NCBI GenBank assembly: GCA_907165135.1
Contig: OU015569.1
Span: forward strand, 3,596,001 to 3,660,000
Source: Oikopleura dioica
Taxonomy: Eukaryota; Animalia; Chordata
Reading direction: 5' to 3'
Length of the DNA stretch: 64,000 nucleotides
Below, in pieces: positions 1-64,000 of this stretch. The stretch's first letter is position 1. Each line of letters opens with the position of its first letter. The notes below the pieces were generated by a model. It did not search any database. It was not told the DNA's origin and saw only the letters and a program-made list of their open reading frames with translations. Made by a program: the position numbers and the translations under genes.

Positions 1-155
1 AATAAAAATGTCAACTAGATCAAACCAAGTTTCACTTTCTTCTTGCTAGGTATCTTGAAGTATGATAAGCTATCACATTATTGTCATTTTTTTCCTAAAA
101 AAATATATCGGATTTATATTTTTCAAGTGTAAAAACCAGTTGGTTTCTGACAAAG

Positions 156-299
156 CTGTACTCGGCAACCTGTGTAAAAGGCCTGTGTCAGGGCCTGAAC
201 TGACTTTTTTAAAATGTGAGCCGCAAAGCCTGTTTAAAAAAGCCGCAGCGCGGCTTTTAATGTAAGATCTAAGGACCCTGACTCAGGTTCGGAGCCCAG
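156..299. mobile_element. Degenerate short hAT-like MITE relic, related to the element at 30912-31514
   Basis: Left end CTGTACTCGGCAACCTGTGT matches the left end of the 30912 element (CTGGGCTCGGCAAACTGTGT) at 17/20. Right end is ...GGAGCCCAG. Flanking 8-mers TGACAAAG / TGACATGA match at 5/8, a possible decayed TSD. Confidence 0.45.
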
Positions 300-929
300 T
301 GACATGACGATCTTCTTATTCTATTTATAAATTATAATGTTAATTATTCTCAATTCTTTATCTTGGTCCAGATCTAAAAATATGTTTTTGGTGGAATTCC
401 AGCGCTCGGCTTGATTGGCATTTTTTTTCGCGTGATGTGATGAGCCCTCTGGAAAGTTATCCCCTCTCGTCAATAATAAGTTAGAAAGGTCGAAATTGGA
501 AAAGTAAAAATTTACTCTCTTTTTTGGAAAATCGATGCTCGGAAGTAGCGCGACGCAGACTCTTATTTGGAGCGCGAGTTTTGTCTAGCTTTTTCTTTTG
601 GCGAGTTTGGCCGCCAAAATATGTTTTCGATTTTTGGCGAGTAAAGCCGTTTTTCCCGAAAATAGGATTGAAATTCCGATAAACCGAGTGTAGAGAAAAC
701 GAATCTTGGAGTCTTCATCTTGGTGCAATTTAATGCACGTCTCTTATGTCCGCGAGACAGATGGGTAAATTCAAACTTGCGTCAAATCTCCATTTGATTG
801 TCTCACTAGTTTCGATTCAAGGCTTTCTCTGTTTTCATAGTACACTGTGTTAGTGTAAATGTAAACAATTAGAAAAAGAAAAATGGGTTGAAAAATAAGT
901 TAAATTTCAGCGGTCCGCGGTGCTCGGTG

Positions 930-3398
930 ATGTTCAACGCAGAACCGCCAGGATTCGAAGAAGGCCGTCGCTTTGTATCCGACTCGGAAGACTCCGATGG
1001 TGAGAACGCACCTATCCACAACGTTACCCAGTCTCACCAGAGGAAGAATCGTTGGCACCATGTTCAAGGTTCGAATCATTTTTTAATGATAAAAAGACAT
1101 CCCGTCTCAACCCAGTTTTGACCTTTTTTCTTCAGATTTGGACAGTTTTTTCACGCGCGTTTACCAGTACCACCAGCAGCACGGGCTCACGTGCATGGTC
1201 CTATCAAGCTCGTTCGAGCTGTTCCGCTTTTTCTTCATTGTTTGGTTCTCGACGGAGTTGCGCCATTGCGTGGACTACTCGATCCTCTTCCGCGATCACG
1301 ACAACGAGCACGTGACGCTTTTTGACGGACTCAAGAATCGCACCGAGTGCCACAAAAGCATCCGCGAAGATGCTACTTGGGTCTTTTTCCTGCTTTTTGC
1401 CTTTTTCTATGGTGCTACGCAGTCAATCAAGCTGGCCTTGCGACTATTCAACTTCCTCGATATCAAAAACTTTTATCAAGAGGCGCTTGGAATTTCCGCC
1501 GAGAAGCTTGAGCATCTCTCTTGGTTACAGATCCAGGAGAAACTTCTCGATGCCCAGAAGCTCAATCAAATGTGCATTCACAAAGAGGAGCTCACTGAAC
1601 TTGACGTTCACAATCGAATTCTTCGCTACAAAAACTATATGATTGCCATGGTAAGACCCTCTCTTCTCCCGCCGAAACCTCACCACTTCTAGATCGATCG
1701 TCATATTCTTCCGTTGCAAAGCCGTGTCCCTTTTCTTGGCGAGATAACTTTCCTTACTGAAGGGCTGAGGATAAATTTGGAGTGGCTCCTTTTCGGAAAA
1801 CATCTCAACAATCCATGGGCGCCATTTTCCTCCTTTCAACTCAAACGTAAACAGCTTCCTCAAAACCAATAAATAAAATGCAAAATTTAGCTCAATACAA
1901 AAGAAGGGCTTGTAGAGATGAGCGCGCGCAGGATCTGTCCAAGCGCATTCTTATTCTGGGAATCATCAACTTGCTTGCTATGCCCGTCGTTTTCATCTTT
2001 CAGTTCATGTGGACATTCTTCAACTATCTAGCTGTCGTCAAGTAAGATGGGAAGAATGAGCAACGAATCTACTTGAAAAATAATTATAGGCGGGAACCAG
2101 GCTTTCTCGGCATGCGCAAGTGGTCTTTGTATTCAACCTTTGCGCTGCGGCACTACAACGAGTTGAACCACCAGTTCAAAGAACGTCTCTCTCGAGCGAT
2201 CAAGCCATCGAATCGTTACATGGAGTCTTTTATTTCGTACTCCTTGGTAGAAATCGCGAAGCTCATCTCCTTCCTTTGCTCGGCTGTACTCGGGTATGCG
2301 CTCTAAAAAAGATCTTTGGTTAGATTTTACTGTTGTAGCGTCTTCATCATTCTTGGAATCGTGGACGACGATTTCTTCCGTGTCGAACATGCGCTTTCAA
2401 TTATGACTTTGCTTGGAATCGTGCTTGGAATAACGCTTTCGTTAATTCCTGATGATTTCTTTGGTTTGTTCATTTCACAAAAATTAAAAAAATAACTCAA
2501 TTCCAGTGCCACTACACTTCGAACTGCTTTCACTAGTACGAGACCATGTGCATTACATTTCAAACGATATGATCGCCGACCCAAAGTCGCCCGCTACGCA
2601 AAAGAAATTCGCAACGCTTTTCCAGGTAAGCGAACAAGTAAACGCGGATTAAATTACACTGACGTCTTAGATGAAATTGGCCTATATTATCGAAGAATTG
2701 ATTTCACCTATCGTAACACCGCTTTTCCTCATATTTAAACTGCGTCACCGTGCCCCAGAGATCGTCGACTTCCTCCGCCAAAATACAGTAGAAGTCCAGG
2801 GAGTGGGCGACATCTGCAAATTCGCCCTGATGGAAAACAAGAGAAGTTTTATAGACTCGCAGGAGCTCTACGGTGATCACCAGTCAACAGGTACTATCAC
2901 TTATTCTGCTTGTCAATACTGTGCGCTTTAGGTCTTTCCTGTCCCAAGACGGACATGTCGTTGGTGAACTTCTCCGTTCGCCACCCGAAATGGAAGCCGC
3001 CAAAGGAAGGCCAAGAACTGCTCGAGAAGATCAACGACAAACTAGCGCGAATGACGAATGTAAATGATAGAAGTCTTTTCACTCGGACAGATCCGCTGGT
3101 CGCATCTCTCTCTCCACTCGACAGTTGTTTGCTGGCGCCTCCAGCGCCATATTTGGGCACCATTTCCGAAAACTCGACGCAGTCTTACACCAACAAAACG
3201 CAGCAAACTCTTGCTCAGAGGTAAAACTTCCGTGCCGTATCAAAAGCGAATATTCGTTACTTTAGCATGGCCGCCTATCACGACCTCGGCTCGACATCGC
3301 ACCGCATGGCGACATCCCTTCCCGCCGAAAACAACGCCGCTTTTGAGGATTCCCAAAGCTCCTCGGTTCCGCCCGCTCTGACTAAATCGAGTGCCTAA
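930..3398 (+). CDS. ATG9: Autophagy-related protein 9 (lipid scramblase), multi-exon
   Basis: Spliced translation gives WHHVQDLDSFFTRVYQYHQQHG, HNRILRYKNYMIAM, KREPGFLGMRKWS, FRHYNEL-like LRHYNELNHQF and LAYIIEELISPIVTP. The introns I traced are GT-AG. Confidence 0.95.
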
Positions 3399-3490
3399 AG
3401 CTTAAAAAAAATATTTCTGTACAAAGTTCAAGAAAAAAAGATCTAACTCATTTAAACTAGATTACACCACAAGTGACCTAACTATAAATA

Positions 3491-4409
3491 TCATGTATTA
3501 TTATATTGTGACAGTTTTTGATATTCTATGTTTAACGACCTTGCTTTCTCCACAAAGCGCTTCATTTTGATCATGCTTGCCAGGCTTTCACGACTGAAGA
3601 AAGAGAGCGATAGAATCAGGCTTTCAGCCGGAACATATCTCTTTCTCTTCGTCGCCGATGATTCAATTGCTTTGCGAACTATGCAACTTTTTCGTGTTTT
3701 ATTTGTTGCCATTCTCATTCAAGGTCTTTTCGCTGGTCCCAAGACGAGCTTGAAAAAATCATTTCTCATGGTCAATTTTCCAGCTCGCTTTCGGCCTCGC
3801 ACTCGTTCAATCAAAATTTATTAAATAAAAAATACAACAAAAAATTTGAAACATTTCATTTCTTCTTTTCCACAAGTTATTTAAATAAATCTTCGACATA
3901 AAGGAAAGTCTTCGTTTTTCATTCCTTCGCTTTATTTTCAGCAGCAAGTTGGGCCCAAGCCTTTTGACAGTAGAATTTGTTTTGGCGCTTTCTTTTCTTC
4001 TATGTTCATAAATTGTTATGATAGGGAAAATTTACCGGGGTATAGGGTCATTAATAATGATTATATTTGTCTCATGAAATTGATCTTGACCCTAGCCTGA
4101 AAGCCTTTCTCAGCTTTTCTTTCTCAGCATTTTCTGACTTGACTACCAGGCGCTTTCAATTAGTTTTAGAGATATTTTCTAGTCTACATTAAAATTTTAG
4201 CTTCATGCAGGTAGATTTTTATTTGAAAGCAGTTTCCCTCTTTGCATTTCTTTTTCAATCTCGATCAATTTCGCCTTGATTCCAATTAACTTAATCAAGT
4301 AGGAACACGTTGGTATTACCTGTAGTTGTTGAATGTTCTGATTAGGTGGAACTTCGCAGAAATTTTTCCGTTGCTTCAGGATTTCTTCTAGTTCGGATGA
4401 ACTCATCAC
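3491..4409 (-). CDS. Possible orphan multi-exon K/E-rich protein
   Basis: Several short K/E-rich minus-strand ORF pieces (4203-4409, ~4100-4160, ~3900-4000, 3491-3718) lie between ATG9 and PECR. No family recognised and splicing is unresolved. Confidence 0.25.
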
Positions 4410-4593
4410 TCATGCAATCTCAAAGTGACTTGCCAAATCTAACGAATCTACCTAGGCTTTAGGCATGCTAATACTAAGTCATGAAACAGAATCGAGACGC
4501 GACGTGACTCATTGTCCTTACCTACTACGATCAAGTTTATCTTACTCTGCTCATTGTAACTTTGACGATTTTCTAAAAAATAAATGATTTAGA

Positions 4594-5613
4594 ATGCAGC
4601 GTATTTTCGCGAAGAGCCTTTTTTCGAACAAAGTTGCAATCGTGACGGGTGGAGGAACGGGCATCGGGATGGCCACTGCCAAGGGATTCGTTGAGCTCGG
4701 CGGCAAAGTAGTCATAGCTGGACGAGATAAAGCGAGAATCGACGAAGGCGTTGAAAAAATCAAGGCGCACTGTTCCGACGGTGCCGAGGTCTTAGGACTA
4801 GAGTGTAACATCAGAAAACGCGACCAGGTTACTTTCTTTTTGTGTTCTCTGATGTAATACTTCCAAGGTCGCAAAAATGGTGACTGACACAATCGATAAG
4901 TTCGGCCGTTTAGACGGACTTGTTAACAATGGCGGTGGACAGTTCTGGTCGCCGGCAGAAAACATCTCCCCTGGAGGATTCCACGCCGTAGTTGATACCA
5001 ATTTGAAAGGCTCCTGGAACTGTATGCAGGAAGCGTATCATCAGTACATGGGCGAGAATGGCGGCAAGATCGTGAACATTGTGCTGATGTCGGAAATGGG
5101 ACTCGCCGGTATGAGCCACTCGGCTGCGGCAAGAGAGGCCGTCAAGAATTTATCAATTACGCTTGGAACAGAATGGGCAGAAAAAAACATTCAAATAAAC
5201 TGCATCGCACCTGGAATTTTCCCATCTGAAACTGCTGTAGCTGCTTATGGAGAGCAGGTTAGAACTAACTCAGCTCTGAGAATTTTAATCAATCTCTGCA
5301 GGCGAAAGAAATCTTCGACAAAAGTGCGGCTAACGTTCCCAAAAAGAGGCTTGGAGATTTGTATGAAGGAGAGAGTCTTTCCGAGGGGACACTTTCGATG
5401 GATTTGATACCGCAAATTCTTTTTAATCTCACCGACGGCGTCCAGTATACCACCGGTATGACAGAGCTTTCGAATGATGGATTCTAGAACGAAATTTGTT
5501 TTAAAGGGCAAACTACGAATGTCTGCGGCGGAGTCACTTTCTTCAACAACTATTTGAAGGGCGTCTACGACATCGAAGCATGGATGGAAGAGCGTGGAAT
5601 CAACATGGGCTGA
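4594..5613 (+). CDS. PECR: Short-chain dehydrogenase/reductase, peroxisomal trans-2-enoyl-CoA reductase-like
   Basis: TGGGTGIG NADP-binding motif, LVNNGGGQF, HSAAAREAVKNL and INCIAPG. Four GT-AG introns reconstructed. No obvious PTS1 (ends GINMG). Confidence 0.8.
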
Positions 5614-5787
5614 GCACCATTTTTTAGCTTGCGCTGATTATTCTTCGTGATATTTTTCTAATTGATGTCTCTTGAAAACAAGAGCAGATTATTTTCTAAG
5701 TTCTGATTATTTTCATGATTCTGCAATAATTTCTTCAATTCAATGAGCTCGCAATCAGACGAAGCTTTTAGATAGAATCGGGCGGAA

Positions 5788-7727
5788 ATGAGTGACGAGA
5801 AGAAATTCCCATGGTACAGGGAGCGACTAAAGGCAAAATATGCAAACGACATGAATCCAACTTTGAATCACAGAAACTGGACTTTCGTCAAAACCGGGCT
5901 CGACGACTTTAGAGATGGAATGCCGCCAGATTTTGTTAAATACACGATAGGACCATCGAAGAGTACAGGACCGAGCGTTCGAAATAAACCTCCCATGTAA
6001 GATTTTTCATAGAAAGAGAGCGGCTTCAACTAATTTTAAGCGGGCAAATAAAGGAAGTTCCAGCTTCTAAAAAGAAGAGCACCAAGTTGGATAAGAATGA
6101 GCGATTTTATTCAAAGCGAATTCCAGGTTGAAATTTATCCTAATTAAATGATTTGTAAATTTGCTCTAGCTGCTGAGAGACGAAGACGACGAGTTGAAGC
6201 GCTTGAGAAAAATCTAAAGGAACATCCTCTCGCTCTCTTCCCAGATCTTGAAAACGGACTCACACCAGAATTATACGAAGAAATCGTCGACATTCTTGAT
6301 CCAGAACTGCTCGACTACCCAGAAGATAACCTTACAGAGACTCTTTCCGAAACAGACGAACGTAGATCAGGTAAGACACGAATTCTGGCGGCTTTTAATG
6401 AATTTCAGTTGAATCTGAGTCCTCCGCTCAAACGGACTCTGATTTCAGCGTCAAAGCTAAAAAGTCTAAACCGAAGGGCAAACTTATGTTTCAGGGTAAA
6501 CTCGTAATTATACGAATTGTTAATAAGCAGTCTGCTTATTACTCTGAGAGTAATCATCATATTTCAATTAATTGATTCAAGTCAGTGTTTCATCCATTGA
6601 TATTCCCATTTGATTCTGATATCATTTGTGAGCGCACCAATTAATGGTAATTTGTAAATGGTCGCGCAATTTGATTCTGAGTGAAGGCTCAAGTTAACTC
6701 GGCTTATAATTTATCAATTCAGAGATCGAAGTGAATCTCGACGAGTCAACAGATTCCACGGCCACGCATGGAGACCCAACTCTCCCTCTTGACAAACTCT
6801 TCCGTAAAAAAGGCAACCCTGCCGATCACATAAAGACTCTTGAGCTCGAGAGGCACGAGAAGAAAGTTAAAGAGATTGCTGAAGACTTCATCAGCTGGGC
6901 GGACGTTCTCGGTCCAGAAGGGCCAACGCTCGGTTCCGACACCATTCAGGCGCTTTTTACATCTGGTTACACGCAGTCAAAGCCCCTTGCTTCAGCAGTT
7001 AAAATTGTCGAGCTCAACTCGATTCCACCCGAGTTGAGAGCCGAAACTGGGATGGCACCGACTGCTGACATCTCTCATCTGCCGGATAATGTACCGCATG
7101 TTTCCAGGGATGGATTCTGAATTTGAGATGTTTCTATTGATCAAGCATGGCAACTCTATTGGGAAACAAATTATCGTATTCTTAGAAAAACAATACTCGA
7201 CACGCTTAGAATCCAAATTCAGTCGACCACAAATAGGCAATCGCTACGGCGCTTGGTACCTGAAACCAGAATCGTGGAAGCTGTCCAAGAAGAGCGAGCC
7301 ACTGATAGATCCTTATGAGCTGCAAGAACAGGAGGACCTTGAGCCATCTGAGCATGATAAAGGCATTGTTGGAAAAGAACATCCTAGACACAAAGAGACC
7401 TGATTCCGTTTCGATTCCATCCCGAGTCGACACAGAAGGGAGAATCATTGTTTATTCACCCGAGAAAATATTTCGTTTTATAGCCAAATTATGAAAGAGA
7501 AATTATTCTTATTTTTGGAAATCAAATTCAAAATAATAATTTTCTAACAATTTAAAAAAGAACTTGCCAAGTTGCACGGCGCTCAAACTTTCCGAGCATT
7601 CCTTGAAAAACACAACACGAAGGTTCCCTCGTTCATGACAGATGTGATAGCAGCGCAAGATTATCAAGAGAAGCCGAAAGCCAAGTCTCCGAGCAAGGAA
7701 ACAGTTGATGATGAGACGTCTGACTGA
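5788..7727 (+). CDS. FAM47: FAM47 family protein
   Basis: PWYRERL, WTFVKTGLDDFRDGMPP, HPLALFPDL, RYGAWYLKP and LHGAQTFRAFL resemble FAM47 blocks. The last intron is probably GC-AG. Confidence 0.75.
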
Positions 7728-7849
7728 TAAAGAGCTGCTTTGCCGTTCCTTCCCTGTTACTTTGTGTGACCTTTATTTTTTATACAAAATAAATATTATT
7801 TTTTTAATTGCCTTTAATGCTGAGCTTTACTGCGTTTAGAAATGATGTC

Positions 7850-10426
7850 ATGAGTAGGGAGAGTGCGAGTACGCCTCCACCGGTGCCGACGAGAAGTGGC
7901 TCTGTGCGTTATACAAGTGTAAGTAATTTTACCGACTGGACAGGAAGCGTTTCTGATTGTTTGCTTCAATGTCAAAATGTTAAAAAAATCGAAAACGAAA
8001 TAAAGGCAAATCAGGGTCACTGGGGCGGTCTGTAAGCTCTGCATATACTGATGATGAGAAACCGCTTCCGGCAGCGCCCGAGAAAGAAGACAGAGGAACA
8101 CTACGAAAAGTCATAAAATTTATATTACCAAGGAGGCGATCTTACCGATTTACGAGCCATATGATCTAAACTTATCGATTACTAAAAATGGAAAATTACT
8201 TAATCTTCTTCAGTAGACTCTCTGAATAATGAATATCTCCGAAAAAGTCGACAGAGTCGAGAAACCGAATATCGCCCAGAAATATCGAACCCGTCAAAGT
8301 TTGAGCATCATGTTCACGTGGGCTTCAACCCCGACACGGGTGAGTTCTCAGGCTTGCCCGAAATGTGGGCGAAGATCTTGATGCAGTCCAATCTGACCGT
8401 TACAGAAACCAAAAACAACCCAGAAGCAGTTCTTGATGCACTTCATTATTATACAAATCCGAGTCAGAATCAACGGTTCATGGACATTCGCGACAAATCT
8501 ACAATTCAAGCGCAATCAAAGCCATTTTCCACGAGAAGGAACGCTAGTCAAAATAAACTGATTGTCGGTTGATAATTGCCGATTAGAAAAACAAGATATG
8601 AGTAGCTCAAAACAGAAGCCTGCCATCATCTTCATCAGAAGACGAAGACGAGTCAGTTCCCCCTCCACAGCCTCCGCCGCGTCCCTTGAGCACAATGTCA
8701 ATCAACACAAAGCGACTGACCGTCGTTGAGCCCATGGGTTTGGTCGAGGAGGCTTCCACAGAAGAGAATTCAAAGAGTAGCAACAAAAGCCAAGTGCAAG
8801 TGGACGCGAATGGTGTTGCTCGCCGTGTGCGATCGTCAAAAAGCAAAATCTCGGACGAGGAGGTCTACAGTAGACTCCGCAAGATCGTCTCGGTCGGCGA
8901 TCCGGAGCTCAAGTATAGAAATTTCAAGAAAATAGGACAGGTATGCGACAATTTTCATTCTATCATTAGTATCCTTTTAGGGTGCATCTGGGGTCGTGTA
9001 CACTGCCGTTGAGACATCTACTGGTCGCGAAGTGGCGATAAAGCAAATGAATCTCGCCGCGCAACCAAAAAAAGAGCTCATCATCAATGAAATCATTGTA
9101 ATGAAAAGCCACAAGCACAGGTAGGAGTTATTTAGATTCGCTCATTTCAACTTGACTTTTAAAAGAAATATTGTCAACTATCTGGACTCTTTCATCAAAA
9201 ACGATGAGCTCTGGGTTGTGATGGAATTCCTCGCTGGTGGAAGCCTAACCGACGTTGTCACAGAAACGTGCATGGATGAAGGGCAAATCGCCGCCGTCTG
9301 TCGCGAAGTTCTTGAGGTAAATTCTCCATTCCAGGTGTCTGTGACGCTGGACCCTCTTAAGTCATTTGTTTTTTTTTCGTAAGATATTTATAATGCGCAG
9401 TTTTCTTTGTAAATTAAGCGACGTTATATTAATTTTTGAGACATAAATCATCCCTTATACGTGAAAATCTAGGTCTATCTATATTTCAGGAATAAATTAG
9501 CCCAAGGGCTGATATTATCCGAATTTTTCCTATATGGAAGCAAAGCCATAACGACGTAGTGCGATTACCTTTACGTAAGATACCTGCGTTGGCGGTCGTC
9601 GAATTCTCAATAAGAACTGCTGACGTCTAGCCTTTTTATTTTACTAGGAGTCGGCCATTTGCTTTCTTACTTGTATTCTTTACTAGGCGCTTGAATTCCT
9701 TCATGCCAGGAGCGTAATCCACCGTGATATCAAGTCTGATAATATTCTGCTGGGAATGGACGGCTCAGTCAAACTCACCGACTTTGGCTTTTGTGCTGAA
9801 CTAAAAGGCGAAAAACGGACGACCATGGTGGGTACGCCGTATTGGATGGCTCCCGAAGTCGTCAAGCGAAAGGTCAGTATTTATTCGATTCGTTGGTGGA
9901 ACATTTTCTCAAGACTTACGGGCCCAAAGTCGATGTTTGGTCGTTAGGAATAATGGCCATCGAGATGGTGGAAGGTGAGCCGCCCTACTTAAACGAGAAA
10001 CCCCTCAGAGCTCTTTTTCTTATCGCGTCTAATGGAACGCCTGAAATCGAAAACAAAGATTCCCTCAGTGAAGATTTCCAAGATTTTCTCTCCTGTTGTT
10101 TAGGTAAGCAACTCATTCTTGTTTCCGTGATCCTTTGTCACGAAGGCTTCGACATTTGCCATCAATCCTCAAAGGATAGAATTTCCAATAACGGAAAATG
10201 TTATCGTTTGTTCGACAACGTTTGAGACTTTGATAGCATATACTTCGGGCGAATATTAATAAGCGACCATCCATCTAATACGATATTAATAGAAGTGGAC
10301 ATCGAAAAACGATGGAGCGCTACTCAACTGCTGAAACACCGCTTCCTAAAGCATTCAAAACCGTTAAGTTCATTGACTCCCCTCATTCTCGCCGCCAGAG
10401 AAGTGCTGGAAGGAAATCGCCTTTGA
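7850..10426 (+). CDS. PAK: p21-activated kinase, group I (CRIB + STE20 kinase domain)
   Basis: [53 protein letters not shown] and [10 protein letters not shown]. Confidence 0.95.
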
Positions 10427-10914
10427 CCCGCACTTCGTGAGCAACCCAAAATCCCGCTTTCTTCCTTATTTCTTATTGTAATACGTCTTAGTCTTGCCGC
10501 TAACAATATCGCCCTCCCAAAAAAAAAGAATTTTCAACATGTTTGTTCAAGCACGAATCTTCACCCACTAGAACCGCCGACTCAAAGAAAAAAAGCTTTT
10601 TATTCAACCTTCCTATCATTTTATCCAGTTACTGACTGTTCTTCCTTCAGTAGTATTCAGGACCTTCCTCTTTCGATCGCTCTTCCTCACTCTTTTCACC
10701 TATCAATCACTCGTTTTCCCAGATAAAAAACCTACATGATTCCGGCGTCAAAACTCTTCTAATTTATTTTAACTTTAGAGAGCTGATAGGCAAATCGTGA
10801 TCGGGCGATTTCACTGCCATTCCAAATAGAAACGCTATCTCAAATCAACTTCATGACATACCAGCACTAAAAAACAACAAAGACTAACACGACTCAAAAC
10901 TACTTTCATTCACC

Positions 10915-13900
10915 ATGGCGGACAAAGCTGCAACGAAGAAGAAATTCTTCGACAAAATGAAGGAGCATCTACAGAAGAAAGAAGCTGCTAAATTAGTTTA
11001 GGCTTCTTAAATTAAATTAACTTTTGAAATTGTCATTTATTTATAACTTTATGAAACCAAGAGCAGATAGATCCTCATCACTTCGACACATTCCATCAGC
11101 TTTCGACTCTAGCAACAACTCAACTCTAGACCCAAGTAACACCTCTGCATCGCGAATAGAAGAGCTGGAAATTTCGATGTCGGAGAAAAACGACATCATC
11201 AGTCGCCTAACCGAGCAACTTGACGCTGCCGGTCGCCAAATCGATCAAATGGGCGTCAAGGTTAATTTCGAATTGAATAAATGTTCTTTTACGGGTTAAT
11301 CTTAGCTGAATGCGGTGGCGATGCACAACAATAACCATTTCATGTCGGAAGCCAGCAAGATTCAAGTGGAATTTGAAAAACAGCTGGAAACGCAGCAGAA
11401 GCGACTTCAGGAGGAAGTTGAAAAGACGAAACTTTTGGAGATGACGCTCGCTGGACAGGTAAGGAAATTCTAGAATAGCTTCGATATTGACTTGTCCAGG
11501 GAACGAGTCAGCGAGAGGTAGATCGCCTCAGAGAAGACCTTGACGCCGAGAGCGAGAAGTTTTTCAAGGCCCAAGAAGAACTGGATTGTGCCCGTTCGCG
11601 AATCGAAGACCTTGCCGAACAGCTTGCCAGAAAAGATCAACTGGTAAAAGAGATGGAAGAGAAACAAAACACGCACGTTGAACGTCAACATGCGCAAATC
11701 GACCAGCTCGAGCAAGACTTCAGAAACCGGCAGCAAGAGGCCGATGACAAGCTTCGCTTCCTTCTTGAAGAAAAGACAAAACTTGAACGTCAAGTTTCTC
11801 AACTGCAGGAAGACTTGGAAATCAACAAGGACGATCGAAGTCGCATCCGAGAAGCGCTCGAGGAGGAAAACCGATATCTCCTTTCCGAGCGAGATAAACA
11901 GCAGGTGCGATTGTTATTGTTTTTTGCGGGCGTTTTTTACCTCGACTTTCTCAGATTTTTTTCGTGAAAAAACGTTTTTAAGTTCAAGTCTCTATAAATG
12001 GGAAAGTTCAAACTAAAGAGAAAATTCTCATTCTTATCGACCAAGAAACGACCTTCAAAAAAGGAAAAACTGCGCGGTCGAGAGGTAGTAAATCACTAAA
12101 TATATATTTTTTAAATCTTGATTTTTCTCCGATTATAGACAAGACCAAACAGGGTGATCAAACTCGCAAATTAATCGTAAATCAGTGACGAGACAACTAA
12201 ATGAAATAATCACGCTATGAGTTTTCATAAATTTATTTTTCAGGAACTTTACATCGCTCAAGAAAAATCCCTCACTGAGGAGCTGAGAAAAAAGGATGAA
12301 AGAATCGCAGAGCTCGAGAGCGAGAAAGTCAACAATGACAATCAAACCTTTTCGGATTCTGACGATGATGACTTTCATACGAACATACGCGAGCTAGACG
12401 CGATCAATGACAAGTTTTACGAGGTAAATCCAGGGGTAAGTTGATATCGTAGTCGATGCTTTATTCTTTTCAGAATAAGCAGTTTTTAGTTATTAACTTT
12501 GTTCAATTTAACTCGCACGTTGGATTTTAGTCAATAAACGCATAAGCAATTATAGTTTTCGATGTTTTCTACCTCGAGTGCGTGTGTACACATATTCGGA
12601 AGGCGATTTCACTTTTTGCTGATAGTCAAATTTGCATTACAGTTAGAGAATGGAACGTAGGGGCGCGTCCTTTCTCAACTGTCGTTTGACTCGCTCCGTT
12701 CTCGCTAATGAGTGAGGATAGCCTCGGCTACTTCGTTCACATAGACGGAAAGGCGATTCCCATCAAGAGAAAGAGAAAAGCAGACCCAAATTCAGAGAGA
12801 CTGAATAAAACAATCTCTTTTCCAGTGAGTGCCCACCGGATTTTCTCTCTATATTTATAGTCAGCCTTTGAAAGAAAAGACAATTAAAAGTTATCTTTGC
12901 TTAATTTTCGGATTAAAGGATGGCCTGAAATTATTTCCCTCTAATAAGTTGATAGTTTATCAAGTACACTTGTGTCGGATAAGAGAGATACTCGGTCCTT
13001 TATCACCGATTTTAGTGACAATTTTATCATTAGTTTAAGTTAGGGGCGAGGACTCTTTTGAGTCCTCGTTCATTTCGCGATGATATTCTTCATCGCTGCG
13101 ACCTCATTTGATGGCGCTGGTAAAGGATCACTAATTGCTTCTAGTGTTACCCAGACTAATCATTGTATCGTTAATGGATAAGCCTCATTATCAATATTAA
13201 TTAAAAATAGATCGCCTCGGTACTACTGTTATGGTCTTTTCTCATAATCCCTTTTAAGGGGTCCCCCTCCGGAATTTCAAATCTTGATGACGGGCCCTTC
13301 TGAGACATATTTAGATTCCCCGTGTTCTATGCATCATTTTGATGGTTTATAGTCCCCCCTTACAAATATCTTAACTCAAAACTTTAGCCTTCGAAAATCG
13401 CAAAAATGCATGTAAATTGTACTTAGCGTGAAAATCGTAATTTTTTCGACTTTTCAATGTCCTCAAAAATATACAAATAAGGGGTCTATCGAAAGCTCAG
13501 GATGTACTGAGTAAGAATATAATACCCGCACAAGAATTTTCGGCCATAATTCGGCGCTAGAGAGCAATTTAATGCCAAAAATAGGCGAAAATGGGTTTGA
13601 ATAGTTTTTCTTAAGAAAAATTTTTTCTCACTTGATCAATCATGCTAAAGCTACTTGCAAATTCAGATAAGCGTCTACTCTTTCGAGTCTGCAAGTTTTA
13701 AGAGCAAAACAAAAGCCCAATGAAATTTTATTTCGGCTTGAAAACACCCCAAAAAGGCGTTTTCTGAAAATTCGAATTTTTCAAGAGCCTCTGGTGGCAC
13801 GTTTGGGATTCGGAAAAGAGCTAACGCTACTTGCAAATTGCAATGAAGGCCTAAACTTTCACATGAAATTGAAATTAGATAAATTCACAATGCCAAACAA

Positions 13901-16900
13901 AAGTTATTTCGAGTCAAAGTTGGCGATTCCGGAGGAGGATCCCTTAATTCATTCTCCTGCATTTACCTATATTGCTTATTCTATGGTTTAGGTGACGGAC
14001 GAGCGAGACCGCCTTCGAAATGAACTGACCGCGACATTCGCCAACTCCCAAGTCGCCGTAGATGTAAGTTTTGAAACTTGAGTTGAATCGTGGAAGTACT
14101 TGTTCGGGGCTTTATTATAGCCCCATCGCTAGAAAAGAAAATAACTTGTCAGCAAAAACGAAAATGCAAATGTAGGGGTGTTATATAAGATGAATTAATT
14201 TTGTTCGAAGGATAAAAATGATTGTGCGCAGAGTCACCATCTTGATCATTGATCAAGGCCGTTTCCCCGGTAAATTGTTACCATTTTTTTTCATTCGTAA
14301 GATGTACGATCCTCCCGTCCAAATTCTCATTTTTCGTAATTCATCAAGTGAAAAAATTTATAGGAAGTCGAATCTTGCAGGTTATTTTATAGTTTTCACC
14401 AAAAGTGCGTTCAAACTGTAGTTATAAATCATAATTTAAAAGCTGTTCTTTTTGAACATAATTAGGGCTGAATCGTAAGGGTGAATTTTTTACTATTTTT
14501 TCTGCGGAAGTAGGCGAGATTTACAAGATTTATTTTCTCATGAATGGTCTTCAGATTACGTGATTAAAATGTGTTTGTGCGTTAGTGAGTTAATAGTAAG
14601 CTCGGGGTTGAAAAAATTGTTTTCTGCGGTGATTGTGGAGTGTATTTAGCGGTGGTGTAGTGGTCTTGCTCCTCCAATCCGTACAGCCCAGCTCTGCCCT
14701 AGGCGAAAGTGGCCCAAACTCTATCAAAAGCCCTATAAATTCCTCTCCTGCTTAAATTTAATTCTCAACGAACTTATCACTTCGGAAACATGCGGATTGT
14801 ACGAGATGGAAGCAGAGTTTAAGGCGAGGTTTCAATTTGGCGGGTTTTGACCACATCGTGGTGCTGGGACGATATTTTGAAAACCTGCGCGAAAGGCTAA
14901 AATATGGGCTCAACGAGAAAGGGGAGAGAAATTAACCCAGGAAATGGAGCAGGAACGTGAGCGCCTCGCCAAAGAGCGCAGACATGCTAAAGACGAGCTC
15001 GACAGGATCGACTCTGAACTCGCTAAGACAAAAGAAAGGGACCTTTAAGAATTATTTTATTTTACCACACAGCAGATTATATAATTTATCTGTTAGAAGC
15101 AGAACGCACAAAGAACGTGTTTCCCCTCTTTCGGCGTTCCTGAAAACCGTTTTTAGTGTGAATGTGTTTTATATATTTTTGAACTCGTTTGGAGGGCATT
15201 TGACTACTCCTCTAGGTGTAACATTGTACAATAATGATCCCAAAAATAGAGCGCGAAAATATAGTAAATGAAACATTCCAGCAAATCCGCAGTGACTTTG
15301 ACTCCATTCAGGCCGAGCTCTACAAGTCCCACGTGCTTCCCTTTCCTCTTCACTTTTTCTGCAGGCCCGAGGATAGGTCCTCCCCGCGCCGCCAGTTCCT
15401 TTCATTTATCTCATTCGCTGGCGTTTCCTGTTTTCCCTTCTGTCACCTGGCTTTTTCGCACTTTTGCCGAAACTGATTTTTTCCATTGGCTCTTGAGAGA
15501 GATAATCTCCGCAAGAAGAGTCTCACTAGAAACTCTGAAAGTAATCTAACGATCGCCGCCTCGAGATTCAGCGGAAAACAGGACAGCGCTTCTTTTATTT
15601 TGTTTTTCATTTTTTTTGCGAATGAGAGACTCGTCAAAGAAATGAAGTTCTGGAAACGAAAACAGGTGACTTTCGCGCGGGATGCATCACGATAACTTTT
15701 GAGGAGCTCGGTTTAAGACAGATCATGCTAAAATAAAAGTAGTTAACAAACAGTTATTTTCCTCGACTCTCAATAATCTCGGCAAGGCTGTTACTTCAAG
15801 GAGAGAGTATCTAAATCAGGTTTCTAACTTGCGTGAATCGGTATTGGTGCGGGTATTTATTTTATTATGCGGGACAGGTTACTTCTTTTTCTGGCATAAT
15901 GGTGTAATTTTTTGGTGTTGATATTCTCAAGACCATTTAAAAAAATGCATTTCAGGAATATGAAAGAATCAAGGCCGAAAATGCGACACTGCGGACGGAG
16001 CTTGATCAGAGCAGAGCTACTCACGACAACTACCTCAGACTTCAAGAAAACCACAAAGAACTTCAAGAGCATTTAGCTCAAGGTAAGTTAATCGATTTGA
16101 CTTTGGCTAAGTCTGTGCAAAGCTACTGCGAATTTCGAGACCTTCCGCGATGCTGCACTCAACGGCGAAATTCCGAATAAGCGAAAAATCACGCAACTGG
16201 AAGAGGACCTCAGTCTCACTCAGAAGGCGCTTGAAGAGAGCGAAAGTCAAAATCAAACGTACAGCGCTCGAATAAAGCAGCTGCTCGACGAGCGAGAGCA
16301 AGAGCAGGGCCAGTTCAAGAAGTTGTACGAGTCGGCGATTCAAGAAAGTGAAGGAAAGACAGAAGACCTTGTCAGTAAGTTGAACCAGGAGATCGAGTCG
16401 CGCGGTGTTCTACTCGTCGAGAATAAAAAACAGTGGGATGATGAGAGAGAAGAAATGGAAGCCAAAATTCACGAGTTGGAAAAAGACATCGAGTATTACT
16501 CCGACGTTATTAAAACAGCAAAGGACGAGGCGGAGGAGTCGGCTGCATCCGCTCAGCAAATTGAAGCCGAGTTGCAGGAAAAGATCGATCAGCTGACGCG
16601 CGAGCTGAAGAGCGAGCACAACAGAGTCGACGCTCTAAGCAAGCAGATCATTGAGAAAGACAACGACGTGAAGGAGCTCAGCGGACGAGTAGCCACAATG
16701 GTTTCTGTTCAAGATCAGATGGCGGAAATGAGCAAAGAGTGGTCGCAAAAGCTCGAGGAATTGAGTACCACCAAGGCGATGCTCATCGGAGAGCGAGATC
16801 AGATGAAAGAAAAGGCCAAGACAGAAAGTGAAGAAAACAAAAAGCTTTCTGACCAGATGGAAGCTCTGCAAAATAAGCTAGAAGAGACCGAAGCTAACGT

Positions 16901-19900
16901 GATCAGTATGGAGGAAATCATTGTTGATCTGAAGAGCCGCGATGATCAGAGTCGCGAGATCCTAGATCGTCGAGATGACGAGATCAAACTCCTCAAGACG
17001 AGAACTGAACATCTTGAAGATCTGGAAGCAAAGATTCAAGACCTTCAAACGCACATTGAGACCCAAGAAGCCGGTTTTAATGCGGAGCGGGAGGTCTTCA
17101 ACCGCGAGAACGAGCATGCGAAGGACGAGATTGAATCGTTGGTCAAAGACTACGAAATCTTTGCGGTTCAGCTTGCCGACAAAGATGAGAAACTCAAGAT
17201 CTTTACTGCTGTGCAGGAGCAGCTCCACGAAGTCACAGACGAGCGCGATAGATTGGACAAACAGCTCAAAGAGCGTGCAGAAGAGATCGAAGGCACTAAA
17301 CTTGAGCTGGCAGAGGCGAAAGAGAAATGCCAAAAAGTGAGCGAGGAATTCGAAATCTTCAAGGGACAAGCCAGTTCAAAGGACGTCGAGACAAGCGAAG
17401 CTCTTGCCGTTCAGGCGGCGCAGAAAACCGCGACTGAAGTTCAGCTAAAGGAAATGCGCGAGCATTTAGAAGCGCAAAAGGAACTGTTGGCGCAGAATCA
17501 AATGGAGAGTGAAAAGCTGCGAGCGGAAATCGATGTGCTTAATTCGGTAAAAACCGAGGGCGAAGATCGATGCAAGGAGTTGCAGGATGAGTGCGCTGAG
17601 CTTCGTACACTGAAAAAGGAGCTTGAAGAATTGCAGGAGACGCACGGAATCGTTATCGAGGAGTACAACCTTCTCGAAAATGAGTTGAAAGAGACGAAAG
17701 ATCAAGGAGATCAACTCAATAAAAGAGCGGAAAGTCTCGAGGCAGCTCTTGCGAAAGCACTAGCTGGCGAGGCGTTGGCAGCTGGCAGCGTGCATGAACT
17801 CGAAGAGAAAATGTCGAACCTTCTTCACGAAAAACAGACTCTGGCGGACGAGCTTTCGGAAATCAAGAAACGAGAAGAAGTTGTTACATCTAGCCTAGTG
17901 CCTATTGTCCGTAAGTTTTCGAGCGACGAGGCTGACTCGCTAGAAGAACATCCCCTTGATCTCGCAAAAGTCGAAAACTTGAAAGGAGTACTCGATAAGC
18001 GAGATCAAAATCATGTAGCCGAAGTGGATCGACTGATCGCGGAGCTCGAGGAGGCGAAAATGGCGCTAGATGCGAAATCAGCGGAAAATTCGGACTTCGT
18101 CCAACAGCTCGATCGCGCTAGAAAAGACTGTGACCAATTGGCCGCCGAGATTGTTTCTCAACACACGCGATTGACGGAGGAGCGGAAAGAATTCGAAGCT
18201 GCCAACCAACTCAAAATTGTCCAATTCTTCAACGAGAAAAATGCGGAGTTGGAGGAAATGGAAGAGATGTACAATAAACAGTTGAACGTGAAGGTAGAAG
18301 AATTTAACTCCAATATTAAAGGATCGTGCTTTGATATATTTTTTGGGGGGATTGTAATTTCATGGAAAATAAGATTATTTTATTTTTATTATTCTCTCAG
18401 TATGGGAACTCCCATTAAATAATTGAATAACTTCCGTAAAAAGGCGCCCAAGAATAATTGGCATCTGTTTGACCTTTTCACAGGTGTAAATTATGCCTTC
18501 TGACCCCCTAGAAACTATTTACAGTGAATGAAGAGGTACTATCTATGTAAATACAGTCAGTTCACCATTTACGGTCCATGACAAATATTTGCATCTTACT
18601 CATTCGCGCTTTGCTCGGCCTTGATTCCTTGGTACATTCTTGCGCTCCTTTATTTTAAGCTTTTTGTCGAATTTGGGCATAGTCGCAATTCTTTGACATA
18701 TTCTTTTGTTATTTGGCCTGAGAACTGTGATGAGAGGAGAATTATTGTCGAGCGCGTGAATAGAACTCAACGAACAGTTGGCCGAAAGCGAGAGACAGCT
18801 CGAGGAAGTCTGTGAAGCCCACCAGAAAGAGCTCAGTGCGCTGCAGCACGACATTGCCGAAAATAACGACGACAGGGACGTCGAGATGGAAACCCTCACG
18901 CGGGACATGGCTGAGCTCATTCCCTACGCCGAGCAGCTCAAGTCCGAAAACGATCTACTCAAAGAAAGGGTTGAAGAACTCAACAAGAAGAGTGACGAGG
19001 CCGCCCAAGAGCATTTGGATATTCTGGCGCAGATCCAATCTGAAAATAACAAAAATGAACACTATCGTCAGGAAATCAGAGTCTTGACGGGTCAGATTGA
19101 GCAGAAGGCCAAAGTAGAGGATGCTCTGAATTCTGAGATCCACACGCTTAGAGCTTACGTCGAAAAAGTGAAGAACGAGTACGAGACGCAATTTAAGAGC
19201 ATGAACCAAAGTATGATGACAAACGCGACGAACGCCACTGAGTACATGCCGATTCAGATCCGTGTGCCTGTGCTTGGTCCTGAGGGTGAAGGCGACTCCA
19301 GAAACTCAATCGGGACCGTTCATAATCTTGTGGAAGAGCACGCACACGAAGATGATGAAGTTCGTGAAGGCTCCCTTCCTGACTCCGACATACTCGAAAT
19401 GGACTCAAAAGAGATCGAAGTCATTCGTCTTGAAGATCTTGTCAAAGAGCTTCAAGGGCGTCTGGCTAAATATGAAAACCCCGAGCTCGACAATTCGCAA
19501 GAGATTGAAGACAATCAAAACGAATTAAGAGCGCTCGAAACGAAGATCGAAGAACTGTCAAGAGAACGGGAGGATCAGCTCTGTGCTAAGAATGACCACA
19601 TCTCTGAAATCGAAGAACTACGTGCCACCGAGAAAGATAAATTCAGAGCCGAAATTTCCAAACTTCGCGAAAAGATCAGCGAGCTTCAAACTGAGCTTGA
19701 CAAGAAGGAAATCAATGTTCCCGAAGAAGTAGCTCGAGTTCAGGAGGAAAATAAATTTCTTCAAAACCAGGCTGAAGAATTCGCAGACGAGCTTGAACGA
19801 ACTATTAATACAGGTAATAACCCTTAGGTGTCCCAGGAGCTTTTATCCGGTTTTTCAGAGGAACAGCTTTCACAAGAGAACATCGCCCTGCGTAATCAGC

Positions 19901-22900
19901 TGTCCAAGGTCGAGAAAGAGCTGGACCAAATAAAGTTGGAGACACCAGAACGCTTCGAACGCATGATGACTGGCTTCGGGCACGAGCGTAAAGAGTTCGA
20001 CGAAGTCCATGAAAAGATCTTCGAAGAAAACGAGCAACTCAGAAGCGCCTTGGCGAAGATTTACTCAAGAGTAAAAGACGCGATCCAACTGGCGAACAAT
20101 GATGCACTAGAAGCCTCTATCCTCGAGCAGCATCCGATCGGTGACGACGAGATGGACTTGGAAGAGGGTCTCGCCGCAACGGAACAAGTGATCCTGCTTC
20201 TTGATACGATTATCCACGAGATCAAACAGGGTAAGGAAGCACGAGAGTCTACTGAGCATAGCGACGGAAATGTCGAAACTCTTGAAAAGCCTGGATTGAA
20301 GAATCTTTTTACTCTTGACACAACTACTGATCCGGGTGCTAAGGATGAGTCCTTCACTGGCTATGGTAAAAATTCATCCTCGAGATGTCGTAGATCATTA
20401 TAATCAAACCAATTTTTTATGATACAATCTATAATTCTGACCGGAGATCACCGCGTTCTATAGAATATAGATATGTTAATTTTTAGTCATCGAATATCGT
20501 CCCAAATCATTATATGGACTGACAATCATTGATTTAAATACTGCTGAATTCATTAACGTTGATTTTTAATTCTTTCGCCCTTGCATGAAATTGTTGTTAG
20601 CGTGATTGCTTGTGCAAAATTTTTATAGAGTCACTTTTGACAATTCTATTTAGGAGAGGAAGAGCCTTTGCCCCTCTCACCTAAGAAGCCTGGGTCTGAA
20701 CTGGCTGAAATGAAACGGGAGCTCTCTGGATTACGACAGGAGAACAACAAACTTCAAGAAGAGCTTAAAGTTCTCATCACCGAGCGACTGGATGATGCCA
20801 ACGATGAAGTACGACGAATGTATGAAACGCTGCAGCTGAACTTGCACGAAGAGCGCAATGCGAAAGATGAAGAAATTCGCCGCCTTAACCACATTGGTAG
20901 GTCTATTCTTAGCGTTTTCAGTTCATAAAGGGATTATTCTTCATACCATCTCTTTAGTTGAGGAGCAGATTTCAAAGGAGGTCAGCAACGTGGAATCCTT
21001 GCTCCAACAAAACACGGAACTACGCGATCGTCTCCAGTTCGCAGAGCGCGAGTGTGAAACAAAAACCGAGTTTATTACAAAACAGACGTCGGAACAAGAC
21101 GCTGAGCGTGATCACCTCGAACGCAAAGTTCAAGCGCTTCAGCTCGCACTCGAGAAAGTCAAAGACGCTCAGAAGGTAAATTTTTGGCTAAATTCATTCG
21201 GAGCCTTCTTCTGACGGATCTAAATTATGACGGAAACGGCGTAAATTATAGAACACGCTATGCATCCATCAGGCTACCGCTCGCCGCCCCTTTGTGTGCG
21301 ACTCCAACAAAACACTCAAGCACAAAGGGGCCGTTATTTCTAATTTTTTGAAGTGGATTTAGAATTTTCCTTCAGATCGAGCAAGCCAACACCTTGGAAG
21401 AGTCGCTTCATAACAATTCCTTCGCGCCCCATGCTGCCCAAAAACTTGAGCAGCTAGAGACAGAGTTAGAACGCGAGAGAGAGCTTCAGAATAAAATCCA
21501 AGCCGACTACAACGAGCTATGCGTTAAGGTGAGCATTCTTATCTTATTTTTCGTAATTTGATTCACAATGAGAATTATTACTTTAAAAAACCATCATAAT
21601 CACCCCGACTAATTGAATATTTTATTAGTTCACTTTTGAGTAATTCTCCAATAAGCCCGAGATATATTCTTATTGATAGATTCGTTGTTTTATTTAGGGG
21701 ACGCGTTTCGGCATCAAACGTGCCTTCATCAGCCCTAGTACAGAAATTAACTTTTGTGCTCAAAAAATTCTTATTACTCGATATAATCAGTGATATCGTT
21801 GTCGGCGGGATGAAAATGCTATCTATTTCGGAAATGAACACTTAAAATAATCTCATCTCGATATGATACACATTATGTTCTATATCGAGCACTCGGCGAG
21901 GATCCACCTTAGATAAGCATTTGCTTTGTTGGAAAAATTAGACACTACTGAATTTCGATCATCTGACTATTTTAAAGCACCGGGAGTATTTTCGACGATA
22001 TAAAGAGGTAAATTCACCTTCGAATGTCACATTATCGCATGACCTTCTACATCGTATGACTTCGTACCTATTCACCTAATTTCACGAAAATGCGCGGTAA
22101 TCAAAAGGTCTTCTCATCAAATAAGCTCACTTACCATTATTTGAGTCTCCTTCCGTTCTCCTATCAAAAATCCACTCTCCCGCCAGAAGTGCCATTCACT
22201 AAAGTTCTTACCCATACACGCGCATAAATACAGTATTTGCCCTACGCATTGTGCCCGAAACAACAAATTAACGTCTTCTCTAGCTGGAAAGTGCCGAGGC
22301 CGAAGCACAAAAGCGAATAAACCAGTATACCGCTATTGAATTCGAAAAAGAGCAGCTCCAGAGTGAGCTTAAACTCGCATTCGATCGTATTGCTGATCTT
22401 GAGACCTTCATTGACAGACTTAAATTTGGCGACTCCTCACTGAAATCAAAAACGATGTCGCAGAACAACTCATCATTTGCCTCGTCCGGCAACAACTCTA
22501 AAGCTTTCCGCGATGAAAGTCGACTCAATGGATCTGGAGATGTTTCAGCTCTTGATTTATCTGATCCCAAAGAGCCATCAGTAGATCCGGCTGAACATGC
22601 GAAACTGGCCGCAGACTTGGAGTCAAAGACCATGGCGATCACTGACCTCGAAGAGCAGATTCTTGTTCTCAAGAATGATCTTGAAAAAGAGCGCCAAAAG
22701 CAAGCATCACCTCGCGACAAGCCCATAAAGACAGTGGGTTCTCTGCTGGAAGATCTATCTGAAAAGGACAATCAGATTTTCGAAAAAGAAGAAGAGCTGC
22801 TCGTGCTCCAAGATGAGCTCTCACGATCGAAGACCGAAAATGAAAAGCTGAAAAGCGAGCTTGCGAACATGTCTACGAAATCGGGAAATGTTACGAACGA

Positions 22901-25900
22901 AAATGAGATATCTGTCGATGAGAGTGAATTCAAAACATTGAAGATCAAGTGTGAGATGCAAGAAGAGATTATTGGCAAAATGGCAAGAAATATTGAGCTC
23001 TTGAAAGCTACTCAGGTAACAGTCAGCTTATAGCCTCCTGGGGACCCTAACTATATTTTTCTTAAATAATTATAGATGCAATAATAAGATTCTCTTTCAG
23101 CATTTCTTGTTCTGTATGACTGATAGAGTTGCATTATTGATAGTTGGCATATTTATTTATATTCGATAACATATCGACGATATGCCAAAGTGCACTTGCA
23201 AGAAGGTTCTCCCATCTTACACTTGTTGCTTTTTACGCTACATATTGTGGCTTGTCCGGTTATGCACTAATCAGGTGGAGAAGGCCTCTATTGAGCGTCA
23301 CCTAATTGCTTCGCTAACTTTCTCGTTCGTATCTATTTCGATCACAAGAAAAGTCAACGCAAATGAATTCGCTTTACTGAATTTTTAGGACCATGACGAA
23401 AGTCTATGTGACTTTTCCCTCAAAGACGAGTTGAACATCACTGATGGGGATACGAACGGCCCTCAAGGAGATGGCCCACTAGTCGACTTTGACCAGCCTG
23501 CGAACAAATCATCAGACTCTATCGAGTCTAAGGACGAAAACGAAAAGGTGGCTCTTCTTGAAGGCACAGTAGCCGAACTGCATAACGAGCTTGAACTTGC
23601 TGAGTCGCGCGTTGCTGAGCTGCTCAAGATGCAGGCTGGCACGAGAAAAGGTGGAAGGGACAACTCCATTTTATTGGAAGTTCGCGATGAGCTCGAGGAA
23701 TGGCTCTCACATACGATTCTTAATTAGCATTATTTTTAATTAACAAACCCTTCTAGTTAAATACCATCAAAATTAAATTTTTATTTCTCACATGTAATTG
23801 ACTGCTTCCCTTGAAGCGGTGAATCATGAATTTCTTGATGACCAGACTGAAAAAGAAATTCTATCTTTCTGGTATAAAATTAAGCCAGGCATCTTAGAAC
23901 GGTAACCTTAATTGATAATTTAGTTTTTAGTCTTCAAATAATGAGTCAATTTATTGTAAATAGAAACCCATTAATATCTTCCGAAACTGTGCCATCCGCT
24001 ACTAGTTGCCGGTCCGTTTCACTGCTACTAGTTGTCGCGTGGGTCGCATTTTTATCCTTCGCGCTCACCGCTAATAGTTGCCGCATAGGCCCCCGCCAAG
24101 GCGAATATAGGGCGCATAACCCGCCGAGAAAGGGCAACTTTTGCTTGAGCGCTGAAGAGAAAGCGCCCGTTTTCACTGCTACTAGTTGTCGCGAGGGTCG
24201 GATTTAGGCGGCAACTAGTAGCGGATGGCACAGTACCTGAAATATGAAACTATGAGTGGGAAGCGGTTATCTTAGTTTTTCCATGTAACCGAAAATGTAG
24301 CGAGCTATTTAAAGGCTGTTAATGACGAAAGAGAATCTCTTCTTCAAAAGTGGAGGAACTTCGTAATGACTTCGCCGCGCTCAAAAATGAACGTGACGAT
24401 CTTCAAGAAGCGCTCAACGAGGTCGAAGAGGAAAAGTTCCGCCTACTTGAAGAGTCAAGCGAATGCGACAATCTGAAGCAACAAATTAAAAATTTGAAAC
24501 AGGAAAGTCAGAAGCTTCAGAACTTGGAGGATGAACTTCACCGCGTCGAGCAAGAGAACCATGACATCCAAGCATTATTCCAGGACGCACAGGAAGAAAT
24601 CAAGTTCCTTTCCGCTGCAAAAATGGAAAATGCAAAGCTTCTTGCCAAGATTGACGATCTCGAAGCGCTGAAAGACCAAGTCGACGACCTGGAGCAAGAT
24701 AAACGCGAGCTCGATTTCAAAATCTCACAGGGGTACGATAAATCTCAAAGGGGATGGTATTAAATAATTTTTTCAGCTCTGATGTGATGAACAAGCTGAG
24801 AACTGACAAGTCTCATCTCGAGAACGAAGTTTCGAATCTTAACAAGAAGCTCATTGCAAATGAGGTGCGCCAACAAGAGCAGCAACAAACTATTAATGAG
24901 CTGCTGAACCAAATTCAAACGAACAGAGCTGATGTTGAGCACAACAAATCTCACGCGCGAGAGCAAGAGAGCATGTTCATCAAACAGCAAAACAGTAAGA
25001 TGGAGGAAATCAACGATCTCCGACAAGCTCTCACAACCGCCGAATCCGTCAAAGAAGACCTGTCTGGCGAGAATTTCCTTCTAAAACAACGGGTCACAGA
25101 GCTCGAAAACCAATTAGGTCAAATGGCGCATGAAGCCGAGCTGAGTGCGACGGGAGAAGACCTAATGGCTCGCTTGCAACACGAGCTTGATCAGCAAGAT
25201 GCGCTCGACATGCAACTTCTCGGACATCTAACTGGAGAAAAACAGAATCAAGAGAGTGGTCCGCAATTGGACGGACGCATCCAGTCTCTTCTTGACCGAA
25301 TTCACGAAGAGGGCGTTTCTATTTTGGCACTTTCAGAAGCTCAAGCTCTCCGAGGCGATAACGACATTGCCCAGCATCGCGCCGAATCTTCGTATCGCCG
25401 ATTGGAACTCGAACTAGAACAGGTTGATAGAATCGAGAATTTCATTTGGTAACAGTATATAGGAGAAAATTTTGAACCGCGATCTGCAAGAAGCCGTGGA
25501 GCGTGAACAACATCGTCTCAAGGAAGCGGAAATGACTGCCGATTCCGACAAGCGGCAGATTGAGCTGCTTTCATCCAAACTTGCACGAGCCAGGTAAGCA
25601 GCCACAGTTCAAGGTTCCCACATGACTCGCCATTACTTACTCTTGGCATATAAGTAACTGTCAAATCTAACCGTTTTGGCATTATTTGTTCCTTTCTTGT
25701 GTTCCCATCGAAGGACTTTAGCGCTCGCAGCGCTGGCCCGTTGGCGCCCCCAACATTATTCAAAATTTTCTTATAAAAGCACAAAGACAAACATAAATGT
25801 ATTATATTCACATTTATCAGAAGTCAAAGCATAACTAGAATATTTCAAATGCGCTTTCCTCTTTTCTTCTTTCTACAGAGCACTGTTTTTGGAATTCCCT

Positions 25901-28900
25901 TTGGAACAGCGACTTCACTGGCTCGATCAGCACCTCACAGCTCTGCCAGTTCGCGCTTTCATCCTACTCCGACCCACTTCTCTCAGGAAGAAGTCGAAAA
26001 ATCCTGACCAACATATTGACTAGCAAGTGCTCAACCCCGCAAAAAGAGCGCACCGTGCCTCGTCGACAATTCACAGTTCCGAATTCTCTCCGAATGCGAC
26101 AGTTTCGATCCTACCATATGGAATCAGCGTGATTTCACTTTACTACGCCTTCAATTTCTGATACACTTTCTCACTGCTACAATAAGACTTCAATAATAAA
26201 ATATTTTAAATTCGACTTTTTATTCTTATTCGAAAATATACCCTATAAAGAAATTTTGCGTCGATGGACGCAATTCTTGAAAAATCGGTAATTTATTCGG
26301 CTTATTTTGGAATAAATTATAGAAATTTTTGTTTTTCACGTTCAATGACATCTAATAATATCATGATACCTTTGTAAATATATTTATTGACTCGGTGATC
26401 TTCCCCTTTCGGAAGCTTAAGGGTACTACCTTCGATTTCCCCAACTTTAGCCTTGAATAACCCTTAGCATGGCATGGATAGCGGGTATCATATGGCCTTT
26501 AAAAGTTTAACTATCTTAGATCTTTAATCTGTCAGAGGCGTTTTCGAATAGCTCAATGAAAAGTCGGCGAATTTCTAGCTTAAACATATCATTGTTGCAA
26601 AAAAAGACTGAATAAACGGCGAAATAGCTCGAAAAGTAGCTTTATAATTCAGCCTGATTTTATTTTTTATGTGTAAATTAAACCTTCATCTTAAAAATGA
26701 CAGAAGGTTTTTTTGATTGAAAAAGGAAAAATACCAAAATTAATTTTTTGAAAATTATGTCTCTATGATTTTGCTAAAATTGAGCATTTTTCAAAATTTG
26801 GCGACGCATTTTTGTCTCTAGAAGCTGAAATATCTTAGTTCAATAATTAAAGAAGTCACCATAATCCGTATCTTGTTCTGAGCTTCAAAACGAGCCCTTA
26901 TTTGGAAGAATCGGACACCAAAAAATTTTTCGGAAAAAATACTTTCTAGTACAGAAATCAATTAAAACTCTAATTATTATGAAAACGCTTGACGTTATGA
27001 ATGAAACGTTCGGACCTTTTTTGATCAAAATTTCATGAGGAATTCATTTCCGATGAAAAATTTAACATAACCGGTCATTGGGGTGATCGACGGTAGTACC
27101 CTTAAGCTAAAACTAAAGTTTCAAGGAATTGGGACGAATTTCGATGAATAAATTTGTTTTGACATACCTTATTTTCCTTTTTAGCCAAGATCATGGCGAC
27201 AAATGCCTCGAAGTCTCCCGATGTCTAGCGGATATTGAAATGCTCAAAGAAGAGATTGAGGCTAAAAGCCAACAACTCGAGCATAGTCAACAGGTGAATC
27301 GAGCAATCCTAGCTGATATTTAACGTTGAATAAAGGTCGTTGATACGCTTCGTAAAGATTCCGAAGAAATGCGAAACGAATTTTCGAAATTCGATGCGAA
27401 AGCTCTGGCCTACGATGAGCAATCCCAGGTAAGTCGAGAGAAATGCCATGAAAGTCTTGTCCGGCTCTTTTATAACATAATGTTTTTACAGGAAATGTTA
27501 AAAACGGATTGTTGAAGTGTATAATTTTTTCAAGCTATTCTTTTTTACCGCTTTCTTTCACTAACGATAAAGTAGTGGGTGCTCGAACTAGTGTAGAGGT
27601 GCTTGAATGTAGATCTAATAAGGTGTGCGAGTGGATAACGATAAAATACGTACACGGTAAGTTAGTGAAATTTCTAGGTCGAAGTTCGAACAGGCTCACA
27701 AAATCAAAGTGGTACTCACTTTCACGATTCTTACTCAAATTATTCTTCCCATTCTCGCTCCTCCTCCGATCTTTCTTCACTCTTCTTTGATTCATAGGAA
27801 ACTGATTTCAGCTCCTCTATCTCTTCTTTTCTTTCTTTCAAAAAGATTTTGAATATACGTATAAACAATCCCTGAGTATATAAATTTAAAAAAGACTCGG
27901 CAATAGTTCCTTTCAATAAAATAAGCCGTCAATTTATTTAAATTTCAATTAGGACTTTGTTCGACGACTTAAAACTGTTCAAGAAGAAAAACATCTGCTT
28001 ACCACCGCTGTTACGCAAGAACGGGACGAGAACTCTAGGTAATTTTCATTCTTTCATCGCAATCATTTTAAAACGCGCTCTAGACTCAGCGCAGAATTGA
28101 GACAAGCTCAACTAGTGATTGAAGACCTCAAGTCCAACAACTCCGCAGATCAACGAAAGCTCGAGCAATGCGTACAGCGCGCTCGCGAGTCTGAAGCGTC
28201 TGAGAAGAAACTCAATGGTACGCTCCATCGGGAACTCGTTGTAGAACAGGAGAATTCAATCAAACTCCGTCAGAAAATACGGGATCTGGAACAAGCTCTA
28301 ACTGATACCGAATCTGGTACGACGGATGAAGTTGATGGACTTAAATCACAAATCTACGAGTTCAAACTTGCTCTTGAATCAGCCCGCGTCGACGGACAAA
28401 AAGCAGCGTCAGAGCGCGACCAGCAGATCGAAGAAAACTCATGGCCATGGCGAAGGTTGACGGACTGATTAAAAAGGAACAACGACTACAGGCTCACATT
28501 CGCTCGCTTGAGCTTCGCCTCCAAAACGCTTCTTCTGCGAATTCTGATCTCTCTTCCAATGACGGAGAATCCGACAAGCAGAATCTTTACCAAGTCCGAT
28601 GCGGACTTGAGGCTTGCCGCCAACAGCTCGGCGCACTCGCGTCGCGTCTCATGGTCGCTGCAGTGCGAAACGATAACGATGAGCTCAAGGCTTCCAAGGA
28701 AGAAATCACAGAAGCCCATCGAAATTTGGCGTTTTACGCTCGTCTCATCAACTCCTCGCGAAGCTCTAAGCGCGCCCAAGACACTGGCCTCCTCGAAGAG
28801 CGACTCCGTGACCAATTGACGAACCTGAAACTCAACTCTGATCGACTTCATGAGTTGCAAGCGGAAGTATCGTCAGACTCACAGTCTCTATCTGAGTTCA

Positions 28901-29492
28901 AACTTCGCAGTGAGACACAAAGGAAGCAAATTGATCAGTTGACAGCTGATAAACTCGCCCTTCAAAACAAGCTCGATGAAATAAAACTTACCGCTCCTGA
29001 TCAGTGGACCAACGAGAATTCTGCTTCTGCCACTCAATCGCTCGCCAGGAAGCAGCAAAAAACATACGAGCGGTACGCGCGAGCAGAATCCTCACGCAAG
29101 GCTCTCGTGTACCAGAAAAAGTACCTCCTGCTCACAATCGGAGGCTTCCAAAACACGGAGCAGGTCACACTCGCGACCCTTTCGAAAATTGGTGGCTTCA
29201 AGAATCCAGCAGAGGAGAAAGCTCCACTCTCGCCAAAAAGACGATTTATTGCTGCCGCTAACGCTGTTATTGCTATCACTAGGTAATATCGCTTTATGTT
29301 TTTACTTCTTCAATTTATATTTTAGGCTGAAATTCTTAACCCGAACCTGGGTTAAGCGTATCACCAAAAACCGCTCTCACTCGTCGAAGGATGCGCTTCA
29401 AATCGCCCTGACGTAAGAACTCTTCCTTGATTTCGTCTTTAAATTTTTTTAGCAATCGATTGAATTACGACCAGGAACGAGGCGTCTATTAA
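10915..29492 (+). CDS. PCNT/AKAP9: Giant coiled-coil centrosomal scaffold, pericentrin/AKAP9 (AKAP450) family with PACT domain
   Basis: More than 25 phase-compatible E/K/Q/L-rich exons, including the 16323-18321 exon. C-terminal YERYARAESSRKALVYQKKYLLLTIGGFQ...RRFIAAANAVIAITRLKFL is the PACT signature. Confidence 0.85.
13258..13943. mobile_element. Non-autonomous TIR element flanked by TTAA (Kolobok-like GG...CC termini), in PCNT intron
   Basis: TTAAGGGGTCCCCCTCCGGAAT (13254-13275) versus the reverse complement of ATTCCGGAGGAGGATCCCTTAA (13926-13947) match at 20/22. TTAA is duplicated on both sides. No transposase ORF. Confidence 0.8.
23986..24234. mobile_element. MITE with perfect 25-bp TIRs and internal CTACTAGTTG repeats, in PCNT intron
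   Basis: ACTGTGCCATCCGCTACTAGTTGCC (23986-24010) is the exact reverse complement of 24210-24234. An internal ~35-bp direct repeat lies at ~24017 and ~24171. Confidence 0.85.
26421..27101. mobile_element. Second TTAA-flanked non-autonomous TIR element (Kolobok-like), in PCNT intron
   Basis: AGCTTAAGGGTACTACC (26414-26430) is the exact reverse complement of GGTAGTACCCTTAAGCT (27092-27108). TTAA lies at 26417-20 and 27102-05. Confidence 0.85.
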
Positions 29493-29740
29493 AGTCCCAT
29501 TTATTTTCTTCACATATTTTTTCACATCTGTTCACACCATATTAACGATTTGTTTCTTTTATCAAAGCCCACCAAGAAGTAGTCTTTTACTGATAACTAT
29601 GACTCCAACATCACTTACTGCCCTTTTTGTTAATAAATTTTTCAATATTATTACCATTTCTCGGCTTCTGTGAGTATCTGAATCATACAGAGCATTATGT
29701 TTTGTCTTCTTTGCAGCTATGCAATGAATATTTTTTGTAG

Positions 29741-30718
29741 ATGAACACTAAAATTGTCTCTCGAGCATTGTGCCTCGAGTTGCGAACGTACTCCCTCAAG
29801 CCCGAAGCCTTTCCAAAGGAAAAGTCTTGGCAATCTCCTCTATGATTTCAGTAGGACATCAATCTAAGGAAGGCCTTGGTAGTTCTTTTTAGAGCCCTTT
29901 GTAGGCGCAACTGTGTCGCCTTTTGATTTTATGTTTTTTTTTTAATCCGAAATGGAGAAATATGGAGATTTTTGGAAAGTACCTAGCATTGACGAACGAA
30001 AAATTTCACCTGAGAACGGCACATTCAAAATTGAATGGATTCTGGCTTCATGAGCTCGGCGGCCTTAACTCGGTAAGTGCTTTCTTGTTTTTTTTTGAAA
30101 GCTAACAATGCGGAATAAGAGAAGTACTTGAAAGATTAATTTCTTTTGTTCTATTATGTAACTGTTTTTTTTTCTTTTATTCTTGTTTTATTACCTTCAC
30201 TGGAGGAATGCAAACTTTTCTTAGGTTACGCATTTATGGGAATACGATTCACTGGAGCACCGTGCGCAGGTGCGCGATTCACTCAGTGTCGATAAAAGTT
30301 GGATCTCTGAGTATGTCGTGAGTCTTCTTCCCATGCTGGCTGAACAAGTCAACTCAGTTGTCTACGAGCCCGAGTGGGCGCTTCCACTCAAGTCAAATAC
30401 CAGAAAAGGTCCATTCATGATGGAACGTATCACCCTCGCTGGGGAAGCCCGTGACAACGAAGAACTAGTCAAGGCGCTTGTCGTCGAAAAGCTTGACGCT
30501 TACAACCTGACGAACGTGCTCTTCACGGATGTTGGACCAAACAACCAAGGAATGCAGTTTCAAAGTTATTTAGACTCCTTGAAATGTATGCTGTCTAAGC
30601 GAGAGCGCAGATAACTGCTGTCTCAAGTTCTTATCAGTGTTTTTTGATAGCACCAGGTCAAAATGTCTGTCTTCAACTCAATACTCGTAGTGTTTGCTCT
30701 CAATTCAAGTTAGCATAA
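29741..30718 (+). CDS. NIPSNAP3: NIPSNAP3-like protein
   Basis: ELRTYSLKPEAFPK|YLALTNEKFHLRTAHSKLNGFWLHELGGLNS|VTHLWEYDSLEHRAQVR. The 3' end is tentative. Confidence 0.85.
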
Positions 30719-30911
30719 CTTTCTTATGGTTTACATAAATTTCTTTTGATTTATTAAAATCCCAGAGAGAGTTCATATTTCGGCCATTTTCAAGTATACG
30801 TATTGTTTGATTGTTTATATTTCATTGTGGAAAATTTCGTCTGTTTGACTAAAGTCTGCCAGACACTGGGAGACTAATAAATTTTTTACGATTCATTTTT
30901 ACTATTTCTGC

Positions 30912-31514
30912 CTGGGCTCGGCAAACTGTGTCAGGAACAGACACAGGAACAGGAAAAAAATATTCTGTCCCATATTTTACACAGGTACACAGGTCAGGAA
31001 GCAAAAATATCCTGATTTTAGACAGGTACTCAGACAGGTTTTTTCACACAGCTTATCAAACAGGTTACACAGGTCAGGACCTGCCTGAACAGGTCTGAGC
31101 GGGTCAGAAAACAGGAAACAGGCCCTGTGACAGGACAAAAAACAGGAAATTTCTGAGAAAAAATATTACAAAGAAACAAAATGACGCGAATTTATCGGTT
31201 ATTTTGATTGTTGTACTCTTTTTCACGTGTTTCGCTGTTGATTTCTTTATACATTTTCCCTGACTTATGCAGTTCCTGACCTGGTTACACAGGAACCTGT
31301 CTATGGTCAGGACCTGAGCGGGAAACACAGGCCTGTTTTAGACAGAAACAGGGACAGGGACAGCAAAAGAAAAATTTTTCCCCCAATTTTACACAGGTAC
31401 ACAGGACAGGACCAAATTATTACCCGATTTTAGACAGGTACTCAGACAGGTTCCCCAAAAACAGGAAACAGGACCTGTGACAGGTTTTTACACAGCTCAG
31501 TTTGCCGAGCCCAG
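30912..31514. mobile_element. hAT-superfamily MITE (603 bp), 17-bp perfect TIRs, perfect 8-bp TSD
   Basis: CTGGGCTCGGCAAACTG (30912-28) and CAGTTTGCCGAGCCCAG (31498-31514) are exact inverted repeats. ATTTCTGC is duplicated at 30904-11 and 31515-22. The interior is packed with ACAGG motifs and carries an internal direct duplication. Confidence 0.92.
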
Positions 31515-32638
31515 ATTTCTGCGAAGTGGAAAAGTGAAAATGAATTGACTTCTGTTTACACCGCTGATACACAAGACGAGAGATCAATGATTAACTCGCC
31601 AGACTCGCTATTTACTGTTTGCCCATTAGTGTTCTTCGAGAAATTCTTGCGGGGTAGTGCGACTCGCGACTTTGTTGTCAGTGGGGACAGTGGTTACTGT
31701 ATGATTACCTCGTCTGCATGACGAGAACCGTTCGAAGTACAAAATAACATATTTAATCAATGAGTGTTCTATTGAGTGTTTCCTCCGATCTCTATAAGGT
31801 CATGTGATTGAACCGCCTCCAGGCACTGGGATCTTGAATACATTTAATTAACTGCATGGATAGTAACGCTTATCTGGCGTGGCAATGAGCTGTCCGACTT
31901 CTGCGGCTGGCATCGACAAGGTTAGTTTGGTACTGTGGCTATCGCAGTTCATATTTGCTCTCGTGAACAATGTGAGCTTAAAAAATTCTGAGCCCCCCGA
32001 GCGCTCAGCGCCCACTAATTCGGAATCCCGACGCGATGAGTCTGTCTCGCACAACGAAGACACGACGAAGAGTGAGGCGACTTTTAAGCAGCCGTCCAGA
32101 AGTGGACTGAGCACTTTTTAATCAGTTTTTTAAGCCTCTAACAAACAAGGAATTGTCCAGAGAGAGACAATCGTGATGAAAGGAGCCCCCTGGTGCCCCA
32201 CCAACAATTAAAGAGAACTGCTCGCTGATTACATCGTCAAAATCAGAATTCAACGGTGCCCAATCTTACCTACTGATAGTAGCCCGCTAACTTATTCTAA
32301 TCAATTTTTCCTTGATATAACCGCTAAAGAAACCATCATTTATATTTCTGTACGAAGAACTATTCACGCTCATTTACATTATCGAACAAAAAGTGTCCCC
32401 GTGCCCCCTCTATTCACTCTTGGATGAGTGGACTTATGAGTAGGATTCTTTCACTTCGCTCCTATAAAACCTCTGAACAATCAATCATTTTCTTTAAATG
32501 ATCTTTCTTTTAACAAGTTTTTTTTCTTTCCGAAGTACTTGTTCATCGCCCCCTTTTCCATTCAGAAAGAGACAGAGAGAAAAACTCAATCGAAATCGGA
32601 AAAAGTTAGAAGCAACTCAGCTTGCTAAATATTACAAG

Positions 32639-33879
32639 ATGGCGCCACCAGATCCAGCCCAAATATCGAATCGAGGAGTTCTTTCCAGCAGCAGAATGGA
32701 TCATATGAGGAGAGGACCCCCCATCGGGCCCAATACTTCGATAAAGGTACAGAGTACTTTCTTACTTTTGATTTTCAACTTTTTTTAACTATTGATTTGC
32801 TTTGAAGATTATCGAAGCTGTCGGTTACTAAACACTTCTCATAGCTGGTCGAGCCCGTCTTTGACCTCGTGAAACGATTCTCCAACCTTCCCGAGCATCT
32901 GCATCACGTAGAAGCGATCACCGTGGAGAATGTTCGCAACTCGTGGTTCCCGATGATGTCTGAACTTCGCAATAGATACCCTCAAGCCTTCAACGGTAAT
33001 TCGATACACTCTCACTGAAATTAAAAACCTCAGAACTCGTTTCGAAATCGACGAGAAAAACTAACTACGTTTCCTACGTTTCTCATTTTCTTTTAGAGAA
33101 CACCTTGAACATTACGGGCCATGAAGGCGTCATCTTCGACGCACTGCGAAACATCTGGCCCGAGCGGACTTCCTTTGACATTGGGGAACGGTCAATAATC
33201 ATCGAGTTTATTATCCGAAGCGCAACGGAAATCGGTGGTCGTCGGACCGTTCGTCGCAACGCTGCGTAAGTAACTTGAATCTTGAAATTGACTTAATCGA
33301 GCAACTCGACAATCTTCTTTGAAATGTGAAATTAAGTTTTATTCTAGTCGCGCGGTCCCCGTCAACAACGGCAACGTCAGACCGAATCCGAACGGGGAGC
33401 GACAGCCCCGTCCACTCGACTTCGATGCGATCGAAAATCAGGAAAACGCCTGTCGAGAGTTCCTCTTCAGTAAATTCAGCGGCCACCTACATACGCTGAA
33501 CGAGTTCTACCGCAACAGTAGCCGTGCGCCTTCTTTACCTCCTATTCCCACAGAAATGCCAGAAAGTGAAAGCAAAAGAGCGCTACGCGAAAACGGTACA
33601 GACGAACCAAGCAATAAGAAAGTGAAAACCGACGAGAGCGAAAAAGAATTGCGAGAAGACGAGACCTGCCAAATCTGCTACTCAGAAAGAAAAACACACG
33701 CTTTCATCCATGCCGTCCAGCCAAGTAAGTGCTTACTACTGGTAACACAGTTCTGATTTATTTCTTCAGGTACATCGCACTTTATCTGCTGCGAGCGGTG
33801 CGCCTACCAGTGCAACTACGCCATTTCCGGATGTCCACTCTGCCGCCTGCCAGTCATCGCGGTCACCAAAGTAATCTGA
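32639..33879 (+). CDS. Divergent Mdm2/Mdm4-like protein (putative SWIB-like N-domain + C2H2C4 RING)
   Basis: Spliced C-terminus is CQICYSERKTHAFIHAVQPSTSHFICCERCAYQCNYAISGCPLCRLPVIAVTKVI*. The N-terminal region weakly resembles the MDM2 p53-binding domain. Five phase-compatible GT-AG introns. Confidence 0.65.
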
Positions 33880-34688
33880 CGGCCGCATGTGTGGAAGGCT
33901 TCTACTCCTGCGTCCTCTGTGATCTTCAGTGACTCTTCCTCTGTGACTTCAGTGATCCAGAGTTTGAAATCCCGCGATTGCCCAGAGGAAAAGACGGGCG
34001 CTTAATGATGATCGACTTTTTAAAATTCTTCCTGCTCACTCTTCTGTGCATTCTTGGTAATTGTATATATCAATGGATGAAATATCCTAAAATAAATATA
34101 AATAATTCGGACATTTTAATTTGCATTTCTTCCTAGAAAAGGTTCTTTTACTAGCAAAAGAACTTTATCAGCCATAATTTCCAGGCATAAATCTTCTGAT
34201 AATTTATTATTAATTGCAATTATAATTTGGCAACTTTTAAACAAGCAAGTTCCTAATTGAAAAGCAAGCATAACCGATTGGTGTTCAACTTGGTCGATCC
34301 CGATTGGTTCGAAATAGGTTCCCTGCGGATTTTAGGAGAATAGGGTTGTAATTACACTTCGAATGATTTTCAACTTTCAAGTACTTCGAATCCGTAATCT
34401 GACGAAAGGGATGATTGTATCCGAATGACGTAAGAATGAAGATACCGAAAGTGGTTTAGGTTCTTACTAATGGAACCGCCCGGGGACGGTTCTTATTTCA
34501 CTGGAAAATAAATGATGCTGGCCCGCTTCTGCTGGGTGCGCGCAGATGCTATTACCGACGTGGCTTAGTGTTTGACTACGTAACGGCCAGCTCAACGCGC
34601 AGTAAATATCAACTGAGACAGAAAGAGATCACTGGGGCCTTGTTCAGATCTTCTATCACCGGTTACCTCGATTTTTTTAATTTGTAAG

Positions 34689-35736
34689 ATGAAAATTCTC
34701 CATCTTCTTCGTCTTGGTGCCCTCGTCGCAGCTGATAAGCGACTGGAACGCAAAGAAATCGACTTGAGAAAACTCGACAAGGAATATGAAGAGGACGACG
34801 ACATGGAACTAGAGGTAAGCTCACTCAGAAATTTGATGAATTACTCGATCCGCTGGAATGAAATTTTTGAGGCGAAAAACTCTCTTTTTCGTTAAACTGT
34901 GGGAATTGTTTGATTTATCGACTAGAGCTCCATGTGTGGATATTTCCTACATCTCCGACAATGGGAGGAGCTACCTTTCGCCACTCCCGCGCTAATGCTT
35001 AATTTCTAGGACTTGGACATGTTCGATGAACGCAAGCCTAAGCAAGGGATGGACACGCGAAAACTCGATGGGCGGGACCACATCACCACTTGGTCCGAGG
35101 CCAAAAAGGGACAGCAATTGGGCATGTACGTCAACACAGTACCCGGTAAGTAATTGATCATTGGTATAAACAGGCAATCTCAGATTGCCAATTTGGGTTG
35201 GGCAACCTGCGTAGGAAACCCGAGTCAGGGTATGAAAGATCTTATGAATTTAAAGATTGTGGCTTTTCATTAGAGATCCGTCAGACCCTGACTTAGGTTT
35301 TCGATACATGTTGCCGAGCCCATATGCAACTTGGATGAATCAATCCGTCTTAATTGTTACCGTTTCAGGTCTGAGCGAGACAGAGCTGAAGAACTTGTTC
35401 GATTTGTGGCAAATGAACATGATCAACTGCTGCAACTTCGAGCTGACCTTCTTGCCGCTTGAAGAAGCGCGCATGCTCGTGCTGCTTCCGGACGGTAAAT
35501 TCTTGCGCGACTTCGGCACTATGCTGCGCCAAGACGAGAGGTGCCACACTTTCGTCGTGGAGAACACGCACATGCTCTGCGCAGGACATCCCGAGTGGGA
35601 TCCCAAGCGACCAGGCAAGAACGTCGAAGCGATGGAGAAGTGGGACCAGTACCACAAAGACAAGAAAATTGAAGACACAAAGAAAAAGGTCGAAGGATGG
35701 AAGGAAAGCATTCCTGTTAAGAAAACCGAGCTGTAA
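34689..35736 (+). CDS. MESD: MESD (LRP chaperone) paralog A
   Basis: Signal peptide-like start, KLDKEYEEDDDME, KKGQQLGMYV and LWQMNMIN...QDERC, ending in the ER-retention-like KTEL. Confidence 0.8.
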
Positions 35737-36360
35737 ATAGAAGTAATCGACTCTAACGACAGTGCAAAGAGTAATCGCCTTTATATTTCTCTTATTTGCT
35801 CAGCGACTAGCGGCGAATGCTACTACCAATCCGAAACAGCGTTCCAACCAACTTTATGCCTGTCACTTCTTCCTTTTCTGCCTTTCGAGATTTCAATTTA
35901 AATAATGCAATTCAGACTTGAACCCCTTACTTTCAGTATCTTTTAATAAACCAAGTATCAAATTAGACCTTTGCGATTCGAAACCTTTCTTGCAGGATAA
36001 ACAACAATTCAAAATTAAAAAGAAAATTTGCTAGAATCGTCCGCGCGGAACCGTCGCCGATATCCATCGGCCAATCAAAAACCCGCATTTCTCCGTGTTT
36101 TTCTTTTCTAGCAGAAATGATCATAAGCTCCTTTCCCATTTTCGTCGTAGGCGGAAAAAAGACGAATCATTTTCCCTTTTTTTATCAAATTTTGACCAAC
36201 CATAATCTACGCCAACGGGTTTGTCGATTTCTCGCGAAAAAAAGTAATCCCGGTCTTTTGCTCGGTAAAGGTCGTATGCTACGTTTTATGATGCGTTCTT
36301 TTCCAAAGAAAAAAGACGACGCGGAAAGGGTAGTTTTCATTTCGCCAAGTTTACTCGAAA

Positions 36361-37569
36361 ATGAAGCGTTTGATAATAATCGTGAGCTGCCTTTTCGCTC
36401 TTGCCTCCAGCCTCGACAAAAAGAAGAAGAAGAAGCGCGATGTCTTCGACAGTTCTGAAATCGACGAAAACGCACTGGCGAGGAGCTACGAGGAAGACGA
36501 CGACATCGACGTTCGCGAGCTGCCATCCACCGATGAGCGTAAGAAATTTGAAGGAATTGATTGGGGTGAGTTTCTATTTTTGAAAGCGATTAAAATCTTA
36601 AAATTCTATAGAAAAAGTAAAGTCCAACGATCACATGACCATGCACAGTGAGAAAAAGAAAGACAAGAAGCTGACGATCTTTGTGGAGCTGAACCCGAAG
36701 CTCGAAAGGGCAGAAACTCGCCGAGTGGTGGAGGAGTGGCAGGGGAACATGATCAACTGCTGCAACATCGAGTTCGGCGCCGCCTTCATCCGCGCCACGA
36801 CCGTCATCGTCACGATGATGAACGGAGGCGGCAGCTTCGAGTTCGCCAAAATGATCCGCCAATCGAAAGACTGCTATAGCTACAAAGTCGAAAAGGTGAG
36901 ATGGTTCGGAGGTGTCCAATCATATTTTGAGATTTTGGATGGATTCGAATTAGTCATGGAATTTTTTTCCAAACACGCCCCTTCTTTTTCGAGTCGAACA
37001 CTTTCGTGAAGAAATCGACTTTTTCGAAATGCGATGTTTTTTTTTCGAAAATGCTTTTCGCCAGAGATTTATTTAGTAAACACGGGTCTAGGCTTCTATC
37101 AACAGACTCGATACTACAGTAATTTAGCGCTAGAGTGGAAAGCAGTGAGTCTACCTATCGGAGCTAGAATGGTAATTCTCGGTGCTCGAGCGCGCCGAAC
37201 AAATTAATATAGAGACATAATTTTTCTGATTCAACCGATTCCCTATACACTTCAAGGAACACTAAGAACTCATGCTTCACCAATAAGAATTAGTGTTCAC
37301 CTTTTTCATGCCTGGTCATTTTCGATTAGTCCAATAAATTACTGTTTTAGGACGAATTTCTTTGCCCTGCTCACCCTTTGTGGGACAAGAAGAATCCATC
37401 AATGTACAAGAAGAAGATAGAAAAGTACATTCCCCAACAAAAGCGGCGAGATAGAGACATCAAGATACAGAATGTTAACGTCTGGAAAAACAAGGGTCTC
37501 AAAGCAGATGGAACGCGCTACAAGTCCCTTAGCCCTTATGTTGGTCTCAAGGAAAACGAAGAACTGTAA
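36361..37569 (+). CDS. MESD: MESD (LRP chaperone) paralog B
   Basis: Signal peptide, ARSYEEDDDIDVRELP, KKLTIFVEL and EEWQGNMINCCN, ending in NEEL. Collinear with paralog A. Confidence 0.8.
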
Positions 37570-37663
37570 TCAAAGTGAACCGTCCCACTGAAAACGACCC
37601 GGAATTCAACCATTGTTGAAATGAAATTTCTTCATTTCAGATTTGCGCGTGAAAAATCCCACG

Positions 37664-38043
37664 ATGGCGGACGAAAATAAGGTCGAACACATCAACCTCA
37701 AGGTCGCCGGCCAGGATGGCTCTGTCGTCCAGATAGGGTTACTCGATCTCCTTGCCATGCGTTTAAGATTTATTTGCTCAAGTAACCCGCGTTTTACTTC
37801 AAAATCAAAAAGCACACCCCGCTCCGCAAGCTGATGCAGGCCTACTGCGACCGACAAGGTCTCCAGCTCAACCTTGTGCGATTCCGATTCGACGGAAACC
37901 CGGTCAAGGTAGCTCTCATTCTCCTTTTCTTTCTTTTAACATGGTAATTTTAGGAGACCGACACTCCCGAAAACCTCGAGATGGAGGACGAAGACACCAT
38001 CGACGTGTTCCAAAGCCAAACCGGCGGCTTTGTTGCCAACTGA
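37664..38043 (+). CDS. SUMO: Small ubiquitin-like modifier (SUMO2/3-like)
   Basis: [23 protein letters not shown]|[37 protein letters not shown]|[29 protein letters not shown], with the di-Gly maturation site. Confidence 0.97.
37733..37797 (+). other. Non-canonical intron (best reading AT-AC, 65 bp) in SUMO
   Basis: Removing it restores GSVVQFKIK. Every AG acceptor in the segment is followed by the in-frame TAA at 37783-85, and the next AG deletes the conserved FKIKK. Confidence 0.85.
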
Positions 38044-38353
38044 ACAGCGCTCTCCCTTACAGAAACTGCCTTCCTCTCTCTCAGTCCCCATTTTTGCACC
38101 GACCCTTCGCGTGCAACTTCGCACATCAACATGGAGAAGATTAATTTTTAGTTCAAATTGTCATTCAAAAAATTATCGCATTTTCTTTCTGAAATCTGAA
38201 TTTTTAATTTGCCGTTTTGTTCCCCCAGCAGCCCTACAGCTACTAGAGCAAGGGTTGTTTTATATCTCGCAATTCTTTGTTTCTCCTTCGACAAAATTAC
38301 TGGAATAAAATTACTCAAAAAATCGCAAATCTCATCGTTGTTTTCTTATAAGA

Positions 38354-40133
38354 ATGCCGCGTGGCAAGGAAGGCAAAGCAAATCGGGCTTTTATTAAGCC
38401 CGGCGAGGGCAAGAAATTCAGGCTCGTCAATCGCTCCTACAGAGATTTGGCTGGTTTCGCACCCGGTGCCAGTCAGCATGTCTTGGCGCCGATCGGTGAA
38501 GCCGCCGAGGACATGACCGTGGACGAAATGTAAGCGTTAAAACTTGTTCAATTCGTTGATTTTTGTTGCTAGGAAAGCGCTTGAGCGTTCTCATGGGGTC
38601 GATTTCGACGACAATTACAACTACATGCAGCATTTGCGAGAACGCTCTCGCGAAGCTGTCGTTTGGGAATCGGCAGACACTCAGTCTCAGTTCTCCCTGG
38701 CTTCTGGCATGTCAGGCATGAGCAGAGCATCCCGAAGAAGTCGATTCTCGACAATGTCGAAGCTTTCACGCGTTTCCAAGCCTTCGGAAGTCGGTGTTCT
38801 ATTTGAATCCAACATGGAATTGCCCGACAATCATTTTCAAGAACTTGCTGCAGAACAGTATGAATTTAATGTACGTGATTCATATTCAACTAAGCAAGCA
38901 AGTTTAAAAACCTTTTTAGTTGGATGTTGACCCCGAAGTTGCTGCACAGTTGGAGGAGCATGATCCAGAGGAGATTCTTCTTAATCCGGAAGATGAGGAC
39001 TGCGATATGTTCGACGAAATGATTGCCCAAGCGCGTGAACAGGGAAGCGACGATGAATTCGACGAGATGCATGGCACGGGCGAAACTATCGGAGCATCTG
39101 ATCCGGCGATCGTGTGGCAGCGATTTCTCGAGTCCACCGGAGCATATGCGGGCGACGATAACAGAACGATGCCAGAGGATCAAGAATACGGTGATTTCTC
39201 CGACAATGAAGCTCAGTTCTCTGACGACGTTAGCTTATTACTATACCGGACAGATAGTTATCATTCTTTCAGGATGACGACAAACAGACTCGTTTCACTG
39301 CGTATTCAATGACCTCCTCTATAATGCGCAGAAATAAGAATCTTCAAAACTTGGACGAACACTTTGAGGGCTACTTCGCTGAGTTTGACGATGAAGAGCT
39401 CGGAGATATGCCTCAAAAAGATCTCGACCAGAACGAAATCGACCACGATTCAAAGCTGCTTGAAAATGCGATTCAAGCCGATTACAAGGAATTCAAAGGC
39501 GAAGTTCGCTATGGCGAAGGGGTAGGAAAACTAGAAACCTGATTTCCTTTATTTGACCAATTTAGGTTCATAATATGATCGACCTGGCGAAACAGCTCAA
39601 CATGGCAGAAGATGTGCGTCGATACATGGCGAACCGCGGAGAAAGCGATTCTGAAGAAGAAATGCCAGAACTGGTAGAAGTCGAGGCGAAGCCAAAGTGG
39701 GACTGTGAATCGATCATATCTACGTATTCCAACCTGTACAACCGCCCGAAAGTCGTCAACGACGATGGATTCTCAGTAAAAAGCAAACTGAAGCCAAAAC
39801 GAGGCAGCAGAAAGGTGATGTTCGGATCCGCCTTGAAGGAACTAGAAGCCGACTATCAGAAGGAAAGGGTGGCCGAGAGAGCCCCAGCGCCAAAAGCGAG
39901 AAGTAAAAATGAATCAAAAGAAGAGAAGAAACTTAGGAAGCAAGCCGTCAAGGAGGCAAAACGTGAAAGAAGGTAAGTGTCTGCATAACACAATTAGCTA
40001 TTTCGCGTCACTCTGAGCTCCTACCTCAAACTATCATTTTAGGATAGAGAAGAAGGAAACCAAGATGGCATTTGCACACGAATTCAACCAAGCTGCAAAG
40101 AGGGACAAAGGAAACAGCGTGAAATTGCATTAA
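38354..40133 (+). CDS. LTV1: Ribosome (40S) biogenesis factor LTV1
   Basis: KKFRLVNRSYRD, GVDFDDNYNYMQHLRE, TRFTAYSMTSSIMRRN and KWDCESIISTYSNLYNRP. Confidence 0.93.
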
Positions 40134-40255
40134 AACTGAAAATAAAACACCACGAGTCTGTACTGAGGCGGTATGTGGAGTCTTGTTTTGCGGAGTCCAC
40201 TGGTTTTTTTTAATTATTATTTATTTCTTGAAGAAGTTTGCAGGGCAGATAGGTC

Positions 40256-42170
40256 TCAGATGTCGAGATAGTTTTCAGGATTGGCATGGAAATCGGCGAT
40301 CTCATCGTGAGAGTAGCGGGGCTCATGTTCCGGAATTGGATGGTCTTTCCAGGTAAGAAACTCCTTCTGGCTCATGCTTAAAACTGGCTTAGAGTAGACT
40401 CAAATAGATCGAATTACCGAAGCCATTCTGTCGTCTCAAGAAAATCTTCTAGTGGAACATACTCTCTTCCTTTGAAAGAGATAGGTTTTTCGTTGTATCT
40501 GATTCTAATAAATTTGTCTTTCGTTTCGTCCACGTGAAACTCGAAAACGATATGAGCGGAAAAAGGAGGAAAATAGAAGATTTCACTTTTTTCATGAGGA
40601 GCCATTCGGAACAGGAGCGCTTCCATTACAGGGATTACTAAAACATCTCAAAATCAGCAAACGAGATTGACTCTTACATGTTGTATCGTGCGCGCTGAGA
40701 ATCGAAATCGGGGCCTCCAATTCATTAACAATGTACTCAAGAATTCGTCCGGCCTTGATGGGCAGGGCATGCGCTTTCTCTTCGACCGAGGTTCCATTAA
40801 CTCCGAGACAGGTAACCAGAGATAGATGCTCAATAAGAGGGTAATACTTTCGGAAAGCAGCGGCATTGACGACTCTAGAAATTCATTAAAAAGTGTGAGT
40901 TCTGAAAAACTAACGGGATTCCGTGAGCAAATCTAGCCGCTAGGTCATCGTACAAAGCAAGAGGAAGCAACTGATGCTGTGGCCGACCATCAGTTCTCTT
41001 CTGTAATCCAAGCTCACGTACTGCCTCCGACCACATTGGTCTAATTTGATCGTGAAGAGGCGATGCAAGCCACATCCAGCGGTAGTTTTGGAGTGAGCCG
41101 GAGCAGGAATGCATGTAAGTTAGGAACTCTTCGTCAAGCTTTCCTTGAACTTCTATCTTTAATGCGATGAGATAACATTTATTCGAAAAGAGTCATGAAA
41201 CGAGTTTCCTTGGCAATTATTAGAGAGGAAAGGAGGGGAGCTTTCCGGGAAGGACAACCTTGTTCCCCTTCTGCTTAGTGGGGATTTCCAGCGCCTACAG
41301 CTTTTTGCTAGAAATACAATTTTCGATGTGGCGTAGAAATTATTCTGTAAGGCTAGCGTAAATGCGGTGATTGCTGAGGATTGAATGCGTTCCCTTTATT
41401 TTGCAAACTTTAGTGTTTAAGTAGGTTTCGGAAGCCTTACCACCGGATTAGTGGATGCGATGAGGGAGGAGGAATAACCGGACCGCCTCCTCCGGAAGAA
41501 TTTGACCGGAATCCACAATTCCGGCAGGGGAAAGCGGGCGGTTTTCCTGTGTGCGACCGTGTGTGAGTGATAGATTCTCATTTCGTTTGCCTGTAGGCAT
41601 TTCCCTCGGCGGAAAGCGTCCTTCCCTTTTTTAATTGTGCTCGACAGCCAAATACAACGCGCATTGTCTTTTCAAGTAGAGCGCGGCGAATACCACTCTC
41701 AGATCGAATAGATCAACGCATCCTTTACTTCTGAGGGTTGATTCGTCAGTCCGCCGACGATCGCCCGGGCTGACTCAACTGTTCGCTTGACATTAGTACT
41801 CCGCACGTACAGATCTTCTGCTTCTCTTCTCCCATACATCTTCGCCAAAAATTCCCCGATGCCGACGTTGCCCAAGTAGCCAATACTCGTCAGCCATCCA
41901 GCAGGACCGCCGCAGGCGTGTTCGCCGTCAGGGTCGAATCCCGCCGTGACTGGTCCACCGTTGACGCCGGCCAGTTTCACGTTTACCTTGCTAACATCGC
42001 CTACGAAATTGATCATTGAAATTATTATTCCTAACCGACTAACGGGGTATTTTATAAAGGCCCGATTGATTCCAGTTGGCTGGTCCCAGTTCTGGCAAAT
42101 TGTAGAGGGAGCTTCGCGCGCCGTGCCTCGCCAAGCAGACTACTCGTTTCAACTCCATTCCGCGAGTCAT
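40256..42170 (-). CDS. ACP6: Histidine acid phosphatase, ACP6-like
   Basis: RHGAR catalytic motif, LTSIG, RSTNVKRTVESA and SAHDTT. The first intron is GC-AG. The start codon is uncertain. Confidence 0.75.
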
Positions 42171-43927
42171 CACTTCCTCTATTGTCTTTCGAACTTTCCA
42201 GAGTCTCTCAGGCTTTCCAACACGAGCCAATCAGCGCGCTGCATTATCTCGATGAGAACTTGTCTTTCGAAGGTCCCTGACTATCTCTCCTTTCCTCACG
42301 AATAAGTTAGAAAGAATTCTCTTTGAAACTACCGCATGTTTTACATATTTTTCAAAATTATATCAACATGTCTTTTCACTAAACGTAAAAAATTGAAGCC
42401 GTAGTAGAGAAGCAAGGAAATTGAATTTATTAATAGAAAATCGCCCAAGCCTCATTTTTAGCCACTTCCGATTGATGACGAGAATTGAAATCGAATCAAT
42501 TGATTTTCTCTGATAGAGTCGGATATTGACGCAACATCCGCAAATTTTTCCTTCCCAGGAGGAAGTTTTGGATTCTCCGGCGATTCATTTCCGAATTCAG
42601 AATGAGGGAATCAGCCATTGAAAATAAAATTTATAAAATTTTGATTTAAAAAAAACCTTCAATTCACAAGTAAATTTTTTTCAGAGCTTTTTATAAAAGT
42701 AAGTATATTTTTATGAACTTAACATATGTTAATTATAATTAAACTTTCTACCGGCCAGTGATTACAACTCAATTTGATCAGTACTAAAAAGTAGTCTGGG
42801 ATGAAGGGGCGAGCGGATTAACCCAGATTCTCAATAACAATCACGCTCTATTTGCTACATCTGCTGAGAGACTTCCTTTCCGCTTACTTTTTTGTTCCTT
42901 TCAATTTCAGTGAGCAGATGAGCACCACTGACCATGCAGGGATTTCGGGTGTTTATTTACACTGGAATTGTGTCTGAACTCGAATTAGGTAGGCAACAAG
43001 GTCGGAGGATAAGATCACTTCGGCCTATTCAAGCTTTGCAACTTTTGACTCTTTGCTTCTAGAATCAGAGATGATCTTCTTGATATGTCGTTTTACTATT
43101 TAAAATAACTGAAGATGGCTAAATTCCTCGAAAATATTCAATCCAAGTGGGAAGATAAAATAGGTAGGATATTAAGTCCTTTACATTTTCTGCAGGAGAA
43201 GTTCCGGTTTTTGAGAATTATGATCGAAAAATGTCTCCTGTTGTGTTCGGAAGAGCATTTCCGGTTTAAGATCCTTCGATTTCACGGAAAATAATCGGTC
43301 AGCCGTCTTCGACTGTCGCTAAAACTATCAAACCAGAAACGTCCGACTTGACGATTCTTTTGAGATTTTAGCGTTCTGTCAGAGGACAACATTTACTGTT
43401 TCTTTTCGCTTTAGAAAATTTATTAGGTATCCAAGCTGCGCGATTTCCCTCTTTCGAATATTTGGTTAGTCACAATAATCGCAGTATAACAGTCGCAGTT
43501 TTATTTGCACTGGCGGAGGGAGAATATGTAATTTTTGAACGGCTCTGCATCCGATTATGAAGAACAGTGGCACCCCAGCTTATTATAATAGAATCCATTT
43601 GCATTTATACGCCGAGTGTCGAAGGAACTAGCCATAGTGATCTCGCTGAAGTTAGTTGTCTTGAATTGAATCAGATGCTACACTCGCGCGATGAAGTTTG
43701 GGCGTCATCATTTCCTGTGAGCGTCAGTTTAAGTTTTCACTTGTTAACCTTTGACTTGCTCATTCTAGTGCTGTAGTAGCGGGCCTATCTTATCGGGAGA
43801 GGGTTGGATACAGTCTCATCCTTCGAAGACAGGTGCTGCGCAGGGGATAGAAGGTCGGTTAGGGCAGCGAGGTGTGGCCAGCACTGCTGGTCCGCGGTGG
43901 AGGTGTCTCAGTGGTCGGTTGGGGTCG

Positions 43928-44471
43928 CTCTCGCGGCCGCGAGAGTTGAGCTGGCCCGTGAGTGCCGCTACGAGTGAGTCATTTGACGCGAGCGCCTTGC
44001 CCATTTCTCTTTTCAATTTTAAATCGAGCTCTCTGGCCGCCCCAAGTTTCTTTTTCCTTTTGCATCTGACTGTGCGTAGTGCAGGGAAGTCGAAAACAGA
44101 CTCCTTGGCTGTTAGTTGAAGTCCGAGCAGACGGGCGAAGAAGAGTCAAAGAGGCCGTCTGACCGACGCACGATCGCGTCCTAAAGAGAAGCGATCTTCG
44201 GAGAGCAAACTTTACTTATCTTCTGGGCCTAACTCCGACTGTCAATCTGACAAGAGAGATAAGAAAGAACTGCTGGCGGAAATAAAGAAGACGTAGCAAA
44301 AGACAGAGTGATGAACAAAGGGCATGTCGAGGAAGTGAGCAGTCCAAATCCGAATCCAGGTGAGCTTGTAATCATTGATCAGCGTAATGTATCAGAGCAA
44401 GTGTTATGGCCGCTCTGACTCTCGGTTGACTCAAGGAGTGAGTCATTTCCGGTTGTGGAGCTGTTTCCGGT
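43928..44471. promoter_or_regulatory. Candidate AP-1/ETS elements and GC palindrome around the DUSP first exon
   Basis: TGAGTCA at 43975 and 44439, TGACTCA at 44427, TTTCCGG ETS-type cores at ~44446 and ~44464, and an 18-bp perfect palindrome at 43928-45. Confidence 0.45.
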
Positions 44472-46923
44472 CGCGCCGTTGCGATTCTCATTGATCTTTC
44501 TCTCCTTTTAATCTCTTTCTTACTTCTGTGTATGCTCGTACCTACGTAGACAGCTCCTTCCTCAAAGGGCCACAGTGAGACAAGAGATTGTAGTTCGAAC
44601 GGTCTGGTAGAGCCAGCTCTAGGCTGGTAAGCAGGGCATTACCAGACAGCTTATTTACTGGACACAGGCTGATAAACTATCTCCCTAGGCGAGCACTACT
44701 AAAAACACTCGCCTGAGGCAAAGCAGTCTATAGATTCTTGAGTTATTTGGGACTGTCTCTCTTCAATATTGATTGAATTCGGTTATTCAGGAATGATGGA
44801 CCCGAGCGCTAAATACGGTAACCATACGTTAGCAACTCGATATTGTTGGGTTCACGTTTTGAACGGGTTCCTCAGAGAACGCTTCTCACCAAAATCCAAA
44901 ATTCGATGATTTTAGCAAGACTCTCTGATAAGTCTCCGCAAGCTTATTTCATTGTTTATTACTGCGATAAGTAATTTATCACAAATTAATTGTTACGCTA
45001 CGTCAACATTAATTTTCTTACATATAATTATAAATAACAAAGCCTCAGTGATCGAGTCGTGATGTTTGATTCAAGGCAACGGACTAATTCAGCTTTTTAG
45101 AACAAATTTCCTGCGAAACATTGGCAATATGGCTGGCAACATCAAAGAAGGTACTTCTTATAGATTGCCGCTCTTTCCCTCTTGGCAAGAAGAGGTTAAA
45201 GGGAGCTCAAGCGATGAGGAGCAACTCTATCAAAATGCGCAGATGTAAAGGTTCGTTGTTATTTGTCTGAAGAAATGCTCAGTTTCAATATAAGGAAATC
45301 TTCCTTTACCGGACATCATTCCCGATGCAGAGGCAAGACACCGATTAGAAAACGACCATTACGAGGAAGGGATTTTCAGTTTAGAAAGTAAATTGTATTT
45401 TATCGCATTCACCGACAAAATATAGTAAGGTTTACTTAGAAGGTGGAAATCTCATCAAAGTGCGTAGTAATTTATGATGAAAATGGCATCACCAGCACCT
45501 GCAAGTTAGTTTTCGACAATATTCAAAAGGTCTCTGTTTCGTCGAGAATATGCGTTCTTGAAGGTAAAATTTTTGCGACTCTTGCTTTGAGCAAGTTCGA
45601 TTGAGTGAGATTTTAAACCTGCATAGGTGGTATGAGCAGCATTCAAAAAACACACCCTGGCCTTGTGGACCAAGGCAACAGCGCTGGGTTGGCGCCGATC
45701 TCAGTCGATGGAAAGCCGCCAATGCTGACTCCACTTCCTCCGAGAACTCCTTCTTTTGACGAGACTGCAGTCGACGAGCGTTTACGTACTGTTAGGCAAA
45801 GTGAAAAGGAAAAGAACACACCCGAGTATGATCAGGTAACGTGGAGCAATAGATTCTCCCCTTGTTAAACGTTATCTTAGTGAATTTATAGTTTTTCTTC
45901 AAATAACGTAAAGCAAGAAATCGCACATTCTCCAATCTTGCTGAAAAGCAAGCATGTGGTCTACTTTTGAATTTTAATATTTGAGCGTTAGATTCTCCCT
46001 GACAATTTTATTGCTTCAAGAGAAGAGCTGCTGTTAGCTATATTTTCAGTGAGCTCAAGGCCACGGGAAATTTCGCATGATCACGTGTCATAGGTGCCCT
46101 TTTAAAGAATGATTAAAAAGTGATAATTGCATGTGGTCGTCGCCTCGAGATCTTCCTTAGTAGCTTCGTAAATCATCGTTGCGCTAAGAAGATCACTAAG
46201 GTCTCGCTTTTTCACCTTTTGAAATTTGAATGCTATCTAGAATTGTATCATATCATTTAGGGACCTCCAGTGAATATTCTTGATCACTTATTTCTTGGTT
46301 CGGCGGCACATGCAAGTCAATTGGAGCTGTTGAAACGGTTAGGAATCACTGCACTGCTAAACGTGAGTCCTAACTGTCCGAACCACTGGCCGGATAAGTT
46401 CGTCTACGAGACAATCCCAGTTGAAGATAATTCGACTGCCGATATCAAGGCCCACTTTCACAAGGCAAGAGACCCTAGCGATAGCTCAATCGTTATTTTC
46501 TGATTTAGGCGATAAGATTTATCAACAAAGTGAAGGAAGACGGGGGCCGTGTACTTGTGCACTGTAGAGCTGGAGTCTCTCGCAGTGCTACTCTCTGCCT
46601 TGCTTACTTAATCTCTTGTCGGGGAATGTCCCTTAACGACGCATACGACGAAGTAAAGGTGAGTTTTTGAGTCGTACTCCAGGAGTCTAACTAGCTTTGC
46701 AGAGGAAAAGACGCGTGATCGCTCCGAACTTCAACTTTATGGGACAGCTACTTTCGTGGCAAGAAGAGCAGCGCTTGAATCCGTTGGTAGAGCCGATGGC
46801 CGAGCTGCAGATAGAGTCGCAGGTAAGTTGCGAGTCGAGCGGCTCATATTTACCGCGCAGCTAAAAACAGACCTAGCCGAAGAAGAAGAACTTCATTCGG
46901 ATCGCCTAAAAAACTATCCCTAA
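44311..46923 (+). CDS. DUSP: MAP kinase phosphatase, DUSP1/2/4/5 type (rhodanese + DSP domains)
   Basis: VLLIDCRSF...[59 protein letters not shown] and [12 protein letters not shown]. Confidence 0.92.
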
Positions 46924-47395
46924 GTGCCTTCCCTCTCCTTCTCAGCCTCTTTGTTTCTTTACAATGTGATTGTTTCTATATTCCAAAATTATTATTGCCT
47001 CCCACAACAGTGCCACAAAATACAAACCCAAGGCAGAACGTTCCCCTGCGCAACTTGAGTCGACGCTGATTTAAACAGACCCTTGTTTGTTATTTTTATT
47101 ATTATTTTAATAAGAAAAACAAAATGCGTAACTGTATGATATACAAACTACTCTCCTTAATTTATTGCGGAATTGTGATTGCTCGAAAACCGAAAAATGA
47201 TCGTCTTTTGTCAACAAATCCTATTTGCCTTTTGTGTTCCCGCAATAAATTTCAATCAAAATACAATCTAAGAATGATATTTTTTCTATATTTAAATCGA
47301 TAAGGCTGTAAAAAAGACGGTCTAAGGGAAGGGTCAAGCTGAAAAGTGACAGGAGAATAACTGTGGTTGACAGTGCATGATCTGTTTAGTTTTCA

Positions 47396-47841
47396 AGTAA
47401 AGTGAGGAGAGAAACCAAGTCTCCGTGTTGCAGAGGAGTGTGGAAGCAGTCGTCGTCCTGACATAATCGCACCAGATCAGTGAGCACGAAGTAAGTAACA
47501 CCATGTCGGAGCTCTATTGCCGGCCGACACACGCAGTATGGCTGATGGTCTGAAACCTTCTTCCAGGATTTCAGAGGAATCCTGCAATTGGGACACTTTG
47601 GTTCGTGTGTCTTGTTGATATGACGGACAACAGCCGCCCGAGACTTGAACTGCCTTGTTTTGTCACGGCAAAGCTCGCAATGAAGGTGCTCGTTTTCTCG
47701 GCATTCAACTTGTAAATTTCCAGTAGAATCCAGATTCTGGCAGATCTGGACGACTTTGTTGTAGGGCTCCGAACGAGGCGCAGTGATTCTGGTTCGGTAC
47801 TGTCGCTTGACCTTTTTAGTGGTTTTAGAAAACTTTGACAT
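47396..47841 (-). CDS. Small zinc-finger protein (C2H2-like)
   Basis: CELCRDKTRQFKSRAAVVRHINKTH followed by CPNC...HQPYC. Confidence 0.55.
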
Positions 47842-48064
47842 GATCTGTTTTCGCTATGAAACATCAATCATCGGAAGCCATATAAGGAGAGACGTCTCCG
47901 AAAGAGGGCGCAACATGGATGTTTCAAGACTAACTCCGATCACCCGCTGAGTATCCTATCAGATCAAGATTTCAGATAAACTAACGTAAACCGAACCATT
48001 TTTATTTCCTACTGGATATTAAAGCATTGAACGATTTTTGTTTACTTTTTTATTTTTATGCGAA

Positions 48065-48989
48065 TTATATCTTGACAACAGAAGTAGCGTAAGGGTCGGA
48101 GGGCTCATCTTCGCCAATCGTCTCATCCAGAGACGAAGAATAATTGTCTTGCTCTTTCTTTTCGTTTGTCTGTCCACAACTAAAACTAACTCTGACTCCC
48201 ATCAGAAAGGGCCTTACTTTGTCATACTGCCGATAAGCAGCAGCAGGGCAAGAACAAAACCAATTCCTCCAAGGACAGCATAACCAATCGGCCCTTCAAG
48301 TTTCTCCTCGGGACACTGCGATCCGTATACAACGAAGAATCCAATGATGCAGCCAGGGATGAAAAATACAATTCTTTATTTGGATTATTTCGTGCTTTTT
48401 TTAAGTTTTCCAATATTCTCAAGATAACCGTTCCCGCAAAATAAGAGAAATGTGGCGCAAACATTTTTAAGTCGACACATAATGATGATACTTTCGATAA
48501 GAAAAATGAGGCCTGCTACAGAAAAACAGATGATTGAAACTTTCAGGGGATTGTTTTGTGACTCAGAAAATGAGAACACTTTTTATAAAACATACGCCCC
48601 TTGCCTATCCCGATCCAGTTAGAAATGAAGGTTTGAAAACAAGTTTCATCTTCATCTTCATTGATAGCTGTTGCGTTAGTCCAACCATTAGTTGCAATCG
48701 GTATGTACGAGGTTGTTGTTGTTGATGTCGTACTTGTTGTTGTTGTAGTTTTTGTGGCTTCTAACGCTGTAGTAGTTGTAATTGACAAAGTTGATGCCAC
48801 AATTTCTGCACTTTCATTTTCTGTCGATGTCAGTATCTCTGCGTCCGTGTTAGGACTTTCTGTTTTCAATTCCTCCTCACGGATCTCTTAAAGAAAAAAT
48901 AAATATTATTTTTATAAAAATACAATACCGAGTTTGTCTGCGAGGACAAATGTCTGAAGAAGAAAGAAAAACACAGGCAAATTTCTCAT
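48065..48989 (-). CDS. Signal peptide + Thr-rich stalk + multi-TM orphan membrane protein
   Basis: MRNLPVFFFLLQTFVLA, a poly-Thr tract and hydrophobic segments (VSIICFSVAGLIFL; YAVLGGIGFVLALLLL), ending SVVKI*. Confidence 0.55.
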
Positions 48990-49301
48990 TTTCAGTCGAA
49001 AGCTCAATGTTTCTTTACGTTGGGCAATGCACTGCTGAAATATGAAATTTGCTCTGCAATTTCAAGGTGGAATAGGAAAATTTCGGAATCTTCCTCTGTC
49101 GTCAGCAAGTTTAATGACTCGCCTCGAAAAGCAAAGAATGCGAAACTGTAGCATAGACTTTGGTAAAAATGATCTTGCCTGTTTGTGCTTTGATGAACCT
49201 AGAAACGCGTGTTCATTGTGCGAATTCAATCAAAAATGTATAAAGGTCATTTCACCAATTTTCTGAATTCCACCATTTACCCTCATTTATCTCTGTCTAT
49301 A

Positions 49302-51192
49302 ATGTCGAAAAAAGAGAAAATCACTTTTGAAGTTAGTGGAGAGCGTTTTCAAACTTATAGAAGCACTATCGAGAAATTTTCAGCAACTCTCTTGGGGCTC
49401 GGTCAAAGATACCACCAAAAAATTGGATAAAAGAGGATCTTTCAAAGATCATCTTTGAACCAGGTATAAGGAAACCGAGAAAAATTGGAGCGATTTTGGG
49501 ACGAGAAGAAAGAAGTCTACGTTTTGAATAGAAGTCGTCTAGTTTTTCCGGAGCTGGATTAGTAGATCACAAATATAAAATATCCACATATCGTATTTTC
49601 TTCGTACGATCGAACATCCGCTTTTAGCTTGTTTTAACATTCTACCAATCCGGTGGGCGATTTCTATTCCGACCTGTGTTTGTTCCTATTGATGTCTTCG
49701 CGGAGGACATCATTTTTTATGGTCTGTATAAGTATTACAAACACGGGAAAGGTTTAATTTTCTTAAAAAATCTTTCTTTTTTGAAAATTTTAAAATGAAC
49801 CTTCAAAGTCCGATGCTTGACACATATGACCCTGAAGTCCTGAACACTGCGGACTCATTGTATGCGAAGCCGAATTCCAAATTTGTCGAACAAGTTCTGT
49901 TTATTGAAATTTTATTATTTTTTATTATTATCTTTTCATAGTTTATGATAAAATCTAATAGTGAGATTACCATAATTAGTCGAAAATCGAACTAACTGAA
50001 GACATAGAAGAGAACTGGACCAGAACAGAAGCGCTTTACCAGGTTTTGCATGAGAAAGACACGCCGATTCGCTCAATGTATGCAATAGTTTCCTGTGTCT
50101 TCGTCTTTGTTTCCCGTAAGCGACAATCTCTGCGATAATTATCCTAATTGATCGTCTTAGTTGGGGTATACGTAGCAGAATCCGTTGGAACTATTGCCAG
50201 CGACTATTTCAATACGATTCAAGTACTTAGCAGTAATAGAATCTTATAAATTAATTTTTAGGTTATTGAAGCAATAACTGTTGGTTATTTTACAATAGAA
50301 CTGCTCATCACAATGGCCGCAACTAGAGGAATCATAAAGGAAAGCTTGTAGAGTAATTTGAAAGATAGATGATGTATTTTTTTGAGCAAGATTAAAAGAG
50401 ATGTTCCTGGTATTTCCTGATCCATGCAATATCACTTGTTCCATTTTATACACAGTTTTTACTGGTCGCAATATTTGGTGTCCTGGATCGCCACGACATC
50501 GCAGATTTCTTCACATCGAAACTAAACGGCAGTGGTTTCTCAAACTTAATAGAATTCATGAGAGTGCTCCGGCTCTTACGACTGGCCCGACTGTCAACAC
50601 ATATGAGTACAATTCGACTGATCGCTGAAGTCGTCAAAGATTCCAAGGAGCAACTGTTCTTTCTGATGTTTATTTTCGCCTTCTCGTCGATCGGATTTGG
50701 AACTATTTTTTACATGTTTGAGCACACGCCTAAATCGGGGCCGACTTCTATTTCTGGGATCATAAATAATTAACTTTCCTCCTGTTCTTTCTCCTTTTTT
50801 ATTGTGAAAACTTGATCCCAAAAAGTCCTGATGCGATGTGGTGGAGTTCAGCAACAATAACGACACTTGGATATGGTGATTTGTACCCAAAGACAAATGC
50901 GGGAAAAGTATGCGCCGGCGTTTGCTCAGGTTCTTAGTTCTGTGTTTTATTCTGACTAGAGAATTCTAGTTATTGGAGTTCTAGCGCTGTCTCTTCCACT
51001 CCCTGCAATTGTCAACAGTTATCAAAAAGTCAAGAATCAAGAGAAAATCGAGAAAATGAGACAGGTACGGCCTGAAACGCTCGTTGTTGGAAATAATTTT
51101 AGAAAATTCTATCGTGCACGAACGTTACGAAGAAAGCAAAGACGCTCATTTTTCTTTTTGATGACCGAAAAGCCTCCGATTTTGCAAGATAA
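49302..51192 (+). CDS. Divergent voltage-gated K+ channel subunit (T1 domain, S4, pore)
   Basis: T1 motifs FEVSGERFQT, TLLG and FYQSGG; S4 RVLRLLRLARL; pore DAMWWSSATITTLGYGDLYPKT; S6 GVLALSLPLP. Confidence 0.88.
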
Positions 51193-51269
51193 AACAACGA
51201 TTACTTCGCAAAATTCACTGCTCGCATTTGTCGGTTAACGTTTATTATGTTCTGTTTTTTTACAATCTA

Positions 51270-54200
51270 TCAAAGTTCAAGCCAAAGATCAAACTCATCA
51301 TACAGATTAATGAGACTGTCGAATTGTTTCTCTTGGTTGACGCAAAAATCATCCCCACAGTCACCCGTTCCATTGCGAATAATATTCCAAACATGCGTAG
51401 ACGGATCGTATGCGGATAACTCGGTGATTTCCTAAAAACATTATCGAGCGTAAACTCGAAAGACGAAAACCTCTTCTCTTAAGAATTTGCCGACAACGTT
51501 CCGATAAGATTTTCCAAAAGCAACGTCTTTGGGATCAATTGCTCCATTCCCTTCCCAGCCATTTCGAACAGGCGTATTTCTATGAATTCAATTGACTACA
51601 AGTTTAAAATGCTTTCGCCTTACACTTGCTCATTCGCGAAAAGATAGTATTCGCCAGTAACGCAGTGACAGGAGGACTCATAGCAGTTCTTCATATATTT
51701 TCTAAGAGGCGCTCCAAGTGGGTATGCTACACGAGCAACTTCGAGGATTGCAGAAATTTTGTTTTCTTCCATGTCAAGATGATCCAGTGCATTTCTCAAA
51801 TGTCCAAAAAAAGACTTTTTATGGGTGATTGATTTATAGATATTTTATGCAGCTTTCCTCGATTATTCGCGAGTGCCAACGGCAAACATCATACAATGTT
51901 TACACGTTTTCCTATTACCATCTTATCGAAATGTTGCAATTAACTACCCTGTCCATGAAGTGAGCCACCTCTCCATTTCATCTGAGCAATCACATCGGGC
52001 TTCCCAAGGACGATTCTCGTTAAAATCCTCGATCAACTGCAAAATCGCATCAGCTAATTCTTGAAGGTTGTCTCCAGGTCCGCGTGCTAGGAAAAAATTC
52101 TCAACGTCGACTTCCGCATCCTGGCATTTTTGACGACATCCAAGAACATCCAACAGCTCGTCACCTTTGTCAAAACCCAAATTATTGTAGATAACTTCTT
52201 CATAAAATTTCAGGGGAACTCGTGCTTGCCTAAACGTCAAATCGAGTGATTTGTTATCATCGTGAAGATCAATATTTTATTAAAAATTAATAACAACCAA
52301 TATAAACTATAATACGCACTAACAGTTAGTGACTATCTCTGTCGACAGAGAGGCTGTGAACTAACCGAATGTCGTAATGCTGGAAGAATGGTTTGTCCAG
52401 ATCCTCCAAAACTAATCCGGGCAATCTTGATTCTTCTTTCCAAAGAATATCTTCAAGAAACTCTTCTGACTCATTTTCAGTTACTCCAACATAGAGTTTA
52501 GTATTCGGCTTTACATGGCCAGCCTTGATGCTAGGATGGACATCTTTTTCGATGACAATACCGTCAATAAGAGGGGCGTAAGGTTCCTCTAAATGCTGAA
52601 CCACGTCGTTTTCAACAACATCCTGAAAAAGTCTCTTCTTTTCTCTTATACGCAAACCGTTTTAACCTTGATGATTGGGCGGAGCTCGAGAGAATTTTTT
52701 ATTTCTTCAGCAGGTAAACTTCGAAGACACTCCAAATTTTGAACTTTTTTGCCGTCTTTTTCTTCTAGACATCCAAGCTTCTCTGCTGCTTCGTGATAGA
52801 ACTGACGAGCTTTTTCAACAGTGTAAAGAGGAATGCCAACTGGAGGGGACCACGAAAGGATGTTTTTGAAGAGTCCCCATGAGCCTGTTTTAGGGTCAAT
52901 GAATATATCTTTACAATGTCAACGTATAGTCAGTTATGTGATATCTTATATGAAGATCAATCAAAGTTAAGTTTCAAAACCTATTCCTTTACTGGTGAAA
53001 TGGATAAAAGATGACTGGCCACCTGAATATACCTTGGTATAAACTTTGATTTTTGATACGGATAGCTTAAACTATGCCATGTTTTGTGCAAAAGCGAACA
53101 CTGATATTGCAGCGATCTAAGCACACGGTGAGCACTATTTTAGAGATATACTATCTGCACTTTGGCTTCTAAAGTGCGATAATTAAGAGAGCTAGTTTAA
53201 CATCCATTGAGATACCTGCACTACATCCCGAAAGATTTATGTTCTCGGGATCTCCGCCGAACCCAGCGATGTATTTATTAGTCCATTCGAGAGCAGCACG
53301 TTGATCTTATGATGTTCGTCATTCCACGAAAACGGAAGTCTGAATCATTACCTAATATTCCCCAATTGGAGACAAATCCATCCTCGTCAGGAGAATCAAG
53401 CGTCCAAAATCCGAACCCATGTAAACGGTAATTTGGCTCCACTACGATAACATTTTGTTCCGCCGCCAAGCGATCACCTTAAATTATCAAAATAAGCTTC
53501 AGAAGTACTAATAAACATTGCGCAAAAGAAAAAACATCACAGAAGTTTGATTATCAGGCGTTTTTGCCGTTTCAAATCAGATCTTGGCGAACAGGACAAA
53601 TACTCATAAATTTGACTTTTAATAGGATGCGCTAAAAGTCCTCAAACAAACTTATCAGCAAAAGTATTTGCTCAATCATACCTCTGATTCGGTCAATATC
53701 GTTGGTTCCAGAATAAAAGCTCCGCCGTGTAGGTAGACCATTACTGGTAAGTTCTTTCCTTCCGAAGCGCCTGCAGAAACATTAAGAAAAATTATACAAC
53801 TGAAGTTCCGGACTCACCAGGAGGCAAGTAGATGTTAATATTGAGGCAGTCTTCGCTGTCTGTCCGATCGTAAGTGAAAGGAAAGCAGGAGTTACCATCA
53901 GAAGTAGCATCGATGACATCTTCAGTCTCATAAGTAAAGATTTCGGGTTTCGAAAATCGCTTCGCTTTAGCAAAAGTCACACCTAGAAGATTCACTGCAC
54001 ATGCTTAGAAAGAGATCGAAAATTTTTCCTAAATGATAAAATGTAAAATTTTTCTAATATAAATTTTGAGCTCTTGTCTGGTGAACGACGTGCTCTGAAA
54101 GTAGCGAGGTCATTGTGGAACACAAGTGTTTCTAATTGAGGACATTCAATCGGAGTAGTTGTTGTTGTGGTAGTTGTTGTAGTTGTTGTTGTAGATGGTG

Positions 54201-54399
54201 TTGTTTTCTCGTCAGTTTCACCGCCCCAGATTCCGAAACCGGCGCCGATTCCGACACCCAAGCCGACTAAAAGCGCGAGAGAAACACCAACGAGCAGCTT
54301 TGTCCTGCCTTTAAAAAGCTCTCAAAGTAAAACTCTCTTGTAGTAGAGCAAAGTTAAAATGGATTCTTTGGGTATTTTCTCTCGGAGCGTGCCTGACAT
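51270..54399 (-). CDS. Type-B carboxylesterase/lipase with N-terminal membrane anchor and Thr-rich stalk
   Basis: SEDCLNINIY, VYLHGGAF, VEPNYRLHGFGF and nucleophile elbow GCSAGG (spliced). N-terminal LLVGVSLALLVGLGVGIGAG is followed by poly-Thr. Confidence 0.85.
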
Positions 54400-55136
54400 T
54401 CTTCGTTGAGAAGAATGTTTGAATCAAAATCAGATATTGTTTACTGCTTGATCAGCACGTTGGCATCTGTAATTGATTGCACGATATATTTACAAAAGGA
54501 TTTGCGCCACATGCAATGCTAACATGCTTGACGTTTGCTAGTTCTATGAAGTTAGATGAAGTGCTTCAAACTTGGCATTTAGTCTAGTACACACCCACAT
54601 CCGCGCAAATTTCCATTTCAAGCAATTATTTTGATTTCCGATGGTCCCATTCCAAAGTTTTGAAAGTGCGTAACTATCATCTAAGTTTGAAGTGTTGTGG
54701 TACACTTTCTTTTCTCAGCTTTTTTCGATAAGGTTGCATCGTGTGAACGCTATCTCACGCAACGCAACGCGCACGTGTACTGCGCCCTGTTCGAAATCAC
54801 TCTTCAGAAAACGAGCTCTTCCTTTTTGCATCAGTAAACAAACCTATCAACTTCAAAATTTATCGCGCAACTTCCAAAACGTCGGCTATCGGCGCCAAGA
54901 TATTCACAAAATTAAAACACATAAAGAAGATAAGCTGGACCAACATACACCAAAGCTAATGATAAGTCACGTAAGCCGCTTCCTTGAGCTTCAGAAGAAA
55001 AAAAACGCCCTGATATCAGCGTTGTGTTGCAGTAGCAGGTTAACTCTTTATTCAGTATTTTACTAGTCAAAATACGAGGTCAGCAGCAGTATTTACAATT
55101 AATATATACAAACTCGTTGGTTTCATTTCTGTTGAT

Positions 55137-57095
55137 CAAATACACTTTTGAAGAATCTCGATTCCACTCTGGTCAGCTTTCTTATCTTCGTCTGATACAT
55201 TCAGCAAATTTCGACGAATCTATAAAGAAAAATAGCTTAGGATATTACGAAAGGCGATTAATTGAACTTCTTTCTAAAGCAGTCGAGGATGCGAGATCAT
55301 CCTCTCCTATCAGATTTAATCCTGGCTTACCGAGGTAAGCAGCAGATTCCTATTAGACAGCTCATTCCAGCTGAAATCGAAAATTGTCTTCCAAACTGTG
55401 TAAAAGCCAATGTGGTTAGCTTGAGCAGTGAATTGACTCCCTTGTCCATGTAGCAAAGCGCATGTTCGCGGTTCCGACAATGCACTGCAGTAGCAATCAT
55501 CTTTATTAGAATTTAAAACCTATTGAAGTTCACGAATAAACAAATTGAAAGTTGTGATTCGATTGTTTCAAACATTTCCTTTGGTACATGTGTTGAGACC
55601 CCAAGATCGCAGGTTCCACTCACAGGGCAGAATCGCCATCTTCTCCTTGTTCTCGCTGAACAACGCGTTCATCGCGCATTGATCAGCAAGATAGTGCACT
55701 CTTGGGAGCAGATGAAAGCTGATCGATTCCAAAAGTGCTTTTTCGAAAGAATTCTAGCGTCAATGTCAACAACATGTTCGTATACATTAATCCTTACGTT
55801 TGAGTCTTCTGAAACTGGAGTGCGATAGTCGGACTTGAGAAGTCTACCAAAGGTTTTTTTATATAATCGGGGAAAAAAACGATCATCTGTTACTTTCAAC
55901 CCTTTCTTGGCACATTGTAGAGAAGAAGGCCTCCATTGAGCCCGTACTTATTATGAGCGTATGGTCTGTGCGAATAATAGCCTTTTTCGTTCCAAGGATG
56001 CTCTTCTGCCATTCCAACAGCTGCTTCCGATCCGAAATCGTCGAAGATGTCGAATAGCTCTTCAGCTGTTAATTGATAAGAACTGAACACGGTCGACGAA
56101 ATACTGCAGTTAGTGTGTGTTCAGGATCGGGACAGTTCTAATCAGTTCCTGGGCGTAGGAATATCGTGTCAGCGTCAATCAGCAGGACTTTGTCTAAATC
56201 GCTAAAAGTTTGATGAAAAGTTACCTTGAGATGCCCGCAGCCTTTGAATTTCAAAACATCTTTCAGAATGTCCATTTCTTTACGCGTTAGATCTTCCCTG
56301 ATGTCAAACGAAATTTCAAATGGAGCATCCTGGGGGAAAATTTGTTGAACTTGATCAGTGACTTGTTCAACGTCGTTTGTCGCAATGCGGAAATTGACTT
56401 TACGATTCGAGAATGCCAAAACGCTCTGAAGAGATCAAATAAGAAAAGACTCCTTGTTACCGGTGGCGTTTTTCTTCTGCGGTCGCTAGCGGTAATTTGT
56501 TGCCTCGCCGTTTACGTTATTTTTCTCAGAAAAGGGATAATGGACTCCCAGATTGAGTACTATCTATTTCGGCGAAGGTAGCGTCTAGATCTACGGAAGA
56601 AAGATACGGACTTCGCTTACGTTTCATTCAGAAAAAAAATGGCAAACAAAGTGAACTTTTATCGAGGGAGGTCGACTGTATATAAATACCTTTGCAGAGG
56701 CAATAAATTGTTCGAGAAGAAAATCTCGATTACTACCGCCATTGAGGCAGAGAATGTATCCAATGTTAATTTCTTTCTGCTTGGTGGGGCGAAAATGCAG
56801 TTTTCCTTCATAACCACCAGACGCCACAGAGCCCAAGTCAATTCTTTCATCCGGTTAGTTCTTTATTAATTGGGCTCAAACGAAGGAACATGATCGTTAA
56901 TATAGAATCAGTTTCCGGTCCTGGAGCGGAAAATTTTTAATCAAGAAAGACATCCGGCCAGGAACAAGAATCTAACCGGTTTCCTTTTGATTTTGCCGTC
57001 AATTTGAGTAGAATAATTATGATTGTCTGGAGCTAGTGAACGCCGGAAAGACTTCTTCTGCGATGAGCCGAGCAATCCTGTTAAACTCACCATGC
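55137..57095 (-). CDS. GT8 glycosyltransferase, glucoside xylosyltransferase (GXYLT)-like
   Basis: KVLLIDADTIFLRP (DxD), GMAEEH, YYSHRPYAHNKYGLNGGLLLYN. The 5' and 3' ends are uncertain. Confidence 0.65.
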
Positions 57096-58957
57096 CAACT
57101 AAAAATGATTGAAAAAAAAGGTCGCAAAAGAAAAACGAAAGATCGGACAAGCAATGTTTTTAGAGAGAGAGTAAAAATGTTATGTATTCCGCCAGGCAGG
57201 GATTTTTCAATCAAACTAAATATTTTTCCAACGGAGCATTTGAAACTCTGTTTTCACAAGGAACCCGCAGAATCAATACGACTGCGACCAGCTATAATTT
57301 GAAATTACTTCGTACCATCGAGCCAGAATAATCTCATCAATGCGCAACGTGTGAATTCTTGATTCACAAAAATAAAAAAAATATTGTTTTTTGAAAATAA
57401 TTGATTTCATTCTTTTTCGAACCAACGAGGACAGATCAGATTTATCCAAAAAAATTGGCGATAAATAAAATTTAACGAAGAAAATAAATTGAATTGAATC
57501 ATGCCAAAGTTTGTCATCGAAGGTGCCATCGACTATAGCTGCCGTTTTTGTTAGACACGAAGTTGATTAGGTGGAACATGTAAAGCGGTCTCGAGAGTTC
57601 CTTCGAATGTTCCAAAAATGTCTTGTCCGGGACTCATCCTCAACACCTAAAACGAATCAAAGCGATTTGCCACGGAGGAAAGGTGACCTTTTGTCGATTT
57701 CCGCCACTCACTTTTCTTATCTCAGTTTTATTTTGGCAAGATCAACTTTTTGCTTTGATTAGTTCTAATTGACGTTTGATTATTTCACTGGAACTGATCT
57801 GTATTCAAATTTGATAACAAATACCCCAAAACAGTCTTTTATTCTATTTAAAATTATCAAATCATCATCATCTCATATTAACCGCGTCAGGGGATCAAAA
57901 AATGGGTAATTACTTCCTTTGCTTATAGATTACATTTATGCTCAACGGAAAAGCTTTCTTCTGAAGACTTAGCATGGCTTAGCACTGAACGGATTCTCCG
58001 TCTACAGAGTCCAAAACATGACAGCTGTCACGCAAACACATACTCTTGAAGACCATCACTAAAAACCCCCAAAAAAATCAACTCGCAAGTCAATTCTTGA
58101 TTGTTTGCTCTAGCTAGTATAATATTTTATGAGAAGAATATTTGTTTGAAATTTATCCATTTTCGTCGTTTGAAATTACCTGTGAGTACCATTGAAGAAG
58201 CGACAAACACGAGCAGCGTCAAAAAACATAATCTCAACCCTTCGGAAGAATTCATTTTACTATCTCTAGAAGAGTTCTCCTTGTGCACTTTCTTTTTCTT
58301 GAACGGAGTTTCTCTGGAAGCATCATTATCTCTAAATTGGCTTAATAAAGATTCGAAATTGAGGGTCAATTTGTGCTCACATTGTCGGCAACATGCTCTC
58401 TGCGAAATTTCACCGGTTCAAAAAAAAAAACACTCAATTCACTTCTTCCGAAAACAGAGCAGTCGTAATTCCAACAGAGTTCAATCGACGGTTTTCTTTA
58501 TTTTCTGGAGATTTTAGCGAAGAGGGCGCTCTTTTGCGAAATTTCACGAAAATGGTAGCGCGCCACCTAAGCGCGGAACATCGAAATGGCCGCTTCTTTA
58601 GGAAGATATGTGCGACATGTGGATATTTTTCCACAAGCGAAACGATAAGGCTAATTAGTGATAAGAATTTTTATTTTGGTTGTTGCGGCGCGCCGGCCGC
58701 AAACCACTTGATCTCGTTTTCACTTCTCGGAAGAAGCAGAATGGAAGGTCATCTTCTTGTTTACGGATTGCTACACGCAGATATACTGATTCTTTCGTTC
58801 TTTTCTTCCCTTGGATGAACGAGACTGTGCAAGAATTTGTTCTCAAGATTCTGAAGTCAGAACATTTATTAAATTATTTATTAGCAGAATATTTACAAAA
58901 GGCACTTTTTATGTTTTCTATTTGGGTCTTTATCCATGAACTCATCGAATGAGCTCT

Positions 58958-61212
58958 TTACTTTCCTCTTTCATTGAAGATATCGAATTTATAACAACAG
59001 TAAAGCATGCAGATCAACGTGATAATGATTCCAATGATGACCATCCAAATAGCCAATGCTTTAGAACTCTTTTTCTCTTCTATAACTTCCGATTCTTCTG
59101 GCTCCACTGAATCAAATGTAATGAAAAGTAAGCACTTTATGATGATTTACTTATTTGGGAGTCACTGTCCGGCGGTGTTTCCGAACTCGGAATCGGCTGG
59201 ATAATATTTCTTGGCGATTGGTGGAGAATTTCTTGCAGGGAAGGAGGATGATAAACTCGTGGAGCCTCACTAGCTTTCGATGTCGGCCAAGGTGAGAATT
59301 CGTTCGAGTTCCAGGCACCTGACCAGGGGGTCTTTATTAGGTTGTTATAAAACAAGCATCTACAGAACACAAAGAAACTGCATTTGAAATTTATCAAAAT
59401 TCTTATTGCTCGGTTAATTATGACTAATACATATAAAACCAGTTCCTGTGCAAAATTAGTCGACGTTGTTGCCTGTCGTTTAGTCGCTTGAGGTCGCGTT
59501 GGTGGCGCTTTCGTTGTCGATGTTGTTGACGACTTTGCTAATTCTTCACCTGCTTGCGCGTTGTAGAACTGGTTAATTGTAGGATAAGGGCTTTTATTTG
59601 GCGTCGATGTTGATTTCACCGGCCTCCAAGCTGGTTTTGTTGGTGCTGATTTTTTCGGCGGCGGCGTTTTGTTTCGAGTTGTCTTCGTCGTCGTCGTCGT
59701 CGTTGTAGTTGTGGTTGTTTGCTTTTTAGTTTTTGGACGCACTGATGCTGATGGGCTCGGGCTGATATTGATTTAGAGCATGATTAATAAAAAAAATAAA
59801 TACTTGCCTAGGAGTTGTAGCAGTTGGTTTCGACTTCTCCGAATTAACTTCTACTTTTGAGTCGTTCTCAGCATTAGCAGGTCTTTTGCACTCCGTGAAA
59901 AGCCAATCGTCCATCCCAACGACTATCAAGAAAATAAGTTTTGGAATCATGAAAGACTAATTACCTGTGCCCTTGGCGGCATGGACCGAAATTGTCAGCG
60001 AACTTGAGGGTTTCCATCCATACAACTTCTGAACTTTCACCCAACGCGGAGTATTTGGCAAAAGAACGCTGTTTGGTACACATCTCAACGATTTCTTTAT
60101 CTTTCGTTCATTCTTTGCCTTGCATTCACTCGCGGGCTGTTGATTCTTACATTCTTCTTCGAAAATGTGTTGTCTTTTAACTTCGTCGCACATCTCCTAT
60201 CAAAATGTTACGGATATTTTTAAAACGTTGATTCATACGTGAGATTCTGGGTAAATCTTCATTAAATCGTAGCTGAGCTCGCGATTTTCATGGATCTCCT
60301 TTGGAACATTCGCCCAAAAAGATTGAATTACTAGCTCGAAGTCAGATGAGAGAAAGACGACCTCGACTTCCAGACAAATTTTACTTTATTGATGGTTTGC
60401 CAAAGTCCTTTAATTGCTGGATAATCCTACTAATAGAACAGAGCTGGATGTGTTGTCCTTGTTGTTGGCATACCATGACCTGAGTTTTCCATCAACTTTA
60501 CGCATTTCTTGCTTTTGAAATTCAAAGGTGCTCCAATTTTCTTCAATTTGCGACGTATTCCAGTAAAGATATTTGTTTTTGTCATCTCCATTAACAAAAA
60601 GAATATCTTTAAGTGGGCGAGGCCTTTTCTGAGAGAGGTTCTTCGGAAGTCGCATATCATCAGTAACTGATTCGTTTTCAAAATCTGTGCTGATCTCATC
60701 TGGGCGCGAGTTTGCTTGTTTCAGAACTATAGGCGCCTCTGGCATATTATTTGTTTCAAGCTGAAAATAGGGTTTTACTCATCAACATATCTTTTAAAAG
60801 GGGGATAAATAAAAACCCTGACTGAAATCCACTCGGTTGTATCTTGAAGCCAGTGTGACTTTTTTTGTCTATTCTAAGTGACTCAGTCGAGAATTTTTTT
60901 ACAAGTAATGCCTAAAAATAACTCATCAATTCCAAATAATAAATAAATGAAATCAATTCCAGTAATGTGAGTCTGTTAAAAGATACCTGAGCGTTTTCAT
61001 GATCCTTTATTGTGAAAGAGTCGGCTATTGCGAGCAAGGTAAGCTGAAACAGTTTTTTCTTTTGCATTATTCGGAATTCTTATTCTCTCTGTCTGAGTAG
61101 TTTTCTGAAGAGTGCACCTCACCGAGAGGTTTGTTGAATGAAAAATGAACGGCGCTTTCGCAGGGCACTCAAATCGCCTGAATCCACCATCAAACTTTAA
61201 TCGCTTCTTCAT
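58958..61212 (-). CDS. Thr/Pro-rich mucin-like type I membrane protein(s), orphan
   Basis: Cys-containing exons, a TTTTTT/PPT-rich exon and C-terminal TM LAIWMVIIGIIITLICMLYCC followed by a short tail. May be one or two genes. Confidence 0.5.
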
Positions 61213-61421
61213 TTTTTATCACAAAGTACCCTACCACTTCCAAATCAAAGAATAATTTTATTCGCCGCATACTCTAAACCATCTTCTACGACAGCTAGGC
61301 CTCACCTGAAATCACGAATGAAATTGACCTTTTTGAAAAAAAATCTGTATCATCTCTAGAATGATACTGGAATTAAGGGTTTATCAAAAGCTAAGGAAAT
61401 GTCTGTCACTCATCCTAAATC

Positions 61422-61742
61422 ATGCCCTACCCCGTGCCGGAAAACACTGTCCAGTGGCTCTACTTCTATATTGTCGTGCCCGGCCTCGTCGTAATATTCT
61501 TTATCGAGGGTAAGTCTTGTTTAATAATAATGATCAAACAATGTTTTTCAGTCATCTGGCCGCAAATCTGCAAAATACTCCTGTGGTGCTTGATTCGATA
61601 CATGGAGTATCAAGGAGACCAGGAACGAGCGCGCCGGGCACGACAACGCGAAGAAGAGCAACGAAAAATGAATGAGGACGACGCGCAAGAGCAGGCTGAT
61701 AATTCGGGCGACGGACGAAACATTCTCAATCGAGTATTGTAG
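61422..61742 (+). CDS. Small single-pass membrane orphan
   Basis: ATG, hydrophobic WLYFYIVVPGLVVIFFIE|VIWP, one GT-AG intron and a charged tail. Confidence 0.5.
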   Translation: MPYPVPENTVQWLYFYIVVPGLVVIFFIEGKSCLIIMIKQCFSVIWPQICKILLWCLIRYMEYQGDQERARRARQREEEQRKMNEDDAQEQADNSGDGRNILNRVL

Positions 61743-63200
61743 AAATTTACACAGAATAGCTCTAACGTTTACTTAGATGCCACTTGCAAGCGGTGAACGA
61801 AAGCAAATCGTGTTCAAGTAACCCCATCGATGGCCAACTTCTCACAGATACATCCATTCTATACTCATCTCTACAGTCAATAGTCCAACTCTCTCTCTTT
61901 CTCTGTGCACATCTGTATTCCAACACCAGTCTTATATTCTCCTGTATTCAACTCATTCTCGTCTGTATTCTTTCTCTAAAATAAAAACTGAATTCGCCAA
62001 ATCTATTCTAAAGATATCGATTAACAAAATACGAGACGCATATATATTTTTATCCAAATCCAGACTCGCGCTGACAACTTCACGCTTTCACTTCTTTGGT
62101 AGAAAAAGATGTTCATAGAGAAGCATTTTGCGATTCACAACGAGTCAGTTGTGATTTCTCTTCACGAATTGACCAGCTTCGTCAGAATAAGGGATGAGAA
62201 GTTGGTCGTAATGACACGGTAGGAATCAGGAGTACAAGTAGTGTTCACAGTTTCGTTTCGTGAGCAGGGACCAATTCTGTTCGATTATAAAAGATTCACA
62301 GCGACAAAACCGCCCGTGTTCAGTCTTTTTGTACAGTGTCGACGGAACTCAGGTATATTGCAATTTGCCTTATTTCATTAACAGTTGATGCAGTCTGTTG
62401 ACCAAGGTGATGGGGAAGTTTCTTTCATTGAGCAAATTGCTTTCGGCTTAGAGTATCATCCATATTTCAACCATATGAGAAGGATTAACACACAGTTTTG
62501 GATATCAAAAAGCGTTGGCTTTACTAATCCTTTTGAAGATATATCTTCTTCTTACTATCTTGTTGGTGATAGTTTTTTGGTGGTCTTTTCGTCAACTCCA
62601 AGAGGCGGTTTGGTGCCCAACTCCACCACATAATACTTGGAGGTAATGAATATCAACAACAATTTGATTATTCGTTCTAGCGATGACAAGTGCTACCGAA
62701 ACCAGCACAAGATCACGCGATTGTCAAAGAAAGAAAAGCGAAAGACCACTATCGGCGGCCATGATCAAAGAGTAAGAATAAAATATAAAAAAAGATAATT
62801 CTTTCTAATTTCAGTTTTCGTTGTTGCAACGTTACTACTCAAACGAGAGAAGCTTTCGAGCATTCATGAAAGTGGTGCACTAGTTTAACCTCATAAAGGC
62901 GATCTTTATGTAAACGCGTCCTGGCACCTCGCTGAAAGATCTGACTATCTTTCGTTAAGATGATACTCTTTGAATCGTGAAAATAACTTATATATTTTAC
63001 AAATAAAAAACTTATAACTTGGGAATTTACTTCCCTTTACAATAGGATATTCAAGTGTTTCCTGTTATTTTGAGCAATTTCCTCACAAAACATTGAATTA
63101 ATTCCGCAAATTTGATTGATGTCCTCAATAAAATATTGACAGTCGGATTTTGAAGGAATAGCTGGCTTCATTTATTTACAGGGATAAACATTCAATGAGA

Positions 63201-64000
63201 TTAACCATTGATAAGAATATGTTTCAGTGCAGCAGCTGAGTATTGATAGCAAGCGTTGTAATCTAAATTTAATTTTACTTTAGATGTGTCGCCAAATAAA
63301 CCTTACCAATAGCGACTTCGTTCATGACGTAATCGCTTCGTTTATCGTAATATCGGTCATTTTGATCAGGCCCACCTACAAGAGCTCCATAAAGAACCCA
63401 ATGGTTAGGCTTAGATGAATGCAGCATATTTCCACAATCACTGCTGCCGCCAGGGCAACTAGCAGCTCTGTGATGTGGTCTTACTGGCGGGTTGTGTCCG
63501 AATCCAACGACATAAGAGCGCCCTTGATCGCCAAGGGAGTATCCCAACTGTTCGATGCCTTTGAGTGCGAATTCACCGGCTCGTGCAAGCTTAGGTTCAA
63601 TCTGAGAAGCTCCTAGAAGAAATGCTCCCCAGTTATTGGCGATTCGAAGAGAGCCCCATTTGTGGAACCAAAGAAGCCCTGCTCGCGATGTGGCTTGCCG
63701 AGATATGAGATGGACTGCGTGACGGTTAACGTCGTTCCTAATATTGTTCAATTAATCTTTATAAAATGCATCTATAACGAACCTGTACTTGTCTTCGCCC
63801 GTTATTTGTGCCATCAGAAGTTGGACACCAGCCTGCTTTTTGTCCCAGTCAAACGACTCTTCAATTTTGCCACAATTGAAAGTGTCATAATAATGTCTTG
63901 CCAGTCGACCGTAAGCAACATCGCCAGTTGCTTTATAAACCCATGCTGTTGAAGACAGTTAGACTCTTTTATCATTTAATGACGCTAACCTGTTGCCCAA
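63201..64000 (-). CDS. Glycoside hydrolase family 9 endoglucanase (cellulase), 3' part; truncated by the window edge
   Basis: RSYVVGFGHNPPVRPHHRAASC, LYGALVGGPD and YYDKRSDYVMNEVAI|DYNA (catalytic His and Glu region). Confidence 0.93.

Follow-up and report, generated by a model that had tools for sequence, protein, structure and literature searches.

U2-type AT-AC introns are an established, rare class; in the survey of Sheth et al. 2006, human had 15 of them, mouse 6, Drosophila 3 and C. elegans none (PMC1557818). In the larvacean Oikopleura dioica, 11–12% of the introns are non-GT/AG (PMC8008620), mostly GA-AG (PMC7072748), and the U12-type (minor) spliceosome has been reported as lost in larvaceans, together with ZRSR2 (PMC13326754; bioRxiv 10.1101/2022.09.24.509304). 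Here, we describe an AT-AC intron from this animal, intron 1 of the gene that we call SUMO-a, one of two SUMO paralogues in the O. dioica species complex, and we regard its removal by the major (U2-type) spliceosome as most likely, with good confidence. The gene lies in the window, by which we mean the whole 64,000-nucleotide stretch of O. dioica DNA that was analysed, and its downstream neighbour is LTV1. We will set out the evidence that the intron is real, its conservation and history, and the complementarity of its two ends, and then weigh the explanations that compete for it before returning to the intron systems that it most resembles.

With intron 1 (ATAGGG...TTTTAC, 37733–37797) removed, the coding segments listed in Table 1 join into an 89-residue protein ending QTGGFVAN, which is a SUMO by its Rad60-SLD domain (Pfam E 4.3e-22 for the spliced orthologue L010) and by its C-terminal GG, QTGG being followed by FVAN. 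A first-pass annotation, made from the letters of this DNA alone, had proposed that the AT..AC register is obligatory, and it was right: when all frame-preserving removals around the segment are enumerated, SUMO-a is intact only if 37733–37797 is taken out, and the same junction is the one used in RNA. It had further argued that GT-AG solutions either run into an in-frame TAA or delete the FKIKK strand. The TAA, at 37783–85, does lie in the exon-2 frame, and the loss of FKIKK is common to all in-frame GT..AG removals, every one of which uses the AG at 37811–12. If intron 1 is retained, the frame stops at 37832–34, after 56 codons. The description of SUMO-a as an essential gene was too strong, since SUMO-b, a paralogue in the same genome, encodes a nearly identical SUMO.

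Table 1. Features of the SUMO-a locus, in window coordinates
Feature	Position	Strand	Basis and remarks
AG acceptor for spliced-leader trans-splicing (putative)	37639..37640	+	By homology, placed by alignment with the orthologue; 5' UTR from 37641
SUMO-a exon 1, coding part	37664..37732	+	Gene model, RNA depth; 23 residues
SUMO-a intron 1, 65 nt, AT..AC, phase 0	37733..37797	+	RNA joint, spliced L010, DNA contigs, orthologous introns in L030/L086/L087
Invariant 5' block ATAGGGTTACT (donor and left arm)	37733..37743	+	Identical in window, L030, L086 and L087
Left arm GGGTTACT	37736..37743	+	Imperfect extension to 37748
Right arm AGTAACCC	37781..37788	+	Imperfect extension from 37776; G37782 is T in L086/L087, uncompensated
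TAAC, putative branch site	37783..37786	+	Candidate; A37785 is 12 nt from the 3' end
Short U tract and terminal AC (TTTTAC)	37792..37797	+	TTTAC invariant in all lineages
SUMO-a exon 2 (ends GNPVK)	37798..37908	+	Gene model; Pfam Rad60-SLD E 1.6e-8 for exon 2 alone
SUMO-a intron 2, 45 nt, canonical GT..AG	37909..37953	+	Joint in X8 contig and in one X22 read
SUMO-a exon 3, coding part: GG maturation site and stop	37954..38043	+	Gene model, RNA

Sequencing data mapped on 37500–38200 (one raw RNA run, X22; one metatranscriptome, X8; two DNA runs, X3 and X4) confirm that 37733–37797 is a true AT-AC intron, taken out with precision. In the lineage of the window itself, the direct RNA support is a single X8 contig of 483 nt, near-identical to the window, which covers exons 2 and 3 with intron 2 out and has the ten final bases of exon 1, TGTCGTCCAG, as a 10-nt overhang abutting 37798. 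The read evidence comes from a sister lineage with a CDS 88–91% identical: X22 bears the same species label, is only 90–95% alike and has 13 reads on the region, four of which carry the joint 37732>37798, AT..AC, with at least 59 nt on the sides and zero letters shared at the joint. The unspliced X22 reads run on with exactly the intron letters of the JGI locus L030, which identifies L030 as the lineage of these reads, and a full-length spliced mRNA from the sister lineage (L010, from a JGI metatranscriptome) reads ...GTTGTTCAG/TTCAAAATC... across the junction and ...GTTGTTCAG/TTCAAAATCAAAAAG/CAT... when followed past it. Because no letters are shared at the X22 joint, the register is unambiguous (CAG/TTC) and the codon is Gln, not His, which rules out the alternative registers GA..TA and AG..TT, giving His, that the first-pass annotation had listed; the X8 contig, the four X22 reads and L010 all give AT..AC. 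A 60-nt junction probe, each 31-mer of which crosses the L010 junction, was found in 16 runs, all of them RNA and none DNA. On the DNA side, the X3 contig contains intron 1 with 0 differences over the 701 bases of 37500–38200, and the X4 contig contains it with 2 differences, both outside the intron. A base error at the intron borders is excluded: the same AT and AC are read in six DNA sources independent of one another, namely the X3 and X4 contigs and four independent assemblies of other lineages.

The X22 reads also show TCTAACAG joined to the orthologous 5' UTR (ATTTTG...), and the O. dioica spliced leader is known to end in ...GTCTAACAG / ...GATTGTCTAACAG (bioRxiv 10.1101/353979), from which it follows that the SUMO-a mRNA is trans-spliced and read from the + strand. 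Several features of the surroundings deserve a brief record. A perfect 9-bp hairpin with a 5-nt loop (TGAAATGAA / TTCATTTCA, window 37617–37639) ends at the putative acceptor AG and has no visible conservation in L030. The first part of the L010 transcript (L010:1–454, set against window 36848–37732) runs from the last exons of the upstream gene into SUMO-a, keeping the spacer between the genes and lacking all introns, an arrangement that suggests a polycistronic precursor (operon) in which splicing precedes trans-splicing; it might also be an assembly chimera. The upstream gene itself has a GT-AG intron of 454 nt (36897–37350), long against a genome median of about 50 nt, with small open reading frames inside it (e.g. 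37034–37207). In the 3' UTR of SUMO-a (window 38064–38159), several blocks of 12–18 nt are the same in L030 despite saturated intron divergence, and these blocks may be regulatory elements.

Orthologues of SUMO-a were recovered via open frames that read from the exon into the intron, and they place intron 1 at the same phase-0 site in three divergent O. dioica lineages. Its length is 64 nt in L030, which is syntenic with window 36529–39388, and in the Logan contig L089, which has the same intron, 65 nt in the ENA contig L086 and 71 nt in the TARA contigs L087 and L088; none of these lengths is divisible by three, and all of these introns read CAG/ATAGGGTTACT...TAACCCG..TTTAC/TTCAAAATC. Between the window and the orthologues, identity is 88–91% over the CDS and 67–73% at third codon positions, with 58–59 of 60 residues the same, and it falls to 52–53% in the interior of intron 1 and 50–53% in intron 2, where the GT and AG are the only conserved letters. 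The interior of intron 1 has thus diverged to alignment noise; its first 11 nt, the TAACCCG and the final TTTAC are invariant across lineages. SUMO intron 2 and three introns of LTV1, aligned likewise, keep only 2–3 nt per end, and the comparison indicates that the ends of intron 1 are constrained beyond ordinary splice signals; judged from these alignments, both ends are under unusually extended constraint. Two further observations concern individual copies. L086 and L087 (L086:395–459 against L087:134–204) are 99.4% identical in CDS and 100% in intron 2; within the interior of intron 1, an indel of 6 nt and 3 substitutions separate them, which makes this part look unusually variable. In the L030 lineage, a decayed second copy of SUMO-a (L084:650–1390) has an in-frame TAA, a 3-nt deletion in exon 2 and a duplication of some 40 nt around the intron-2 donor, the copies lying about 430 nt apart; the AT-AC intron is still there, with its ends intact.

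The paralogue SUMO-b has a different arrangement at almost the same place. Short contigs of it occur in run X3, which is the window's own DNA run, and in X8, and their tags are exact in the TARA contig L090. There, SUMO-b (L090:2083–2404, MADEEQKVEH...) is a nearly identical SUMO that has no intron at VVQ/FKIKK, has a 43-nt GT..AG intron right after FKIKK, 15 nt downstream, and has its intron 2 at the same place as that of SUMO-a. Four further SUMO-b variants (L001–4, L033, L091–94 and L095–97) have a 40–42-nt GT..AG intron after FKIKK, and those on contigs long enough (L001–4 and L095–97) adjoin CTP synthase. Three larvacean-like SUMO loci, L009, L029 and L035, likewise have a GT intron directly after FKIKK. 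Among the SUMO genes compared, the AT-AC intron is found at its site in the three O. dioica lineages of SUMO-a, and there is none there in SUMO-b, L009, L029 or L035. The position after FKIKK, being common to SUMO-b and the other larvacean-like genes, is the older of the two, and SUMO-a alone has the AT-AC intron; on this comparison of sequences, the GT-AG position 15 nt downstream looks ancestral. Intron 1 would then have arisen in the SUMO-a lineage, and the neighbouring ancestral intron would have been lost. In a tree of 219 coding nucleotides, SUMO-a and SUMO-b group together (support 84/95) and SUMO-b is recovered (96/91); the window's SUMO-a is placed nearer SUMO-b and a SUMO-a clade is not recovered, and monophyly of SUMO-a is, narrowly, not rejected on these 219 nt (AU p 0.064). 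The tree therefore leaves room for gene conversion or for a more involved history. The first-pass annotation had seen intron 1 as a GT..AG intron with both terminal Gs changed, and here it fared badly: all three intron-bearing lineages have AT..AC, no GT-AG precursor was seen among them, and the site is intronless in SUMO-b and the other larvacean-like SUMO genes. We also considered, and set aside, two other origins. Sliding of the intron from the ancestral position would be a 15-nt shift in which the first intron bases had to come from the FKIKK codons, and ATAGGGTTACTCGAT is unlike TTCAAAATCAAAAAG. A likeness to intron 1 of SUMO-b comes down to a 7-nt match, AGGGTTA, which is present in L090 only and absent from the other SUMO-b lineages, and we take it as chance.

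The two ends of intron 1 are complementary, as the first-pass annotation had noticed: GGGTTACTCGATC (37736–48) pairs with GCTCAAGTAACCC (37776–88) at 11 of 13 positions, and the pairing includes a perfect 8-bp core (37736–43 with 37781–88). The perfect stem (8 bp in the window, 9 bp in L030) starts 3 nt from the 5' end and stops 8–9 nt from the 3' end. Among random 65-mers of the window, 3.3% have a perfect inverted repeat of at least 8 bp and 0.2% have one this near both ends. The folding energy is unexceptional, at −12.5 kcal/mol and z −1.1, with 26 of 200 shuffles folding as well; for the other variants, z is −2.5 to −2.8 in L030, −0.5 in L086 and −0.1 in L087. The core pairs with a probability of 0.95–1.0 in three of the four variants, and in the remaining one, L086, the best fold is without the stem and the core has a pairing probability of 0.40 at 37 °C and of 0.06 at 15 °C. 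A 6-bp core, GGGTTA/TAACCC, is invariant in all lineages. In L086 and L087, a G>T change in the right arm breaks pair 7 with the left arm unchanged, which leaves a stem of 6 bp and turns the branch motif into TTAAC, an improvement; no compensatory change was found in the stem in any of the lineages compared. In a scan of the window for AT..AC segments of 35–120 nt in open frames, 1.1% had a terminal stem of at least 7 bp, against 0.9–1.3% for six control dinucleotide pairs, a comparison that is uninformative without RNA-defined introns.

A hairpin beside a non-canonical junction is a classic sign of reverse-transcriptase template switching, and the intron could on that account be suspected of being an artefact of such switching across the hairpin, or else of a base-call error or a pseudogene. 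We consider this practically negligible: the AT and AC agree in the six independent DNA sources, microhomology at the joint is zero, the frame, together with strong purifying selection, means that the intron must be removed precisely in vivo, and the junction occurs in many RNA runs from different studies. Three related candidates were also rejected. A processed copy is excluded by the RNA junction and the DNA intron data taken together; an antisense GT-AG artefact is opposed by the reverse complement, which reads GT..AT and is non-canonical too, and by the spliced leader, which the mRNA receives on the + strand; and a nested canonical intron (GT 37738 to AG 37782, 45 nt) has no AG in L086 and L087, and the 20 nt that it leaves behind would still break the frame. 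As to the machinery, the AT-AC termini and the branch-to-acceptor distance of 11–12 nt, short as is typical of U12-type introns, would suit a minor-spliceosome intron or the fossil of one, yet the signals of that class are not there. The donor ATAGGGTT, the same in all four variants, agrees with the U12 donor ATATCCTT in 5 of 8 letters, with GGG where the TCC core would be, none of the four variants has a /RTATCCTT donor, the branch box TCCTTAAC is absent from intron 1 (best match 4–5 of 8), and, where TCCTTRAY would be expected 10–15 nt from the 3' end, there is only TAAC (TTAAC in L086 and L087) at 11–12 nt. Larvaceans are reported to have lost the minor spliceosome along with ZRSR2 (PMC13326754), and the site is intronless in the paralogue and in other larvacean-like SUMO genes, which shows that it is not an old position; a U12-type identity is very improbable. 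That the intron lacks U12 signals and is best read as U2-type were both claims of the first-pass annotation, and both hold. U2-type splicing is the best reading because the minor spliceosome has been published as lost in larvaceans (PMC13326754) and no U12-type signals are present; removal by the U2-type spliceosome is most likely, with the absence of minor snRNAs taken from the literature, and a search for Rfam families gave no match in the 64-kb window. Compared with CAG/GTRAGT, which is not an O. dioica matrix, the donor CAG/ATAGGG matches at −3 to −1, +2, +3 and +5 and has G at +4 and +6; the neighbouring canonical donors (GTAGCT, GTAAGC, GTACGT and GTTAGC) are also loose. Close to the 3' end, at 11–12 nt, TAAC is the one yUnAy-like motif that all lineages have kept. 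Under U2-type removal, CAG/AUAGGG would serve as a U2-type donor that has A instead of G1, the branch site would be UAAC, and at the second catalytic step the pair of A (first) and C (last) would stand in for the usual G...G contact. In yeast, a first-base G-to-A and a last-base G-to-C change reportedly rescue each other, which is said to have been first shown there by Parker and Siliciano in 1993. Where the intron came from is a separate matter, and gain from a small inverted-repeat element had been put forward as possible in the first-pass annotation; this would be a transposon (a MITE or introner), as has been proposed for the non-canonical introns of Fritillaria borealis. The internal inverted repeat near both ends agrees with it, as do the 3' TAC, which fits the YAY triplet of F. 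borealis introns, and the documented occurrence of MITE-derived introns in larvaceans (PMC11282704). Such an origin is nevertheless unlikely, and the proposal is not supported: the 64-kb window contains no second copy of intron 1, only chance matches of 12 nt or less, the borders show no target-site duplication (CAG/ATA... against ...TAC/TTC), the arms of the repeat are set back from the intron ends by 3 and 9 nt where a MITE or introner would have terminal inverted repeats flanked by such a duplication, and the exon triplet ahead of the donor is CAG, not YAY.

More room is left for different readings of the helix, which is, as far as the compared sequences go, a real, partly conserved feature, and which could be a clamp, a brake, or the by-product of two constrained signals that chance to be complementary. 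The first-pass annotation had made it a clamp; the stem itself exists, and a need for it is no more than possible. On this account, splicing is structure-assisted: the pairing of +4..+11 with the stretch directly ahead of the U tract would hold the splice sites together, and AT-AC ends would be accepted by the U2 spliceosome only with its help. Perfect stems of 8 and 9 bp near both ends, rare among random 65-mers at this placement, fit it, and so do the invariance of GGGTTA/TAACCC amid a scrambled interior, the high pairing probability of the core in three of the four variants and the fold of L030; moreover, GGG at +4..+6 and CCC would not be expected to be frozen by donor or pyrimidine-tract function alone. 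Against it stand the complete lack of compensatory changes, the uncompensated loss of pair 7 in a third lineage, the stemless best fold of L086 and the ordinary fold energies of the window, L086 and L087. The right arm, besides, holds the only conserved branch candidate, and with TAAC inside it a stable stem would compete with U2 pairing, and a length of 65 nt is already close to what is usual in the species (median 48–51 nt, PMC8008620), for which bridging is unneeded. We consider the clamp possible, though rather unlikely. The same overlap of TAAC with the right arm can be turned round: a helix acting as a brake would sequester the branch site and slow removal, and the output of SUMO-a would be tuned via retention and the premature stop at 37832–34, which ends the unspliced frame after 56 codons. 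In poly(A) RNA of run X22, 5 reads contain intron-1 sequence against 4 with the spliced junction, and removal may indeed be slow or inefficient, a total of 13 reads being far too few to count. These reads come from one condition and could include DNA carry-over, and the assembled mRNA contigs (X8 and L010) are fully spliced; regulation of this kind seems quite unlikely. A mirtron was rejected as well, a stem of 6–9 bp being too short and the interior being unpaired and not conserved. What can be said at present is that the GGGUUA/UAACCC terminal helix may modulate splicing. A bolder version, in which GGGUUA (+4..+9) and UAACCC form a selected intramolecular helix that is part of how a U2-only chordate recognises or times AT-AC introns, and in which intron 1 is one of a genome-wide class of stem-closed non-canonical introns, is speculative and probably wrong in that full form.

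The locus matters, in our view, for several reasons. It provides a well-supported AT-AC intron, kept under purifying selection in three deeply diverged O. dioica lineages, in an animal reported to be without the minor spliceosome. SUMO-b, with nearly the same protein and a normal GT-AG intron 15 nt away, is a natural control, and the four neighbouring canonical introns (SUMO intron 2 and three of LTV1) give a measure of how far intron ends are usually conserved. It is thereby a compact test case for how a permissive U2 spliceosome handles A...C termini and for the help that it may draw from extended or self-pairing ends, and it records an intron loss and an intron gain within 15 nt after gene duplication. 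A new splicing mechanism is a hypothesis that present evidence does not establish.

Comparison with the known intron systems places intron 1 at different distances from each. With U12-type AT-AC introns it shares the AT..AC termini and a short branch-to-acceptor distance, and it differs from them in having neither the ATATCCTT donor nor the TCCTTAAC box and in belonging to a host lineage reportedly without the machinery. Like the nonconventional introns of euglenids and the end-pairing introns of yeast (PMC11282704), it has short complementary segments a few nucleotides inside both ends that could join them. The borders of euglenid introns, however, are not fixed, and these introns are released as circles by a mechanism that is unknown, whereas the borders, U tract and branch motif of intron 1 fit spliceosomal removal, and its stem is not maintained in every lineage. 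The non-canonical introns of larvaceans, which include the G[ACG]-AG introns of O. dioica (PMC8008620, PMC7072748) and the AG/AC and AG/AT introns of F. borealis (PMC13326754), are closer in that they belong to the same animal group with its permissive, U2-only splicing and, in the case of the 3' AC introns, share an AC after a U-rich tract and a terminal YAY triplet (TAC). The classes described in O. dioica keep the +1 G and the 3' AG, and intron 1 differs from them at both terminal bases; the F. borealis introns start with AG, have an exonic YAY ahead and carry MITE hallmarks (terminal repeats, target-site duplications and many copies) that were not found at intron 1. The closest likeness is to U2-type (type II) AT-AC introns such as those of human SCN4A and SCN5A (PMC1557818): the termini are AT..AC, the donor may otherwise be U2-like (CAG/AUAGGG against CAG/GURAGU), there is no U12 donor or branch box, the borders are conserved between divergent lineages, and the junction used in RNA starts the intron with AT and ends it with AC (37732>37798; L010). 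Intron 1 stands apart from that class in its host, which is reported to be without a minor spliceosome (C. elegans, with no U12-type introns in the survey, had no U2-type AT-AC introns either; PMC1557818), in its tiny size (64–71 nt) and lineage-specific position, and in ends that are mutually complementary and conserved far past the usual signals. On the best reading, it is a well-documented addition to the U2-type AT-AC class, which is already known and rare.
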